DNA of 64,000 nucleotides from a bacterium (lineage in GTDB: Bacteria; 4484-113): the NCBI GenBank assembly GCA_021163765.1, contig JAGGTK010000072.1:6072-70071 (forward strand), written 5' to 3'. A program made the position numbers and the translations under genes. Shown in pieces: positions 1 to 64,000 of this stretch. Positions within the stretch are counted from its first letter, which is position 1. Each line of letters begins with the position of its first letter. The notes under the pieces are model-generated. The model was not told the origin of the DNA and ran no database searches. It saw only the letters and a list, made by a program, of their open reading frames with translations.

Positions 1-282
1 CTGCCCCCGCTGGAAGCAATGAGCCTGGGCGTGCCGGTTCTCATCAGCGGCATAGACGTGCTGCGCGAAACTTACGGGCAAATCGGCGAAGTTTCCAATC
101 CGGGGATGTTCCCGCCGGGGAATGAGACCGCGCTGGCGCAGCTTATGCGGCAAGCCGTGGAGAACGGCGCTTTTGCCGCGAGCCTGACGAACTTCGGCGA
201 TGCGGTTGCCGGGAAGCTAACGCGGGACAGGTTTGCTGATGGCTTGCTGGCGGCATACCGAAGCGCGCTCGACAAGGCGTGA
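1..282 (+). CDS. Glycosyltransferase family 1 (GT-B fold), C-terminal fragment; gene begins upstream of window
   Basis: Frame 1 is open from base 1 and reads LPPLEAMSLGVPVLISGIDVLRE, the EAM-x-G-x-PV segment typical of GT1/GT4 C-terminal domains. Stop TGA at 280-282. Confidence 0.7.
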   Translation: MPPLEAMSLGVPVLISGIDVLRETYGQIGEVSNPGMFPPGNETALAQLMRQAVENGAFAASLTNFGDAVAGKLTRDRFADGLLAAYRSALDKA

Positions 283-304
283 TAGACTCATTGTGAGGGA
301 AACC

Positions 305-1759
305 ATGGCCGGAGATATCTTCTGGCGAAAGCGCGACCGTGCCGACCTGACCAACTGGCAGCTTGCGAAGCTCCGCGCTTTCCTGGCAAACCGCGTCCTC
401 CCGTTCAGTGAGTTCTACCGCAAGCGCTTCGAGCAGGCGGGCGTCAGGCCGGATTCGCTTAGGGAACTTAAGGACCTGATGCGCCTGCCGCTGATGAGCA
501 AGGCCGATATCGTGCCCGATGCCGAAAACCCCGACCGCTACCGGCAAATCATCCTGCAACCCACGGAACAGCAGCTAAAGGAATCCCTCACCCTCGGCGA
601 CAAGGCGGCAATGCTGTGGCGCAAGCTGGGGCACGGGCAGAGCTTCCGCGACCAGCTCTATGACGACTTCCTGCCGGTACACCTGACCTACACGACCGGG
701 CGCAGCGCGATGGTAACGCCGGTGGTCTACACCAAGCGCGACGTGGATATCCTGAAGCTGGCGGCGAAGCGCATCTTCGCCCTGAGCGGCATCTCCCGGG
801 GCAAGGACACCGGCGTCAGCGTCTTCCCCTTTGCGCCGCACCTGGCGTTCTGGCAGGTGGTATTCTGCGGGCTGGAATCGGGGCTCCTGGTAATCTCCAC
901 CGGCGGCGGGCGTTCAATGGGCAGCCAGGCCATCCTGCGCCTGCTCGACCGCCTCCAGCCGACCCTCATCATCGGCACGCCGGGCTACGTCTACCACCTG
1001 GTGCAGCAGGCCAAGGCGCTGGGAATGAAGCTTCCCAAGCTGCACACGGTTGCGCTTGGCGCCGAGCGGGTAAACGAAGCCTACCGCGCCAAGCTCAAGG
1101 AGCATCTCGCCGACCTGGACGCGCCGAAAGTCAACGTGCTCGCAACCTACGGCCTTACCGAAGCCAAGAAGGCGTGGATCCAGTGCGAGGAGGGCGGGCG
1201 TTACATTACCTACCCCGACGTTGAGCTTTTCGAAGTAGTCGACCCCGCCACCGGCGAGCAGGTTGCCGAGGGCGAGCCCGGCGAAATTGTGCTCACAATG
1301 CTAGACGGCAGCGGCTCCGTCTTCGTCCGCTACCGCACCGGCGACCTGGTCACCGAGGGCATTGTGTATGAGCATTGCGACACTATCGGGCGCGTTGCGC
1401 CTATGGTGGGCGCCGACATCCGCCGCGCCAGCGAGATCCGCAAGGTCAAGGACACGCTGCTTGACCTAAACGAGCTTCACCTGATGCTACAGGGAATGCC
1501 GGAAATCCTGGAATGGCAGGTGGAGCTGCGCAAGCGGGACGATGACCCGTTTGGCCTGGACGAAATGTGGCTCAAGCTCGCGCTCAGGGAAGGCGTCGAC
1601 CCCGAGTTCATGGAGCGGCGGATAAACGACGAGATGCACAACCGCTACGAGCTGCACTTCGACCGCTTCTTATTCTACAGCCGCGAGGACATCGCCAAGC
1701 TCCTCAAGCTCGACGACGCCCCCAAAGAACTCCGCATCGTGGACAACCGATCGGGGTAG
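305..1759 (+). CDS. Adenylate-forming enzyme, phenylacetate-CoA ligase / coenzyme F390 synthetase (CapK-like) family
   Basis: ORF runs from 233; the likely start is ATG 305 (MAGDIFWRK), after the upstream stop. LAKLRAFLANRVLPFSEFYRKRFEQAGV...LPLMSKADI N-terminus plus TYTTGRS, YGLTE and YRTGD motifs follow the ANL/PaaK pattern. Confidence 0.7.
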   Translation: MAGDIFWRKRDRADLTNWQLAKLRAFLANRVLPFSEFYRKRFEQAGVRPDSLRELKDLMRLPLMSKADIVPDAENPDRYRQIILQPTEQQLKESLTLGDKAAMLWRKLGHGQSFRDQLYDDFLPVHLTYTTGRSAMVTPVVYTKRDVDILKLAAKRIFALSGISRGKDTGVSVFPFAPHLAFWQVVFCGLESGLLVISTGGGRSMGSQAILRLLDRLQPTLIIGTPGYVYHLVQQAKALGMKLPKLHTVALGAERVNEAYRAKLKEHLADLDAPKVNVLATYGLTEAKKAWIQCEEGGRYITYPDVELFEVVDPATGEQVAEGEPGEIVLTMLDGSGSVFVRYRTGDLVTEGIVYEHCDTIGRVAPMVGADIRRASEIRKVKDTLLDLNELHLMLQGMPEILEWQVELRKRDDDPFGLDEMWLKLALREGVDPEFMERRINDEMHNRYELHFDRFLFYSREDIAKLLKLDDAPKELRIVDNRSG

Positions 1760-1912
1760 TGTCGTCCCGAAAGCGCGTCTCGTCCAAAAGAGCCAAGGAC
1801 TGCTCGTTTACCATCCCCCACCCCCCTTACTCCATCGCGGCGCTTGGTTTATAATCGTCTACCGACACTCGCAGGCGCAACGCTTTAGGCGGGCGCATCA
1901 CCGGCTGAATAC

Positions 1913-4900
1913 GTGCTGAGACTTATAAAAATCGAGCTTTCCGGGTTCAAGAGCTTCGCGCTGCCCACGGCCATCGAAACCGACAACGACATTCTGGGCC
2001 TGGTCGGCCCCAACGGCGCGGGCAAGAGCAACATCCTCGACGCCGTCCACTTCGCGTTCGGCGAGCAAAAGCCCACAATGCTGCGCGTGGGGCGCGTTTC
2101 AGACATCATCTTCGGCGGCGCCAAATCCCATCCCCGGCAGAACCTGGCTCGGGTGCAGCTCACTTTCGAGTACTTCGAGAAGGACGATGAAGAACCGCAG
2201 CCGGCGGAAGAGCTTCAACTGATAACGCTGCCCGAGGAAGACGAGACGGTGGACTACGCGTCACGCCCGTACGGAAGCGAGGTCGGCGAGTTAGAGCCCG
2301 AACCGGAAACCGGGCCGGCGCCGGACGACGAGATTGGCGTTGCGGGCCTGGACAAGCTGCAGCCCGGCGACGTCATCACGCTTGCACGCAAGGCCTACCG
2401 GGACGGGCTTTCCGAATACTCGCTGAACGGCAAATCCGTGCGCCTCAGCACAGTGGACAGGTTCTTCTCGCGCTTCCAGCTGGGACGCTATGCCGCTTTT
2501 TCCATCAACCAGGGCGAGGTGGAGAAGAAGCTGCTCGCCAGCCCGCGAGAGATCCGCGAATGGCTGGGTGAGGCCAGTGGCGTGGCGCTGCTCCTGCGGG
2601 CCAAGGAAACGGTGGCGCGCAGGCTTCTGCGCAGCCGGCGCAACCTCACGCGGATAAGCGACATCCTGCTGACGCTACGCGACGACGTGAAGGCTTTAGG
2701 CGAACAGGCGGAAGACACGGAGCGCCACAACTACCTGGAGCAGCAGCGCCGGTGGCTGGCGGGATACCTGGCGCGGGGGCGCCTGCTCTCGGCTGCTACA
2801 AAGGCGGAGAAAATCCGCGCCGAGCGCACTAGCCATGCTCAGCGCCTGGCAAAGCTCGAAACCGGCATCGCTGCTCTCCGGGCGGAGCTGGAACAGGCCG
2901 AGCGCGAAGCCGCTGAACTGCTTCAGCGCGAACGCGGGATGATTGACCAGCTCAATGCGCAGCGCGACGCGCTATCCCGGCAGCGGATCGCCGAGAGCGT
3001 GCTGGAGGGAAAAAAGCGCAGCCTTACCTCCCGGCGCGATGAAGACGCCGGGCGGCTGGCCATTATTGAGAAGCGCACCGGTGAGCTTGCCGGGCGCTTT
3101 GAATACCTGCAGGAGAAGGTAAAGCGCAGCGCCGGTGCGCTAAAAGAGAGCGGCGAAACGCTGCGCAGCGCCGAAGAGCTTTTGCTGCGGGAGGAAAATT
3201 CCATCGCCTGGCTGAAAGATGAGCTTGCGTCCGCCGACAAGAAGCGCGTGGAGCTTCAGCAGGAGCTCGCGGTGACGCGTGAAAAACTCGCGCACGCGCA
3301 CCACGAGCGGACGCACACAGAAAGGAAGCTTGCCGAAGTTGAGAAGAACCGCGAAGCGCGGGCGTCGGAGCTTGCCCGCTTGAAAAGCGACAGCGACCAG
3401 CTCTCGCTCGATTTCGAGAAAAAGGAAGAGCGGCTGGTGGCTGAAGAGCGGCGCCTGGCGGAAGCCCGCAAGCGCTACGAGGAAGTTACGGACGCCCTTC
3501 GCGCGGCCGAGAAGCAGCTCGCTTCGGTCAACGAGCGGTCGGGTTATATGGCTGCGATGAAGAACACATACGAAGAACTCAAATCGGAGTTCTACACCAG
3601 CGACGGCGACGACACCGCCGCGCCGTCACTCACGCTAACGCCGCTGCTCGACCTTGTAAGCTTCGACGAGGAATGGGCCGACGCGGTGGAGCTTGCGCTG
3701 GGGGATGTCGCCAGGGCGCTCGTGCTGGCCGACGACGGCGGCGAATCCATCATTGACGAGCGCTCCCTGCACGGCATCTTCATCGCGCCGGGAACTGCGG
3801 CAAGCGCCAGCGCGGATACGCCCTGGGTGAGTCTCTGGAGCCAGTTACACGGTGGCGGCGGCGTTATCGCGGCGCTCAGGTCGTCGTTGGGCGAGATTGC
3901 CGTCGTGGAAAGCGCCGGTGAGGCGAACAAGCTGCTTGCCGAGAATCCCGCGCTCGCCGGTTGCATAATCCGCCCCGCCCTTACGCTGGTGACTCGCGGT
4001 GTCATCCGCAAGCCCGGAGCTCCCAAAACCTCGCTGCTCTTTCGCCGCCACGCCGAAATGCCGCGCGTGGATGAAGAGGTGGTTGAACTCGCAGCCAGGC
4101 GCGCACAGCTTCAAAAGCGGGTGCAGGAGCTCGAAGCAGAGCGCGACCGCTGGGCAAGCGAGTCCGTGCGCTGGGACAAGGCGGTGCGCAACCTGCAAAT
4201 GATGTCCCTCGACCTGCGGGGCAAGCTGTCCGAGGCCGTCTCGCGCGAGGAAGGCATTGCCACGGAGCGCGAGAGAATCGCCGAGGAGCACCGCAGCCTT
4301 ACCGCAAGGCGCGACGAGCTTGCCGCGCAGGAACGCGAACTGGATACGCGCGCGGATGAGCTCACCACCAAGCTGGAGAAAATCTCCGCTGAGACCGCAC
4401 GTTCTTCGGAGAGTCTTCAATCAACCGAGCAGGCGCTGGAAGAGCGCCGCAAGGAAATACGCGAATTAGAGAAGGCGCGGATGAAACTGGCGACGGAACA
4501 CGAGGTCGCAGAAACCCAGTTTGCGAGTCTCACCCGCGAGCGGGAGAATCTGGAAGCCGAGCACGACCGCCTGTCCGCGGAGATGGAATCCGCCGCCGCC
4601 CAGCTAAAGACCATCACGGTTGAACAAAAGGAGCTTGCCTTAGAGCTCAAAAAAACAGAAAAGCTCATTGCCCGCCTGGAGAAAGATGCAGGGAAAAGAG
4701 CCGAGGAGCAAAGCGGCCTTACCGGGCGGCGCGAGCGCATCACCGCCGAAATCCAGTCGCTTACCGAGAACCGGCAGAAGCTTGAAGCATCGTCCGGCGA
4801 CTACCAGGAACGGCTGTGGGAAGCCGAGAGCGAGGTGTCCGAGATTATCCGGGAGATTCACGGGAATCTCGGCATCTCCATAATCACCATGATGCACGAG

Positions 4901-5713
4901 CTGGCACGGGACGCTGTCCGCCCCGCAGTGCAGCCCGCAGATTATTTCCCCCGGTTCGCAGCGGGGGAATCGCCCGCCGTCACGGGAGACTCGGCGCAGG
5001 AAAGCGCTCCCCTGCTCGACTACCACAAATTGAGCGAAAAGCAGATTCGCGAGGAACTCGGGAAGATTGAGCGCGCGCTGTCCAACCTGGGCGAAGTCAA
5101 TCCACTCGCGCCGCGCGACTTCAGCGAGAAAAACGAGCGCCTGCAGTTCCTGACGCAGCAGGAACAGGACCTGAAGCTGGCGATTGAGGATATGAAACAA
5201 ATGCTCGAAAACCTCGACCGCCAGACGCGCGACCGTTTCGCCAGGAGCCTGAAGCTCATCGAGGGCAAGTTCAACGAGCTCTTCACGCGGCTTTTCGGCG
5301 GCGGGTTCGCGCGCTTCAAGCTTACCGAGCCCGACGACCTAATCGAGTCGGGCGTGGAGATAGAAGTCCAGCTTCCCAACGCGAGGCGGCAGAACATCAA
5401 AGCCCTGTCTGGCGGCGAGCGCAGCCTGCTGTTTATCGCCCTCTTTATCGCGGTGCATATGGTGCGGACGGGAAGCTTCTGCGTGCTCGACGAAGTGGAC
5501 GCCTCGCTGGACGACGTAAACATCGTCCGGCTGTGCCAGATGCTGGAAGACCTCTCACAGCGCGAGCAGTTTCTGGTCATCACGCACAACAAGCGCACGA
5601 TGAAGGTGATGCAGCGGCTCATCGGCGTCGTGACCCAGCCGCGCGGCATCTCGCGCGTGATTGAAGTATCGCTGAAGCAGGCTGAGCGTTACGCGGACAA
5701 GGGTGCAGCGTGA
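1913..5713 (+). CDS. smc: Chromosome segregation protein SMC
   Basis: 1266 aa. Walker A GPNGAGKSN lies near the N-terminus, followed by very long E/R/L/A-rich coiled coils around a hinge. C-terminal signature LSGGERSLLFIALF and Walker B FCVLDEVDASLD. Confidence 0.92.
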   Translation: MLRLIKIELSGFKSFALPTAIETDNDILGLVGPNGAGKSNILDAVHFAFGEQKPTMLRVGRVSDIIFGGAKSHPRQNLARVQLTFEYFEKDDEEPQPAEELQLITLPEEDETVDYASRPYGSEVGELEPEPETGPAPDDEIGVAGLDKLQPGDVITLARKAYRDGLSEYSLNGKSVRLSTVDRFFSRFQLGRYAAFSINQGEVEKKLLASPREIREWLGEASGVALLLRAKETVARRLLRSRRNLTRISDILLTLRDDVKALGEQAEDTERHNYLEQQRRWLAGYLARGRLLSAATKAEKIRAERTSHAQRLAKLETGIAALRAELEQAEREAAELLQRERGMIDQLNAQRDALSRQRIAESVLEGKKRSLTSRRDEDAGRLAIIEKRTGELAGRFEYLQEKVKRSAGALKESGETLRSAEELLLREENSIAWLKDELASADKKRVELQQELAVTREKLAHAHHERTHTERKLAEVEKNREARASELARLKSDSDQLSLDFEKKEERLVAEERRLAEARKRYEEVTDALRAAEKQLASVNERSGYMAAMKNTYEELKSEFYTSDGDDTAAPSLTLTPLLDLVSFDEEWADAVELALGDVARALVLADDGGESIIDERSLHGIFIAPGTAASASADTPWVSLWSQLHGGGGVIAALRSSLGEIAVVESAGEANKLLAENPALAGCIIRPALTLVTRGVIRKPGAPKTSLLFRRHAEMPRVDEEVVELAARRAQLQKRVQELEAERDRWASESVRWDKAVRNLQMMSLDLRGKLSEAVSREEGIATERERIAEEHRSLTARRDELAAQERELDTRADELTTKLEKISAETARSSESLQSTEQALEERRKEIRELEKARMKLATEHEVAETQFASLTRERENLEAEHDRLSAEMESAAAQLKTITVEQKELALELKKTEKLIARLEKDAGKRAEEQSGLTGRRERITAEIQSLTENRQKLEASSGDYQERLWEAESEVSEIIREIHGNLGISIITMMHELARDAVRPAVQPADYFPRFAAGESPAVTGDSAQESAPLLDYHKLSEKQIREELGKIERALSNLGEVNPLAPRDFSEKNERLQFLTQQEQDLKLAIEDMKQMLENLDRQTRDRFARSLKLIEGKFNELFTRLFGGGFARFKLTEPDDLIESGVEIEVQLPNARRQNIKALSGGERSLLFIALFIAVHMVRTGSFCVLDEVDASLDDVNIVRLCQMLEDLSQREQFLVITHNKRTMKVMQRLIGVVTQPRGISRVIEVSLKQAERYADKGAA

Positions 5714-6717
5714 TGCGGCTATTCGGCAGGCGCGACAGGAGGAAGCAGGACGCCAGCCCTTCGGAACGCACCGAAAGGCTCTCCCGCTGGCGCAAAGGCC
5801 TGAACCGCACCAAGGCGAGCTTCTCCGGCTTCCTGCAATTTATTGCGACAGGCGAAGTCGAACTGGGCGAGGAATACTACTCGGAGCTTCACGACGCGCT
5901 GGTTCTCGCCGACTTAGGCGCGGCGCTTGCGGAAAAGACCGTCTCCTGGCTGCGAACCAGTGCAAGCGAACAGGGAGTGAGCAGCGCAAGCGCTGCGCGA
6001 AAGCTTCTGGAGCAACGTCTCGCCGAGATGCTGGCAACGCAGGACGCAAAGCCGCTCGTTGCGGACGACCGGCTCAGCGTGATTCTCTTCGCCGGCGTCA
6101 ACGGCACCGGCAAGACAACGATGCTCGCCAAGATCGCTCAGCTCCTGCAGGATGAGAATTTTAGCGTCGTCGCGGCGGCGGCGGACACGTTCCGCGCGGC
6201 TGCCGTGGAGCAGCTCTCCATCTGGGGCGAGCGCGTCGGCTTCCCAGTTATTACCGGCGCGCAGGGCGCCGATCCCGCAAGCATTGTCTACAACACGGTC
6301 GAGCACGCGCTGGCGCACGGCAAGCACGCGGTGCTCATCGACACCGCGGGCCGGATGCAGACGAAAGCCGCGCTTATGGACGAGCTCTCAAAGATTGGCC
6401 GCGCCGCCCGCAAAGTCGTCGAGAAACGCGGCGAGGATCCCGGCGAAAAGCTGCACGAGGTGAACCTGCTCGTGCTCGACGCCACAACGGGCCAGAACGC
6501 GATTTCGCAGGCGAAGCTGTTTTCCGAGGCCATCAGCCTTCACGGGCTGGTGCTCAACAAGATTGACGGAACCGCGAAGGGCGGCGTCATCTTCCCGGTC
6601 GTAGCGACGGCGCACGTGCCGGTAATGTTCCTCGGCGTGGGCGAAGACATTGGCGACATCGTAGAATTCGACCCCCGCAGCTTCGCTACCCAGCTTTTAA
6701 CGCTGGATTCTGTGTAG
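5710..6717 (+). CDS. ftsY: Signal recognition particle receptor FtsY
   Basis: SRP GTPase motifs GVNGTGKTT, DTAGR and LNKIDGTAKGG. The start overlaps the smc stop (GTGATG). Confidence 0.92.
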   Translation: MMRLFGRRDRRKQDASPSERTERLSRWRKGLNRTKASFSGFLQFIATGEVELGEEYYSELHDALVLADLGAALAEKTVSWLRTSASEQGVSSASAARKLLEQRLAEMLATQDAKPLVADDRLSVILFAGVNGTGKTTMLAKIAQLLQDENFSVVAAAADTFRAAAVEQLSIWGERVGFPVITGAQGADPASIVYNTVEHALAHGKHAVLIDTAGRMQTKAALMDELSKIGRAARKVVEKRGEDPGEKLHEVNLLVLDATTGQNAISQAKLFSEAISLHGLVLNKIDGTAKGGVIFPVVATAHVPVMFLGVGEDIGDIVEFDPRSFATQLLTLDSV

Positions 6718-6737
6718 GGGCACAGCATGCTGTGCCC
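6718..6737 (+). terminator. Perfect 20-nt palindrome immediately after the ftsY stop (possible terminator hairpin; no clear U-tract)
   Basis: GGGCACAGCATGCTGTGCCC equals its own reverse complement. It is followed by GTTCCCC, so the T-run is weak. Confidence 0.35.
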
Positions 6738-6957
6738 GTTCCCCAATCACCATCGGTATTCCATCGAGTAAGTCACGTTCACCAGCCCGGCTTTTACTCT
6801 CCGCTGTGGCTCATCCGCAATCCCTCCCGCAAACGCGCGCACCTCGCGCTCATTGACGAGGGCGAATCCGTGGACAAATTCCTCATCGCTGTGGGAGCGA
6901 AAGAAGATCCGGGTACGTACTAGCTGTCAGGCGTCAGATTCCCAGCTCCGCTGATCG

Positions 6958-7071
6958 CTACCCCAGCGCCTGCTGCAAATCCGCGATGATGTCGGAAACG
7001 TCCTCCAATCCCACCGACAGGCGCAGCATTTCCGGCAGTATGCCGATGGCCCGCCGCTCGTCTTTCCCCCT
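6958..7071 (-). pseudogene. C-terminal remnant of a Cys/Met-metabolism PLP-dependent enzyme (MetB/MetC/MetY family)
   Basis: The minus strand reads [37 protein letters not shown], the canonical family C-terminus (RLSVG[IL]ED..D[IL]I.DL.QAL). There is no upstream ORF or start. Just upstream, another frame reads [13 protein letters not shown], consistent with frameshift decay. Confidence 0.6.
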
Positions 7072-7173
7072 CTGAGTACGCGGTGCTCACTAGCGCCGCT
7101 CTGAATCGCCGGGCTGGTGAGCCCGGCCTACCCGGTTAAGGGCCTTCCCCGACTACCCGCTACCATCCCCTGC

Positions 7174-8268
7174 CTATTCCAGCAACACATACTGCGTCGT
7201 GCGCTTCTTGGGCGTGAAGCCGGCGGCGGAAATCAAGCGGCGCAGTTCCGCTTCGGTCATTGAGTATGCAGTTCCCGCGGCGGCGACGACGTTTTCTTCG
7301 AGCATCGTGCCGCCCATGTCGTTTGCGCCGAAATAAAGCGCAAGCTGCCCCACCTTCGGCCCCATCGTCACCCACGACGCCTGTAAATTCGTGAAATTAT
7401 CCAGATACAGCCGCGCCACCGCAAGCGTGCGCAAATACTCCAACCCGCCCACGGCCGTGCCGCCCAGCGGCGTGTTCTCCGGCTGATAACTCCAGCAGAT
7501 AAACGCGGTGAAGCCCCCCGTTTCGTCCTGCAGCGCGCGGATGCGCTCCAGGTGCTCGATGCGCTCAGGATAAGTCTCCACGTGCCCGAACATCATCGTC
7601 GCCGTCGTGCGCATCCCCATCGCGTGCGCCTCCCGCATCACGCCAATCCATTCGTCGGCGGTGCACTTTCGCGGCGAAACTTCGCTGCGCACGCGGTCGG
7701 ATAAAATCTCCGCGCCGCCACCGGGCAGGCTGTCCAGCCCCGCATCGCGCAGTTTGGCTAGAACTTCGCGCACCGGCATCCCGAAAAGGGCGCTGAAATG
7801 CACAACTTCCGGCGGTGAGAACGAATGCAGCGTCGTTTCAGGAAAATCGCGCTTGATGCTGCGCAGCAACTCCAGGTACCACTCAAACGGCAGCGACGGA
7901 TGGTGCCCGCCCTGCATCAATATCTGCGTTGCGCCAAGCTCCACCGCCTCGGCGACCTTCGCCCTTATCACCGGCTCATATTCATTGATGTACGCGTCGT
8001 CGTCACCGATGTCGCGCGAAAACGCGCAGAAGCGGCAACGGCTTACACACACGTTTGTGTAATTGACATTTCGGTCGACGACATAGGTGACTATGCCGGG
8101 GTTTGCAACCTTCAGCCGCATCTCGTGCGCCGCGCTCCCCATCTTGTGGATGTCGCCCTTATGCAGCAGAAGTTCGCCTTCTTCGCGGCTCAGGCGTCCG
8201 CCGGCCAGCGGCTTTGCGCAAAGCCTTTCGGTTTCGTCGGGTGATAGGCTGCTTGGCTTATCCGACAT
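7174..8268 (-). CDS. mqnC: Radical SAM enzyme of the futalosine pathway, MqnC-like (cyclic dehypoxanthinyl futalosine synthase)
   Basis: 364 aa. CVSRCRFCAF radical-SAM cluster motif preceded by VDRNVNYTNVC. ILMQGGHHPSLPFEWY resembles the MqnC pattern as I recall it. The MqnC versus MqnE assignment is tentative. Confidence 0.7.
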   Translation of the reverse strand: MSDKPSSLSPDETERLCAKPLAGGRLSREEGELLLHKGDIHKMGSAAHEMRLKVANPGIVTYVVDRNVNYTNVCVSRCRFCAFSRDIGDDDAYINEYEPVIRAKVAEAVELGATQILMQGGHHPSLPFEWYLELLRSIKRDFPETTLHSFSPPEVVHFSALFGMPVREVLAKLRDAGLDSLPGGGAEILSDRVRSEVSPRKCTADEWIGVMREAHAMGMRTTATMMFGHVETYPERIEHLERIRALQDETGGFTAFICWSYQPENTPLGGTAVGGLEYLRTLAVARLYLDNFTNLQASWVTMGPKVGQLALYFGANDMGGTMLEENVVAAAGTAYSMTEAELRRLISAAGFTPKKRTTQYVLLE

Positions 8269-8273
8269 ACAGG

Positions 8274-9032
8274 TTACTTCGCAAGCCTGGCGAGCTTCAG
8301 TTTATGCACCTTCTGGCGGAAGAACTCGAGGAATTCCAGGTCGCGTGGCGACAGCCTGAAGTGCAGCGCCTTGCCGAAGTAGTCCACCAGCGCCTTGTGG
8401 CTCACCTGCCACTCCCGCTCCGCGAACTTGCACAGCCCGTCCCAGTCTTCCTCAACTCTGGCGTAGGCTTGCTCCAGTATCCCCACCAGCTCATCCGACA
8501 CCGGCTCGCTGCCCTGCCACATCGCGAATACAACCGGCAGCTTGAACAGCTCGTCGATCAGCGCCGCGATGTCATAGGCGTGATGATACGTGAACTGCGG
8601 ATGGAAGTTCTGGTCTCCGATGATAACGCGGCCGGTCTTGGGCTGTAGCTTCGCGCGAACGTCTCTGGCTGGCGTAAATTTTACGCGCTGCTGCCGTTCG
8701 TTGAAGATGATGCGGGTCAGCGCGTTGCTGGTCAGGCTGGCCGGATCCTCTTCAACCACGGTCACCTCATCCAGCGGGTCCTGCGAGTAAATCATCACTG
8801 TTATCACCCGGCCCTCGGCGGCTACGCCCAGGTCGGTGATCCGCGTGCGCAGCTTCGCGGCGTAGACGAACGACGAAGTCAGCGCCGCGTCGAGCTTCCC
8901 GTCCTGCATCAGGTGAAACAGCTCGGCCGGCATCCCCCACGTGGGTTTCACGCGCGGGTGGTCCTGCAGCCCGTGAACGAGCGGCAGCGCATTGAGAAAC
9001 GGCAATAGTCCAACTCTAAACTTCTTGGGCAT
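8274..9032 (-). CDS. mqnA: Chorismate dehydratase MqnA-like (periplasmic-binding-protein fold, menaquinone via futalosine)
   Basis: Likely start is ATG 9032 (MPKKFRVGLLPFLNALPLVHGL), the typical MqnA N-terminus. It lies between two Mqn radical SAM genes and overlaps the upstream gene end by 17 nt. Confidence 0.7.
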   Translation of the reverse strand: MPKKFRVGLLPFLNALPLVHGLQDHPRVKPTWGMPAELFHLMQDGKLDAALTSSFVYAAKLRTRITDLGVAAEGRVITVMIYSQDPLDEVTVVEEDPASLTSNALTRIIFNERQQRVKFTPARDVRAKLQPKTGRVIIGDQNFHPQFTYHHAYDIAALIDELFKLPVVFAMWQGSEPVSDELVGILEQAYARVEEDWDGLCKFAEREWQVSHKALVDYFGKALHFRLSPRDLEFLEFFRQKVHKLKLARLAK

Positions 9033-10131
9033 CTTCACCTGCCGGTTCGTATTCGCGCATATCCCGATAGAGCGCGTCGCGCACAACTGGTTTCAGCCCG
9101 GCGCCCCTAATAATACCAGCAAGCTCGCTAATGGTCACCCCTTTGGGCGCGCTTGCCCCTGCCGCATGATAGATAAGCTCACGCCCCACCGTGCCGTCCA
9201 TATCGTCCGCGCCCCAGAGAAGCATCACCTGCGCCAGCTTTAGCCCAAACTCCACCCAGTAGGCCTTGACGTGCGGGAAATTATGGAGCGCGATGCGCGA
9301 CGCAGCCAGATGGCGCAGATCCTCCACGCCGGTGGTGAACTCGCCACCCAGCCGGTTGCCCACCGGATGGTAAGCCAGAGGTATGAACGCCTGGAACCCT
9401 CCCGTCTCCGCCTGCAGGTCGTAAAGCTGGAGCAGATGCGCCGCCTTCTGCTCTGGCGTCTCAATATGACCATAAAGCATCGTCGCGTTCGTGGGTATCC
9501 CCAGCTCGTGTGCTGTTCGGTGCACCGAAAGCCATTCGCCTCCCGATATCTTGTCCGGGCAAATCCGCGAACGCACATCTTCCGCAAACACCTCCGCTCC
9601 TCCGCCCGGCATCGCGTCCAGTCCCGCTTTTTTCAGGTCAATGAGCGTGTCGCGCACGCTCATACCTGATAGCTCAGCCATCCACTCAAGCTCCACCGCA
9701 GTGAACGCCTTGAGCTGCACCTCCGGGAAGGCTTCCCGCAGCGCCGTGAGAATCCCCCGGAAGTATCCGTAATCCGCCATCTCGCGCGGCGGGATCGCCC
9801 CGACAATGTGGAATTCGCGCAGGCCCGCTACACCGTCAGTCTTCAGGCTTTCCACAATCTCATCCGGCTGGAGAAAGTAAGCATTGTCGTCCCCGGCGTC
9901 CGCGCTGAACGAGCAGAACAGGCAGCGGTTCCGGCAGACGTTCGTGTAATTTATATGCCGGTTCGCCACCACGTACGTGTTGTCGCCATGCAGCTTCGTG
10001 CGGACTTCGTGCGCCAGCCCGCCCAGCCAGTGGAGGTCGGCGTCAGCGAGCAGGAATGCGACTTCCTCCCGCGTCAGCCGCTCTTCGGAAAGGGCTTTTC
10101 GCTCGATTGCAGATTGAACGGAGTCCCGCAC
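9016..10131 (-). CDS. mqnE: Radical SAM enzyme of the futalosine pathway, MqnE-like (aminofutalosine synthase)
   Basis: 371 aa. NRHINYTNVCRNRCLFCSF cluster motif. REFHIVGAIPP resembles the MqnE HIVGG pattern as I recall it. Same operon as mqnA and mqnC. Confidence 0.65.
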   Translation of the reverse strand: MRDSVQSAIERKALSEERLTREEVAFLLADADLHWLGGLAHEVRTKLHGDNTYVVANRHINYTNVCRNRCLFCSFSADAGDDNAYFLQPDEIVESLKTDGVAGLREFHIVGAIPPREMADYGYFRGILTALREAFPEVQLKAFTAVELEWMAELSGMSVRDTLIDLKKAGLDAMPGGGAEVFAEDVRSRICPDKISGGEWLSVHRTAHELGIPTNATMLYGHIETPEQKAAHLLQLYDLQAETGGFQAFIPLAYHPVGNRLGGEFTTGVEDLRHLAASRIALHNFPHVKAYWVEFGLKLAQVMLLWGADDMDGTVGRELIYHAAGASAPKGVTISELAGIIRGAGLKPVVRDALYRDMREYEPAGEDAQEV

Positions 10132-10238
10132 CTGTCACTTATTCTATGCGACTTACACTCCCTCAACAAGCTTTATCCCCCGGCCATATTCGCTTCCGCT
10201 TATCTGCTATAATTGAGCTTCAGTCAGGAGGGACAACT

Positions 10239-11363
10239 ATGAAACTCACCATCTCCCAGGAAAAGTTGAGCCAGGCGCTCAACCTTGTCAGCAAGGCTGT
10301 CTCCAGCCGCACGCTGAACCTGGTTCTCGCACACATCCGGTTCCAGGTGACGAAGAAGAGCCTGACGCTCACCGGGTCGGACGGCGATTTCACGATCGAA
10401 CACACGGTCGACACCAAGGGAGAGCGTGAAGGCGCGCTGCTCGTGCCCGCACGGCTCTTCGTCGACCTTATCACGAGGCTGCCCAAGAAGGATATTACGC
10501 TGGAACGCCAGGACGGGATGCTAAAGATCACCAGCGGCTTCTCGGACTACTCCATCAACATCCTGCCCGACGAGAACTTCCCCAGCCTTCCGCTGTTTGA
10601 GGAAGGCAAGCTGGCGCAGCTTCCAGCCGGGCAGTTAAGAAGCGCCCTGGGGCGAACCACGTTCAGCGCGCTTAAAGACCCCAGCGGGACAACGAGCCAC
10701 TATACGCACGGCGTGCTGCTCAACTTCCACGAAGACAACCTCGACATCGTGGCCACAGACGGCCACCGCCTGGCGCTGGAGCGGATGGACAATCCCGCGC
10801 CGGAGATTAAGGACCGCAGCCTGCTGGTTCCCACAACCATCACCGAGGAGCTCAGGCGAGCCCTGCCTGACGAAGAAGACAAAACCGTAGAAATCTACTT
10901 CCTGAGCAACCAGGTGTTCTTCAAGTTTGACAACAGCGTCTTCGGCGGCTCGCTCTTTGATATAAAGTACCCTGATTACCTGAAGGTGGTACCCAAAGAA
11001 ACCAAATCCATCGCCAACGTAAACCGCAGCGCGCTGCGGGAGGCGCTTCAGCGCGTCCTGATTGTGTTCAAGGTAAAGGAGCAGAATCCGGTCGTCCGGC
11101 TGGAAACCAGCGGTGACAGCCTGATTATTTCAAGCGAGTCCCAGGATGTCGGCAAGGGCGTCGAGGAAATGCCGTTCACCCAGGGCTCGCCCTTCGCGGA
11201 CATGCGCATCGCTCTCAACCCCGCTTACCTGGCTGATGTCCTCGCGGTGGTGGACTCGGACACCGTTGACCTCCACTGGACGAGCGAAGTCAACCCGCTG
11301 AAGCTGGAACTTCCAGAGAAGCCCGGTTACACCTATATTGTGATGCCCATACGAATGGACTAG
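10239..11363 (+). CDS. dnaN: DNA polymerase III beta sliding clamp
   Basis: ATG 10239 is preceded by AGGAGGGA. MKLTISQEKLSQALNLVSKAVSSRT...LTGSDGD, 374 aa with the three-domain clamp length. The track ORF from 10056 is an upstream extension. Confidence 0.9.
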   Translation: MKLTISQEKLSQALNLVSKAVSSRTLNLVLAHIRFQVTKKSLTLTGSDGDFTIEHTVDTKGEREGALLVPARLFVDLITRLPKKDITLERQDGMLKITSGFSDYSINILPDENFPSLPLFEEGKLAQLPAGQLRSALGRTTFSALKDPSGTTSHYTHGVLLNFHEDNLDIVATDGHRLALERMDNPAPEIKDRSLLVPTTITEELRRALPDEEDKTVEIYFLSNQVFFKFDNSVFGGSLFDIKYPDYLKVVPKETKSIANVNRSALREALQRVLIVFKVKEQNPVVRLETSGDSLIISSESQDVGKGVEEMPFTQGSPFADMRIALNPAYLADVLAVVDSDTVDLHWTSEVNPLKLELPEKPGYTYIVMPIRMD

Positions 11364-11387
11364 ACACAGGCACATCTGCCCGGAGGG

Positions 11388-11855
11388 TTGGGCTCTGCCG
11401 GTAAAACCGAATTGCTGGTTCTTACTAGAAAACCTGGCGAACGTGTCTTAATCGGTCCCTCTATCAAGATGGAGTTTGTAGGCGTAGACGCGAAACACCG
11501 TGCCCGCCTGGGATTCTCCTCCATCCGGCACCTTAAACTGGTCTCTCCGGACATTTCGCTTGATTGCGATATGCCCTCAGGAAGCCCCGAAGCGCCGGTG
11601 AAACGCGACGTCACTCTCGCGGTCAACCAGAAGGTCATTGTGAACGGCGTGGTGGAGATTACGGTTGTCGCAGTGAAAGGCGAACAGGTGCGCGTCGGCC
11701 TGGAAGCCCCCGACGAAATCCACATCTTCCGCGAGGAAGTGCACGCCGAGATCCTTCAGGAGAGCATTCAGGTGGCCCAGAAGGAAAGCGAGCTCACCGG
11801 TGATGAGCTCCCACTCCCTTCCCTGGACCTTGAAGACGAGCCGCCCGCAGAGTAG
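11388..11855 (+). CDS. Tandem-domain CsrA/RsmA-like RNA-binding protein (two CsrA folds in one chain)
   Basis: Residues ~9-52, LLVLTRKPGERVLIGPSIKMEFVGVDAKHRARLGF, align to CsrA beta1-beta4. Residues ~75-122, VTLAVNQKVIVNGVVEITVVAVKGEQVRVGLEAPDEIHIFREEVHAEI, align to a full second CsrA. Start is uncertain: TTG 11388 or in-frame TTG 11412. Confidence 0.7.
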   Translation: MGSAGKTELLVLTRKPGERVLIGPSIKMEFVGVDAKHRARLGFSSIRHLKLVSPDISLDCDMPSGSPEAPVKRDVTLAVNQKVIVNGVVEITVVAVKGEQVRVGLEAPDEIHIFREEVHAEILQESIQVAQKESELTGDELPLPSLDLEDEPPAE

Positions 11856-11866
11856 CGCTCCCGAAT

Positions 11867-12463
11867 CTACCCAATCGCACCGAGCAAGCCCGGCAGCCCG
11901 CACTCCTTGAGCAGGCGGTCCAGCAGGTTCAGCGGCATTCCAACAACGTTGAAGTAATCGCCGCTTATCCCCTGCACCAGAACGCCGCCGACTCCCTGTA
12001 TCGCGTAAGAGCCAGCCTTGTCCATAACCTGGGCTTTCCCAATGTATATGTCCTCTTCCGCCGGCGTCAGCGAGCCAAACGTTACCTCGGTGCATTCCGC
12101 ATCACAGCGGCACTCGCTGCGGTAATGCACCGCAAGTCCCGTGACCACAAGATGCGTGCAGTCGTAAAGCTTGTGCAATGTGGCGCGGGCATCGTCCAGG
12201 CTGGCAGGCTTACCATAGATGCGCCCGTCGGCGTGCACAATCGTATCCGCGGAGATGACCACGACTTCGGGATGTAACCGCGCATAGCCCTCGCCCTTGC
12301 TGCGCGCGGCGTCGCACGCAAATCGAACCGCACCGTCTCTGTCAACCGGCTGAGAGTAACCAGGCGCGAAATCCGTCTCCGGGTCAATCGCCCTGAAGTT
12401 AAGCCCGATGCTTCGCAGAACCTCGCGGCGGCGCGGCGACCGTGATGCAAGTACTACTTCCAT
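11867..12463 (-). CDS. maf: Maf-like nucleoside triphosphate pyrophosphatase (septum formation protein)
   Basis: ATG 12463 gives MEVVLASRSPRRREVLRSIGLNF. The C-terminal YAIQG...GDYFNVVGMPL motif is typical of Maf. Confidence 0.85.
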   Translation of the reverse strand: MEVVLASRSPRRREVLRSIGLNFRAIDPETDFAPGYSQPVDRDGAVRFACDAARSKGEGYARLHPEVVVISADTIVHADGRIYGKPASLDDARATLHKLYDCTHLVVTGLAVHYRSECRCDAECTEVTFGSLTPAEEDIYIGKAQVMDKAGSYAIQGVGGVLVQGISGDYFNVVGMPLNLLDRLLKECGLPGLLGAIG

Positions 12464-12516
12464 AACTGCTATTATATGGGCTGGGCCGTCACAGTGCCCT
12501 CGACGAACGGTCACCG

Positions 12517-14469
12517 ATGAAACCGCAGGAACATTACGATTCCATCGTTATCGGCGCGGGTCACGCCGGATGCGAAGCCGCGCACGCCTGCGCCCGCCTG
12601 GGGCTGTCCACACTGCTGATAACCCTAAGGCTGGACACGGTCGCGCGCATGAGCTGCAATCCCAGCATCGGCGGTCCCGCCAAAGGTCACCTGACACGCG
12701 AGATAGATGCCATGGGCGGGGTGATGGGCGAAGTCATAGACCGCTCTTACATCAATTTGCGGTTGCTCAACACAGGGAAAGGCCCCGCCGTGCAGGCGCT
12801 CCGCGCACAGGCTGACCGGGCGCTTTACTCGCAGGTTATGCTCAGCCTGCTGCAAAACACTCCGAATCTGGCTCTGCTTGAGGGCGAAGTGGGCGAAATC
12901 CTCACCGAGCCTACGACCGATCCGCCGGGAGTGCGCGTGAAAGGCGTGCGGCTCACGGACGGCCGCGAGCTCTTCGCCCCCCGCTGCATCATCGCACCGG
13001 GAACGTTCCTTGCCGCAAAGCTGATGATAAGCGATGAAATCTGGGAAGGCGGGCGCTGGGGCGAGCCGGCGAGCAACGCTCTTTCCGCGAGCCTGCGCAA
13101 GCTGGGATTCCCGCTGGGGCGCCTTAAAACCGGCACCAGCCCCCGCCTGCACCGCGACAGCCTGGACTATACCGCGCTTTCGGTGCAGGTTTCAGAATGG
13201 CGGCACGACGCCTTCCGCTGCTACAGCGAGAGCGAAATTCCGCCGATGCTCCTTCCCTGCTGGCAGACCCGCACCGACGAGCGCACCGTGCGCTACATCG
13301 GCGATAACACTTCACTCTCGGCGCTTTACTCCGGGCACATAACCGGCGCCGGCCCCCGCTACTGCCCGTCCATCGAGGACAAAGTGCGCCGCTTCCCGGA
13401 CAACCTCTCGCATCCCGTATTCCTCGAACCCGACGGGCTGACGACGATGGAGGTTTACGTGCAGGGCCTGACCACCAGCCTGCCGGTTGAGGTGCAGCAG
13501 GGCTTCCTGAGCCGCACAAAGGGCCTCGAGCACGCGCGCATCCTGCGCCCCGGCTACGCCGTTGAATACGACTACCAGAATCCTGTCGAGCTGCACCCGC
13601 ACCTGGAAACCAAGCGCGTCGCGGGGCTCTACTTCGCGGGGCAGGTTAACGGCACAACGGGTTACGAAGAAGCCGGCGCGCAGGGGCTGGTGGCAGGCGC
13701 AAACGCCGCGCTGTCGCTGCTGGGACGTGACTTTCTGCCGCTCGCCCGCGACAATTCCTATACCGGCGTATTAATCGACAATCTGACCACGCTCGGCACA
13801 GAAGAGCCTTTCCGCATGTTCACCGCGTCCTGCGAATACCGCCTGCTGCTCCGCAGTGACAACGCCGCGCTGCGGTTGGGGGAAATGGCATACGACTGCG
13901 GGCTACTGCCCGAAAGCAAATTCGCCGTTCTGCGCGAGCTGAAGCGCCGCGTGCAGCTCTTCACGTCGGAGCTTGCAGCCGCGCGAACAGATGGTTGCGC
14001 CGAATCGCACGGGCTGGATTTGCCGCCGGGCTTTAAGGTACTCGATCTGGCGAAACGTCCTGAGGTCGACGAAAAGCAGTTCGCGGATTGCGCCCAAAGA
14101 GCGATTACCGGCAGCAACCAGGGCGTCAAGGAGAATAATATCCTCAGCGAAACCGCCCTGCGGCAGGTCTATATCGGCACAAAATACGCGGGCTACATAA
14201 AGCGGCAACAGGAAGAGGCGGCCCGGCTGCGCAAGTACGAGCGCATCAGGATACCGCTTGGGTTCGACTACGGCAGCGCGACTGGCGTCTCGTCAGAGGC
14301 GCGGGAGAAACTTGCGCTTGTGCAGCCAAAGACTCTGGGGCAGGCAACGCGCATTCCCGGCATCCGTCCCGCCGACATCGCCGCGCTAGCTATGGCGTTG
14401 CGGCGCCCAAAGCCCGCCGCTGAGGCGCGGTCTGCTAGAATAAGCACGTCCAGTCGGCGCAACCAATAG
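12517..14469 (+). CDS. mnmG: tRNA uridine 5-carboxymethylaminomethyl modification enzyme MnmG (GidA)
   Basis: 650 aa. FAD motif [16 protein letters not shown], with [25 protein letters not shown] and [15 protein letters not shown]. Confidence 0.95.
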
Positions 14470-14500
14470 GAGGAAAGGTAATGTTCTTCATGCGGTGGCT
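14422..14500 (+). repeat. Left copy of a diverged ~80-bp direct duplication (mnmG 3' end, intergenic region with SD, first codons of a small membrane-protein gene)
   Basis: GAGGCGCGGTCTGCTAGAAT...AGGAGG...ATGTTCTTCATGCGGTGGCT aligns with 16716-16795. That is 18 of 20 identical in the first block and ATGTTCTT plus TGCG.TGGCT in the last. This copy of the small ORF stops after 12 codons (MFFMRWLLYIAS*). Confidence 0.75.
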
Positions 14501-14697
14501 TCTCTACATCGCAAGCTGAGGCCGACAACCGTGGCGGCAATTGCAAAATAGGCCTCTTTCAGGTAATATTACTAATCGTCCCATGGGCAGGTGGGTTGCT
14601 CGTTTCTAGACCAAATAACTTTTGGTGTATTCACGGTGCATTTAATGCATGTGAAGCACTTCGGCATTGGCGTCTCAACTAAGGGGGAGATACCATT

Positions 14698-14898
14698 ATG
14701 AGCGAATCGACCAAGTCAGATGGAGAAGGGAAAGTGGCTATCGATCAGGTCTTGGAAAAACTGGAGAACTACCTCGATTCCAATGAAGCTCAAGAACGTC
14801 TTGAGCGTTACGCAAACACATTCGCGGAAAACACGAAGTCAATCGAAGAGCTGCGAGCCCTTGACCCGAAGCTGAGAAACTTGCGCATGACAATCTAG
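14698..14898 (+). CDS. Hypothetical small acidic, predicted all-helical protein (66 aa), first gene of islet 1
   Basis: ATG is preceded by AAGGGGGAGA (14681-14690). The DNA is AT-richer. Sequence MSESTKSDGEGKVAIDQVLEKLENYLDSNEAQERLERYANTFAENTKSIEELRALDPKLRNLRMTI has no recognisable family, no Cys and no GG leader. Confidence 0.55.
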   Translation: MSESTKSDGEGKVAIDQVLEKLENYLDSNEAQERLERYANTFAENTKSIEELRALDPKLRNLRMTI

Positions 14899-14932
14899 TA
14901 CCTGATCAATAACGTGAAGAGGTGGAACGTGG

Positions 14933-16624
14933 ATGACTGAGGTCACATCTGATGACCGGAACGTTTACGGATACACTATTGACAAGCTAGTAGAGCTCCT
15001 CAGCCGTCCTTTCTCCGAGGCATACGAGGAAATAGTTTGGAAGAAGTCACACATCAAATACTTCGAGGGCTATTTCGACAAACTCGACGCCAAAACCATC
15101 GTTGTTGAGTTAGAATACGTTGACAAGGATTTCATCGAGGACTACGCCAACTATTATGTGCGTTGCTTCGGCAGCATTAGGGATATTAGAGCAGCTTGTA
15201 CGCGCATCCACTTCTTCACAGGTAGTTTCAATGAGAAAGACTTCCTGACCTTTCTCCATTCGCCAGAGGAGTCAAACGACCAACTCCTCGGTGAATATCT
15301 TGGATTCGTGGTTGTCAAGCCACTCCCTGAGGCCATAATAGGTCGAACTTGCCTGAAAACGTATCCTAGAGAACAGGGCAGAACCTATCCTATCCTACGG
15401 TTGTACCGACCTTCGCTTCACGGTATTCAGCTAGAAGTTGAATCACTTGCCTTTCAGGAACAGGACACTGTGGCTGCTGCTTGCGCGACAACCTCTATTT
15501 GGTCTGCTTTCCACAAGACTTCCCAAGAATTTGAGCACGAACTACCTACCCCAGTTCGTATCACATCCAGAGCTACAGGCTCTGGAGACCGATCAAAAAG
15601 GGCTTTGCCATCTGAAGGCCTTCATGATGCAGAGATAGCCCGTGCGATAAGGTCTGTTGGGCTTGAAACTCATACGCTGCAGCTGAATTCGCCTTACCTC
15701 CCACACCGTTCTCCTGATCTTCTGAAAGCTATGGCCTACGCTTACACTAAAGGCCAGCTGCCTGCCATTCTCTGCGGTGCTCTAGTTCCTGATAATCCTG
15801 ACATCTTCCTGCAAAGCACCTTAGGCCTAGTCCCTGCTCAAGGCTATCACGCGCTGACTATCACGGGTTTTCGACTTGAAGGACAGCTAGAGTCTTGGTC
15901 CGACGACCGTCTCCCGGACCACAATGGTCTTATGCTCACTTCTTCAAGAACTAACAAGCTTTACGTACATGATGATCAAGTCGGTCCTTTCGCTAGAATG
16001 GAGTTCCTGTCTCCCAACAAGAGGATACACCTCAGCGAATGTGATACTAACAGCCCGCTAGCATGGACTCAGTTGTCATCTTCCTACTACTGGCCTACGC
16101 TCGACTGCTTTTCCTTGTTCGCTCCCCTCTATGCCATAGTGCCAGTCTATCATAAGATTCGGGTAGAGTTCCTAACAATCCTCGACGCAATCACCAAGGT
16201 TGATGGTCTATTGGAGAATGTTCGCCACGGAACGAATGATTACCCGATCGCTTCGCGATTAGAGTGGGACGTTTACCTGACCCGCACCCATGATTTCAAG
16301 GAGAGTATCCTTGCGCGTAAGGATCTATCCACGGAATGCCGCACGAAGATATTGCTGCGCAGCTTCCCGCGTTTCATGTGGAGATGTACCGGGAAGATAT
16401 CCGACGAGTCCATCATCGATGTTCTATTCGATGCGACAAGCTATAGGAGAGGTTATTTCTTCCACCACGCCCTATCCTATAATCCCCACCTGACAACAGT
16501 GCTACAAAAGTATGTAGGTCATAAAGCTACGCAAAACAGCCTATTAAACAAGGTCAGAGATCCGTGGTATGTGAAACTCATTGAGTTTATCGAGGGAGAA
16601 ATGCGGGAAGAGCTAACGGTATAG
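14933..16624 (+). CDS. Hypothetical 563-aa protein with a central papain-like (clan CA, C39-like/UCH-like) Cys-His-Asp motif order; N- and C-terminal regions unrecognised
   Basis: ATG is preceded by GAAGAGGTGGA. Motifs: FQEQDTVAAAC(184)ATTSIWSAF, QGYH(306)ALTITGF and KLYVHDD(347/348)QVGPF. The long clean ORF sits in AT-richer DNA with no competing ORF. Confidence 0.7.
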   Translation: MTEVTSDDRNVYGYTIDKLVELLSRPFSEAYEEIVWKKSHIKYFEGYFDKLDAKTIVVELEYVDKDFIEDYANYYVRCFGSIRDIRAACTRIHFFTGSFNEKDFLTFLHSPEESNDQLLGEYLGFVVVKPLPEAIIGRTCLKTYPREQGRTYPILRLYRPSLHGIQLEVESLAFQEQDTVAAACATTSIWSAFHKTSQEFEHELPTPVRITSRATGSGDRSKRALPSEGLHDAEIARAIRSVGLETHTLQLNSPYLPHRSPDLLKAMAYAYTKGQLPAILCGALVPDNPDIFLQSTLGLVPAQGYHALTITGFRLEGQLESWSDDRLPDHNGLMLTSSRTNKLYVHDDQVGPFARMEFLSPNKRIHLSECDTNSPLAWTQLSSSYYWPTLDCFSLFAPLYAIVPVYHKIRVEFLTILDAITKVDGLLENVRHGTNDYPIASRLEWDVYLTRTHDFKESILARKDLSTECRTKILLRSFPRFMWRCTGKISDESIIDVLFDATSYRRGYFFHHALSYNPHLTTVLQKYVGHKATQNSLLNKVRDPWYVKLIEFIEGEMREELTV

Positions 16625-16715
16625 CATTCGCATTGAGTACGGTTAGATTGTACGTATGAACAAATGAAGAGAAAGCCCGCAAATAGTAGATATATCGCCA
16701 GAGAGCTAACTGCGT

Positions 16716-16795
16716 GAAGCGCAGTCTGCTAGAATCAGTGTGTCGGGTAGCCGCGATTAATGGGAGGGTACAAAGATGTTCTTTTTGCGATGGCT
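16716..16795 (+). repeat. Right copy of the diverged ~80-bp duplication (pseudo-3' end of mnmG plus the true start of the small membrane-protein gene)
   Basis: GAAGCGCAGTCTGCTAGAAT...GGGAGGG...ATGTTCTTTTTGCGATGGCT. In the mnmG-equivalent frame it reads EAQSARISVCRVAAING, against [15 protein letters not shown] in the real gene. Confidence 0.75.
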
Positions 16796-16961
16796 AATAG
16801 GCGCTGTAGTGGCACTCGCCATCTGTGCGGCCGGCTTCGCTCTCGTCCAGCACTTGATGAAAGTTCATCCTGACGGAGTGATGGTGGCGTCGGTTTCGAG
16901 TATCGTGACTTCTATAGCTGCGGTATTCGCGCTGTTCCCCCGGAAGAAAAAGAAGACCTAG
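16776..16961 (+). CDS. Small membrane protein (61 aa, two hydrophobic segments, lysine-rich tail)
   Basis: MFFLRWLIGAVVALAICAAGFALVQHL...IVTSIAAVFALFPRKKKKT, with SD GGGAGGG upstream. A truncated paralogous start sits at 14481. Confidence 0.5.
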   Translation: MFFLRWLIGAVVALAICAAGFALVQHLMKVHPDGVMVASVSSIVTSIAAVFALFPRKKKKT

Positions 16962-18367
16962 CTGTCCCCTGCGCGTGCCGCAGCCAGAACCACCTTAAGC
17001 AGCACACCGTCCTGCTCCGGGAGAACGGCCCGAAGGTCCAGCAGCAGCCTGTCTTCACGCACAATCGCCAGCACCGCCGGCCGGTTCTGGCGCAATGCAC
17101 GCGCGATGTCCTCCGGCGAAGAGCCCTCGGCGCTCATAGCAACAGCATACGACGCGACCCTCCGCCCCGCCACGCCGCCGCCGACTTCCGCTTCAGTCTC
17201 TATGACCTCCACGCTCAATCCCGCTTTGCGCAACTTGCGTGCCAGCACGAACGCGCGGTTCTTCAGGTCGTCAGGCTCGGTTCTCAGCAACGCGTTTACC
17301 GGTATCGCGTCAGCTTCTCCCGCTGCAATCAATGAAAGCCCTGCTTCGATGACCGAGAGCAGTGACTTGTCGGGCCTGAGCACGCGGTAGAGCGGGGACT
17401 TGCGCAGGCGTTCTGTGAGCTCACGCTGCCCCAGTATGATGCCGCCCTGGGTCAGGCCCAGCGCCTTGTCGGCGGAAAAGCACACCAGGTCCGCGCCCGC
17501 CCTCAGCGAAGGCGCCGGATGCGGCAGGTCGAGCTTGTTGGCTTCCGCTTCGGCCATCAGCGTTGCCGCCCCGATGTCCTCGATAAGCAGCACGCCGCTC
17601 GCGCGGGCAACCGGCGCAAGTTCTTCCACCCCGGCTTCGGCGACGAACCCGACCATCTCGAAGTTGCTCCGGTGCGCCTTCATAATGGCGGCAGTGTTCT
17701 CGTTCAGCGCGCTCTCATAGTCCGCGAGATGGGTCTGGTTGGTCGTGCCCACCTCGCGCAGTATCGCGCCGCTTTCGGCGATGATGTCCGGGATGCGGAA
17801 ACCGCCGCCGATTTGTATCAGCTCGCCTCGCGAAATGACCACCTCGCGCCCGGCGCAGAGCGCATGCAGGATGAGAAACACCGCGCCGGCGTTGTTGTTC
17901 ACCAATAGCGCGCCTTCCGCGCCCGAAAGCGCGCAAAGCAGCCGTTCGATCTCCGCGCCCCGCTTGCCGCGCCGTCCGGTCTCCAGCTCGTATTCCAGGT
18001 TCGAATATCCCGTCAGCACCGGCCGCACTGCGTCCAGCAGCCGTTCCCCCAGTGGCGAGCGCCCTAGGTTCGTATGCACGATAATGCCGGTGGCGTTGAT
18101 TACCGGCTGCAGCTTGCGCAGCGCCATATGGCGCAGGCTTCCCGCGATGGCGTCCACGACCAGCTCGCGCAGCGCCGCTTCGGACAGCGGTTCGCCATCC
18201 TCCACCCGGTCGCTGCGAAAGATGTTGAGCACGGCTTCGGCGCTGCACTTGATATCGGCGCTGGTCAGCCCAAGTCCGGTTGCGAGCGCACTAAGCGCCT
18301 TGTCGTCCAGCAGGCTGCTTACGCTCGGCAGGTCCCGCAACTGGAAGTTATATCCACCCTCCACCAT
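16958..18367 (-). CDS. selA: L-seryl-tRNA(Sec) selenium transferase
   Basis: 469 aa. N-terminal LRDLPSVSSLL, then VINATGIIVHTNLGRSPL, and the PLP-lysine region FSADKALGLTQGGIILG. Confidence 0.88.
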   Translation of the reverse strand: MVEGGYNFQLRDLPSVSSLLDDKALSALATGLGLTSADIKCSAEAVLNIFRSDRVEDGEPLSEAALRELVVDAIAGSLRHMALRKLQPVINATGIIVHTNLGRSPLGERLLDAVRPVLTGYSNLEYELETGRRGKRGAEIERLLCALSGAEGALLVNNNAGAVFLILHALCAGREVVISRGELIQIGGGFRIPDIIAESGAILREVGTTNQTHLADYESALNENTAAIMKAHRSNFEMVGFVAEAGVEELAPVARASGVLLIEDIGAATLMAEAEANKLDLPHPAPSLRAGADLVCFSADKALGLTQGGIILGQRELTERLRKSPLYRVLRPDKSLLSVIEAGLSLIAAGEADAIPVNALLRTEPDDLKNRAFVLARKLRKAGLSVEVIETEAEVGGGVAGRRVASYAVAMSAEGSSPEDIARALRQNRPAVLAIVREDRLLLDLRAVLPEQDGVLLKVVLAAARAGDS

Positions 18368-18400
18368 CGGGGGTGATTGTAGCAGAGAGACAGCGCACAG

Positions 18401-19846
18401 GTGATTCCCTATGGTATATTCCCAGCGATGGGTGGATTTGCCTTTGCGCTGAAGACTTTCGGCTGCCAGATGAACGTCGCCGACGACGACGCGCTGGCGC
18501 GGGAACTTGCGGCGCGCGGCGGGGTGCAGGTCACCGACGCCACCGCCGCCGACCTCATCGTCATCAACACGTGCGTCGTGCGCCAGAAAGCCGAGGACAA
18601 GGCGTTTTCCTTCGTCGGCTCGCTAAAGCCGCTCACCGAGGGCAAACCCCCAACGCATCCGGTAAAGCTCAGCGCGCCCAAGCTGCTCGCCCAGAGCGAC
18701 AATCCCGCGCGCACGCGCTCCCGCCCGCTTATCGCAGTCGTCGGATGCCTGGTGCCAAAGAGCGGCGAGGAGCTTGCACGCAAATTCGGCTACGTAGACC
18801 TCCTCGTGCCCACCAGCGAGCCGGCACAGGTCATCGCCGCGCTTTCGGAAGCAATGCCGCTTCCGCAGCCATCCGAAGCAGCGTCCTCGTCATTCTCCGC
18901 GCCCAGCCCGCAGCTCGCCGTAAGCTGCACCGCCGCTGCCGGCGGAAGCGACGAGCTGCGGCTTGACACGAAACTCAGCGGGCTCGTGACGGTGCAGCGC
19001 GGATGCAACCATGCCTGCAGCTTCTGCATCGTGCCGCAGGTGCGCGGGCCGGAGGTAAGCGTGCCCGTCAGCCAAATCGTCGACGAGGCCAACTACTACC
19101 ACCGCCAGGGCTTCAACGAAGTCACACTGCTGGGGCAAAACGTGCTCTCGTACGGCAGCGACCTGGGTTTCAGCCCGGATTTCGCGGAGATGATAGAGGC
19201 GGTGCTGGAGCGCACTGAAGTTCCCTGGATCTCATTCCTCACCTCGCAGCCCCACGATATGAGCAAGGAGATAATCCGGCGCGTCATCGCCCACCCGCGC
19301 GTCACGCCGCTGCTCCACCTGCCCGTGCAGTCCGGCAGCAACGCGGTGCTTCAACGAATGCGGCGGGGATACACCGTCGAGGCGTATGAAGACTGGATCG
19401 TGGCGGTGCGGGACGCGAGACCCGACGTTTTCCTCACAACCGACTTCATCGTCGGCTTTCCCGGCGAGACGGAGCGCGACTTCGAGCTGACGCTGGCGCT
19501 CATAGAGCATGTTCGCTTCAACGACGCGTTTATGTTCGCATATTCGCCGCGCGAGGGCACTGCCGCCGCAGCGTATGACGGCCAGGTCGACCTCGCAGAG
19601 CGCAAGCGCCGCCTCGCCGCGCTCATCAAGCTGCAGCGAAGCGTCGCGCACCAAATCAATACGAAATACGTTGGACAGGTACTCGACGCCATCGTCGAAC
19701 AGGCGGGCGAAAGGCAGGCCGTCGCGCGCACGCCGTTCAACAAGCCGGTCGTGCTGCCGCGTACCTCCCGCAAGCCGGGTGAGTTCACGAAGGTGCGCAT
19801 CACGCAGGCGGTCGTTTCAAGCTTCAAGGGCGAGGAGGTAGCGTGA
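18401..19846 (+). CDS. miaB: MiaB-family tRNA methylthiotransferase (radical SAM, UPF0004 N-domain plus TRAM)
   Basis: FALKTFGCQMNVAD...VINTCVVR N-terminal cluster, radical SAM CNHACSFCIVP, and a C-terminal TRAM-like GEFTKVRITQAV. A low-complexity insertion lies between the N-domain and the core. MiaB versus MtaB/RimO is not resolved. Confidence 0.75.
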   Translation: MIPYGIFPAMGGFAFALKTFGCQMNVADDDALARELAARGGVQVTDATAADLIVINTCVVRQKAEDKAFSFVGSLKPLTEGKPPTHPVKLSAPKLLAQSDNPARTRSRPLIAVVGCLVPKSGEELARKFGYVDLLVPTSEPAQVIAALSEAMPLPQPSEAASSSFSAPSPQLAVSCTAAAGGSDELRLDTKLSGLVTVQRGCNHACSFCIVPQVRGPEVSVPVSQIVDEANYYHRQGFNEVTLLGQNVLSYGSDLGFSPDFAEMIEAVLERTEVPWISFLTSQPHDMSKEIIRRVIAHPRVTPLLHLPVQSGSNAVLQRMRRGYTVEAYEDWIVAVRDARPDVFLTTDFIVGFPGETERDFELTLALIEHVRFNDAFMFAYSPREGTAAAAYDGQVDLAERKRRLAALIKLQRSVAHQINTKYVGQVLDAIVEQAGERQAVARTPFNKPVVLPRTSRKPGEFTKVRITQAVVSSFKGEEVA

Positions 19847-21285
19847 GCCGGTGCTTCATCCTTCTTAGGTACACCGTCCTTGCGCTGGCGGCATTTGCGT
19901 TTTTCATTTTCGCACCCGCCGGGCGCCCGCAGGAAAACATGCTGAATTACGCCCGTCGGCAAATCGACACGCTCACCGAATTCGACCTCACCGAGCTTGG
20001 CGCTGTGCCATCGCACATACTTTTTCCGCAGGTGCCAACTACGGACACCGGCTTCACCCATAACCTGAAGCAGCGCCGCGTAATCTGCGTCCTGCCCGGC
20101 GACGAAATGCACGTCTTTGAGGCAATCACCTTGCGAACACTGGACTCGCTCGTCGACGACAACATCGCGCAGGTGCGCGACGAACTTGAAAACATCAACA
20201 CGCTTGCCAACCGGCGCGACAAGCTCACCTCCCAAATGGATGAGCGCGCAGGCCTGCTGGACGACTTGCTGGGCGCTCTTCGCAGGCAACGCGGCGGTTC
20301 TCCTGGCGACCAGTCGCGCCAGTGGTGCCGCGCCGCAGCTGCGTTTGCGCTCGAGCAGGCAAAGGGCGAGCGGGAGCTGGTGCGCCTGGAGGTGGACAGC
20401 AAGCGGCAGTCGGTTCTGTACCAGATTTCGCGGCTGAACCTCTCCGCGGTGCTGAACACGGCAACCACCGGAGAAGACCTTTCACTGCTATCGCTCCGCG
20501 ACCCCGAAATTATCAACCGGCAGCTTATAGCGCTGCTCACAGACGAGTCCGTGGACATCGCCGCCCGGCTGCGAACACCCGCAGACGAACTTGCCGCGCT
20601 GCATCTGCGCGAAGGGCGGCTGGTCACTGAGGTATTCGGGTTGGCCGAGGATACGGACGCCGGGGCGGTGCTGGAATCTATAGCCAGCGGTGATTCCGCC
20701 GCTGTGGGCGCGGTTCTGGAGTCGCCGAGCCGGTTCGCTGAACTCATCGAAGTCGAGACGGGACTCGCAACAGCAAGTGCACGCGAGAGAGAGCTCGGCG
20801 CACTGCTCGTTGAAGTGAACGCCACGCGCGGGGAAATGATGCGCCACGGTGTGCACCTTTCGGCAATCCAGCGTGTCACCGTCAGCCCGCGCGAGTTCGA
20901 CGTGCCCCGGCTGTCGCGGACGCAGCTTAAATCGCTTTCGAACGCGAAGCAGTGGGAACTCGGCCAGTGGAGCGTGTTCCTGCGCAGCCTTGCCGCGAGC
21001 TTCGGCACAGCCGGAGGGCGAGCGGTCAGCATCCCTCCGCCGCAGGGAGTCTTCAGCGGCCCGAAACGCATCCGGCTGTCGCCCAACGAAGTCCCTGCAT
21101 TCCTGGCAGCCGTTTCGCAGCTACCCTCAAGCGACTACGACCGCATCGCCGAGCTTCTGGAGCTGGCCTCGTCGGAATACGCGAGCGCTGTAGCGGCGGG
21201 CGGCGAAGAAGCGGCGTTCTGGGAGTTCATCAGTTACTTTTTGCAGGACACGGCGCGCCGGGGGCTCACGTCTGCCAGCGGTTAG
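19843..21285 (+). CDS. Hypothetical membrane-anchored or secreted coiled-coil protein (480 aa)
   Basis: The start overlaps the miaB stop (GTGA). It has an N-terminal hydrophobic segment (LRYTVLALAAFAFFIFAPAG) and plausible helical composition. The 379-aa ORF on the opposite strand is S/R-rich and looks like a GC shadow. Confidence 0.5.
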   Translation: MSRCFILLRYTVLALAAFAFFIFAPAGRPQENMLNYARRQIDTLTEFDLTELGAVPSHILFPQVPTTDTGFTHNLKQRRVICVLPGDEMHVFEAITLRTLDSLVDDNIAQVRDELENINTLANRRDKLTSQMDERAGLLDDLLGALRRQRGGSPGDQSRQWCRAAAAFALEQAKGERELVRLEVDSKRQSVLYQISRLNLSAVLNTATTGEDLSLLSLRDPEIINRQLIALLTDESVDIAARLRTPADELAALHLREGRLVTEVFGLAEDTDAGAVLESIASGDSAAVGAVLESPSRFAELIEVETGLATASARERELGALLVEVNATRGEMMRHGVHLSAIQRVTVSPREFDVPRLSRTQLKSLSNAKQWELGQWSVFLRSLAASFGTAGGRAVSIPPPQGVFSGPKRIRLSPNEVPAFLAAVSQLPSSDYDRIAELLELASSEYASAVAAGGEEAAFWEFISYFLQDTARRGLTSASG

Positions 21286-21315
21286 AACTGCGCGCCTTCG
21301 AGCGCCGACTGGCAG
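21283..21315 (+). repeat. Left copy of a perfect 33-bp direct repeat flanking the higB/higA-immA cassette
   Basis: TAGAACTGCGCGCCTTCGAGCGCCGACTGGCAG is identical to 22891-22923. Its reverse complement encodes CQSALEGAQF*, duplicating the mtnP C-terminus. Confidence 0.95.
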
Positions 21316-21394
21316 AAAGCAGTGCGAGTTAGGGGGCCGCGCGTCCGCGCTTTCTCATCACTCAGGATATATAGTGAAACATGCAGAGAAGTGG

Positions 21395-21431
21395 TATAAT
21401 GTAGATGAATAATGTTAACACTTAGTGTTAA
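21395..21431 (+). promoter_or_regulatory. Putative higBA promoter (-10 TATAAT with upstream TGG) and palindromic operator
   Basis: GTGGTATAAT with TATAAT at 21395-21400. Inverted repeat TTAACAC-TTA-GTGTTAA at 21415-21431, directly upstream of the higB ATG at 21438. Confidence 0.5.
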
Positions 21432-21437
21432 TGAGAT

Positions 21438-21788
21438 ATGCACCGTGATCTGGAAATCTCGTTCAAAACGCCAAAGCTGGCGAAACTTTGCAGTTCACGC
21501 GATTCAGCCCGACGAAGGTGGGGTACCGAGAGCGGCGACAAGATACTCAGGCGGCTGAACGAGATGAAGGCGGCAGATACTCTCGCGGATTTGATTAAGT
21601 TGCCGCAAGCTAATTGCCATATGCTCCACGGCGACTTGAAGGGTCAGTGGTCAGTGAACCTCGCCTTCCCTTACCGGCTGCTGTTCATCCCGGCAAACGA
21701 GCCGCTGCCGTTGAAGCATGACGGCTCAGTTGATACTGCTAGGGTCACGGCGGTGATGGTTTCTGGCGTGGAGGATACCCATGGATAA
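21438..21788 (+). CDS. higB: HigB-type toxin (plasmid maintenance system killer, RelE/ParE superfamily)
   Basis: 116 aa. ISFKTPKLAKL...GDKILRRLNEMKAADTLADL...HMLHGDLKGQWSVNLAFPYRLLF matches the HigB/killer-protein pattern. Toxin-first order, with an 8-nt overlap with the next gene. Confidence 0.8.
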   Translation: MHRDLEISFKTPKLAKLCSSRDSARRRWGTESGDKILRRLNEMKAADTLADLIKLPQANCHMLHGDLKGQWSVNLAFPYRLLFIPANEPLPLKHDGSVDTARVTAVMVSGVEDTHG

Positions 21789-22893
21789 GATCAAAACATA
21801 CAAGTTCGCACCGGACTATGTCCCGCCTCCGGGCGAAACCCTGCGGGAGACGCTGGAGTTTCTGGGAATGTCGCAGGCGGAACTCGCCCGGCGCACCGAC
21901 AAACCCGAGAAGACAATCAGCGCCATCGCATCCGGCAGCTCTTCGATTACTACCGAGACAGCCATTCGGCTGGAGCGCGTGCTTGGGGTACCCGCGAGTT
22001 TGTGGCTGAACCTTCAGCGCCAGTATGATGAGGCCGAGCAGCAGCGCAAAGAGAGAGCGGATCTGGAGACGAAACTGTCGTGGGTGAAGAACTTCCCGTT
22101 ACGGAACATGATTGAGTACGGGTGGTTGCGGAAATGCGAGGACAAGGTGGAGCAGCTGAACGAGCTGCTGAGCTTTCTTGGCGCCGCCTCACCCAAAGCC
22201 TGGGAGAGCAACTTCCAGCACATGGAAGCGTCTTTCCGCCAGCCAAGACATGCCAAGCAGAACCGCTATGCGTTGGGCGCTTGGCTGCGAAGGGGAGAGG
22301 CGATTGCAGCGCACTCGACCTGTAATGCTTATAGCGAAAGCGCTTTCGTCCAGGCGCTTTCCGACGCAAGATGTCTGACGCTCGCTCCGGCTGAGCGTAT
22401 CGGACGTGACATTAACCGTGTATGTAACCCTTGCGGGGTTGTAGTGGTGTTTGTGCGAGAGCTATCGGGTGCACCCGTAAGCGGCGCCACGCGCTGGCTG
22501 ACGCCGCGGAAAGCGCTCATCCAGCTCAGCCTTAGGTACAAAACCGACGACCAGCTCTGGTTCAGCTTCTTCCACGAAGCGGGACACATCCTGATGCATC
22601 ATAAGCGCGGCATTCTGCTTGAAGATGACGGGTGCGCCGGGCCGGACGAGGACGAAGCCCACCGGTTCGCCGCCGACACCCTCATCCCGCAAGCTGAGTG
22701 GCGGAGCTTCACCGCAGGGCTGCGCAAGCCCTATATCAGCGAACGTGCTGTCAGAGCTTTTGCCCGGAGCCTGGGGATAGCACCGGGCATAGTGGTTGGC
22801 AGGTTGCAGCACGAAGGGCTGCTGGCGCACTCCAAGCTCAACGCGCTCAAGCGCAAGCTGAAGTGGAGAGCATCTGAGAAAGGCGGAGACTAG
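21781..22893 (+). CDS. HigA-type HTH antitoxin fused to an ImmA/IrrE (M78) zinc metallopeptidase domain
   Basis: N-terminus PPPGETLRETLEFLGMSQAELARRTDKPEKTISAIASG...LWLNLQRQYD is the HigA XRE HTH. C-terminal FFHEAGHILMH is the HEXXH of the ImmA/IrrE family. Confidence 0.8.
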   Translation: MDKIKTYKFAPDYVPPPGETLRETLEFLGMSQAELARRTDKPEKTISAIASGSSSITTETAIRLERVLGVPASLWLNLQRQYDEAEQQRKERADLETKLSWVKNFPLRNMIEYGWLRKCEDKVEQLNELLSFLGAASPKAWESNFQHMEASFRQPRHAKQNRYALGAWLRRGEAIAAHSTCNAYSESAFVQALSDARCLTLAPAERIGRDINRVCNPCGVVVVFVRELSGAPVSGATRWLTPRKALIQLSLRYKTDDQLWFSFFHEAGHILMHHKRGILLEDDGCAGPDEDEAHRFAADTLIPQAEWRSFTAGLRKPYISERAVRAFARSLGIAPGIVVGRLQHEGLLAHSKLNALKRKLKWRASEKGGD

Positions 22894-23696
22894 AACTGCG
22901 CGCCTTCGAGCGCCGACTGGCAGCCGCACGACGGCTTCTCAGGAATCTCCGGTATCATCGCGTTTAGCAGCCCGCGCAGCTTTTCGTTATTTTCCTTGAA
23001 GACGCGCAGGACTTCCTCCTGCGTCACCGGCTCTAATGAAGGATCGCCCTCAAGCCCTACATCGTAATCGGTAATCAGGCTGATGTTTACATAGCAAAGC
23101 TCAAGCTCGCGCGCCAGTATCGCTTCGGGATACTGTGTCATATTAACGACTTCCCAGCCCTGCCCGGAAAACCACTTGCTTTCCGCGCGCGTGGAAAAGC
23201 GCGGCCCTTCGATAACCACCACCGTTCCCGCCGGCCTGAACGGGATGCCCAGTCGCCCGCACGCGGCGATGGCTGCGCTCCTTAGCTCCGGGCAGTAGGG
23301 GTCGGCGAAAGCGACGTGCGTGGTTTTCGGCCCGTCGTAGAACGTGTCGGTGCGGTGGCGCGTGCGGTCAACGAGCTGGTCGCAGATGACGAACATACCT
23401 CGCGCAACGTCCGGCTGCAGGCTGCCGGCGGCGCACGGGGCTATAATCCGGCGCACGCCCGCGGCCTTCATCGCCCACAAATTCGCGCGATAATTTATCC
23501 TATGCGGAGGGAACTGGTGCTTAATTCCATGGCGCGGCAAAAACGCCACCTTCCGTCCGCCTATTTCGCCCACCGCCAGTGGCGCACTGGGTTCACCGAA
23601 GGGGGTATCGACCTCGATTTCCTGTGCACCATCCAGCAGCTTATATAATCCACTGCCGCCGAATATGCCGATTTCGACGCCCGTGCGCTCCATCAC
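22890..23696 (-). CDS. mtnP: S-methyl-5'-thioadenosine phosphorylase
   Basis: 268 aa. IGIFGGSGLYKL...PFGEPS...FLPRHG..H..PPHRINYRANLWA is the typical MTAP/PNP-family pattern. Confidence 0.88.
   Translation of the reverse strand: MMERTGVEIGIFGGSGLYKLLDGAQEIEVDTPFGEPSAPLAVGEIGGRKVAFLPRHGIKHQFPPHRINYRANLWAMKAAGVRRIIAPCAAGSLQPDVARGMFVICDQLVDRTRHRTDTFYDGPKTTHVAFADPYCPELRSAAIAACGRLGIPFRPAGTVVVIEGPRFSTRAESKWFSGQGWEVVNMTQYPEAILARELELCYVNISLITDYDVGLEGDPSLEPVTQEEVLRVFKENNEKLRGLLNAMIPEIPEKPSCGCQSALEGAQF
22891..22923 (+). repeat. Right copy of the perfect 33-bp direct repeat (true 3' end of mtnP)
   Basis: Identical to 21283-21315. The leading TAG serves as the stop codon for both the 480-aa ORF (left copy) and higA-immA (right copy). 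Confidence 0.95.
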
Positions 23697-24079
23697 TCGC
23701 TTTCCAGCACCGAATGGAACAGGTCCGCCTGCGCGGGCGCATCCTGGTCGCTTTCGGTGATATGCACCACCCCAACGTTGAGCTTGAGCAGCGTTTGCGC
23801 GACGAGGTGATGCCGGTGTGAATTCATATATTCGCCCTCAGAGGCCAGAAGCGCCACGTTGAACTGCTGCGCGTATTCCAGCACGTGCTTGATACCGTCC
23901 TGGTAGCTCTGGTCCTTCTCGCGCTTAATGTAGTCAAACCTGCCGTCGTCGGTCAGCCCACCTAGGCGATTTCCCATAAACACGTACTCGATGCCAGCTT
24001 TACGCAGGCTGTGCTCTATGCGGTCGCGGTTGAACCACTCGGCGTGCGACGAGTACGGATACGACCGGATGTCCACCAC
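23693..24079 (-). CDS. DUF488 family protein; annotated from an internal GVT-region GTG, with family homology continuing upstream without a start codon
   Basis: VDIRSYPYSSHAEWFNRDRIEHSLRKAGIEYVFMGNRLGG is the DUF488 core. The same frame continues upstream as FYTVYTIGHSDLTIEELVQRLRSRGVTLV (to about 24150) but has no ATG/GTG/TTG after the preceding TAA. Confidence 0.65.
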   Translation of the reverse strand: MVDIRSYPYSSHAEWFNRDRIEHSLRKAGIEYVFMGNRLGGLTDDGRFDYIKREKDQSYQDGIKHVLEYAQQFNVALLASEGEYMNSHRHHLVAQTLLKLNVGVVHITESDQDAPAQADLFHSVLESE

Positions 24080-24473
24080 CAGAGTGACGCCGCGCGAGCG
24101 CAGGCGTTGAACCAGCTCTTCTATTGTGAGGTCTGAATGCCCGATGGTGTATACAGTATAAAAGCCCGTGGTTCTCCCTCCAGCCTCTTGATTTTATCAG
24201 ACATCCCCCCGAATACAAGATGCCGCACGGTGCCGCCCTGATTCAGCGCCTGTTGCCGGTGGAGCAGCAGGTTGCCCGCCGGAGACTTGCTCGTCCTTTG
24301 CAGAAGCCCTGCCTTGGAGGATGGAGCGCATAAGGCGCTCGCCCGTGATTCCACACAGCCCATCCTCCATCGGGTAGCGTCCCCTGTCTAGGTGACGCAC
24401 CTTCGTTCACGCTGGCTGGATAGCCGGCACCACCCATATAATTCCCTCGCTGCCCGCTACTTTCTTATTGCCC

Positions 24474-24502
24474 TTGACAACGCTTGGTGATTTGGCTATA
24501 TT
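24474..24502 (+). promoter_or_regulatory. Putative sigma70-type promoter of the arsR operon
   Basis: TTGACA (24474-24479), 17-nt spacer, TATATT (24497-24502), 24 nt upstream of ATG 24526. Confidence 0.5.
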
Positions 24503-24525
24503 GCCAACCGTATCGGGCCGTTACG

Positions 24526-24918
24526 ATGGTGATCAAAACCAGTGATGCTAAACCAATGACACCTCGAATGGATAAGCTTGAACGCGCGCGGCTTGAAGCC
24601 CACGCGAAAGTATTCAAAGCGCTGGCGCATCCCACGCGCCTGTTCATCGTGGACCAGCTTTCGCAGACGGAGCGCTGCGTATGCGAACTCACCGAAATGG
24701 TAGGTGCGGATATGTCCACGGTGTCCAGGCATCTCGCCGTCCTCCAGTCAGCCGGTGTGGTGGCAAGCGAAAAACGAGGCTCGCAGGTCTACTACCAGCT
24801 TCATATGCCCTGTGTTCTCGGTTTCGTCAAATGCGTGGAGGGCGTATTGCAGGCTGCGGTGAAGGAACAAATGGAACTGGCTTCGCCGCGCCCCAAGCGC
24901 GCAGAACGCAAGCGATGA
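24526..24918 (+). CDS. arsR: ArsR/SmtB family transcriptional regulator
   Basis: AKVFKALAHPTRLFIVDQLSQTERCVCELTEMVGADMSTVSRHLAVLQSAGVV is a classic ArsR wHTH with a CVC metal site. The start was chosen downstream of the predicted promoter. Confidence 0.85.
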   Translation: MVIKTSDAKPMTPRMDKLERARLEAHAKVFKALAHPTRLFIVDQLSQTERCVCELTEMVGADMSTVSRHLAVLQSAGVVASEKRGSQVYYQLHMPCVLGFVKCVEGVLQAAVKEQMELASPRPKRAERKR

Positions 24919-26219
24919 CCACCAATTGGAGAATCGAATGGAAACCTCTCGTGGGCGTCACTGCTGTGTTTCTGCTGTGCTTTTACATCCCCGTCGAGCT
25001 GTTGCCGTTTGAGAACGCGCTGACGGAAGCGCTGCACCTTGTCCGCGAATACGCCCGGCTGCACGTGCTTACGTGCCTGATCCCGGCGTTTTTCATCGCA
25101 GGCGCAATCTCGGTGTTCATCAGCCAGGCTGCGGTCGTCAAGTACTTCGGCGCGCGCGCCAATAAGGTACTGGCTTACGGCGTGGCGTCGGTTTCCGGCA
25201 CGATACTCGCAGTGTGCTCGTGCACGGTGCTGCCGCTCTTCGCGGGAATCTACCGGATGGGCGCGGGCATCGGGCCCGCTACGGCATTCCTCTACTCAGG
25301 CCCGGCGATAAACGTGCTCGCGATAATCCTCACGGCGCGCGTCCTCGGCCTGGATCTCGGCGCCGCGCGCGCCATCGGCGCTGTCGTCTTCAGCATAGTT
25401 CTCGGCCTGCTGATGCACCTGCTCTTTCGCAAAGAAGAGCTCGCCAAAGCTGAGGTAATGGCCGCGATGCCGCCGGGCGAGGAAGCGCGCCCGCTGTGGC
25501 AAAACGCCGTGTATTTCGCGGTGCTGGTCGCTATTCTCGTCTTTGCCAACTGGGGAGCGCCGGGCGAGGGCGCAGGTTTCTGGCACGCCGTCTACGCTGC
25601 AAAGTGGTGGATCACCGGTGCGGCGGCGCTGCTGCTGGGTCTGATAATGGTTGGCTGGCTGAAAATCGCCTGGTGGAAGCTCGCGCTTGCCGCCCTGCCC
25701 GTTATCGCGCTGGCGCTTGTATTCCCCGGCGAACCGCTGCTGGCATTCGCCGCAGCCATCATTGGCGTTTCCATAATCACCAGCACCAACAGGGGAGAAG
25801 CGGGCGAGTGGTTCACCTCCTCGTGGGGTTTTGCCAGGCAGATACTGCCGCTGCTTCTCATCGGCGTGCTCGTCGCCGGTGCGCTGCTGGGGCGGCCCGG
25901 CCACGAAGGACTCATCCCGTCGCAGTGGATTAACGCGGCAGTAGGCGGCAATTCGCTGCTGGCCAACCTGTTCGCGTCTGTCGCCGGCGCGTTCATGTAC
26001 TTCGCCACGCTGACCGAAGTTCCCATCTTGCAGGGGCTCATCGGCAACGGCATGGGCAAAGGCCCCGCTCTGGCGCTGTTGCTTGCAGGCCCCGCTGTCT
26101 CGCTGCCCAACATGCTTGTTATCCGCAGCATCATGGGCACTAAAAAGACGCTTGTTTTCATCCTCCTGGTGGTCGTAATGGCCACCGCCGCGGGCTTCGC
26201 CTACGGGACACTATTTTAA
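24915..26219 (+). CDS. Permease of the DUF318/ArsP-type family (two-CxC membrane permease)
   Basis: ATG 24915 overlaps the arsR stop (ATGA). It is polytopic, with SGTILAVCSCTVLPLFAGIYRMGAGIGPATAFLYSGPAINV. The track ORF from 24681 is an artefactual extension through arsR. Confidence 0.8.
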   Translation: MTTNWRIEWKPLVGVTAVFLLCFYIPVELLPFENALTEALHLVREYARLHVLTCLIPAFFIAGAISVFISQAAVVKYFGARANKVLAYGVASVSGTILAVCSCTVLPLFAGIYRMGAGIGPATAFLYSGPAINVLAIILTARVLGLDLGAARAIGAVVFSIVLGLLMHLLFRKEELAKAEVMAAMPPGEEARPLWQNAVYFAVLVAILVFANWGAPGEGAGFWHAVYAAKWWITGAAALLLGLIMVGWLKIAWWKLALAALPVIALALVFPGEPLLAFAAAIIGVSIITSTNRGEAGEWFTSSWGFARQILPLLLIGVLVAGALLGRPGHEGLIPSQWINAAVGGNSLLANLFASVAGAFMYFATLTEVPILQGLIGNGMGKGPALALLLAGPAVSLPNMLVIRSIMGTKKTLVFILLVVVMATAAGFAYGTLF

Positions 26220-26299
26220 AAGCGATTGTATGACTAAAAAGCACCGAATACTTGACGCATGGGGTGGCAAATACGAATGTGCATCATAGGGAGGAACAT

Positions 26300-26902
26300 A
26301 TGTCGTTAGATGAAATGCTGAAAGGGGCGATTGAATTTCACGGGCACAAGTGTCCGGCTATGCCGCTCGGACTGAGGGCGGGCCTGGAGGCGATACGCGT
26401 TTTAGGCGTGGAGCGCTCGCAGGACAAGGAGCTGATGCTACTCTCGGAAACAGGAGCTAACCATGCCGCAGGCTGCTTCCTGGACGGTCTGATGTTCGCC
26501 ACCGGCTGCACCTATGGAAAGGGTAACGCGAAGAAGCTCTATTACCATAAGCTCGCCTTCACGTTGATTGACATGGAGCGCGGCAGGGCTGTGCGAGTTG
26601 CGGTGAAACCGGATTACATCGCCGAGTCGATGCGATCGGCATTCCTGCTACAGCGTAAAGCCGGCGTGCCACCACAGGACGTCGACCCCGCCATCACCAA
26701 CCCGATGGTGGAGAAAGTGATGAGCCTGCCGCCGGATGAATTCCTGAAGGTCTCGGAGGTCTTCGACTACGCCGTGGAGAAGACGCCCGGGGTGTTTGAC
26801 GTGAAGCCCTGCGCCATCTGCGGCGAGATGACCTTCGTGGACAAGCTGGTGAAGAAGGGCGGGAACCTGGTTTGCATTCCTTGCTCTCAATCTACGAAGT
26901 AG
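26300..26902 (+). CDS. FmdE-domain protein with C-terminal zinc ribbon
   Basis: ATG 26300 follows GGGAGGAAC. AIEFHGHKCPAMPLGLRAG is the FmdE signature. C-terminal CAICGE...CIPC. Confidence 0.75.
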   Translation: MSLDEMLKGAIEFHGHKCPAMPLGLRAGLEAIRVLGVERSQDKELMLLSETGANHAAGCFLDGLMFATGCTYGKGNAKKLYYHKLAFTLIDMERGRAVRVAVKPDYIAESMRSAFLLQRKAGVPPQDVDPAITNPMVEKVMSLPPDEFLKVSEVFDYAVEKTPGVFDVKPCAICGEMTFVDKLVKKGGNLVCIPCSQSTK

Positions 26903-26921
26903 TTCATCAGAGGCAATTCTA

Positions 26922-27671
26922 ATGTTAGAACTCATCGCCGCAGGCATTACTTTTGTATTCACCACCGTTCTCACCATCGCAGGTGTCGGTGCCGCGTTCA
27001 TTCTCATCCCGGTTTTTGACGCGATGGGCTACGGCATCCGTGAGGCTATGGCGGTAGCATTACTGCTCAACAGCGTCGCGATGGCATTTGCGTCCGTGAG
27101 GTTTGCCCGCAAGGGGCTGATCGAGTACCGTACCGCGATTCCGATTCTGATAGTAGCTACGGCGCTATCGCCGGTGGGAGCGTACACTGCACAGATGGTG
27201 CCGGAGGTTCCCCTTCGCTGGATGTTCATTGGCTTCCTGCTCTTCGCGGCGGTGATGATGCTGTTCTATCGCGTGAAGGCGACCAAGGCGCACAAGCCTT
27301 CAATCTGGAGTCTGGTGATTACCGGCGGATGGGTGGGTGCGCTGGCAGGATTCATCGGCGGCTTGCTCGGCGTCGGCGGCGGCAACATCATCGTGCCGGT
27401 GCTGGTCTGGCTGGGATTCAATCCCAAGCGGGCATCGGGCACCACCGCGTTCATCGTCATCTTCTCGTCGTTTTCAGGCTTCCTGGGACACGCCACTCTG
27501 GGGTCTATCAACTGGATTCTGCTGGGAGCGGCGGCTATCGGTTCCGTAGGTGGCGCCCTTCTCGGCTCCTATCTGATGACCGATAAGATGAACCGCTCGC
27601 AGGTGAAGCTCGCAATCGGAGTTGTCCTTCTGTTTATCGCCGCGCATATGATTTGGAAACTAGTAAGGTAA
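26922..27671 (+). CDS. TauE/SafE (DUF81) family anion exporter
   Basis: 249 aa, about 7-8 TM segments, with an internal duplication carrying G-rich LGVGGG motifs (GFIGGLLGVGGGNIIVP). Confidence 0.78.
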   Translation: MLELIAAGITFVFTTVLTIAGVGAAFILIPVFDAMGYGIREAMAVALLLNSVAMAFASVRFARKGLIEYRTAIPILIVATALSPVGAYTAQMVPEVPLRWMFIGFLLFAAVMMLFYRVKATKAHKPSIWSLVITGGWVGALAGFIGGLLGVGGGNIIVPVLVWLGFNPKRASGTTAFIVIFSSFSGFLGHATLGSINWILLGAAAIGSVGGALLGSYLMTDKMNRSQVKLAIGVVLLFIAAHMIWKLVR

Positions 27672-27731
27672 CTCGCTATTGCGGCAGCGGTTTGCGTCTA
27701 AACGGGGCGTTATTCTGAAAGGAGGTTCATA

Positions 27732-27965
27732 GTGAAGGAACTGCTCGTTCTCGGACCGGGCTGCTCGCGATGCAGAATGCTTGCCGACCGTGTAAAGGAA
27801 GCGGCCGAGCAGCTTGGCATTGAATACGAGATAATCAAGTTCACCGACGTAAACGCGATCGCCGGGTTTGGCGTGATGACCACCCCGGCGCTGATTGTGG
27901 GCGGCAAGCTGATGTTCCAAGGAAGGGTGCCAAGCGTTGAGGAATTAAAGAATATGCTCGCGTAA
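27732..27965 (+). CDS. Small thioredoxin-fold protein (redox-active disulfide protein 2 type, CxxC)
   Basis: 77 aa. GTG start after [16 protein letters not shown]...[27 protein letters not shown]. This type is commonly linked to ArsR/permease genes. Confidence 0.8.
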
Positions 27966-28101
27966 CCGGACATCCTGCCGTGCGCCGCGGATGGCCAGGC
28001 GTGTCAGCGGCGCGCTGCTGGGCGGGGTTTACCTGGTTCTACATGGCTCCGTGATGTTGGCGAACAATGTACCTTCAAGAAACAACAGGACATATCTGGC
28101 A

Positions 28102-29139
28102 ATGAAGAGACTCTCGCTACTCGACCGGCTACTCACACTGTGGATATTCCTCGCGATGGCGTTTGGCGTCGGGCTGGGATACTTCGTCGAAGGAGTCGAA
28201 TCCTTCATCCACCGGTTCCAGGTCGGCACGACGAACATCCCTATTGCCATCGGCCTGATCCTGATGATGTACCCGCCGCTGGCGAAAGTGCGCTACGAGG
28301 AGCTAAAGGACGTCTTCCGCAATGTGCGCGTTCTCAGCCTCTCCCTTCTTTTGAACTGGGTTATCGGGCCCGTGCTGATGTTCGCCCTGGCGATTACCTT
28401 CCTGCAGGACAAGCCGGAATACATGGTTGGCCTGATCCTGATCGGCCTGGCGCGCTGCATCGCAATGGTCATCGTGTGGAACGACCTTGCCAGGGGCGAC
28501 TCTGAGTACTGCGCCGGATTAGTCGCCTTCAACAGCGTCTTTCAGGTGCTGTTCTTCAGCGTCTACGCGTGGTTCTTCATCACGCTGCTGCCGCCGCTGT
28601 TCGGGCTAAAGGGAAGCGTGGTGGACGTGAGCATCGGCCAGATCGCCCAGAGCGTTTTCATCTACCTGGGGATTCCCTTCATAGCAGGCTTCCTCACGCG
28701 CTTCACGCTCATCCGCATCAAGGGCAATGACTGGTACCACAACCGCTTCATCCCGAAAATCAGCCCGGTAACGCTCATCGCGCTGTTGTTTACCATCGTC
28801 GTAATGTTCAGCCTGAAGGGCAACTTGATTGTCAGCATTCCCTTCGACGTCGTGCGCATCGCCATCCCGCTGTTCATCTACTTCGTGGCGATGTTCCTGG
28901 TCAGCTTCTTCATCAGCCGCAAGGTGGGCGCGGACTATCCGAAGACTGCCAGCCTGTCGTTTACCGCGGCGAGCAACAACTTCGAGCTCGCAATCGCGGT
29001 GGCGGTGGCGGTGTTCGGCATAAACTCCGGCGTGGCTTTCGCCGCCGTCATCGGCCCCCTCATTGAGGTGCCGGTGCTCATAAGCCTGGTGAACGTCTCC
29101 CTGAAGTTTAAGGAGCGGTTCTTCCCCCAGGAAGCCTGA
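28102..29139 (+). CDS. acr3: ACR3 family arsenite efflux transporter
   Basis: ATG 28102 gives [27 protein letters not shown], with [13 protein letters not shown] and [15 protein letters not shown] motifs. 345 aa, polytopic. Confidence 0.85.
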
Positions 29140-29166
29140 GACCGGGCGCCGCGCCATGCGCCGCGC

Positions 29167-29700
29167 GTGGTTGCCAATCCGCACGCCATCAGCGACAATC
29201 ACAGCGGGACGATGGCGGGAAGCGAGAAGCCGCGCGGGCCGACGAAAGAGTATGCCGAGCGCAAGCTGCGACGGCTGCTGTACCGGTCGCACGCCCAGTT
29301 TGCATTCGCGCTTGGCCAGATGCTTGAGGGAACGAAATGCCCCTCCGTGGGCGCCGCGGACAGGCTCGTGCGCTCACGCCTGTTCCCGCTGCTGGACGAT
29401 GAGCTTTGCGCGGCGGTCAGCCTGCTGCACAAGGAGTTCCACCTGTGGCAGGGCGATATGCCCGGCGGCTGGATGCACGCGCCGCTGACGGCGGCGAAGG
29501 CTTACTTGCGCATCGGACGGGCGCTGGAGGTGATACGGGCCGAGCTTGCGCGCCTTGGCGTGCGGTGCAAAAGCGGCTTGCCGGAGTTCCCGTTCGTGCT
29601 CAAAGACCGCGTGCGCTGGGCGTCGTATTCCGCCAGCCCCGAAACCCGCACCGAACTCGCGGATTTCCTGGCGGAACCTTCGAGCATTGACCGCGATTAG
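29167..29700 (+). CDS. Hypothetical protein (177 aa)
   Basis: GC-rich ORF with no recognised motif. The composition is plausible, but overlapping alternative-frame ORFs exist and the start is uncertain. Confidence 0.35.
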   Translation: MVANPHAISDNHSGTMAGSEKPRGPTKEYAERKLRRLLYRSHAQFAFALGQMLEGTKCPSVGAADRLVRSRLFPLLDDELCAAVSLLHKEFHLWQGDMPGGWMHAPLTAAKAYLRIGRALEVIRAELARLGVRCKSGLPEFPFVLKDRVRWASYSASPETRTELADFLAEPSSIDRD

Positions 29701-29719
29701 CCTGCAGAGCGGGGACTTG

Positions 29720-29733
29720 TGCGCCTAGGCGCA
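29720..29733 (+). terminator. 14-bp perfect palindrome followed by TTTA at the GC-rich / AT-rich junction (weak terminator candidate)
   Basis: TGCGCCTAGGCGCA equals its own reverse complement, giving a 5-bp stem with a CTAG loop, followed by TTTATCC. Confidence 0.3.
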
Positions 29734-29942
29734 TTTATCCCCTAACTCTTCATTCTCGCCCAGGAATAGCCCATGTGGAAGTTCGCATTGGATAGCTCAG
29801 TAGGAATATATTAAAGCAATACAGACAACACCAGGCAAACCTTCTGTTGGCTGACAAATAGAAAATATCATTGGAGGGAACTAATTTAAAGGGAATGCTT
29901 GTATAAAACGCTGTATAATGATATTATTCTCTAAGGAATATC

Positions 29943-31181
29943 ATGAGCAGGCATCTTGACGCTTATACAGTGACTAAAGCCGCTTCGATTTTAGGATACA
30001 CACCTCAACACGTAAGGCACTTGATAAGAACAGGCCACCTGTTAGCATTCAAAGCAGGTAGAGATTGGCTTATTCCTCGATGGGACTTAGAGACATTTAA
30101 AGATAGCAGCTCCGAGCGCCCTAAAGAGGCAAGCCAACCTAGCGGCGCTTTAAAAACTGATAATGGTAACAAGACAGCTTGGCTGGCACTCAACGAGGTA
30201 TATTGCGGTGATTGCAGAGAACTTCTGGAGAGAATCGCACCTAACAGCATACAACTGTCCGTTTGGTCGCCTCCATATCACGTGGGTAAGAAATACGAAT
30301 CTGGCCAGAGTTATGAAGAGTGGGTTGATCTGCTTGAAACGGTAATACGCTTGCACTATAGAATCATCGAGCCTGGACAGTTTGTCGTAGTGAACATCGC
30401 AGACATCCTCTGCTTCGAGGATCTCTCAATGCCGCGGATCCAAGCAGACCTAGTAAGCAATAAGAGGCACGCGGTAACGCGAGAGATGGTTCTTCAGGCG
30501 AAAAAAGAGTATCCTAGTTATGACCGTTACCAACTAGCGGATCTCCTGGGTTGTAGCGAGCAAACAATCGATAGAAGGCTTAACGGTAACAATGTTAGAG
30601 GTGGGAAGCACTCATGTCAGACACGTGTAAAGCTTGTAAGTGCACTCATTGAGGATGCAGCTATCCAAGCCGGGTTCTACCTTTATGACAGACGCATCTG
30701 GCACAAAGACGCTGCGTGGCAGAACAGCAGGTGGCACAACTCATCGTATCGCTCGGTAGACGAGTTCGAGTACCTGTATTTCCTATGGAAGCCCGGCGTT
30801 ACGGTCATAGACAGAAACAGACTATCGAATAGTGAGTGGCAAGAATGGGGATCCAGAGGTGTCTGGCGATTCCCCTCAGTAAGAGCTAACGACCTACATG
30901 AAGCAATGTTCCCTGTAGAGTTGCCACTGCGCCTCATCAAGCTTCTTACTGATCCGGGGCACAACGTGCTTGACTGTTTCATGGGGAGTGGTACTTCCGC
31001 AGTAGCTGCACTACGACTCGGACGCAACTTCATCGGAATAGAGAAAGTCCGCGACTATGTCGACCTAGCAAAATCTAGGCTGGCCTTTGAAAGGCGCCGA
31101 GCGCAGTCTAGTCTGTTCCCCCATCGGGTTGAACCCTCAGCTGATGTTGCACCTCACCGCGTTCCCCGACACGTAACTTGA
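29943..31181 (+). CDS. Type II DNA methyltransferase (beta-class N4/N6 family, SPPY motif IV) with an N-terminal excisionase-type HTH
   Basis: N-terminus YTVTKAASILGYTPQHVRHLIRTGHLLAFKAGRDWLIP is an HTH_17-like fold. Motif IV is WSPPYHVGKKYE. Motif I is near the C-terminus (VLDCFMGSGTSAVAALRLGRNFIGIE). TATAAT lies at 29914-29919. Confidence 0.85.
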   Translation: MSRHLDAYTVTKAASILGYTPQHVRHLIRTGHLLAFKAGRDWLIPRWDLETFKDSSSERPKEASQPSGALKTDNGNKTAWLALNEVYCGDCRELLERIAPNSIQLSVWSPPYHVGKKYESGQSYEEWVDLLETVIRLHYRIIEPGQFVVVNIADILCFEDLSMPRIQADLVSNKRHAVTREMVLQAKKEYPSYDRYQLADLLGCSEQTIDRRLNGNNVRGGKHSCQTRVKLVSALIEDAAIQAGFYLYDRRIWHKDAAWQNSRWHNSSYRSVDEFEYLYFLWKPGVTVIDRNRLSNSEWQEWGSRGVWRFPSVRANDLHEAMFPVELPLRLIKLLTDPGHNVLDCFMGSGTSAVAALRLGRNFIGIEKVRDYVDLAKSRLAFERRRAQSSLFPHRVEPSADVAPHRVPRHVT

Positions 31182-31977
31182 CGCACCTCCAAGTGGCGAT
31201 CTCAGCAAGAGGGATAAGTTTTACTCTCACGCGCTTATGCTTGAACTTTACTTCATCCTTTCCTGGCGTGAGTAGCCTACCTAGGTTGTTCATGTGATAA
31301 TCTGGGCCTGTGAACATTAGCAGACCGTTTGGCACACATACAACTTCAACATGGTCGAGTGGTTGAATGCCTGGCTCCTCCACTGCGTAGACGACTTTGA
31401 GGAATACCGTTACACATAGTCGGGGAAGTTTTCTTAGCATATAAAGCGGCGGGAGTTCGGGCTGAAATACCATTTCACGTCTCGGCCCGTGTACAACAAC
31501 AGATGAATTGCCTACGTAACTTCCCTCCTTGATTGCACCATCACCGCTAATCTGGTTAGGGCTAGCGACAATTTCATTTGGATTGTCATTGGGGCCTGTA
31601 GATTTAACGTCGAAGTGACAAAGGCTATCCTGAGACATAAAGCGTATGTCGCCTCCGTATGGTAGTCCGATGAATTCTAGGTCCTCAAAATAAGATCCCA
31701 ATGACTGAAGGAAAAGGCCTTCAATAAGCTTCTCACCCACTTCACCCCAAGGTAGTGAGTCGCCTCTAGGCTTGTGCCCTCTCTGCTTCGGGGCATATAG
31801 CAGCCAATAAGGACGAAGTTCATGGCATGCGTCAAAGCCTTGATAGACAAGCGGAAGTATCTCAGTAATTGTCCTTACCACGGATCTAAATATGCGCTTT
31901 TCGGTTTCAATGATCTGTGCGCCATTATCTTTGCTATATCCCAGTATCGCTTCTTTATAGAGTTTCTGCTCGGTCAT
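31108..31977 (-). CDS. Putative type II restriction endonuclease (PD-(D/E)xK candidate)
   Basis: 289 aa in AT-richer DNA, placed between the C gene and the convergent methyltransferase. GGDIRF...CHFDVKSTG fits a D...(D/E)xK arrangement. No other family recognised. Confidence 0.6.
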   Translation of the reverse strand: MTEQKLYKEAILGYSKDNGAQIIETEKRIFRSVVRTITEILPLVYQGFDACHELRPYWLLYAPKQRGHKPRGDSLPWGEVGEKLIEGLFLQSLGSYFEDLEFIGLPYGGDIRFMSQDSLCHFDVKSTGPNDNPNEIVASPNQISGDGAIKEGSYVGNSSVVVHGPRREMVFQPELPPLYMLRKLPRLCVTVFLKVVYAVEEPGIQPLDHVEVVCVPNGLLMFTGPDYHMNNLGRLLTPGKDEVKFKHKRVRVKLIPLAEIATWRCVKLRVGERGEVQHQLRVQPDGGTD

Positions 31978-32024
31978 TTCAAAGTTTCCCCAGAGCTACC
32001 GATTCCCGTACGAAATCCAACAAC

Positions 32025-32249
32025 TTAGAGCCCTTTCAGTAGCTTCCAAAGAGGAACATCAAGCGCTCTAGCTATCCTTGACAGCACCTCGATGGTAGGA
32101 TTCCTCAAACCCCTTTCTAATCCGCTTAAGTAAGTCCTATGAACGTCACAGGCGCCCGCTAAGTCCTCCTGAGATAATCTCCTTTCTTCGCGAAAATGCC
32201 TGATGACCATTCCAAGTTTGACGAGAATAGCTGTTCCTCCCTTGTCCAC
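32025..32249 (-). CDS. Controller (C) protein, XRE-family HTH
   Basis: LGMVIRHFREERRLSQEDLAGACDVHRTYLSGLERGLRNPTIEVLSRIARALDVPLWKLL is the typical R-M controller protein sequence. It lies immediately upstream of, and co-oriented with, the endonuclease gene. Start is GTG 32249 or ATG 32210. Confidence 0.8.
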   Translation of the reverse strand: MDKGGTAILVKLGMVIRHFREERRLSQEDLAGACDVHRTYLSGLERGLRNPTIEVLSRIARALDVPLWKLLKGL

Positions 32250-32258
32250 CGAAAGTCA

Positions 32259-32299
32259 ATTCTAACGCTTGGACTTCAGAAAGCCACAGACTATGAGTC
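32259..32299 (-). promoter_or_regulatory. C-box-like operator (GACT-N3-AGTC) and -10 element upstream of the C gene
   Basis: The minus strand reads TGTGACTCATAGTCTGTGGCTTTCTGAAGTCCAAGCGTTAGAATTGACTTTCGGTG. The core palindrome GACTCATAGTC is at 32289-32299, flanked by TGTG as in known C-boxes. TAGAAT (32259-32264) lies 9 nt before GTG 32249. Confidence 0.55.
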
Positions 32300-32397
32300 A
32301 CATGATTTCGCTTGGTGTTCCTACTGCTTTGTCCTTATAGGTGTGGAAGCCCTAATCCCAATCCGAAAGCATCCCGCATCCGATGGCACCCCCCCCA

Positions 32398-33606
32398 TCA
32401 CACAACCAGCATCGCGTCGCCCAGCGAATAGAAGCGGTAGCGGCGGGAAATTGCCTCGCCGTAGGCCCGGCGCACAAGCTCGCGGCCGCCGAACGCGTAA
32501 ACAAGCGCCAGCAGCGTCGTGCGCGGCAGATGGAAGTTGGTGAGCAGCGCGTCCACAAACTCAAACTCGTATCCGGGAAGCACGTAAAGGTCGGTCTCTC
32601 CGGCGGCGGGAAACCGCTTGAGGAGCGCCGCATCCGGCACGTTCGCAAGCTCTCCCGCTGAACTCACACCCATCTCATCACACGCGGCGCGCCAGTTAGC
32701 AAAGACCCGCTCCAGCACGCGGATGCTCGTCGTGCCGACAGCGACGACCGGCCTGCCCGAAAGCTTAGCCGCTAGAATGCGCTTCAGCTCCGCTGCAGAG
32801 ATGGAATACGGCTCCGGCGCCAGGTGATGCTCTGCCGCATCGTCTCCCCGTATCGGCAGGAACGTCGCGGTGCCGACGTGCAGCGTTATCCGCGCGTGTT
32901 CAATCCCGCGCAGCGCCATCTCGCCAAATGTGCGCTGCGTGAAGTGCAGACCCGCGGTGGGCGCTGCCGACGAGCCTGTCTTTTCAGAATAGCTCGTCTG
33001 GTAGCGCTCCTCGTCGCTTAGCTTCTCCTTGAGATACGGCGGCAGCGGCAGCACTCCCGCTTCGAGTATCGCCCGCAAACGCGGCACGTCCGGCGTCTCG
33101 CCGTTTTGCAGAATGCGCACGCGTCCCGGGTCGTCGCGGCCGGTCGGGCGCAGCACTTCAAACTCGACGCCGTCGCGAAACGCCAGCCTCTCGCCTTGCC
33201 GGATATGCCCCCGCGCCTCCGTCAGGCACTCTGCCGTCCCGTCCTCGTGGACGCGCGTGAGCAGGACCTCAACCCGCCCGCCGGTATCCACGCGGGTGCA
33301 GAAGTAGCGGCTGCGCATCACCCGCGAGTCGTTGAGCACGAGGAAACTGCGCGGCGGCAACAGCCCCGGAAGCTCGCGGAACCTCTGGTGCGCAACGCTA
33401 TTCGCCGCGCGGTTGACCACGAGCAGGCGCGAAGCGTCGCGCTCCGCAAGCGGCTGTTGCGCAATCAGATCCTCGGGCAGCGTGTAGTCGAGGAGCGAAA
33501 CCGGGTAGTCCTGGGGAATGCCTGGCACGCCGCGTAGTTTAGCAGATAGGCGGCACGCAACTGCTACAATGGATCCGGGACACGCGATGTTTTCCGAAAC
33601 GCTCAA
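32398..33606 (-). CDS. queA: S-adenosylmethionine:tRNA ribosyltransferase-isomerase
   Basis: LLDYTLPEDLIAQQPLAERDASRLLV, LPPYL, AAPTAGLHFT and VGTTSIRVLE motifs. The true start is probably internal to the 402-aa ORF. Confidence 0.85.
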   Translation of the reverse strand: MSVSENIACPGSIVAVACRLSAKLRGVPGIPQDYPVSLLDYTLPEDLIAQQPLAERDASRLLVVNRAANSVAHQRFRELPGLLPPRSFLVLNDSRVMRSRYFCTRVDTGGRVEVLLTRVHEDGTAECLTEARGHIRQGERLAFRDGVEFEVLRPTGRDDPGRVRILQNGETPDVPRLRAILEAGVLPLPPYLKEKLSDEERYQTSYSEKTGSSAAPTAGLHFTQRTFGEMALRGIEHARITLHVGTATFLPIRGDDAAEHHLAPEPYSISAAELKRILAAKLSGRPVVAVGTTSIRVLERVFANWRAACDEMGVSSAGELANVPDAALLKRFPAAGETDLYVLPGYEFEFVDALLTNFHLPRTTLLALVYAFGGRELVRRAYGEAISRRYRFYSLGDAMLVV

Positions 33607-34660
33607 AGCTGCCGCCCGGCCCGCGAAATACTTCGTAAAACCGGAGCCCGACGATCTCGGCGTGAAAATCCGCTGCCGCCTCTGCCCCCGCGAATGCGTA
33701 ATCCGCGAAGGTGAAATGGGTTACTGCGGCGTGCGCGGCGTCCTCGACGGCGAACTGGTGACGTTCATCTGGGGGCGCCCCAGCTCCATCGCGGTTGACC
33801 CGGTGGAGAAGAAGCCGCTTTACCACTTCCACCCCGGCTCGCTGGTGCTGTCACTGGGCACCATCGGCTGCAACTTCCGCTGCAAGCACTGCCAGAACTG
33901 GACCATATCCATGGCTGATGCCGACTCGGCGGGATTCCGCCTGCTCGAAAGCGAACCTATTGAGCCCTCGGCGCTCGTTGAGATCTGCCGCCGCCACGGC
34001 GCCACCGGCGTCTCGTTCACCTACAACGAACCCACCATCTGGATGGAGTACGTGCTGGACACCTTCCACTACTTCCGCGAGCACACCGACTACTACACCT
34101 GCCTGGTGACGAATGCGTTTATCAGTCCCGAGCCGCTGGAAGACGTGCTCCAAGTTACAGACGCCTACCGCGCCGACCTGAAAACCATCAGGCCGGAGAA
34201 TCTGGTGAAGATGGCGGAGTACAACCATCCTGAAAAAGTGCTGGAGACCATCGCGCGCGTGGCGAAAAGCGGCGTGCATTTGGAGGTCGTCACCAACATC
34301 GTCACCAACTGGAACGACAGTGAGGAGGAGATCAGGGAGATGGCTGAGTGGATGGCGGACAACGTCCCGCTGGATACGCCGTGGCACTTCACACGTTACT
34401 TCCCGCACAACGAGTACCGCGAGGACGCAACGCCCGTCGCAACGCTCCGGTTCGCGGAGCGAATCGCGCGCGAGCGAGGCTTCAAATTCGTGTATCTGGG
34501 GAACCTCCCCGGCGCGGACGGTGACACCACCTGTCCCAAATGCGGGCAGACCCTGATCTCGCGCGCAGGCTATTCCGCACACATACTGGTGGACGAACCT
34601 CGCTGCCCCGCCTGCGGGGAGCCGCTTCGCTCGCTGGTTCTGCCGGAGCGGAAAAACTAA
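33587..34660 (+). CDS. AmmeMemoRadiSam-system radical SAM enzyme (AmrS-like)
   Basis: CRLCPRECVIREGEMGYCGVRG N-terminal Cys motif plus the radical SAM GCNFRCKHCQNW. C-terminal CPKCG...CPACG. Start is ATG 33587 or 33569. Confidence 0.78.
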   Translation: MFSETLKAAARPAKYFVKPEPDDLGVKIRCRLCPRECVIREGEMGYCGVRGVLDGELVTFIWGRPSSIAVDPVEKKPLYHFHPGSLVLSLGTIGCNFRCKHCQNWTISMADADSAGFRLLESEPIEPSALVEICRRHGATGVSFTYNEPTIWMEYVLDTFHYFREHTDYYTCLVTNAFISPEPLEDVLQVTDAYRADLKTIRPENLVKMAEYNHPEKVLETIARVAKSGVHLEVVTNIVTNWNDSEEEIREMAEWMADNVPLDTPWHFTRYFPHNEYREDATPVATLRFAERIARERGFKFVYLGNLPGADGDTTCPKCGQTLISRAGYSAHILVDEPRCPACGEPLRSLVLPERKN

Positions 34661-34666
34661 AGCCGG

Positions 34667-35752
34667 CTAGAAATAATACATCAGCATTTCTTCCGGATGG
34701 TCGCCGACCTCACATTCTATATCCCGGTAACGGTCACGGCGGATAATGCCGAACACGAGAACGTCGCCCTCCTTAGCCTCGTAGACTATCTTCTCAAGCT
34801 GGCCGATGGACTTGAGCAGCTCACCGTTTATCTTGACCACGAAATCCTGGTAGCGCAGGCCGGCGTCGTAAGCCGGGCTGCCCTCCCATACGTTGTAAAT
34901 GAGCATTCCTACGTCCCAGTACTCATCCGGCAGGTTCATATACATCCGGAGGTCATCGGACAGCTCCCGCAGCCCGTACATCCCGAACGAGCCGGAGTAG
35001 GGCATAATACCCAGCCAGGGCCGGAACGCGGGCTCTTCGGTCTCTATCAGCTCATCGACAACCTTCTTTACGAGCGTTGCAGGCATGAAAAACGTTACGT
35101 TCTGCATACCCATTGCACTCCCACCGCCAAACACGGCCTGTATGCCAACGACTTCGCCGTTTGAATTAAACAGAGGGCTGCCCTCGTTGCCGGTATTGAC
35201 GACGACATCGCTCTGGATCATATCCGGGACCAGCTGGCCCGATTCCAGGCGCACTGTGCGGATAGCCGAAATGATACCGTAGGATACAGTGTGGCCGTAG
35301 CCGCCGGCGGTACCGACGACGACAACCGACTCGCCCTGGCGCACCGGGCTGTCCAGCGCAAACCTGGCCACTTTCAGGTCAGGCGGAGGCTCCTTGAGCT
35401 TGATCAGCCCCAGGCCATAGCCCTTGTCCTGCACGACCGTCTCGGCATCGAACTTCCGCCCGTCTCCGAGTGTGACTTCGAGCGCCTCGGCGTCCTCCAG
35501 CGATGCTGCATCCGTTAGGATATAGCCATCCTTGGTGATTACGAGGCCCGTGTCGTAGCTTTGCACGATGCGCTGCTGGCGCGAGGTCAGCGAAACGGCC
35601 GTCAGGCTCAGGCTGACCGTCTCAATGGTGACAACGCTCTCCTTTGCCATTTCAGCAACTTCGACGGCCATGAAGTCCGCTCTTGCAGCTGCTGTGACCA
35701 CAGCGAAGAAGAGAATCAACGCCATCCCCACATTGGTCCATCTTACGCTCAT
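34667..35752 (-). CDS. HtrA/DegP-like S1C paralog with PDZ domain, catalytic triad absent (pseudoprotease)
   Basis: ATG 35752 follows GAGGAG and is followed by a signal-like N-terminus. The His site reads GYILTDAASL (canonical TNxHV). The Asp site reads YGLGLIKL (canonical DLALLK). The Ser site reads NTGNEGSPL (canonical GNSGGPL). Confidence 0.8.
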   Translation of the reverse strand: MSVRWTNVGMALILFFAVVTAAARADFMAVEVAEMAKESVVTIETVSLSLTAVSLTSRQQRIVQSYDTGLVITKDGYILTDAASLEDAEALEVTLGDGRKFDAETVVQDKGYGLGLIKLKEPPPDLKVARFALDSPVRQGESVVVVGTAGGYGHTVSYGIISAIRTVRLESGQLVPDMIQSDVVVNTGNEGSPLFNSNGEVVGIQAVFGGGSAMGMQNVTFFMPATLVKKVVDELIETEEPAFRPWLGIMPYSGSFGMYGLRELSDDLRMYMNLPDEYWDVGMLIYNVWEGSPAYDAGLRYQDFVVKINGELLKSIGQLEKIVYEAKEGDVLVFGIIRRDRYRDIECEVGDHPEEMLMYYF

Positions 35753-35826
35753 ATTTGTCTCCTCAATGTATACCCCAGCCCTGGCCACAACCCCTGGGAT
35801 CAGTGCCGTGTCCAGGCGAACTGCAC

Positions 35827-36999
35827 TCACACAGAGAAATTCGCAACGTAGTCGGGCTTGGGCACGGTGAACAGGCGAACCGTAAATTCATAGTGGCTGC
35901 GCCGGATGTCGAGGAAATACTCAACCCCGAGTTCCCCCTGCAGAACCTCCAGCCTGAGCTCTTCGGGCGTTGGTGGTGCCTTTCCGTTTAAAGCCACTAT
36001 TTCATCACCCTTGAGCAAGCCCGCCGCCTCTGCAGGCGAATCAGGCTCCACTGAGTAAACCCATAATCCTTCAGGGCGAAACCGCTCCTTGAATTCGACA
36101 TAGGCTTCCGGGTTCTTGATGTTGGGCGGGAATATGCAGTGTATACCGAGCCACGGGATGTCCTGGCGCCTGTGCTCCAGCACCTCAACGACGAAGCTCT
36201 TCGCGGAGTTGATCGGCACGGAGAAGTTGGTTTGCTGTGAGAGCATGTGCGATCCACCCCAGGTGTTGATGCCTATGACCTCCCCGTGCTGGTTGAACAG
36301 TGGCCCGCCCGAATTGCCCGGATTAATCGGCGACTGCGTTCGGAAAACGTACGGAAGATACATCGCATAGGTCAGACCGTATGACCCCCGGAGGTAGTAA
36401 TTCTGGATAACCTGGAAATTAATGTCTGTATAACGGCCCGAGACCACGCGCATGGTCGCAGTCGAGCGCAAGCCGTATGCCTCCAGCGGGTTACTTCGGT
36501 CGATATTAAAGCCCTCCATAGAGCCCGGAGCTCCCATTGCCAGGGCCAGGTCTCCCGGCCTCACCCGGTCTGAATCGCCGAGCGGGACCGGGAAGAGATG
36601 ATCCGGGTCAGGATTATCCAGTTTCAGCAGCGCGATGTCGTAGTGGGGAGCTGCGGCGACCAGCGTGGCTCTTGCCGAGGAACCGTCCCAGAAAACGATC
36701 TGCGCCACCGAAGCCTTGCCTGCGACATGGGTGTTTGTGATTATATGCCCCTGCTTGTCGATTACGAAGCCCGATCCCAGACCGCCAAACTCGGCGGCTG
36801 CGACACCTTCCACCATGATTGGCTGCACCACCACCACGCCGCGCTTTACCTTCTCGATAAGCTCAGGCACATTGACCGGCGTTTCGCGCAGAATACGCAG
36901 CCCTTCCTCTTCGCTGAGCATCCCTTCCTGCGCACCGGCAACCGCGCCGGCAAGGCAGATGCATCCCATCACCACTGTCAGTGCAAGCAGGTTTCTCAT
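35827..36999 (-). CDS. htrA: HtrA/DegP-family serine protease with PDZ domain (intact His-Asp-Ser triad)
   Basis: GHIITNTHVAG, HYDIALLKLD and NPGNSGGPLFNQHGEVIGIN are all present, with a signal-like N-terminus. The PDZ region reads PDSPAEAAGLLKGDEIVALNG. Confidence 0.88.
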   Translation of the reverse strand: MRNLLALTVVMGCICLAGAVAGAQEGMLSEEEGLRILRETPVNVPELIEKVKRGVVVVQPIMVEGVAAAEFGGLGSGFVIDKQGHIITNTHVAGKASVAQIVFWDGSSARATLVAAAPHYDIALLKLDNPDPDHLFPVPLGDSDRVRPGDLALAMGAPGSMEGFNIDRSNPLEAYGLRSTATMRVVSGRYTDINFQVIQNYYLRGSYGLTYAMYLPYVFRTQSPINPGNSGGPLFNQHGEVIGINTWGGSHMLSQQTNFSVPINSAKSFVVEVLEHRRQDIPWLGIHCIFPPNIKNPEAYVEFKERFRPEGLWVYSVEPDSPAEAAGLLKGDEIVALNGKAPPTPEELRLEVLQGELGVEYFLDIRRSHYEFTVRLFTVPKPDYVANFSV

Positions 37000-37055
37000 T
37001 CAGTACGCCTCCAGAGTTTGGCCAGCCGCAGACTCCGGTCGTTGAGCTGCGGCTG

Positions 37056-38195
37056 CTACTCCTCCTCTTCCTCCGGGTACTCCAGTATCTGCACCACTGT
37101 TTGGTACAAATCCTGGTCCGTCGTGCCCGTGGCTTCTGTAACGTTGGGCGTATAGCGCCAGTAGGTGACACTGACAACTTGCCCGATATCCACGCGTCGC
37201 ATAAACGCTTTGTAGTCAAAGAGATAGTTGAACTTGTTACCGTCCATCTCGGTAACGACGTCTCCGGGCAAAAGGCCGGCGAGATCGGCCGGGCTGCCGG
37301 GCTCAACGTATGTAATGAATACGCCGTTCTCGATGCGCCCAGGAACCTTATTGAGGAGCCTGATCTGGTCGGTCATCCACAGCCCCTCTATGCCGAACCA
37401 CGGCCGCTTTGCCTCTCCTGAGATAATGCGGTCAGCCACCCTTACCAGGTCATTGATCGGAACGGCAAGGTTGATGTTTGACTGGTAGAAATCCTGCACC
37501 GTTCCGTAGACAATGCCAACCACTTCTCCTTTTACGTTGGCAAGCGGGCCGCCCATCATCGGGAGCTCGTAGGCCGCATCGAACTGAATGTACTGTTCCG
37601 TGGGCTCCTCCACGCTTGGCAGCTCCTTCCGGATTGCGGAAATGACCCCAACGGTGCTGATATAGTCCACGCCCTCGGTATCGTAGCCCAGAATCGTGAT
37701 AGGCTCACCTAGCTTCAAGTCCTCCGAGCTGGCAAGAATCGCCGGGACGGGCTCGTAGTGATACCCCCAGTCAACCTCAAGTACGGCGGTCTTGAAAACG
37801 TCATCTTCGTCCACCAGCGTGGCCGGGAAAGACCTGCCGTCGCTCGTGATCACCCGGATGTACTCGGCGTGCGTCAGGAGGAAAGGCGTCGTGATGACGT
37901 ACTTGGGATCCTTGTAGATGAAACCGCTGCCGTAAAGCCCGTAAAGCGGCCTGGCACCCCGGAAGTAACTCCAGATAGCATACTCGGTGTCGTTGCGCGG
38001 GCGATCGAAGCGGGTTTCGATGAAAACCACGGATGGCTTGAGTATCTGCGCCGCGACGTCGGACGCATAATTCAGCTCCCAACCCGACACAGCGCCATTC
38101 TGCGCACTCGCGGCGGCCGAAGTAAGCAGGACCGCCATAATGACCGCGAGCGAAAAAAGCCGCGCCGCCATTTTGTGTGGCCACATAGGTTTCAC
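37056..38195 (-). CDS. HtrA/DegP-like S1C paralog with PDZ domain, catalytic Ser and Asp replaced (probable pseudoprotease)
   Basis: The Ser site reads IQFDAAYELPMMGGPL (canonical IQTDAAINPGNSGGPL). The Asp site reads FKTAVLEV. The His site is ambiguous (VITTPFLLTHAEY). PDZ region: PGSPADLAGLLPGDVVTEMDG. Confidence 0.78.
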   Translation of the reverse strand: MKPMWPHKMAARLFSLAVIMAVLLTSAAASAQNGAVSGWELNYASDVAAQILKPSVVFIETRFDRPRNDTEYAIWSYFRGARPLYGLYGSGFIYKDPKYVITTPFLLTHAEYIRVITSDGRSFPATLVDEDDVFKTAVLEVDWGYHYEPVPAILASSEDLKLGEPITILGYDTEGVDYISTVGVISAIRKELPSVEEPTEQYIQFDAAYELPMMGGPLANVKGEVVGIVYGTVQDFYQSNINLAVPINDLVRVADRIISGEAKRPWFGIEGLWMTDQIRLLNKVPGRIENGVFITYVEPGSPADLAGLLPGDVVTEMDGNKFNYLFDYKAFMRRVDIGQVVSVTYWRYTPNVTEATGTTDQDLYQTVVQILEYPEEEEE

Positions 38196-38205
38196 CTCAA
38201 ATTGA

Positions 38206-39672
38206 CTAATATGATTGACCCCAATAAGCTACGTACCGGGCGGGCCTGCCAGAATAAACGCAGGCTACCTTACCAGATGTAACCCCTTTTTTCAACACGC
38301 GAACGGTCGCCGACGTGGCTTCCTTGACCGCCGCTTCGGTCTCGTCAGTGCCATCCCAGGCCGCTACGGCAAAGCCTTTCCCCATAACGGCCTCTTTGAA
38401 TTCGTCGAAGCTTTCCACCTTATACAGGCGGGACGAAAGCTCCTGCGACGCCCGCTCGCGCAACCGCTCCTGCACGCCCGCCAGCAGCCCCGTTAGCTCA
38501 TCGAACTTAAAAGCGCCGGCTCCCAGGTCAAAGGAAAGAGCGCGCTTATTGCGGTTATCACGCGTAACCGCCATTACCTGGGACTTCGCCAGGTCTTTCG
38601 GCCCTATTTCCAGACGCACGGGAACCCCTTTGAGTTCCCACTTGCTGAATTTAAAGCCCGGCTTTGTGTTTTCGTCCAGATCGGCGAGAACCCTTATCGG
38701 CTCATCGAAGGCCGAGTGCGACTTCAACAGCAGGCGCAGCTTCTCCGCGGCTTCCAGCACCTGGGTCTTCGTCTCATCATACAGAATCGGGACTATGACC
38801 ACCTGCGTCGGCGCCACCCTGGGCGGCAGGATAAGTCCGTTATCGTCTCCGTGCTGCATAATCAGCCCGCCCACTATCCGGTGCGAGACGCCCCAGCTTG
38901 TAGTCCACACGAGCTTCTCGGTATTGTCGTCGTCGAGGAATTTGATTTCGAACGCCTTTGCGAAGTTCTGGCCCAGGAAGTGGCTCGTGCCGCACTGCAA
39001 CGCCTTCCCGTCGGGCATCATCCCTTCGATAGCGTAGGTTTCCACCGCGCCCGCAAACTTCTCGGATTCGCTCTTTTTACCGGCCAGCACTGCCATGGAC
39101 AGGTCATCCACCGCGAAGTCGCGGTAAATGTCGAGTATCAACCTTGTCTCCTCGCGCGCTTCGTCTTCCGTGCGATGGGCGGTGTGCCCCTCCTGCCACA
39201 GAAACTCCAGCGTGCGCAGGAACGGGCGCGTGGCCTTCTCCCAGCGCACAACGTTGGCCCACTGGTTCTGCAGAATCGGCAGATCGCGGTACGAGCCGAT
39301 CCATTTCGCCCACATCGTGCCGATGATGACCTCTGATGTAGGCCGTATCGCTAGCGGCTCCGCCAGCTTCTCGCCGCCGCCGATTGTCACCCAGGCGACC
39401 TCCGGCGAGAAACCCTCGATATGCGCCGCCTCCTTCATCAGCAGGCTCTTTGGAATGAGCAGCGGGTAGTAGACGTCGCTGTGGCCGGCGTCGATGATGC
39501 GCTGGCCCAGCAGCTTCTTCACCCGTTCCCAGATAGCGTAGCCGTACTCGCGGTAGACCATACATCCGCGCACGGGCGCATAATCCGCGAGTTCGCCTTT
39601 GAGAATCACGTCGGTGTACCAGTCCGACAGGTTCTCGCTGCGTTTTGCGATGTGTTTTGCCTCGATATCCAT
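38206..39672 (-). CDS. proS: Proline--tRNA ligase (archaeal/eukaryote-like class IIa form)
   Basis: ATG 39672 gives MDIEAKHIAKRSENLSDWYTDVILKGELADYAPVRGCMVYREYGYAIWE. Also FLRTLEFLWQEGHTAH and a C-terminal ...YVAYWGQSY. Confidence 0.9.
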   Translation of the reverse strand: MDIEAKHIAKRSENLSDWYTDVILKGELADYAPVRGCMVYREYGYAIWERVKKLLGQRIIDAGHSDVYYPLLIPKSLLMKEAAHIEGFSPEVAWVTIGGGEKLAEPLAIRPTSEVIIGTMWAKWIGSYRDLPILQNQWANVVRWEKATRPFLRTLEFLWQEGHTAHRTEDEAREETRLILDIYRDFAVDDLSMAVLAGKKSESEKFAGAVETYAIEGMMPDGKALQCGTSHFLGQNFAKAFEIKFLDDDNTEKLVWTTSWGVSHRIVGGLIMQHGDDNGLILPPRVAPTQVVIVPILYDETKTQVLEAAEKLRLLLKSHSAFDEPIRVLADLDENTKPGFKFSKWELKGVPVRLEIGPKDLAKSQVMAVTRDNRNKRALSFDLGAGAFKFDELTGLLAGVQERLRERASQELSSRLYKVESFDEFKEAVMGKGFAVAAWDGTDETEAAVKEATSATVRVLKKGVTSGKVACVYSGRPARYVAYWGQSY

Positions 39673-39855
39673 AGCGCTCTCAGTGCGAACCATAGATTAT
39701 ATCAGAAGCACCCGCCAACCCGACCTTTGGGCGGCGGCGAGGCTTGGCAAGCCATAGCCCCCCGCTCCAATCTCGCGGCGAAGGGGCGTTTTCTATGGTA
39801 AACTGTAAGGCTAGCGCTTTGAGAGCGCTGTGGAGCGCCGGAGCGCGAAATCATT

Positions 39856-41466
39856 ATGCCAAAACCGGTGGAAAGACCTTCGCGTGAAGTTGAGAAGCAC
39901 TTCAACTTCAACATCCTGAAGAAGCGCATGGCTGCCGTAAACCTGCGGACTGAGCGCAGGCTCCGGCCGCGAATCGTCCGCAAGATCGCGCTGTCCCTGG
40001 GAATCAGGCGCGTCTCGCTGGTCGCCCTCGACCCTAAAACTGAGCGCATCGTCCAGCTCAACTACACGGGCTTCCGCGGGAAGGCCCGCGACCTTAATGC
40101 GACGCTGAAGGTGGTTTGCCGCGTGGCTAAGGACCGCCGCCCGTTCATCTGCGGCAATATTGAGGACTTCCCTGACCTGGTATCGCCGTTTAAAAAGAAC
40201 TACCGCACGCCAGCGTGCGCTGTGCTCCCGCTCACCTTCCAGGATGAGCTGGTGGGAGTCCTCTGCCTGTCTGACCTTTCAGCCACGCAGTTGCAGGAGC
40301 TGAGCCAGCGCCTGGGTGAACTGGAATCGGTCTGCGAACAGATAGCACAGTTGCTCTACCACTGGGAGTTTATGCGCGGCGAGCATCCGGCCGCGCCGGT
40401 CAGCAAAGACGATCGCGCGAAGTTCTTTATGCTGCTGGACGAGTTCGTCGAGAACATCAATCTGACGTGGGAAACCGAGAACACGGTCGGCGTCTACAGC
40501 CGCTTGTTGTCCGATATTCTCCCGCTCAAATTTTGGGGAATGATATTCGACCCGCTGGAAAGGGGCGAGGAAATCGTATTGTGCCTGATCGACAGGACCA
40601 GCGACCAGGAAGTTGAGTGGCTCACATCCCACCTCATCCGCTCCTGGCCCAAGCGGCCCAACCTGCAAAAATCGGAGATCTCGCACGTCCGCCTTGTCGG
40701 CGAGGATATGCTGATAGAGGACAGCGCCATGGCCCCGGAAGAGGGCCAGCGGGTGGAGCTTGCGCCCATCTACCTGGACAACAACCTGTTCGGGCTGGTC
40801 GGCATCGTGGTCCCGCAGGCGTACTCCGTAACCGAGGACACGCGCCAGTTCATCAAGGTGCTCTCGCACCACCTCGGCACGCACATAAAGAAGAACTACC
40901 TGATGGCGGCCAATGAGGAAATGGACAACCTCGACCGCGTGACCGGCCTCTTCAACCAGCGGCACTTCTTCACGGTTCTGGAGCGCGAGTTCGAGCGGTC
41001 GACGCGCTACAACGTGCCGTTTTCCGTGCTGTTTCTAGACGTTGACCACTTCAAGGACATAAACGACACCTACGGCGTGGAGGAGGGGCATAACGTGCTG
41101 CGGGAGATTTCGCGGGTGCTGAAGGTCGCGTTGCGCTCCACCGACAACATCTCGCGCTACTCCGGCGAACGCTTCGTAATTGCGCTGACGGAAACCGGTC
41201 TGCGTGAGGCGGAGCTGGTGGCTAACCGAATCCGCCGCCTAGTCGCCAATCACTCCTTCTTCATCAGCGCGGAGAACCTGTTCATCAAGGTGACGGCCAG
41301 CATCGGCGTGACGAGCTTCCTCGACCACCGGCCGCGCAGTGTGGCGCAGTTCATCGAGTTTGCTGACACGGCGCTCTACTTCGCCAAGCGCAACGGGCGC
41401 AACCAGGTGGTCTCCTACACCTATGTCATCAACTTGATGATGTCCGATGTGGACAGCCAGAGCTAG
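39856..41466 (+). CDS. GAF-like sensor protein with a degenerate GGDEF domain (SGERF) and an intact RxxD I-site
   Basis: C-terminal DRVTGLFNQRHFF...FSVLFLDVDHFKDINDTYG...RSTDNISRYSGERFVIAL...ASIGV. The active-site GG(D/E)EF reads SGERF. RSTD sits at the canonical I-site spacing. Confidence 0.8.
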   Translation: MPKPVERPSREVEKHFNFNILKKRMAAVNLRTERRLRPRIVRKIALSLGIRRVSLVALDPKTERIVQLNYTGFRGKARDLNATLKVVCRVAKDRRPFICGNIEDFPDLVSPFKKNYRTPACAVLPLTFQDELVGVLCLSDLSATQLQELSQRLGELESVCEQIAQLLYHWEFMRGEHPAAPVSKDDRAKFFMLLDEFVENINLTWETENTVGVYSRLLSDILPLKFWGMIFDPLERGEEIVLCLIDRTSDQEVEWLTSHLIRSWPKRPNLQKSEISHVRLVGEDMLIEDSAMAPEEGQRVELAPIYLDNNLFGLVGIVVPQAYSVTEDTRQFIKVLSHHLGTHIKKNYLMAANEEMDNLDRVTGLFNQRHFFTVLEREFERSTRYNVPFSVLFLDVDHFKDINDTYGVEEGHNVLREISRVLKVALRSTDNISRYSGERFVIALTETGLREAELVANRIRRLVANHSFFISAENLFIKVTASIGVTSFLDHRPRSVAQFIEFADTALYFAKRNGRNQVVSYTYVINLMMSDVDSQS

Positions 41467-41476
41467 CCGCCCCCCA

Positions 41477-41560
41477 GTGGAGTCGCGACTTTCTAGTCGC
41501 GATTATATTGATGACAATTCGGGGCTGGAAAGCCCCGACTCCACGGTTGGGTTTTCTTCT
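41477..41560 (+). terminator. Nested hairpins followed by a T-rich run after the GGDEF gene (possible terminator)
   Basis: GTGGAGT (41477-41483) pairs with ACTCCAC (41538-41544). Inner perfect hairpin CGGGGCT-GGAA-AGCCCCG at 41520-41537. Followed by GGTTGGGTTTTCTTCT. Confidence 0.3.
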
Positions 41561-41595
41561 CTGACGACTGACAACTGGAAGCTGACCGCTGAAAG
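41561..41595 (+). repeat. Heptanucleotide tandem array CTGANNN, 5 units
   Basis: CTGACGA CTGACAA CTGGAAG CTGACCG CTGAAAG, with strict 7-nt phase. Confidence 0.85.
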
Positions 41596-41667
41596 CTTGC
41601 CCGCCGTAGCTTTACCCGTCCTCCGCAGAAGCTCTGCTTCGGAGGGTGCAGCGAAGGGTAGCCAAAC

Positions 41668-41739
41668 TAGCGGCGGGCGGAATCGAACCGCCGACTCAAC
41701 GGTTATGAGCCGTTTGCTCTACCTCTGAGCTACGCCGCC
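41668..41739 (-). tRNA. tRNA with anticodon CAT (elongator tRNA-Met type, or tRNA-Ile2 if lysidinylated)
   Basis: The reverse complement folds as GGCGGCG TA GCTC AGAGGTA GAGC A AACGG CTCATAA CCGTT GAGTC GGCGG TTCGATT CCGCC CGCCGCT A. 72 nt, no encoded CCA. The anticodon stem lacks the three G-C pairs of initiator tRNA. Confidence 0.88.
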
Positions 41740-41867
41740 GCGGAGCGCAATTATAGAATACCACCGATTCAAGTCAAGAAAGGACGCATCCCATTGGCTG
41801 CGGACGACCATCCAGGCGTCCGAACTTCGTTCTCCCCTCATAAGTACACGGTGTTTACCCGCCGATG

Positions 41868-41928
41868 CTGAGGGCTGACCGCTGGCAGTCCTGCTGACGA
41901 CTGATGGCTGAAGACTGATAGCTGAGCA
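41868..41928 (+). repeat. Heptanucleotide tandem array CTGANNN, 8 units with one 5-nt interruption
   Basis: CTGAGGG CTGACCG CTGGCAG (tcctg) CTGACGA CTGATGG CTGAAGA CTGATAG CTGAGCA. Units CTGACCG and CTGACGA are shared with the array at 41561. Confidence 0.85.
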
Positions 41929-41974
41929 AGCTCCTTCCCACCACGCGCAGGATACTCTATAATCCTTCGGCGCG

Positions 41975-43210
41975 ATGGGACACCGTTATTCCATTAAGTT
42001 GTGGTTGCCGCCGGCTTTGTTGCTGGCGTTTATTGGCTGCGCGCTAATGCTGCTTGCGGCATCGCAGGATGCTGCACGCGCGGAGATGACCGATGCGGCG
42101 CACATCGTGTTCAACGACGGAAGCCTGATCCTCGACTACGACTGGTGGGACGACGACGAGCTGGCGCTCTACACGGTGAATCCCTACGGCGCCATTATGT
42201 GGCTGCACAAAATCACCACCGGCGACCGCAAGAAACTCATCTCGGCGACCGACCTCAGCCGGGTTCTGGGCAAGCACACGGACTGGGAGCGGCTTACCTT
42301 TACGCTCTCGCCGCACCGGCGCTACATCTCGTTTTATATCCCGCCGTCGGGCCCGCTGGAGCCCCCGTTTTTCAAAGTGGTGGATCTGGAAGCGCCCCGC
42401 ATCCGCGCATTCAGCTTCAGCAAGATGCCCGACGATTTCACCGTGGGCCATAGCGTGTGGGACAACACAGATAAATACGTCTACGTATCGGCGCAGGAGT
42501 TCAGCGCGCCGGCAAACGTCGTCAGCCTGGGGCGGTTGAGCCTTGAGACCGGTGCGTTCTTGCCGCTGGCTCTCAAGGAGCAGGTGGACCTGATAGACGA
42601 CATGGCGTACGACCCGCAGAGCAACGCGATACTGATGGCTGCGCGCAGCTTTGGCGGCGAATACCCGCGCGGCAACTTCCTCGTGAAATACTCGCTGAGC
42701 GAGAACACGATTGCCTGCATTCACGAGGCGTACCAATACCGTGGCATCGAGGTCGTCGACACCGGTGAGGTACTGGTCGGCGCGGTGGTCAAGGAAGCGT
42801 TCGGCGGCTCGTTCCCCGGGTTCCTCATGGTGGACGAGTCGTTCGATCTGCCTGAGACGCCCGATGAGGGCAAGGCCGCGCGGTACGTCTCGCGCATACT
42901 GCTTATTCACCCTGACGGCGAGCCGGAAGTTTTGCTTAGCAGCCAGGACCGTGGCTTCGATTTCGAGCCGAACCTGTCGCCCGACGGTAACTACCTGGCC
43001 TTCATGCGAATGTTCTACCGGCTGCCTTACGCGGTGAGGGTGCGCGCGCCGGTAAACGACATCTTCCTGTGTTTGAAGGAGCGGCATGGAACGCAGGAAT
43101 ACGTCGTAATGCAGGGTGCTGAGAGCTACAAGTTCTCCCCGGCCGCCAGCCTGCTCGCAGCGCGCTACCGCGACCGGAGTTTCCTGACGCTGTTTGAGCT
43201 GCCGCAGTAG
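41975..43210 (+). CDS. Secreted protein with TolB-like PD40 beta-propeller repeats
   Basis: Signal-like N-terminus (LWLPPALLLAFIGCALMLLAASQDA). PD40-type strings LSPHRRYISF and LSPDGNYLAFMR. Confidence 0.6.
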   Translation: MGHRYSIKLWLPPALLLAFIGCALMLLAASQDAARAEMTDAAHIVFNDGSLILDYDWWDDDELALYTVNPYGAIMWLHKITTGDRKKLISATDLSRVLGKHTDWERLTFTLSPHRRYISFYIPPSGPLEPPFFKVVDLEAPRIRAFSFSKMPDDFTVGHSVWDNTDKYVYVSAQEFSAPANVVSLGRLSLETGAFLPLALKEQVDLIDDMAYDPQSNAILMAARSFGGEYPRGNFLVKYSLSENTIACIHEAYQYRGIEVVDTGEVLVGAVVKEAFGGSFPGFLMVDESFDLPETPDEGKAARYVSRILLIHPDGEPEVLLSSQDRGFDFEPNLSPDGNYLAFMRMFYRLPYAVRVRAPVNDIFLCLKERHGTQEYVVMQGAESYKFSPAASLLAARYRDRSFLTLFELPQ

Positions 43211-43244
43211 ATGCTGAAAAGGCTTGCGTAGCGCGCAGGCCGCG

Positions 43245-43928
43245 CTAGAACAGCGACCAGGTGTAGCTCACGCCGCCCGCGATATCCTGCATATCAATGA
43301 GCCCGACGTCCAGCGCAAGCCCCGATGAAGAGAACCGCGCGCCCAGATTGATGTACTTTTTCGTGCCCTCGGCGATGATTGAGAACTGCGGGTGAAGCTT
43401 CAGCTCGCCGCCGACGAGGAACCCGTCGCTGTAAAACCCCCCGCCGTAGCCTGCGTTCACCGACAGCCCTATCTGGTTGGACGCCAGCGGACCCGATAGG
43501 TTAAAGCTCTTGCTGACCAGAAGGAATGGCGAAATTTCCTGCTGGTCGAGCATATCGACGACCCCGCCGACGAACGCGAACGGCTGCAGGGAGGACTCGT
43601 CGCTTATGACGAACTTCCCGTTCAGCAGCGTAGCGCCGCCGCTCGTATTGCTGTCCATCGCGGACACCCCGAATTCTAGCGCGGGAATGGGGCTGTAAGT
43701 TGCGGCGTACACGCTCGTCTCTCCATCGACCCCGTAAGACGCGAGCGCGCCGGACAGGTCGAAGAAATGCGCTGAGAACGCAAGGCCGGAAACGCCGTTA
43801 GCCTGGGCATCAGGCGTCAGGATGAGACCGGAGGGTCCCAGGTAACTCGGCATCGCGGGCGCGGCGAAACCTGCCGACAGCAGCACTGCACAAATGGTTA
43901 GAACACCCAGAAATACCCTTCCTCTCAT
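43245..43928 (-). CDS. Putative small outer-membrane beta-barrel protein
   Basis: Signal peptide MRGRVFLGVLTICAVLLSAGFAAPA, alternating G/S/aromatic beta-strand composition, and C-terminus ...GGVSYTWSLF ending in Phe as in OMP beta-signals. Confidence 0.55.
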   Translation of the reverse strand: MRGRVFLGVLTICAVLLSAGFAAPAMPSYLGPSGLILTPDAQANGVSGLAFSAHFFDLSGALASYGVDGETSVYAATYSPIPALEFGVSAMDSNTSGGATLLNGKFVISDESSLQPFAFVGGVVDMLDQQEISPFLLVSKSFNLSGPLASNQIGLSVNAGYGGGFYSDGFLVGGELKLHPQFSIIAEGTKKYINLGARFSSSGLALDVGLIDMQDIAGGVSYTWSLF

Positions 43929-43953
43929 CTGATTCCCTCCATACAGTTAGGTG

Positions 43954-43983
43954 ATTCTACCGTCATATAGTGCAAGGTGTCAA
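43954..43983 (-). promoter_or_regulatory. Putative sigma70-type promoter for the beta-barrel protein gene
   Basis: The minus strand reads TTGACA (43983-43978), 18-nt spacer, TAGAAT (43959-43954). SD GGAGGGA precedes ATG 43928. Confidence 0.5.
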
Positions 43984-44337
43984 TAACTTGTTGATAACTC
44001 GGTGACTATTCACTGCGTTCAAAGCTTGGTCAACTCAGAATCCCAACCTGCCAACAGCAGGTAAACGGGCGAATAGGACAGCTCAATGTTCTGCACCCAG
44101 GCTGAGCCGGAAGGCGCGCCAGGCGAGCGTGCGGTCCGTCGATAATGCGAACAGGCCTTCACCGGGCGCTTTGGGCAAGGTGCCAACACAGCCCTGCGCG
44201 TGGATAAGCTGTTGACCTTGGGGATAACCACGCGCGGAATGCTCAATTATGCGCCGGCGCGCGCGGCGCGTGGCTGCACTGCGATTTGGGCTTGTTCTCG
44301 GTGACGCGACGATACCGCAGGCGGGGTCAGCTTTATA

Positions 44338-44408
44338 CTGGGGTGCAGGGATTCGAACCCCAATTAATGGATCCAGAGTCCACTGTCCTACCGTTAGACG
44401 ACACCCCA
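44338..44408 (-). tRNA. tRNA-Gln (anticodon CTG)
   Basis: The reverse complement folds as TGGGGTG TC GTCT AACGGTA GGAC A GTGGA CTCTGGA TCCAT TAAT TGGGG TTCGAAT CCCTG CACCCCA G. The U1-A72 pair is typical of bacterial tRNA-Gln. 71 nt, no encoded CCA. Confidence 0.85.
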
Positions 44409-44443
44409 ACTTGAGCGAGGCTACATTCTATCGGCGCAGCCTG

Positions 44444-45718
44444 CTATTGTCCAGCAGACAGCAGCACCGACGAGCCGTGCGTCACCACAACCGGCGAATT
44501 TGCCCGCGCCAGCATCCACACGGCCTTAAGCGACGCATTTTCAGGCTGAACCGGCGTGAAGCCCCACTCTTCCGCCGTCGCCGCATCTAGTTCTGAGACC
44601 AGGTTCAGGTCGAAGCGCTTGTAGAGCGTGCGCAGCGAAAGCGCGATATGCCCGATGGGAAGGTAGCGCTGCCTGAGCACGCTGACCGTCGCGGCGAAAT
44701 CAAGCTTGCGCCACTGCTCGAAATGCGGGTGACCCATACCATCGGGACAACGCGCTAAAAAGAGGATGCGCGCGCGCCTGGAAAGCGCAGCCTCCGCGTG
44801 CTTAAGTGCCTTGTGCGCCTGGTAAAGGCTGATGTCGCGCGGGTGTCCCCCCGCGGACAGCAATACTAAATCTGCCTTGCGCGGCACACCGGACCGGAAA
44901 TGCGCGTCCACGAACTCGCAGGCTGCGCGGTGGGCTGTGACAATGTCACCTGCGAAAAAGCGTGCAGGAACCTTGTCGTCCACCAGCACGACGTTTATCA
45001 GGAATATCGGCGGCAGGTGCGGGATTATCCCGCGAAGGTCTTCGTGCACCGGATTGCCGTCAAGATTGCCCGGCGCGACGCCCTCCGCGAAGTAGTGTTC
45101 CTTGAGGTCAAGGCAGAGCCCGTGATTGTGCACCACGGCGTCGAAGCCACCCAGCCCCGGGAACACCGCTTTCACGCCGCCGGTGAATCCCGCGAAGTAG
45201 TGGTAGCCCACCGCGCCCGTCGCCACGATAAGGTCAGCCTCGGTTATCAGGCGGTTCACGGTGTAGGCCGTGCCGCGGGGGCTGGCGCCGACCTCAATAA
45301 GCGAATCGTCATCGTGGCTGTCATGCATCACAACTTCGTCGTCAACGCCGAGAGATTGCCGCGCCTCGCCTTCGGACGGCGCAGCGTGGGTTCCGCAGGC
45401 CATAATGAGCGTAAGCCTGGCGCCTGCGGCGAGATGGCTTCGCACGAACTCCAGCAGCCGGGGCAGCCACTGCGGATATGCGGTGCTCCGCGTGCAATCG
45501 CTAACAATTACAGCGACGTTGTGCGCCGACCGCAGGCGTTCTGAAAGCGGCGCGCTCCCGACCGGCGAGTCCGCAACCTTAAGCATCTCCTCCGCGGGAT
45601 CGGCCAGAACTTCGAGCGGTTGCGGGCGGGCGAAGTGAAGCCTGTCCGCCAGCGATGCCGGTATATCCAGGGGAATCGTTCCCCGCCCGTAGGGCATCTC
45701 TATTGTGATACCTGGCAT
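44444..45718 (-). CDS. LarA-family (nickel-pincer cofactor dependent 2-hydroxyacid racemase/epimerase) homolog
   Basis: 424 aa. VIVSDCTRS (LarA SDHTRP), ACGTHAAPSEGE, GYHYFAGFTGGVKAVFPG (LarA HFFAGFSGGRKS) and GGHPRDISLYQAHKAL. Confidence 0.75.
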   Translation of the reverse strand: MPGITIEMPYGRGTIPLDIPASLADRLHFARPQPLEVLADPAEEMLKVADSPVGSAPLSERLRSAHNVAVIVSDCTRSTAYPQWLPRLLEFVRSHLAAGARLTLIMACGTHAAPSEGEARQSLGVDDEVVMHDSHDDDSLIEVGASPRGTAYTVNRLITEADLIVATGAVGYHYFAGFTGGVKAVFPGLGGFDAVVHNHGLCLDLKEHYFAEGVAPGNLDGNPVHEDLRGIIPHLPPIFLINVVLVDDKVPARFFAGDIVTAHRAACEFVDAHFRSGVPRKADLVLLSAGGHPRDISLYQAHKALKHAEAALSRRARILFLARCPDGMGHPHFEQWRKLDFAATVSVLRQRYLPIGHIALSLRTLYKRFDLNLVSELDAATAEEWGFTPVQPENASLKAVWMLARANSPVVVTHGSSVLLSAGQ

Positions 45719-45788
45719 TACGCACCATTGTAGCCCAAGAATCGCAATGCGCCATACGCGACTTCTGGTATAATTCCCCTGCCGACTG

Positions 45789-46286
45789 ATGCTGAACTTC
45801 CACTGGATGGTTTGCAGGCTACCGCGCTACCGGCGGAGAATGGAGGCGAAGCTGGTCGGCGTGGTAAAGGCGCTTGGGGTGAAAGAGGAAGACGACGTTT
45901 CGATTTTCGTATGCGGCGACCGGCGCATCCGCACGCTTAATCGCAGCTTCCGCAAGGTTGACGAGACCACCGACGTACTCGCGTTTCCCTGCGACGAACC
46001 TCACCTGGTCTTCGGCCCTAAAGCCGGGCGTGCCGGAGTGAGGCTTGCAGCACACAAAGGCCCATTGCTGCTGGGGGATGTGTTCGTGAACCTGCGGCAG
46101 GTCGAGCGGCAGGCGAAAGCCAACGGCAATTCCACGGTTGACGAGTTTGCTGCGGTGGCGGTCCACGGGCTGCTTCATTTGATGGGGCTCGACCACGGCA
46201 GGCCCGCTGACGCACGGCGGATGCTTATGTGCGAAGAGCGGCTATTTCAGTTAGCCGGCATTGAGGTGAGTCAGTTTGGACACTGA
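45789..46286 (+). CDS. ybeY: Endoribonuclease YbeY (rRNA maturation)
   Basis: DVSIFVCGDRRIRTLNRSFRKVDETTDVLAFP and the zinc motif HGLLHLMGLDH. Confidence 0.85.
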   Translation: MLNFHWMVCRLPRYRRRMEAKLVGVVKALGVKEEDDVSIFVCGDRRIRTLNRSFRKVDETTDVLAFPCDEPHLVFGPKAGRAGVRLAAHKGPLLLGDVFVNLRQVERQAKANGNSTVDEFAAVAVHGLLHLMGLDHGRPADARRMLMCEERLFQLAGIEVSQFGH

Positions 46287-47559
46287 CCCTGGAAGTACAA
46301 GCTTTTATCTGGTTTTCTCGCTCCTCGGATTCCTGGGGTTGCTTTCGTTTGCGTTCAGCTCCGCCTGCCTGGGAAGCTTCCTCAGCCTCGACCCTTCGAA
46401 TATATCGCCGTTCGAAGAAGAGGACGAGCACACCAACATCAGCCGCGTCCGGACGCTGCTGCGCCGCGCGACATCCACCAGCGTCTCGCTGACCGTCGCG
46501 GGCTTTTTGAGCTTCGCCACGTCCCTGCTTTTGTTCTTCCTGGTCATCCACCGGGCCGCAGGGCTGGCGAACACTGAACCGTACTGGCTGGAATGGCTCC
46601 TGAGCGCGATCATCCTTGTGTTCCTGTCCGCGTTCATCATCTTCATCGGGCACACGATGCCGCTTATGCAGTATGCCTACCCAGAATTCATCATCAAGAA
46701 CGCCGCGTCAGCCGGGCTCGTCACGAGCATAATGCACCCTATGAGCGCGATTCTAGTGCGCACGGCGAATCTGCTCGGGCGGGCCAAATCCATTCCTGAA
46801 GCCCTGGGCGTGGAGGATTTCGAGGTCTACTCAACGACCGCGCCGGTGGAAGACGAGCTGGAAGAGGAAGAGCGCGAGATGATCTCCGCCATCGTTGAGA
46901 TGGGCGACACGACCGTGCGCGAGGTGATGACGCCGCGAATCGACATCATCGCCCTGGATGCGGACGACCCCCCTTCGGACAGCATCAACGTTGTCCTGAA
47001 CGCGCCTTTCTCGCGGTTCCCCGTCTACGAAGGGACAATCGACAACGTAATCGGCGTCCTTCACATCCGCCACCTGATGGTTAACCTTAAGCGACACCCG
47101 GAGGCTATTGACATCCGGCAGCTCGCGCAGGAGACCGTGTTCGTGCCCGAGAGCATGCGCATAGGCGACCTGCTGCGCCAGCTACGCCAGGAGCGCAGGC
47201 ATATGGCGATAGTGACCGACGAGTACGGCGGCACGGCGGGCCTGGCGACGATTGAGGATATAATCGAGGAAATCGTCGGCGAGATCCAGGATGAATACGA
47301 CGACGAGGCGCAGGACATCTACCGCAAGGACGACGGCAGTTTCGTCGTTAACGTGGCGCTGCCGGTGGAGGAGTTCAACGAGGGCACCGGGCTTTCGCTC
47401 GACGACGAGGGAAACGACACCGTAGGCGGGCTGCTTTATTCCAAGTTTGGCAGGATACCGGACAAGGGCGACGTCATCCACATAAACGGCGTCAAGTTCA
47501 CCGTCCTCCGCGTGGACAAAAACCGCATCATGCTGGCCCTGGTGGAGATATGCGACTAG
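46276..47559 (+). CDS. CNNM/CorC/HlyC-family protein (DUF21 membrane domain, CBS pair, CorC_HlyC domain)
   Basis: N-terminal TM segments, TVREVMTPRIDIIALD, a CBS pair, and C-terminal TVGGLLYSKFGRIPDKGDVIHINGVKFTVLRVDKNRI. Confidence 0.85.
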   Translation: MDTDPGSTSFYLVFSLLGFLGLLSFAFSSACLGSFLSLDPSNISPFEEEDEHTNISRVRTLLRRATSTSVSLTVAGFLSFATSLLLFFLVIHRAAGLANTEPYWLEWLLSAIILVFLSAFIIFIGHTMPLMQYAYPEFIIKNAASAGLVTSIMHPMSAILVRTANLLGRAKSIPEALGVEDFEVYSTTAPVEDELEEEEREMISAIVEMGDTTVREVMTPRIDIIALDADDPPSDSINVVLNAPFSRFPVYEGTIDNVIGVLHIRHLMVNLKRHPEAIDIRQLAQETVFVPESMRIGDLLRQLRQERRHMAIVTDEYGGTAGLATIEDIIEEIVGEIQDEYDDEAQDIYRKDDGSFVVNVALPVEEFNEGTGLSLDDEGNDTVGGLLYSKFGRIPDKGDVIHINGVKFTVLRVDKNRIMLALVEICD

Positions 47560-50500
47560 GGGGGCGCTTTTTCAATGATGTCAATCTCGTCGTCGGTCAA
47601 TCCATAGAGCTTGTAGACTATCTGGTCAATCAAGCGGTCGGTTGCTGTAATACGTTTAAATAACGGATTAAGCTTCGACAAGTTCTTCTCATGCTCCTCC
47701 TTAAACATGCTGAAGAAGCTTGTGGTATTTGGATTTACTCCACGCGACGATAGCAATTTCTGGTTTTTACCTTTCCTGAGAACACGTACAAGTTCTTCCG
47801 CATCACAGACGAAATAAGCTCTGAGTTGTGTTTTGCCGTCCAACTCATCAATCTCAATTCCGTTGAGAAGCGATCCGCTGAGCCAGCCCAATAAATCGCG
47901 GATTAGCTTCTGCTTCTTCTTGTGCATCTGTATCATCTGCTTTGCGAGATAAGCCAATGTTCCCCGAGCCGCATCCAGATTAACGAGACTGTGTGGAGTG
48001 GAGCGTTGAACCAACTTAATGATTGGACCGATATCTCCTTTCTTGAGATATAAGGCATAGTATTTTTTCAAACGACCGACAAGTTGTTTCGATTTTTCCG
48101 CAGATGATACAGGTTGGGAGTCTGGGATAGGAAGGTTCTCCATGTATTGGGCAATCAGCCGTAAACGACCGCGTTTGTCCTCGTCTCCTAGCACAGCAGC
48201 TGTCCTCTTCATATAGCCAAAGCAGCATTTGGAATTCAGCAACGAGAGCAGGTAGTAGTCATCGAGAGGAATGAAATATGCTGTATTAGCGCAAAATATT
48301 GCCTGGTCATCAAATGCGAAACGTGCTTCGAAGGCGATGTCGGGATATACAATCTTCGGCTTCTCGAAATCCTGCCAATAGTCCACCGTGTCCTGTATCT
48401 CGTACCATTTATAGTCACCCGGCTTTCTCCCGGGTCCCTTCTGACCCCGTGTGCTCTTGGGTATGAGGTCCGATTTCCATTGCTCTAGGTGCGCTATCAC
48501 CGCTGGATACTCCTCGATGTCTACCCCCCTGCGAGCAAAGATAAGATACCGGTCACGGAAGTTAACTTCGTAGCATCGAATATCGTCGCCGACGACAAGA
48601 GGCTTGATGATTTCATCGCTCTTCGCATCCTCGGTAATCAGCCGGTCACGCGTTACGGAATCAATGATGAATGCCTGGTTGAAGCCGGTCTTGATACCGT
48701 AGTAGGTTCTCGTACCCCTGTGTGCAAGATACTGCTTCAAAGGAATGCCTCGGGATTCCAGTTTGCGAAGCAGTTTTACTTCCGCGTCACCCCGTAGCGA
48801 CCAGTTCATACCTTCGAAAGCCTGCGGTGATAACAGCTCGGAGGTCTCGTCAATGCGATCTTGTAGGCTCTTGAAATCGAGGGCCTTCACTTGAGTAAAA
48901 CGTGTGCCTTGCAGTGCTCCTTGGCGCAGGATAACAATACATGGGAAAGCCGCAGAATCCTCAAACACCGGAAGCTCACCAAAGTCCGTTATTTCCTGAA
49001 TATCAGCGTGAGCCGTCAGAAACTCGCGTAACGGTCCGCCGTAATCGGCCCGCATAAACTTGTTCTTCGTGATCATGCCGAACGTGCCCTTTTTGTTGAG
49101 CATGTTCAGGCCCAGACCATAGAAGTAAACGTACAGGTCGGCGGAACCGTGGTAGACATCATTCCACAGATGTTCAAATAAGGGTTTGTCCGACCCGAGT
49201 CCCTCCTGCCGCACGTATGGCGGATTGCCGATAACTGCGTCAAAGCCACGTTCACCTTCAGCCTTCAGATCGGAGCGCCCGTCTGCAATCTCAAAGAAAG
49301 CTTCCGGGAACTCAAGTTCCCAGTGGAAGAACCGCTTCTCCCTGGCGATCTCCTGTGCAGCATCGAACCATTCCTCGCTGCGGAGTTCTGCGCGCTCATC
49401 TTCACCGCTCTTCAGTGCGTTCACCGCCTGCTGGTATTCGACTTCGCTGATGGGAACACCGAAGTACGGCGCGAGCCAGACGTTGGCCACTTCGCGGAAT
49501 GCATCGCGCGCACTATCCATCTCCCTGTATAGCGTATCCTTGTAGCGCTCGTCATCCGCGGTGTCACTTGGAGCCTCCATAATCTTGCGGAAGGTGTCGA
49601 GGAAGTAATGTAAATGCGTGCCCGTAAGCGCATCTGTAAATCCCAGTGCCATCTGCTGGTTGCTGGCCTCTTTCGCTTGCTTCTTCCGCTCTTTAGGATC
49701 GGCCGCAGGCGGGACGCGGCTCAGGTCGGCCTCAATACGGGCACCGATCAGGCTGTTGCCAGTCCGCAAATGGTGGTCGAGGAATGATAGTGCCCTGTCG
49801 CGGCTGACTGTGTGGAGCCATAGTGATAGCTTGGCCAGCTCTACCGCCAGCGGATTCAAGTCCACTCCGTATAAGCAATTCTCTACGACAAACCGTCTGT
49901 AATACGCTTGCGGGTTCTCGTCGCCGATATCTATCGGGTCCAGTGATGGGTCGGTAGCCATTGCGAGGCTCAGGAAGTCCGCCGCAGCGACCAGGAAATG
50001 CCCGCTACCCATTGCCGGATCGAGTATCTTCAGGTTCCGATAGGGTTCAAGCAGCTTTCGTTGCACTTGGTGGATTTCGGATTCCAGTGATTCGCGTTCG
50101 TTGGGAATGCCGCCCTTCTCACCAAGCAACTTGTGTAGTCTTTGTAGCTCCTTTTCGACTTTACTCTTGAGCTTGGCGGTTTCTTTCGCGGCTTCGCCCG
50201 CCAGGGGGTCCAACGTCTGCTCCACGATGTACTTGACGATATACGCGGGCGTGTAGTAACTTCCGGTTGCCTTGCGCTCTCCACGGTCTGTAACAAGATA
50301 GACTTCGCCTGGCCGCACTCGCCGCGGTGATTGCCCCTTTGGTTTCTTGTTCGAGGACTTCAGCTTACTAACTTCCTTGAACTTGTGTTTCTTGCCCTCG
50401 CAAACTTCCACCATATCTTCGGTGGCAATATGTGGCCTGAGTTCAAGGAGTCCTTCGTAAATGCTGCCAAGGTCACGCACTTCCAACGTGGCGTAATCAA

Positions 50501-51755
50501 TATCGCTCATGCCCGGCTTATCCCAATCCTTACGTTCGTACGCTAGCCTATCAACTGCCTCGGCGATATAGGAGTCCCCGATTTGCCATTGCTGATTACC
50601 GATAGCTGGTCTGTATGCGATGTGTGGGTATTCTTCAGGATTAAACAGCCCACCATTGTACGCTGGGACTTTCGCGTCCTCGAGTCCCTTGTCAAGTATC
50701 TCAAAGAGAAATTGCAGCTTTGGCCAGATTGTCCTCCCTTTCGAAGAATACTTCGGCTTTCGAGAGCGCAGCTGCTGATTAACTTCAGAGTGTACGCCTC
50801 TCAGGCTGTAAGAGCTATAGATATCGTTGTTTACCGGCAATAGACTGCGGTCCTCCGCATATAGCAGAAACAACAATCGATAAAGCACGATTAGCGCGTT
50901 CTTGTGCACAAGCGCGATTTGCGCTGCGTCACTCCCGTCAAGTTCGTTTCTCGGCTCCATAAGGAAACCGGTCATTAGTATTCTCAGTGCGTCATAGACA
51001 CTATCTTTAAGGCTTTTGCCTACTGCCGTTGTGTAGGCCTGGCTTTCCTTGAGAACGTAGTCTAGGAAGCTTATCCCATCTTTATCGCGCAGAAACGCCT
51101 CACGGCGGAAGAAGAGGTAAAACCATTTGAAACCTCGATAGTCGTTCTCACGGATGATCTCATCGAGGTCTACTTCAAAGTAGATTTCGCCCGCGCTCGA
51201 CTTCTCTTTCTCGTATAACCTCCATTTCGCTCCGTTGGTGAGGATACCCCATCGGACTTTGGAGCGGTAGAGATAGTTTGTTATCTGAGCCGATGGGGTT
51301 TCGTCTCCCCGCTTCTTATCAAGCGGTTGTTGCCATCGTTTAGCGTCAGCTAGGGCGACAGCATTACTCCAGTACGCAGGTTTGCCACTGAGCTTGTCCG
51401 CGGCATTTCGGTCAGTGGCGGATGCGAACATTGCATAATCAGGCTTTTTCGACATGCCCGAAATAGAGATCACTTGCTGCACTTGCCAAGTGCGTTCCTC
51501 TCCCTCGTTCCATAGAATCTCTAGGACAGGCTTGATAAAGTCATCTTCGGTGACTGGCTCCGTGGTCTTACCAGAGAAATCCTTCGCGTGCTTCTCGTAT
51601 ATCTGCGTGATCTTCGACAGGATATCCTTCAGAATCGGTTCATCAACTTTCTGCCATTCTGGGTGGTCGGGCAGCCTGGTCCTGAGATAGTTGTCGGCAA
51701 ACAGGCCTTTATTGGAATACTCCCCGTTAAGGTCGAGTTTCTGTTGAGTCGCCAT
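47556..51755 (-). CDS. Type IIG restriction enzyme / N6-adenine DNA methyltransferase fusion (Eco57I/MmeI-like architecture), 1399 aa
   Basis: N-terminal nuclease-like PDYAMF...ALADAKRW...WGILTNGAKWRLY. Methylase motifs YYTPAYIVKYIV, ILDPAMGSGHFLV and VIGNPPYVRQE. C-terminal IDQIVYKLYGLTDDEIDIIE tail. The DNA is AT-richer. Confidence 0.85.
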   Translation of the reverse strand: MATQQKLDLNGEYSNKGLFADNYLRTRLPDHPEWQKVDEPILKDILSKITQIYEKHAKDFSGKTTEPVTEDDFIKPVLEILWNEGEERTWQVQQVISISGMSKKPDYAMFASATDRNAADKLSGKPAYWSNAVALADAKRWQQPLDKKRGDETPSAQITNYLYRSKVRWGILTNGAKWRLYEKEKSSAGEIYFEVDLDEIIRENDYRGFKWFYLFFRREAFLRDKDGISFLDYVLKESQAYTTAVGKSLKDSVYDALRILMTGFLMEPRNELDGSDAAQIALVHKNALIVLYRLLFLLYAEDRSLLPVNNDIYSSYSLRGVHSEVNQQLRSRKPKYSSKGRTIWPKLQFLFEILDKGLEDAKVPAYNGGLFNPEEYPHIAYRPAIGNQQWQIGDSYIAEAVDRLAYERKDWDKPGMSDIDYATLEVRDLGSIYEGLLELRPHIATEDMVEVCEGKKHKFKEVSKLKSSNKKPKGQSPRRVRPGEVYLVTDRGERKATGSYYTPAYIVKYIVEQTLDPLAGEAAKETAKLKSKVEKELQRLHKLLGEKGGIPNERESLESEIHQVQRKLLEPYRNLKILDPAMGSGHFLVAAADFLSLAMATDPSLDPIDIGDENPQAYYRRFVVENCLYGVDLNPLAVELAKLSLWLHTVSRDRALSFLDHHLRTGNSLIGARIEADLSRVPPAADPKERKKQAKEASNQQMALGFTDALTGTHLHYFLDTFRKIMEAPSDTADDERYKDTLYREMDSARDAFREVANVWLAPYFGVPISEVEYQQAVNALKSGEDERAELRSEEWFDAAQEIAREKRFFHWELEFPEAFFEIADGRSDLKAEGERGFDAVIGNPPYVRQEGLGSDKPLFEHLWNDVYHGSADLYVYFYGLGLNMLNKKGTFGMITKNKFMRADYGGPLREFLTAHADIQEITDFGELPVFEDSAAFPCIVILRQGALQGTRFTQVKALDFKSLQDRIDETSELLSPQAFEGMNWSLRGDAEVKLLRKLESRGIPLKQYLAHRGTRTYYGIKTGFNQAFIIDSVTRDRLITEDAKSDEIIKPLVVGDDIRCYEVNFRDRYLIFARRGVDIEEYPAVIAHLEQWKSDLIPKSTRGQKGPGRKPGDYKWYEIQDTVDYWQDFEKPKIVYPDIAFEARFAFDDQAIFCANTAYFIPLDDYYLLSLLNSKCCFGYMKRTAAVLGDEDKRGRLRLIAQYMENLPIPDSQPVSSAEKSKQLVGRLKKYYALYLKKGDIGPIIKLVQRSTPHSLVNLDAARGTLAYLAKQMIQMHKKKQKLIRDLLGWLSGSLLNGIEIDELDGKTQLRAYFVCDAEELVRVLRKGKNQKLLSSRGVNPNTTSFFSMFKEEHEKNLSKLNPLFKRITATDRLIDQIVYKLYGLTDDEIDIIEKAPP

Positions 51756-51840
51756 CGCCTTCCGCGCTCAGCACATCATAGCAGATTAAACAACACCCAC
51801 CCTACGCATCGCGGTGATACAATAGTCGCGGAGGCAAGAA

Positions 51841-53514
51841 GTGAGCCGACTTGATACCACATCGCGCATCGTAAGGCCGCCTACGGGCACGAAGCTTACC
51901 TGCCAGGGCTGGGTGCAGGAAGCGGCGTACCGGATGATCCAGCACAACGTCAGCCCCGAAGTGGCGGAGAAGCCCGACGAGCTTATCGTCTACGGCGGCA
52001 CCGGCAAAGCCGCGCGCAACTGGGAGTGCTTCGACGGCATCCTGAATGCGCTGAAGGAAGTCGGCGCCGACGAGACGCTGCTCGTGCAGTCGGGCAAGGC
52101 CGTGGGCATCTTCCGCAGCCATGAATGGGCGCCGCGCGTGTTCATCGCCAACAGCAACATCGTCCCGCACTGGGCCGACTGGGAGCACTTCCGCGAATAC
52201 GAGCGGATGGGCCTGACCATGTACGGCCAGATGACCGCCGGAAGCTGGATTTATATCGGCACGCAGGGCATCCTGCAGGGAACTTACGAGACGCTCGCTT
52301 CGCTGGCGAGCCGGCACTTCGGCGGGAGCCTGGAAGGGACGATTACACTCACAGCCGGCCTGGGCGGAATGGGCGGCGCGCAGCCGCTGGCGATTACATT
52401 CAACGGCGGCGTGGCGCTCATCGTCGAAGTCGACCGCGAGCGCATAGAGCGCAGGCTGGCGACAAAGTATCTCGACACGATGACCAAATCGCTGGACGAG
52501 GCAGTGGAACTTGCGGAGAATGCGCGGGCGGAGAAGCGCCCGTTGTCCATCGGGTTGCTGGGCAACGCCGCGGACACGCATCCGGAGCTGGCCAAGCGCG
52601 GCTTCAAGCCCGACGTGGTCACCGACCAGACGAGCGCCCACGACGAGCTCAACGGCTATGTGCCATCGGGAATGCTCTACGAGGAGGCGCTTCAGCTTCG
52701 CCGCTCAGATCCCGAACGCTACCGCGAAATGGCGTGGGACTCGATGGCGAAGCACGTGCGCGCGATGCTCGATCTGCTGGACGCGGGCGCGGTCGTGTTT
52801 GACTACGGCAACAACATTCGCGGCCAGGTGCAGGCGCACCGCGATATGGACGACGCGTTCCGCTTCCCTGGCTTCGTCCCCGCGTACATCCGCCCGCTGT
52901 TTTGCGACGGGCAGGGGCCGTTTAGGTGGGTGGCGCTGTCCGGCGACCCCGAAGACATCTACACGACCGACCGCGAACTGGCGAAGCTGTTCCCGGAAAA
53001 GGAGCACCTGCTGCGCTGGCTGAAACTTGCCGGCGAGAAGGTGGCGTTCCAGGGGCTGCCCTCGCGCATCTGCTGGCTGGGATACGGCGAGCGCGACCTC
53101 GCGGGATTGATGTTCAACGATCTGGTGAAGAGCGGCAAGGTGAAGGCGCCAATTGTTATCGGCCGCGACCACCTGGATGCGGGCAGCGTTGCCAGCCCGT
53201 ACCGCGAAACCGAAGGGATGAAGGACGGCAGCGACGCCATCGCCGACTGGCCGGTGCTCAACGCGCTGCTGAACTCCGTGAGCGGCGCAAGCTGGGTGAG
53301 CTTCCATCACGGCGGCGGCGTGGGCATCGGCTACAGCCTGCACGCGGGAATGGTCGTGGTGGCTGACGGCACGGATATGCAGGCGCAAAAGCTACAGCGA
53401 GTGCTGACTACCGACCCGGGCACCGGCATAATGCGCCACGCCGATGCAGGCTACGAAGAAGCCATTGACGCCGCGAAGAAGCACCAGCTCCGCGTCTCGG
53501 GAAATATGGAATAG
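51841..53514 (+). CDS. hutU: Urocanate hydratase
   Basis: 557 aa. [17 protein letters not shown]...[16 protein letters not shown]...[12 protein letters not shown]...[11 protein letters not shown]. Confidence 0.92.
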
Positions 53515-53518
53515 CGGT

Positions 53519-53547
53519 TTGACTAAACGATAGTAAAGTGTTAATAT
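53519..53547 (+). promoter_or_regulatory. Putative sigma70-type promoter of islet 5
   Basis: TTGACT (53519-53524), 17-nt spacer, TAATAT (53542-53547), 20 nt upstream of GTG 53568. Confidence 0.5.
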
Positions 53548-53567
53548 TATGGTGACTAATATCCTGC

Positions 53568-54080
53568 GTGTCTGGGGGACCTGTGGAACTGTCAACACTT
53601 AAAGCGATTCTAAAGGTCTGGGGCATCCAGATTCCCAAGCTGAATGCGGAAAATGGCATTGACGAGCGCATCAAAGTGCAGAAGCTGATGTACTTGCTGC
53701 AGGGCAGGCAAAAAAGCCTACGGTACCTATACAACATCTATATTCGTGGTCCGTATTCGCCCTCGCTCTCACAAGACTACTACGATCTCGCATCTAGGCT
53801 ATCAGAGATTACTGCCGGAAGCCTTCCAGAAGATACGCGAGTGAACCTAGAGACTGTGAAACGCGACGCAGACGAGTTCTCTAAGATGCTGGACTCAGTT
53901 GATGATGTTGCGTCGCTTGAATTACTGGCAACGACTCTGTTCTTCGGCAAGCACTATTCAACTGAGAGCAAGATAGTCGAAGCAGTGCAGTCTATCAAAC
54001 CTAAGTTCAGTAGAGAGCAAGTACAAGCAGCGCTCAACTTCCTGGTACAGAACGACTATTCCGAAAATTACGGCAGCTGA
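53568..54080 (+). CDS. Small protein resembling DUF4065/Panacea (SocA-like) or YwgA-type partner proteins (170 aa)
   Basis: IKVQKLMYLLQGRQKSLRYLYNIYIRGPYSPSLSQDYYDL fits the K-L-Q-K-L-h-Y ... G-P-h ... Y pattern of DUF4065 as I recall it. GTG start. It ends 7 nt before the HD gene. Confidence 0.5.
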   Translation: MSGGPVELSTLKAILKVWGIQIPKLNAENGIDERIKVQKLMYLLQGRQKSLRYLYNIYIRGPYSPSLSQDYYDLASRLSEITAGSLPEDTRVNLETVKRDADEFSKMLDSVDDVASLELLATTLFFGKHYSTESKIVEAVQSIKPKFSREQVQAALNFLVQNDYSENYGS

Positions 54081-54087
54081 GTACTCG

Positions 54088-55467
54088 ATGAGAGTATATG
54101 ATGATCTATACGGCCTAGTTGAGTTCAACAGGCATGAAAGGCTGATTATCGATCACCCAATGTTTCAGCGACTCCGGCGCGTCAAGCAGCTAGCCTTGGC
54201 TGATTACATATTCCCTGGTGCTACACATTCGCGTTTTTCACACTCGTTGGGCGTTGCAGACCTTATGAAACGACTCGCCTCTAAGGTTTTGGATGTAGCT
54301 TGGAAGAGAAATGACGAGAATCCAAGAAGTCCTCTTAGCACACTTAGGATGGCAGCCTTGTTGCATGACATCGGTCACCTCCCGCTATCGCATTCCCTTG
54401 AGGATGCCTACGAAGCCCAGATTGGACACACCAGCGAACTTCCTAAAGAACTTACGCCATTAGAAGCGCCAAAGGATGAACGACAAAAGCTCCACGAACT
54501 CCTATCTAAGCTAGTGATTACCAAATCACCATTGGCAGAGAGACTGGGTGAGCTAAATTTCAACACACAAGATATAGGAGCAATTGTTACAGGAGTTCAC
54601 CAGAGAATTTTGTATAATCAACTCCTCCATAGCGACCTTGATGTTGACCAAATGGACTATTTGCTCCGTGACGCCAAAGCCACAGGAATCAACTATGGTG
54701 AGTATAACTCGTCATACCTTCTAAATAACATCCTCCAAGATGAGATTACGCACGTACTTTTCGTGGATGAGAAAGCACTCCACACGGTGGAACATTTCAT
54801 CCTTGCCAAGTACTTCTATTTCCTCCAGATTCTCTATCACAAGAAAAGGGATATCTATGAAAGGCTTGCCGCAGTCTGCGCTCAGTGGCTTATAGAGGAC
54901 AAGGAACTACAGTTAAACCTCCCATCACTGACGGAACTTCCTCAATGCATTAAGTCAGGCGAGTTCTCTCACCTAGATGACCATCGCTTCTTTGCGGCCT
55001 TAAGACAGTTCCAGAAGAAGTTAAAAGAGAACGATATTCGCAGAAGAATCTGCTCAATACTGCTGGACCGCCATCATGTCGGTGTATTAACAACCGAGAA
55101 GATGGTTAAAGTCGACATACTGCAACCTGAGAACGAAACTGAAGACGCTCATGCGGTTATCGAAAATGAGTATTCGCAAGAGATGAAAGCTCTTCAGGGG
55201 CAGAATCTGTTTGAAGACACCGAGTTAGAAAATACTAGCTTCTCACCTTTTGTTCGTCATGAGGTAAGCTTCTACAAACCCAGCTCGGAGACTGAGAAAC
55301 GAAAGCCTGAGGAGGGACCTAATCCTGAGACCATTAAGGTCGGATTGGGCAAACGCAGAGCGTTATCGGAAATCAACACATTACCTCAGTCGATGATTCC
55401 CCCACTTACGGAATACATAACCGTTCTCTACCGATACTACTACTACCCTGACAACCTGCTAAGGTAG
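54088..55467 (+). CDS. SAMHD1/EF1143/YwfO-like HD-domain phosphohydrolase (putative dNTP triphosphohydrolase)
   Basis: VYDDLYGLVEFNRHERLIIDHPMFQRLRRVKQLALADYIFPGATHSRFSHSLGV, then AALLHDIGHLPLSHSLED, then DLDVDQMDYLLRDAKATGI. This gives the H...HD...D metal site in SAMHD1 order and context. Confidence 0.8.
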   Translation: MRVYDDLYGLVEFNRHERLIIDHPMFQRLRRVKQLALADYIFPGATHSRFSHSLGVADLMKRLASKVLDVAWKRNDENPRSPLSTLRMAALLHDIGHLPLSHSLEDAYEAQIGHTSELPKELTPLEAPKDERQKLHELLSKLVITKSPLAERLGELNFNTQDIGAIVTGVHQRILYNQLLHSDLDVDQMDYLLRDAKATGINYGEYNSSYLLNNILQDEITHVLFVDEKALHTVEHFILAKYFYFLQILYHKKRDIYERLAAVCAQWLIEDKELQLNLPSLTELPQCIKSGEFSHLDDHRFFAALRQFQKKLKENDIRRRICSILLDRHHVGVLTTEKMVKVDILQPENETEDAHAVIENEYSQEMKALQGQNLFEDTELENTSFSPFVRHEVSFYKPSSETEKRKPEEGPNPETIKVGLGKRRALSEINTLPQSMIPPLTEYITVLYRYYYYPDNLLR

Positions 55468-55477
55468 AATCTTAGCG

Positions 55478-55990
55478 ATGCTCAATCATAAGAACGCTTA
55501 TATCATCTTGCCACTCCTAGGTTACCTCATCCTCGCATCCTGCGCGCCACCCCAGTCCATTGAGCGGCGGGCGCACAGCTTCTACAGCTTCCTGACGGGC
55601 CACCGGCCGTCCGCGAGCTTTGAAGACTACATCTCGCCAGCGTTCCGCAGCGAAATCGCCACGGGGCAGGGGAAAACGCGGCTGGAGATTCTGACGCAGG
55701 CGCTGCGCTCACCCTCAGGCACCAAGCTGGACGCGCCCAAACTGGAAGACGTGCGCGCTATAACCGAAGGCGACTTTGCGCTCACCTGGCTCGAAGGCCG
55801 GCCCGACCAGCCGCTCACGGACAGCCCGCCGATGCGCTGGGTCAAAGTCAAGGGGCGCTGGTACCTCTACTTCGGCACAGCGAAGGAGTATGAGGAATAC
55901 CGCGACTTCCCCAGCGCGCTGCGCCGCGAAGAGCCGGAAGTACCCAGCGGTTCGGAGCTTTCGGAAGGCGCACCTGCGGGCACGGGCTAA
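55478..55990 (+). CDS. Hypothetical lipoprotein (170 aa)
   Basis: Lipobox LILASC after a hydrophobic N-terminus. The first ~60 nt are AT-richer than the rest of the gene. Confidence 0.55.
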   Translation: MLNHKNAYIILPLLGYLILASCAPPQSIERRAHSFYSFLTGHRPSASFEDYISPAFRSEIATGQGKTRLEILTQALRSPSGTKLDAPKLEDVRAITEGDFALTWLEGRPDQPLTDSPPMRWVKVKGRWYLYFGTAKEYEEYRDFPSALRREEPEVPSGSELSEGAPAGTG

Positions 55991-56013
55991 CGCGAAGCCG
56001 CGCCTTTCTCACA

Positions 56014-56664
56014 TCACCGGTGGCGGGCAACCCCCACCTTCGGGCAGAGGTCGCCGATGATGCACTCGCTGCACCGCGGCGACGTGGGATGGCATATTTG
56101 CTGGCCGTGATTGACAATTAGCCGGTTGATGGCCGCCCACTCGCTTTGGGGCAGCAGCTTCATCAGCGCATCCTCGGTATCGCCCGGAGTGTCCGTTTTC
56201 ACCCATCCCAAACGGTTCGATATCCGGTGCACGTGCGTATCCACGCATATCGCGGGGACGCCAAACGCCACCGAGAGCACGAGGTTGGCGGTCTTGCGGC
56301 CCACGCCGGGCAGCTCCATAAGCTCCTCGCGCGTGCGCGGCACCTTGCCGCCGAAGCGCTCCACAATCAACTGTGCGACCTGCACAAGCTGCTTCGCCTT
56401 CGTTTTATAAAAGCCGACAGGATAGATGAGTTCCGCGATGCGCTCCGGGTCGGCCGAAGACATAGCTTTGGGGGTTTTGTATTCTGCAAAGAGCCTGCGC
56501 GCTGCCTCCACAGTCACCGGGTCTTTCGTGCGCGCGCTCATTATCGTCGAGACGAGTGAGCGGAAGGCGGGCGTCTTCCGGCTAATCTTCAGCGGATGCC
56601 TGGGATATGCTGCGGAAAGCCTCCGTATAACTTCAAGAAGGTGCTTTCGGGAGGGCTTTTTCAC
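56014..56664 (-). CDS. nth: Endonuclease III (DNA glycosylase/AP lyase)
   Basis: HhH-GPD region LPGVGRKTANLVL...DTHVHRISNRLG and [4Fe-4S] motif CHPTSPRCSECIIGDLC. Confidence 0.9.
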   Translation of the reverse strand: MKKPSRKHLLEVIRRLSAAYPRHPLKISRKTPAFRSLVSTIMSARTKDPVTVEAARRLFAEYKTPKAMSSADPERIAELIYPVGFYKTKAKQLVQVAQLIVERFGGKVPRTREELMELPGVGRKTANLVLSVAFGVPAICVDTHVHRISNRLGWVKTDTPGDTEDALMKLLPQSEWAAINRLIVNHGQQICHPTSPRCSECIIGDLCPKVGVARHR

Positions 56665-56701
56665 CGCGCCATTATAGCTGACTGTGTTACAATCTTTTCG
56701 G

Positions 56702-57334
56702 ATGAACGAGGCACGCCGGAAATTTCGCCTTGTACCCCAGAAGGAAGGGCAAGGCGAACTTCACACCACCGAATTCGCCGTAGTTGACCTCGAAACCACA
56801 GGCGGGAACGCAGAAGACGAGAAGATTACCGAGATGGCAGCCTGTGTGACGCAGGGCGGCAGGATTGTCCGCACTTTTGAGCATCTGGTAAATCCCGAGC
56901 GCCCCATTCCGCCTTTCGTGCGCCGCCTTACCGGAATCACCAACGAGATGGTATCCGGTCAGCCCACCATCGCGGAAGTCCTGCCCGATTTCCTGGACAC
57001 TGTCGGCAAGGCGGTAATCGTGGCCCATCACGCCGATTTCGACACCGGCTTCCTGCGGAAGGCCGCCCGCACCGCGCTGAACCGCGAGTTGCCCAACGGC
57101 GTTGTCTGCACGCGGCGACTGGGACAGCAGCTTCTGCCGTGGCTTCCCAGCCACAGCCTTTCAACCATCGCGGATTTCTTCGGCATCGGGATTAAAAACC
57201 GCCATCGTGCTATGGGCGATGCGCTGGCCACCACGGCGATAATGAACATCTATCTCCGCTACCTTAGCCACCGTGGAATCAACGAACTTAACCAGCTTCA
57301 TCAGCTGGAGCGCGGAAAGCTGTCTCTGAGCTAA
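56702..57334 (+). CDS. DEDDh 3'-5' exonuclease (DNA polymerase III epsilon-like)
   Basis: FAVVDLETTG (Exo I), VAHHADFDTGFL (Exo II) and HRAMGDALAT (Exo III). The ATG 56702 is 8 nt after TGTTACAAT (-10-like, TACAAT at 56688-56693), so the leader may be very short. Alternative start GTG 56684. Confidence 0.8.
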   Translation: MNEARRKFRLVPQKEGQGELHTTEFAVVDLETTGGNAEDEKITEMAACVTQGGRIVRTFEHLVNPERPIPPFVRRLTGITNEMVSGQPTIAEVLPDFLDTVGKAVIVAHHADFDTGFLRKAARTALNRELPNGVVCTRRLGQQLLPWLPSHSLSTIADFFGIGIKNRHRAMGDALATTAIMNIYLRYLSHRGINELNQLHQLERGKLSLS

Positions 57335-57346
57335 CTGGCTTTTAGC

Positions 57347-57766
57347 CTATCTCTCAACCTTCACCATAAGGCATTTGCCCTCGACGAGCACGTCAGGGCT
57401 GCCCGCCAAGTGGATCTTACCCTCCGCGCGGAAGAACCTCCCGCGCTCTTCAGTTAGGCGCGCGTGGCACACGAGCGCCTCGCCAACCGGCACCGGCCGG
57501 CGGAAACGAACTTCCAGAGTCGCCGTGACCACAAGTTTGGCGCGCGTGCGGGACACAAGGTTGTTCATCACATCGTCCAGGACCGTCGCCGCAATCCCGC
57601 CGTGCAGCACGCCCGCGAATCCTTGAAGATGGGGACCGGGCGTGAAATGCGCCACGATGCCGCCGGATTCCAGCTCGAAGCGAAGGTGCAGGCCGAAAGG
57701 ATTTTGCTGCCCGCACGCAAAGCAATAGTCATTATCCAGCACCGACTGCGCGTTGCCTTCACCCAT
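57347..57766 (-). CDS. PaaI-type hotdog-fold thioesterase
   Basis: 139 aa. CFACGQQNPFGLHLRF...GVLHGGIAATVLDDVM is typical of the PaaI/YbgC-like thioesterase N-terminal region. Confidence 0.75.
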   Translation of the reverse strand: MGEGNAQSVLDNDYCFACGQQNPFGLHLRFELESGGIVAHFTPGPHLQGFAGVLHGGIAATVLDDVMNNLVSRTRAKLVVTATLEVRFRRPVPVGEALVCHARLTEERGRFFRAEGKIHLAGSPDVLVEGKCLMVKVER

Positions 57767-57784
57767 AACGGTAATCCTCCTGCA

Positions 57785-60700
57785 CTAGAAACGGAAGTTG
57801 AAGCCCAGGTTTCCTACGATCTCTTCCTGCTCCTGGCCCCGGCGGCGCCACATCAGCTCAACGTAAGTTTTAGCGCCGTAGCGCTCATCGAAGTAGAATT
57901 TGCCTGAAACTTCCTGCCGCTCGTCCACTTCCTCCAGGAAGGTGCGCAGGTAGCTCATAGAAAACTGCGGCGCGAATTCTTTTTCCATGTTGATGTAGAA
58001 AGGCGTGCCTTCGTCGGACGAAAGAGCGCGGATCTCGAAGCGCTTGAAATCAAGGCTTTCCTCGAGGAAGCGTGACAGGCGGCTGCCGGAGAAGGCAAGC
58101 GCTTCGCTGCCCAGGAAGGTCTGCAAGCCGGTGGGGGAAACATCGAGCGCCTGTCCGCCCAGCAGGTAGACCATAATGGCCTGGCGCGACAGCGGGGGCT
58201 CCGAGTACATGTTGATTTCGTCGAAGTTCTGCTCATCGGCGAGCGCGTCCAGCTGCATGTCGTGGAAGCCGAAATAGACGGTGAGGTCTTCCTCCGTGGG
58301 AGCTAGGGGCAGGTCAGACGGCAGGATCTCCACCGGGAGTTCGCCGTGCGAGGAGGCAAGAGCCCCCGGTAATTCAACCGCCGCCGTGCCGAAGAGGTGC
58401 GGCATCCGGCCGTAGTCGTACTCTTCCTCCAACCCCACCTTTATGGTCGCAGGCCCCGTGAGCCGCACAATACGGTTGAGCAACACCAGCGAGCCCCTGG
58501 GTGCCGTGAGCTCCCCTTCCAGGCGCGGGTCTCCGGCTGTGCCGCTCACCATAAGTTCACCGTTCAGCGCGACTTCCATCATTAGCGGCGCATACCTCAC
58601 CCAGCAGTCGGAGCCGACCGTGACCTTCAAGGGGTTGTCATAATCACCTAGCATGACCTCGACGCCGTAGTCCATCGGTTCCAGCGCTGCCAGCGTGGGA
58701 AGCTTCAGAGTCGCGCCGGGCCGGACTGCGATTTCTCCTGTTAAAGAGATGGGCTGAGCCGCAAAGGACTTCGTCACCGTGAGTGAGCCACTGAGCCCGC
58801 CCTTGAACAGTCCCGCCACTTCAACCCGGTCGAGGTTCGCGAGGTCTACGCTGACGTCCACAGAATCGAGTTCGCGGCTGTCAGGCGCAAGCTTTGCCGA
58901 GCCTGTTACGCGGGCGAAATTCCGTGGCGTGCCGTCGGTGTCCCCCCCGTTGGGATACAGGTTCATGTTCACTTTCGCCGACTGGACGCATTCGCCATCC
59001 GACCGGGCGTCGTCCAGCCTGGACTCGCAATCCAGCTCGATATCGCCCGCCACTCTTGCCAGCACAACGCTGCCATTGAAGGCGATGTCATCCAGCTCCA
59101 CTTTAACCGGACCGGTGAGACGCGGCGCGCTCCACGTGCCGCCCACGTTAAGTTCCGCAGTGAAGCGCCCGGAGCAATCCCACTGGCTTTCCTTCATAAA
59201 GGGGCGAAGGAACTCAAGCGAGAAGTTCTCCGCGTGCACAGCCATCTCGAACTCTTCGCTCGTGCCCGGGAAAGGAACCACGCCGTCAAGAACCATCTCT
59301 GACTCATCAGATTGCACGAGCGTCGCCTTCAGGCGTATCGCGCCGTGCGCAATCTCCAGCATGCCCCTGATGCTATCCACGGCAAACATCCCTGCGCGCA
59401 GGCCGGATTCGTCTGCTGTCAGAAACGATCCGACAAGTACCGGCGCACCTGCCTCGTCCCGGGTCACTTCCGATATGAAACCCATTTTCCCCGACAATGG
59501 CTGTAGATTCTCCGGCAGCAGCGGCGAAAGCAGTGCAAGATCCATATAAGGAACATTGACGCTGATGCTTGTTTCCCCAGGCTCCCGACTCCAGAAGCCC
59601 GACGCGCTAATCAGGTATTCAGGGGTGGAAAGCTCCAGTTTGTCGATATAGATGCCGGCTGGCTGGATATTGAACGCGATTTCGGCTGCATCCACGCTCG
59701 TCCCGAGCATCACTCCATCTTCCAGCACGAAGTAGCCCTGCGATACCGTTTGGGTTTCTCCAGCGGAGCGCTGTATCTGGCCGCTGACAAAACCCGCCGC
59801 CTCCAGTTTCTCAAGTCCCTCGTACGCATATGCCAGCGGAGCAACCGGGAAGTCCTTCACCGTCACCGACCATTCGTCCTCTCCCTCTTTTCCAAACTGC
59901 CAGGCTCCCTGGGCGTCAAGGCTCCCCGCGCCCATGCTCAGGTGCGCCTTCGCAATCTCAAGGCTGCCAGCATCGCCATGCAGCTCCAGTTCAAGCCTTC
60001 CGATTCGCTCCCCGGCCAGCGACCCTTCCATCTGGCGGTAATGCAACTTATACCTTGGGTCGGTGTAACTTCCGTGTAGTTTCAGTTGCAGTTCCCCTTC
60101 TCCCGCAGCAGGGAAGTTCAGCTCAGGCACGAAGCGTGGGACCATGCCGAAAAGCGAACACTCGTCGGCTGTTGCGCGCAGGAAAAACCTGTTCCCGCCC
60201 AGCGTCCCGTCGAAGAACAGCAACTCTCCACCCACCTGCGCACTGCCTTCCGTAATGCAGAACTCCCCGTTCTCAAAGACACCCTGCAAAGACACATCCT
60301 GCGCCGAAATCCTGTTTCCGCCGACGTCAACACCAATGCCACCGCTAAACGACGCCACGCGCACCACAGGCTGGTGAATAGTGCCACGTATCACTCCGCT
60401 CGCGTCAACCGGATCAAGCACCGGTATGGACGGAACCCATAGGTGCAGCGGCAGGTCGCTAACTCCATATGCAAAACGGATGCTGCTATCGGCAAACGCG
60501 TAGTCGCCTTCGCCTGTGATGCGCGACGATGCGTAGTGGATATCCAGCTCCGATACCGCCAGGCGCCTGGGTTCCAGGGAGAGTCGCGCCGACAGGCTTA
60601 GCGGCTCATCCAGCAGCACACCGCCCGAATTCACCTCAAGCGCCAGGTGTTCTGGAGAACCACCCCCGGCAATGTCGAAGTACACTCGCTCGCCGGCAAA

Positions 60701-62497
60701 ACTGGCATTGCCCCGGCCTTCGGTTCTTATACGCCAGCCGCCACTCTCGGCGCTGCCGCGAATTGAAGCCGACAGGGCAACCCGCTCCGGGGCATACTTC
60801 CTATAAACGGCTTCGGCTGGATAGGAAGGGAACAGCTCAAGCTGGGGCATAGTGAGCAGGAAAAAGCCGGGTTTTAGCTCAAACGACGCAGCCAGCACCT
60901 CCGCCCGGCCGTCTTCCATTGTGACTTCGGCGCGGCTGGTTCGCCCGGCGAACGACCGCTGCTCCATATCGAAAAGCGCCGCAAGCTCGATTCGCACTTC
61001 CTTGATCCACGAAGGAATGCTCTCTCGCGGCACCAGCGCTGTGGGGATATCGCCGCGTCTAAGCTTTAGGTCGGCGTCCCCGCGCAATCGCGATGAGTCA
61101 CCGCTCACGCGCCCCTGGGCCAGCCTGCGTCCGTCCACCAGCCACGCCACAGTCCCACTCGCGCTTCCTCCCTCCAGGTTCCCTGCCAGCCGCACACTCC
61201 CCGGTAACTCAGTGCCGTGAAAGCTCACGCCTGCCAGCTCCAGTTTGCCGTCGGCTGCCAGGTCGGGAAGAGCCGATGATGGCAGCCTGACCTGCATATT
61301 GCCGTCGAGCCTGCTTGCGGAAACGCCATCCACATCCGCCACGAATACGTGCAAAGGTAAATCCATTACTTCTGCCGCAATTTCACGGCTGGAATCGCTG
61401 TTCAGGTAAACCCCGGCTTCGCCGGCACTCAGATCAACCGATGAGCGCAACACGGAGCCGTCAAACAGCATCTCGCCTGATTTCAGCAGCAACTCGTGGG
61501 AACGGTGAGGAAACAACTTCACGCCGCCGAGCTGCCCCCGGGCTGCGACGACTTTCACCGGCGACTCCGCCTTCAGAGCGAGCTTTAACTCAAAACGGTT
61601 CGCAGTTGTGTCAGACAGGTCCCAGAAAGATGTCTTCAGTGGCAGCCACTTCAGCCCGGAAAGCCTTAGCTCATTGGCGCTCGTGCTCAAGTTTATTTCC
61701 CCGCTTCCCGTCTCGCGGCTCCATCCGAATTTAAGTGAGCCGGGGAAGGGCGCGGCAAGCTTGAGGTCGCCCGTGACGGAGCCGCGCTGCAATCCCAGGT
61801 CCAGCCGCCCATCAACTGCAAGCTCCAGGTTGTCGGGGGCTTCCAGCGCCGCGCTTCCAATCAGGCGTCTGAGGTCGTCCGCGAATGAAGGTTGCAGGTT
61901 TACACCGGTTTTATTCAGCCAGTCGGCCAGGCCTTCCCCTGCACGCGCACGGTGGGGCGCGACCAAGCTCTCGATGTAGGATGACAGGTTTTCCCGGGCG
62001 TCGGCGTCCAGCGCAGTCTTCACCCGCGCGTCGTGCAGGATGATGTGCAGCTCGCGCAGCTTGCCCTTCCCTTCCTCCGGTGCCTTTCGTAGCAGCTCTT
62101 CCAAATCCCAGTGGCCGTCCGCGGTGTATTCCGGGTAAACCCGAAGCTCGTGAATAGTAACCGTAATGGACGCAATCTCCCCCCGGCTCTGCAGCAGGTC
62201 CTGGAGGGTAATCCCCAGCACGGCTTTCCTGGCTTCGGCTATCAGCCTGCCCGTCTCAGGCTGCGTCAGGCGTGGCTCGATAATCACCACTCCCCGCACC
62301 GTCGTCTCCACGTCCTGGAAGTCCAGGTTCCCCAGGGGAGTCTCCCGCGCGATTGTAGAGATGCGCGAGATAAGGGCGCGCTTCCCGGCGCTCATAAACC
62401 ACAGGACGGCCACCGCAAGTGCAACGACCACAAGAGCGATTGCCCAGAGGAGTTTATGCCGCTTCTTCACTTTAAAACGAGAGCTGAACCCCTGCAT
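57785..62497 (-). CDS. tamB: TamB/AsmA-like translocation and assembly module protein (1570 aa)
   Basis: N-terminal TM anchor (LLWAIALVVVALAVAVLWF) and a very long beta-rich body. DUF490-like C-terminal region (LNGELMVSGTAGDPRLEGELTAPRGSLVLLNRIVRLTGPATIKV) ending ...GNLGFNFRF. Confidence 0.7.
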   Translation of the reverse strand: MQGFSSRFKVKKRHKLLWAIALVVVALAVAVLWFMSAGKRALISRISTIARETPLGNLDFQDVETTVRGVVIIEPRLTQPETGRLIAEARKAVLGITLQDLLQSRGEIASITVTIHELRVYPEYTADGHWDLEELLRKAPEEGKGKLRELHIILHDARVKTALDADARENLSSYIESLVAPHRARAGEGLADWLNKTGVNLQPSFADDLRRLIGSAALEAPDNLELAVDGRLDLGLQRGSVTGDLKLAAPFPGSLKFGWSRETGSGEINLSTSANELRLSGLKWLPLKTSFWDLSDTTANRFELKLALKAESPVKVVAARGQLGGVKLFPHRSHELLLKSGEMLFDGSVLRSSVDLSAGEAGVYLNSDSSREIAAEVMDLPLHVFVADVDGVSASRLDGNMQVRLPSSALPDLAADGKLELAGVSFHGTELPGSVRLAGNLEGGSASGTVAWLVDGRRLAQGRVSGDSSRLRGDADLKLRRGDIPTALVPRESIPSWIKEVRIELAALFDMEQRSFAGRTSRAEVTMEDGRAEVLAASFELKPGFFLLTMPQLELFPSYPAEAVYRKYAPERVALSASIRGSAESGGWRIRTEGRGNASFAGERVYFDIAGGGSPEHLALEVNSGGVLLDEPLSLSARLSLEPRRLAVSELDIHYASSRITGEGDYAFADSSIRFAYGVSDLPLHLWVPSIPVLDPVDASGVIRGTIHQPVVRVASFSGGIGVDVGGNRISAQDVSLQGVFENGEFCITEGSAQVGGELLFFDGTLGGNRFFLRATADECSLFGMVPRFVPELNFPAAGEGELQLKLHGSYTDPRYKLHYRQMEGSLAGERIGRLELELHGDAGSLEIAKAHLSMGAGSLDAQGAWQFGKEGEDEWSVTVKDFPVAPLAYAYEGLEKLEAAGFVSGQIQRSAGETQTVSQGYFVLEDGVMLGTSVDAAEIAFNIQPAGIYIDKLELSTPEYLISASGFWSREPGETSISVNVPYMDLALLSPLLPENLQPLSGKMGFISEVTRDEAGAPVLVGSFLTADESGLRAGMFAVDSIRGMLEIAHGAIRLKATLVQSDESEMVLDGVVPFPGTSEEFEMAVHAENFSLEFLRPFMKESQWDCSGRFTAELNVGGTWSAPRLTGPVKVELDDIAFNGSVVLARVAGDIELDCESRLDDARSDGECVQSAKVNMNLYPNGGDTDGTPRNFARVTGSAKLAPDSRELDSVDVSVDLANLDRVEVAGLFKGGLSGSLTVTKSFAAQPISLTGEIAVRPGATLKLPTLAALEPMDYGVEVMLGDYDNPLKVTVGSDCWVRYAPLMMEVALNGELMVSGTAGDPRLEGELTAPRGSLVLLNRIVRLTGPATIKVGLEEEYDYGRMPHLFGTAAVELPGALASSHGELPVEILPSDLPLAPTEEDLTVYFGFHDMQLDALADEQNFDEINMYSEPPLSRQAIMVYLLGGQALDVSPTGLQTFLGSEALAFSGSRLSRFLEESLDFKRFEIRALSSDEGTPFYINMEKEFAPQFSMSYLRTFLEEVDERQEVSGKFYFDERYGAKTYVELMWRRRGQEQEEIVGNLGFNFRF

Positions 62498-63815
62498 TCA
62501 GTTGATTCTCGTCACCAATGTCTTCAATACCAAACAGCAGGTTGTATTTGTCCATAAGCGGGAATGAGAGATAGGAGTTTGCCCGCGGGTTGTTCAAATC
62601 GTAAACGTCGCCGGTGAAGCTGAAGCCGCCGGTGGGAGAATAGTCAAATCCCAGGCCGAACTCCGATCGGAAGATGCCGCCGCGCAGCAGCACATCATCC
62701 GATAAATAGCGGCCCGCCTGCACGTTGACACCCACTTCATCCTGCGCCTCGTCGCCGATATTCTCCACGCCTAGGTCTAGCGCACTGTCACCCACGCGAA
62801 GCCGCGTCTTGACGTCAACGTAGGCGCTGTCAGACCGGTTCATCTGGTGGACGCTCTCGTTGCGCACGTTGACCTTGCCCTCAAAGCCCACCGGCCCGAT
62901 GTTGTCTATCTTCTCGTTCACCCGCTCCAGCGTTCCGCGCAGCGTGCGCAGCGTCACTTCTGCTTCCTCCAGCGTGCTCTTGGTCAGCGCTATACTCTCC
63001 TTGATATCCGCCTGCACCTGCTCGTCGCCGCTGATCTTGCCGACGTCGGCCGATATCCGGTTCACCTGGACGAGCAGCGTGTCAACCTGGTCGAGAATGC
63101 CTGTTAGCCGGTTGCCGAGGTCAGCGTCGGTCAGGGTCGCACGCAGGTCGCCGGTCATTGCGCTTACATCCTCACTCATGGCGTGCACATTCTCCATCGT
63201 CTCCGAAATTCGCCCTTCATTGGCGGCGAGAATCCTGTCTGCCCGCTGCATTACGGAATTCGCCGTCACCATAGTCTCTTCCATCTCGGTCGCGAGGCTC
63301 GTGATGATCCCGCCGAGCTTCTCCTCGCTAACGAAGTCCGTAACAACGTCCAGCAGGGTGTTTGCCTTCATAAGCGCGAGGTTGGCGTTGGATATCATAT
63401 CCGTCAGGCCCGGGTCGGGGATTCCCTGGAAAACGTCGCCATCTTCGGCGTCGCCCAGCAGAGGGTTGGGATTGGGGTTATCCTTGATGGCAAGGAACTT
63501 CTCTTCGATCAGGCCCTCGGACATAATGAAAAACTGGGCGTCTTTAGGAAAGCTCTTGCCCGCGAAGATATTCACTTCCCCGACTGCTATGCCGCGGTCC
63601 GAATCCAGCTCCATCTTGCTCACCCAGCCGATATCGGTTCCTGCGCGCTGCACGGCTGTGCCCTTCTTTATGCCACGGGCATCCTCGAACTCCACGATTA
63701 CCGAAAAACCTGATTCCCGGTTCAGTTCGAGGACCGCGCGGTACGCCATTACGGATAGGATGATTCCAATTACAACCACTAAGCCGACCTTTATCTGGTA
63801 TGAGAGGTCTTTCAT
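62472..63815 (-). CDS. MCE/MlaD-domain protein with a long helical region and a beta-rich C-terminal extension (447 aa)
   Basis: N-terminal TM plus MCE core FSVIVEFEDARGIKKGTAVQRAGTDIGWVSKMEL. C-terminus ...NLLFGIEDIGDENQLNAGVQLSF. Overlaps tamB by 26 nt and the upstream ABC gene by 4 nt. Confidence 0.75.
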   Translation of the reverse strand: MKDLSYQIKVGLVVVIGIILSVMAYRAVLELNRESGFSVIVEFEDARGIKKGTAVQRAGTDIGWVSKMELDSDRGIAVGEVNIFAGKSFPKDAQFFIMSEGLIEEKFLAIKDNPNPNPLLGDAEDGDVFQGIPDPGLTDMISNANLALMKANTLLDVVTDFVSEEKLGGIITSLATEMEETMVTANSVMQRADRILAANEGRISETMENVHAMSEDVSAMTGDLRATLTDADLGNRLTGILDQVDTLLVQVNRISADVGKISGDEQVQADIKESIALTKSTLEEAEVTLRTLRGTLERVNEKIDNIGPVGFEGKVNVRNESVHQMNRSDSAYVDVKTRLRVGDSALDLGVENIGDEAQDEVGVNVQAGRYLSDDVLLRGGIFRSEFGLGFDYSPTGGFSFTGDVYDLNNPRANSYLSFPLMDKYNLLFGIEDIGDENQLNAGVQLSF

Positions 63816-64000
63816 TGCGCTTCTCCTTTGGGAGTTCCATTTGCGTCAAACCCCTTGGATTGCATAAGCTTGCGGTACATCTCAACGTGCTCGCGCCAGC
63901 TTTTGGTAAACCTAGCCACCTGGGCGTCCTTGCTTGTAAGAAGGTGCCACGGCTCACCAACATCCTGCGCGATGCCGTCCTGCACCAAGAACACGTGCTC
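63812..64000 (-). CDS. ABC transporter ATP-binding protein, MlaF-like, C-terminal fragment (gene continues beyond window)
   Basis: The frame is open to the window edge. ...HVFLVQDGIAQDVGEPWHLLTSKDAQVARF resembles the C-terminal end of MlaF-type ATPases. The ATGA overlap with the MCE gene is typical of mlaF-E-D operons, although no permease gene lies between them here. Confidence 0.5.
   Translation of the reverse strand, partial: EHVFLVQDGIAQDVGEPWHLLTSKDAQVARFTKSWREHVEMYRKLMQSKGFDANGTPKGEAQ

Follow-up and report, generated by a model that had tools for sequence, protein, structure and literature searches.

Depletion of dNTPs is an antiviral strategy common to animals, where SAMHD1 is used, and bacteria, where dGTPases, dCTP deaminases and Clover are used. 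To our knowledge, Clover is the only system for which restraint of a bacterial dNTPase is known. Without its partner gene, the Clover dNTPase CloA is toxic on expression; the partner restrains it through a small-molecule signal, p3diT, made by the nucleotidyltransferase CloB (PMC12265719). EF1143 from Enterococcus faecalis is a proven dNTPase (PMC3190883), and the published defensive dGTPases, encoded by single genes, could not be aligned directly with SAMHD1 (Tal et al. 2022). In DarTG (PDB 7YK3), the DarT ADP-ribosyltransferase is neutralised by DarG, and homology of DUF4065 proteins to the DarG C-terminal domain has been reported (PMC13621843). The Panacea protein PanA (DUF4065, PF13274), a type II antitoxin, is small, mostly helical and found in tight two-gene units of bacteria, archaea and phages; in the main text of the Panacea study, HD or dNTPase enzymes are not named among the toxins (PMC8832971).

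Here we describe a two-gene cassette that combines a SAMHD1/EF1143-type HD phosphohydrolase with a small protein related to the C-terminal domain of DarG. The cassette is located in a stretch of bacterial DNA of 64,000 nt, referred to as the window, and has the following features:

53515..53518, no strand: left junction of the low-GC islet, where GC falls and similarity to the sister genome L004 stops at the hutU stop
53519..53547, plus strand: σ70-like promoter (TTGACT, 17 nt, TAATAT, with TG ahead of the -10 box), found by consensus scan
53583..54080, plus strand: small gene with GTG start, 165 aa, YwgA family, homologous to the DarG C-terminal domain
54088..55467, plus strand: HD phosphohydrolase gene, 459 aa, SAMHD1/EF1143 type, predicted dNTP triphosphohydrolase and likely effector
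54241..54243, plus strand: codon of His52, first metal ligand (SAMHD1 H167), His in 70/70 partnered homologues
54364..54369, plus strand: codons of His93-Asp94, the HD motif (SAMHD1 H206-D207), invariant or nearly so in alignments
54646..54648, plus strand: codon of Asp187, fourth metal ligand (SAMHD1 D311), within DLDVDQMDYLLRD, Asp in 70/70 partnered homologues
55468..55540, plus strand: right junction zone, comprising a 10-nt spacer and about the first 21 lipoprotein codons (signal peptide)
55478-55990, plus strand: lipoprotein gene, beginning 10 nt past the HD stop

The 3′ end of hutU is at 53514 (stop codon 53512-53514), and the cassette comes immediately afterwards. The earlier note, made from the letters of the window, had described an AT-richer two-gene unit at this position with its own TTGACT-17-TAATAT promoter, a gap of 7 nt between the small-gene stop and the HD gene and a gap of 10 nt between the HD stop and the lipoprotein gene, and this layout was found to hold. 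The GC content was 0.48 for the small gene and 0.46 for the HD gene, compared to about 0.64 in the flanks (0.65 for hutU and 0.63 for the lipoprotein gene). The alleles L006 and L007, whose proteins showed 41-48% identity to the window pair, have the -35 box TTGACT and the 17-nt spacing conserved ahead of their small gene, with TAGGAT or TATAGT as the -10 box. The persistence of the -35 box and the spacing in such divergent alleles argues that the cassette promoter is real. Both genes are also regarded as real because of their top database matches (E = 1.6e-292 for the HD protein and 1.2e-99 for the small protein).

The small protein had been given a length of 170 aa, which is correct for the longest ORF (53568-54080, from an in-frame GTG at 53568), but the true product is probably one of 165 aa. 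The GTG at 53583 is favoured as the start by homologues and by public annotation: the 165-aa protein showed 99% identity to NCBI J7J84_05660, its homologues align from residue 1, and the sequence GGGGGA is present upstream at 53574-53579. On the other side of the cassette, the signal peptide of the lipoprotein was unrelated to that of L004, its closest relative, and the portion after the lipobox Cys was nearly identical. Since the signal peptides differ and the first 30 nt of the lipoprotein gene have a GC content of only 0.33, the right junction appears to lie inside the signal-peptide codons, at about 55540, as had been suspected, and these codons apparently arrived with the islet.

The HD protein showed a match to the Pfam HD family (2e-11) and direct sequence matches in PDB to 2q14, EF1143 (2o6i), 2hek and SAMHD1. 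In contrast to the published defensive dGTPases (Tal et al.), it gave a direct alignment to human SAMHD1 at E about 2e-15, and one to EF1143 at 3e-26. A profile of the HD family matched 2hek at 8e-72, EF1143 at 1.7e-68 and SAMHD1 at about 1e-44. The AF2 model (pLDDT 91.4) showed EF1143, BT4208 and SAMHD1 as top Foldseek matches over about 470-490 columns, with TM scores of 0.63-0.75. For the EF1143 structures (3irh, 2o6i, 4lrl), E was about 1e-17 to 1e-18 with TM scores of 0.64-0.69 by query and 0.66-0.71 by target, and for SAMHD1 E was about 1e-15; the fold match to EF1143 and SAMHD1 spans the whole chain, including the C-terminal lobe. No Pfam match to a SAM domain was found in the HD protein, the chain of which begins about 3 residues ahead of the first conserved strand of the HD core.

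Residue conservation was counted over 70 non-redundant partnered HD homologues, with the SAMHD1 register taken from pairwise and profile alignments. The metal site of SAMHD1 comprises H167, H206, D207 and D311, and its catalytic histidines are H210, H215 and H233. The metal ligands H52, H93, D94 and D187 of the HD protein were kept in 69-70 of the 70 homologues, and the catalytic H97, H102 and H136 in 66-70. The SAMHD1 residues Q149, L150, R164, Y315 and D319, which contact the dNTP, correspond to Q34 and L35 (each kept in 68), R49 (70), Y191 (69) and D195 (65) in the window. Besides, D22, Q27 and R30 are present at the positions of D137, Q142 and R145, which form the guanine-binding triad of allosteric site 1 in SAMHD1. 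The window allele has Gln188 at the position of SAMHD1 K312, where most homologues have Arg or Lys. The strings FQRLRRVKQL...FPGATHSRFSHSLGV, LLHDIGHLPLSH and DVDQMDYLLRD, on which the SAMHD1/EF1143-type assignment had originally been based, were all found in the protein, and every metal, catalytic and substrate-contact residue that could be mapped was present. The HD protein is thus a full-length SAMHD1/EF1143-type enzyme with intact catalytic residues, and it most likely hydrolyses dNTPs to deoxynucleosides and triphosphate. It shares the fold, metal ligands, catalytic histidines, substrate contacts and allosteric site 1 triad of SAMHD1 from animals and EF1143, but differs from them by an overall identity of 16-22%, by the lack of a SAM domain and by having a dedicated small partner on a mobile low-GC cassette.

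Similarity to the curated dGTPase models was low. The HD protein scored 18.6 bits on NCBIfam NF041026 (anti-phage dGTPase; cutoff 400) and 29.3 bits on TIGR01353 (cutoff 152), and PADLOC dGTPase matched at 6.7e-7 over about 100 N-terminal residues (about 12-110 of 459). Membership in the curated anti-phage dGTPase family (NF041026, PADLOC dGTPase) was rejected, with scores far under the cutoffs and an N-terminal match only. The HD protein has in common with the single-gene anti-phage dGTPases (Tal et al. 2022) the HD superfamily, a predicted depletion of dNTPs and a frequent location near restriction-modification genes, but it belongs to a different subfamily and has an obligate partner gene. 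With Clover the cassette shares a two-gene organization in which a dNTP-hydrolysing HD enzyme (here predicted) would be restrained by the product of its neighbour. Clover membership was nevertheless rejected: there is no adjacent Pol-beta-type nucleotidyltransferase, and the neighbour is a 165-aa helical DarG-C-like protein. No nucleotidyltransferase match was found for the small protein in Pfam, NCBIfam or PADLOC; instead of making a signal as in Clover (PMC12265719), it resembles a protein-binding antitoxin domain.

In a single-sequence search, the small protein matched P0128, an 'uncharacterized protein YwgA', at 1e-5, and the family profile matched, at 1e-38 to 1e-47, dozens of proteins to which JGI/IMG gives the name YwgA. 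The YwgA-like character proposed in the earlier note is thereby borne out, and the family comprises 2363 cluster representatives at E up to 1e-3. The accompanying DUF4065/Panacea label was not supported as it stood. PF13274 gave no match at E up to 10 when the window protein and its 8 closest relatives were searched, nor at E up to 1 across the 44-member small-protein set (the window protein and 43 relatives), whereas true PanA proteins match at about 1e-17 (phage phi52237, 8e-18; phage PhiR47_1, 6e-18). A comparison of the YwgA-like profile (44 sequences) with nine true PanA proteins by hhalign gave a weak match (probability 59%, E = 9.2e-5) of 72 columns covering QK..Y..GP(Y/V), and a search of the small-protein profile against a single PanA sequence gave E = 0.08. 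These values weakly suggest a remote link to Panacea. Like PanA, the YwgA-like proteins are small and mostly helical, lie in closely spaced gene pairs of bacteria, archaea and phages, contain the core motif QKL-Y...GP(V/Y) and pair with several unrelated downstream ORFs (PMC8832971).

The closest defined relative of the small protein, as far as profiles and models can tell, is the toxin-binding C-terminal domain of DarG. PADLOC DarG matched at 5.4e-9 (profile positions 181-327 of 329) and NCBIfam NF048014 (DarG) at 1.9e-6 (positions 188-320 of 338), and the DarG model matched 37 of the 44 family members in its C-terminal half. The AF2 model (pLDDT 95.6) is all-helical, and its sole meaningful fold match in PDB was 7yk3_B, the DarG C-terminal domain bound to DarT (Foldseek probability 1.00, TM 0.64/0.57). 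The cassette thus resembles DarTG in that the small protein has sequence and fold homology with the toxin-neutralising domain, shares with it the motif R-x3-QK-x2-YL...GPYS, and is encoded beside an enzyme predicted to be harmful if unrestrained. It differs from DarTG in having no macrodomain and in having an HD phosphohydrolase as partner instead of the DarT ADP-ribosyltransferase. Identity with full DarG was rejected, as the 165 aa cover the C-terminal half only (27 bits on the DarG model, cutoff 250), the N-terminal macrodomain (ADP-ribosyl glycohydrolase) is lacking and the neighbour is not DarT. Because the macrodomain is absent, no enzymatic reversal of damage is expected from the cassette. 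DNA mimicry of the DarG type is not implied and not obviously transferable, since the small protein is not markedly acidic but only mildly so (median pI 5.7).

Co-conservation of the two genes had been set beforehand as the observation on which the proposed pairing could fail, and the co-conservation was found to be strong. In reference genomes, a YwgA-like gene adjoins the HD gene in 13/14 of the closest HD loci and in 24/80 of all HD loci, the two genes never being more than about 110 nt apart; on viral contigs it does so in 14/14 of the closest loci and 16/80 overall. With the small protein as query, an HD gene was adjacent in 44 of 59 informative metagenome loci, and four of four distant YwgA-like proteins examined one by one had an HD neighbour. 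The pair is present in several phyla of bacteria, including Bacillota (L029, L034), in archaea and in phages. We presume that ywfO (HD) and ywgA (small protein) of B. subtilis are a corresponding pair of neighbours. Pairwise identities of the two proteins were correlated (r = 0.77), a value reached in none of 2000 permutations. Adjacent genes, a shared promoter and conservation of the unit across phyla and mobile elements correspond to the layout of type II toxin-antitoxin systems. Gene order is not fixed, the small gene being located upstream, downstream or convergent, and therefore the organization is looser than that of classical toxin-antitoxin operons. A single apparent natural fusion (P0263) was set aside as a probable assembly indel artefact.

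Its recurrence in bacteria, archaea and phages suggests that the pair is an uncharacterised module that is toxin-antitoxin-like or directed against phages. We give about an even chance to the reading that it is a self-contained mobile module of effector and neutraliser, either toxin-antitoxin-like or defensive. For its mode of action we infer dNTPase activity, physical binding, inhibition, a trigger and a role in defence. The small protein would bind the HD enzyme directly and keep it inactive during normal growth, as in type II toxin-antitoxin systems. If the partner were lost, titrated or displaced, for example in phage infection, the HD enzyme would be freed, the dNTP pool would drop, and DNA replication of both the invader and the cell would halt. 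A literature search showed no publication characterising the YwgA-like/HD pair, in agreement with the earlier note, which knew of no description of it as a defence or toxin-antitoxin system, and the pair is without a model in PADLOC.

A comparison of four sister genomes showed that the pair has a GC content of 0.46-0.51 with flanks of 0.58-0.68, and in all four it was 15-19 points below the host. The identity of the pair among these genomes was 35-48%, compared to 79-94% for hutU. The closest genome, L004, carries the most divergent allele, located on the opposite side of hutU. The cassette was thus acquired horizontally and is mobile, with allelic replacement and relocation among sister genomes, and the contrast in GC content and the divergent alleles agree with the separately acquired AT-rich islet that had been suggested. 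Several neighbours are connected with defence. In the window, a Type IIG restriction-modification enzyme is located on the other side of hutU, and a second low-GC islet is a type II restriction-modification system. Other pairs have as neighbours Eco57I-type enzymes (3), McrBC, Type ISP and ImmA/IrrE with HTH (3), together with many ordinary metabolic genes, e.g. PGK, PFK and GatC, in an uncontrolled tally. On phage contigs, the pair is found between the large terminase and portal genes, beside an integrase or beside a tail-fibre gene. The genomic context points to a defence role.

The pair may also be read as a regulated housekeeping enzyme of the dNTP pool, with the YwgA-like protein as regulatory subunit, the pair taking no part in conflicts with phages or plasmids; the HD protein would then trim dNTP pools outside replication, as proposed for bacterial Dgt/EF1143-type enzymes. 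Each of the four sister genomes has kept a copy near hutU; this counts against the module and could fit housekeeping too, as could the metabolic genes that surround many pair loci. Unpartnered HD homologues are common, being widespread in Bdellovibrio, Acidobacteria and Thaumarchaeota, where they look like core genes, and these may be housekeeping dNTPases. The conserved guanine-binding triad (D22, Q27, R30) suggests ordinary regulation at the nucleotide level. We nevertheless consider a housekeeping role unlikely for the pair: its GC content is far below that of the host in every sister genome, its alleles diverge much more than the flanking genes and have been relocated in L004, phage genomes carry it at typical sites of accessory genes, and the partner is homologous to an antitoxin domain.

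The effector and neutraliser module assumes that the small protein inhibits. It might instead activate the HD enzyme, serve as its sensor or specificity subunit, or regulate transcription of the operon as a winged-helix factor, in which case the HD enzyme would be inactive alone. Adjacency and co-divergence show functional coupling and are silent on its direction, gene order is variable, which counts against the module, and the N-terminal part of the small protein showed weak fold matches to the winged-helix proteins Fur, Zur and PerR (TM about 0.25-0.3). These matches are not significant (E above 2), however, and the only strong relative in structure and sequence is a domain known to bind and block a toxin (PMC13621843). 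Moreover, YwgA-like genes are also located tightly upstream of several unrelated small ORFs, like promiscuous antitoxins, and a non-inhibitory partner is thus quite improbable. The module might also work through a substrate other than dNTPs (NTPs, modified or signalling nucleotides, nucleic-acid ends). In favour of this are the catalytic diversity of the HD superfamily, the lack of an assigned activity for the closest structures (2q14 and 2hek), Gln188 in place of a phosphate-contacting Lys or Arg, a further point against the module with dNTPs as substrate, and matches to the curated dGTPase models far under their cutoffs (29 bits against 152 or more). Another substrate is likewise doubtful, however, as the residues that read deoxyribose and triphosphate in SAMHD1 are conserved and the whole fold, with the C-terminal lobe, matches the proven dNTPases EF1143 and SAMHD1.

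Taken as an effector and neutraliser module, the cassette suggests another means of dNTPase restraint, namely a protein neutraliser of the DarG/Panacea kind. In a wider and more tentative reading, the YwgA-like proteins may be portable neutralisers that form a second family of the Panacea kind, with the DarG C-terminal domain as a relative and a SAMHD1-type dNTPase toxin as main cargo. That would make the pair a true abortive-infection or toxin-antitoxin system, widespread in bacteria, archaea and their viruses, which acts by depriving invaders of dNTPs. No prokaryotic system would stand closer to SAMHD1 immunity, and control of the pair would lie with a protein inhibitor instead of with nucleotides alone. 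If confirmed, the pair would represent a new defence or toxin-antitoxin family, the toxin range of DarG/Panacea-type domains would be widened to enzymes of the nucleotide pool, and a function would be provided for YwfO and YwgA proteins of the B. subtilis type.

The YwgA-like small gene and the HD gene were found as a two-gene cassette 3′ of hutU in the window, and what the earlier note had read from the sequence (genes, spacings, promoter, composition and motifs) was reproduced throughout. GC content changes from approximately 0.65 to 0.46–0.49 four bases 3′ of the hutU stop and stays low until approximately 55.5 kb.

Features at the islet
51841-53514, + strand: hutU, canonical urocanase
53519-53547, + strand: σ70-like promoter, TTGACT-17-TAATAT, extended by a TG 5′ of the -10 box
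53583-54080, + strand: small gene, 165 aa, GTG start preceded by GGGGGA
54088-55467, + strand: HD gene, 459 aa, starting 7 nt past the small-gene stop
55478-55990, + strand: lipoprotein-like gene, starting 10 nt past the HD stop

Homologues and the public annotation place the start of the small gene at GTG 53583 (listed start, GTG 53568); its public counterpart has NCBI locus tag J7J84_05660, from a metagenome-assembled genome matching the window. The TTGACT box and the 17-nt spacing were retained in the alleles of two related genomes, L006 and L007 (-10 box TAGGAT or TATAGT), although their cassette proteins are only 41–48% identical to those of the window, which argues that the promoter is real and part of the cassette. 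Between the -35 and the -10, the three divergent alleles also contain an ..AAAC/TTAC-n4-GTAA.. element (window 53519-53547, L006:~5440-5470, L007:~2105-2135), which might be an operator for autoregulation. No intrinsic terminator was found on the + strand 3′ of the HD gene, and the lipoprotein gene may therefore be transcribed from the cassette promoter. The signal peptide of this lipoprotein is wholly different between the window (55478-55540, +) and the closest related genome, L004 (L004:1699-2217, -), whereas the mature protein is near-identical, which places the right junction within the first ~20 codons, at ~55540. The lipoprotein gene, a core gene, seems to have received its present 5′ end, signal peptide included, through insertion of the islet. 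No direct or inverted flanking repeats, att sites, tRNA genes or integrase genes were found at the islet; the tRNAs of the window are located only at ~41.7 and ~44.3 kb.

The 459-aa protein was shown to contain an HD domain (Pfam, 2e-11). Single-sequence searches of solved structures detected BT4208 (2q14, 1e-28), EF1143 (2o6i, 3e-26), Aquifex O67745 (2hek, 1e-25) and human SAMHD1 (~2e-15), and a family profile of 56 sequences matched 2hek at 8e-72, EF1143 at 1.7e-68 and SAMHD1 at ~1e-44. The AlphaFold2 model (pLDDT 91.4) superposed on EF1143, BT4208 and SAMHD1 over ~470–490 columns (TM 0.63–0.75, probability 1.0); the C-terminal lobe therefore belongs to the same fold. A SAM domain is absent from the HD protein.

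Residues of the window HD protein and their SAMHD1 counterparts, with the roles that these have in SAMHD1 (alignment register: query 4 = SAMHD1 119, query 106 = SAMHD1 219)
Metal ligands: H52, H93, D94, D187; SAMHD1 H167, H206, D207, D311
Catalytic histidines: H97, H102, H136; SAMHD1 H210, H215, H233
Substrate contacts: Q34, L35, R49, Y191, D195; SAMHD1 Q149, L150, R164, Y315, D319
Allosteric site 1 (guanine): D22, Q27, R30; SAMHD1 D137, Q142, R145

Metal ligands, catalytic histidines and substrate contacts were retained in 65–70 of 70 non-redundant partnered homologues, i.e., those with a YwgA-like gene alongside. The allosteric triad was looser in this set (Q27 in 63, R30 in 53, Asp or Asn at the D22 position in 51), and comparison of partnered and unpartnered HDs showed no clear difference in the allosteric-site residues. 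The single deviation in the window allele is Q188 (codon 54649-54651), where 58/70 partnered homologues have Arg or Lys; the corresponding SAMHD1 residue, K312, makes contact with the phosphates of the substrate, and the substitution might lower the activity of the enzyme. Since EF1143 is a proven dNTPase (PMC3190883), the HD protein is most likely a dNTP triphosphohydrolase. Membership of the Dgt-type anti-phage dGTPase families was rejected (18.6 bits versus a cutoff of 400), and the dGTPase-model match was confined to the N-terminal ~100 residues (about 12–110 of 459). Tal et al. could not directly align their defensive dGTPases to SAMHD1; those enzymes represent a subfamily different from the window HD.

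The small protein had been described in the earlier note as DUF4065/Panacea-like, an assignment that profile searches did not bear out. PF13274 was unmatched by the window protein and its eight closest relatives at E up to 10, and by a 44-member set (window protein and 43 relatives) at E up to 1, whereas two true PanA proteins from phage records, included as positive controls, matched at 6–8e-18. Pfam as a whole gave nothing meaningful for the small protein. It matched the PADLOC DarG model (5.4e-9, profile positions 181–327 of 329) and NCBIfam NF048014 (1.9e-6, profile positions 188–320 of 338), and this match to the C-terminal half of DarG extended to its relatives (37/44). The sole meaningful PDB neighbour of its AF2 model (pLDDT 95.6) was 7YK3 chain B, the DarG C-terminal domain in complex with DarT (probability 1.00, TM 0.64/0.57; next match E >1). 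When the PDB was searched with small-protein profiles, the close-family profile gave no match and the broader one picked DarG 7yk3_B at E = 0.0017. DUF4065 proteins are stated to be homologous to the DarG C-terminal domain in a 2026 paper (PMC13621843), and a profile-profile comparison of YwgA-like proteins with nine PanA proteins was weakly positive (probability 59%, E = 9e-5, 72 columns), the aligned columns including a common core, QK-x2-Y...GP(Y/V). From the DarG-C matches and the PanA comparison, the small protein is probably a stand-alone member of a DarG-C/Panacea-like superfamily; it lies outside the DUF4065 family.

An exhaustive profile search detected 2363 cluster representatives (E up to 1e-3), nearly all of 150–180 aa, and many relatives carry the JGI label "uncharacterized protein YwgA." Numbered as in the window protein, the family signature consists of R29, Q33, K34, Y37, L38, Q40, Y48, Y53, G56-P57-Y58-S59-P60, L62, E113, and K139. 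A role as acidic DNA mimic was unsupported for the small protein (median pI 5.7, net charge ~-2); a protein of such modest acidity should not be assumed to act by DarG-style DNA mimicry. The PADLOC candidate system PDC-M19 was also rejected, with a weak match only to the N-terminal part of PDC-M19A and the HD component unmatched.

The coupling of the two genes seen in the window was found to be conserved elsewhere. In an HD-side scan of one genome per species, a YwgA-like ORF was present ≤~110 nt from the HD gene in 24 of the best 80 genome loci, and it adjoined the HD gene in 13/14 loci with an HD nearest the partnered type. Hosts of the pair include Desulfurococcales archaea, Planctomycetota, Dehalococcoidia, Clostridia, Gastranaerophilales, Acidobacteriota, Accumulibacter, and Nitrospirillum. 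Among IMG/VR viral contigs, the partner was found at 14/14 of the most similar HD loci and at 16/80 overall. A metagenome scan from the small-protein side, based on the close-family alignment, gave 80 loci: the HD gene was alongside in 44, absent despite room in 15, and 21 were too short (44/59 informative loci adjacent). The small gene was upstream on the same strand in 43/44, with gaps of -16 to +47 nt, and downstream (+87 nt) in the remaining one. Distant YwgA-like proteins checked singly also had an adjoining HD gene (4/4). Gene order is variable: the small-upstream order of the window goes with HDs of about 450–500 aa, the reverse order (small gene second) defines another group, and convergent pairs are few. 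Pairwise identities of the small and HD proteins were correlated across 35 non-identical pairs (r = 0.77; 0/2000 Mantel permutations as high), falling to r = 0.41 without close pairs. An apparent natural YwgA::HD fusion on a long-read contig (P0263, 322 aa, L181:3001-4645) was set aside as interaction evidence, being probably the product of an indel error in the assembly: the HD frame is broken again further downstream.

At the 15 informative loci without an HD neighbour (e.g., L196:1889-2374, L229:3478-3966, L254:1541-2029, L201:1274-1783, and L240:1121-1636), small ORFs of 115–171 aa were found 0–2 nt downstream of the YwgA-like gene, among them one of 161–162 aa that recurs at six loci and one of 169 aa that occurs at two. 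A Pfam scan of these trailing ORFs gave no match; PIN and HicB-like genes occur near some of the loci. The trailing ORFs may be alternative cargo of the neutraliser family, and the fit of the HD-less loci to a portable neutraliser domain is only suggestive.

The neighbourhood of the islet is common to the three related genomes.

DNA neighbourhood in related genomes: identity to the window
L004: hutU 94%, nth 91%, small protein 35%, HD protein 38%
L006: hutU 86%, nth 67%, small protein 47%, HD protein 41%
L007: hutU 79%, nth 56%, small protein 47%, HD protein 48%

The most divergent pair allele belongs to the closest genome, L004. There the pair (L004:5526-7449, +) is located between hutU and CorC, on the other side of hutU from the window pair and at the position of a Type IIG restriction-modification gene in the window, and a low-GC DUF4268 gene (L004:2214-3164, -) occupies the hutU-lipoprotein site where the window has the pair. 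Across the window and its three relatives, the GC content of the pair is 0.46–0.51 versus 0.58–0.68 in the flanks. This pattern of identity, GC content and relocation is that of a hot spot where pairs have been taken up or exchanged repeatedly from an external gene pool, not that of vertical descent. In L006 the Type IIG gene is missing and hutU comes straight after CorC, so this gene represents an insertion of low GC content that is distinct from the pair and lies across hutU from it. Given the arrangement in L004, the two flanks of hutU act as hot spots at which accessory genes insert.

Other low-GC features in the window
47556-51755, - strand: Type IIG restriction-modification enzyme, 1399 aa; Eco57I, TaqI_C and MmeI domains; GC 0.51; best PADLOC match DrmMI, 3e-109
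29943-31181, + strand: HTH_17 and N6_N4 DNA methylase, in an islet at 29943-31977 (GC ~0.49)
31108-31977, - strand: BglI/SfiI-like restriction endonuclease, forming a type II restriction-modification system with the methylase
14933-16624, + strand: 563-aa ORF without Pfam match, in a third low-GC block (14–17 kb, GC ~0.49)

The 120 ORFs flanking 25 other pairs, a comparison without control set, included Eco57I-type enzymes (3), ImmA/IrrE with HTH (3), McrBC, Type ISP, ResIII, SNF2 and YhcG, as well as ordinary metabolic genes. On viral contigs, the pair was located between the large terminase and portal genes (L098:3461-5464), alongside a serine integrase (L097:2943-4947), alongside a tail-fibre gene (L095:3450-5458), and near thymidylate synthase and ParB-methylase (L092). 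These positions show that the pair is also cargo of real phages.

Taken together, these are two co-transcribed, co-inherited and co-diverging genes on a mobile cassette, which combines an intact SAMHD1/EF1143-type enzyme with a protein homologous to the toxin-binding domain of an antitoxin. We propose that the small protein would bind the HD enzyme and keep it off, and that its loss or displacement would free the enzyme to deplete dNTPs; the benefit could be anti-phage defence or stabilisation of the carrier element. A restrained dNTPase has a precedent in Clover, where the dNTPase CloA by itself is toxic and the adjoining gene restrains it, although via a nucleotide signal (PMC12265719), and DarTG is a precedent for the neutralising domain of the small protein. 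That the pair is a housekeeping regulator of the dNTP pool appears unlikely. We give still less credence to a partner acting as activator, sensor or transcription factor, and just as little to an HD enzyme with a substrate other than dNTPs.

Literature searches on YwgA, YwfO, dNTPase with antitoxin, DUF4065 with HD, and SAMHD1-like proteins with phage found no characterisation of the pair, and no paper in the library searched assigned a function to YwgA or YwfO. No HD or dNTPase toxin is named in the Panacea study (main text, as distinct from its supplementary datasets), and the models of PADLOC v2 do not include the pair. On the restrained-dNTPase reading, the family joins dNTP depletion to a DarG/Panacea-type neutraliser, both of them themes already known; nothing in it is categorically new, and its function is predicted. 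The locus is one member of a widespread, uncharacterised two-gene family, whose strict pairing and presence in phages are notable to specialists.
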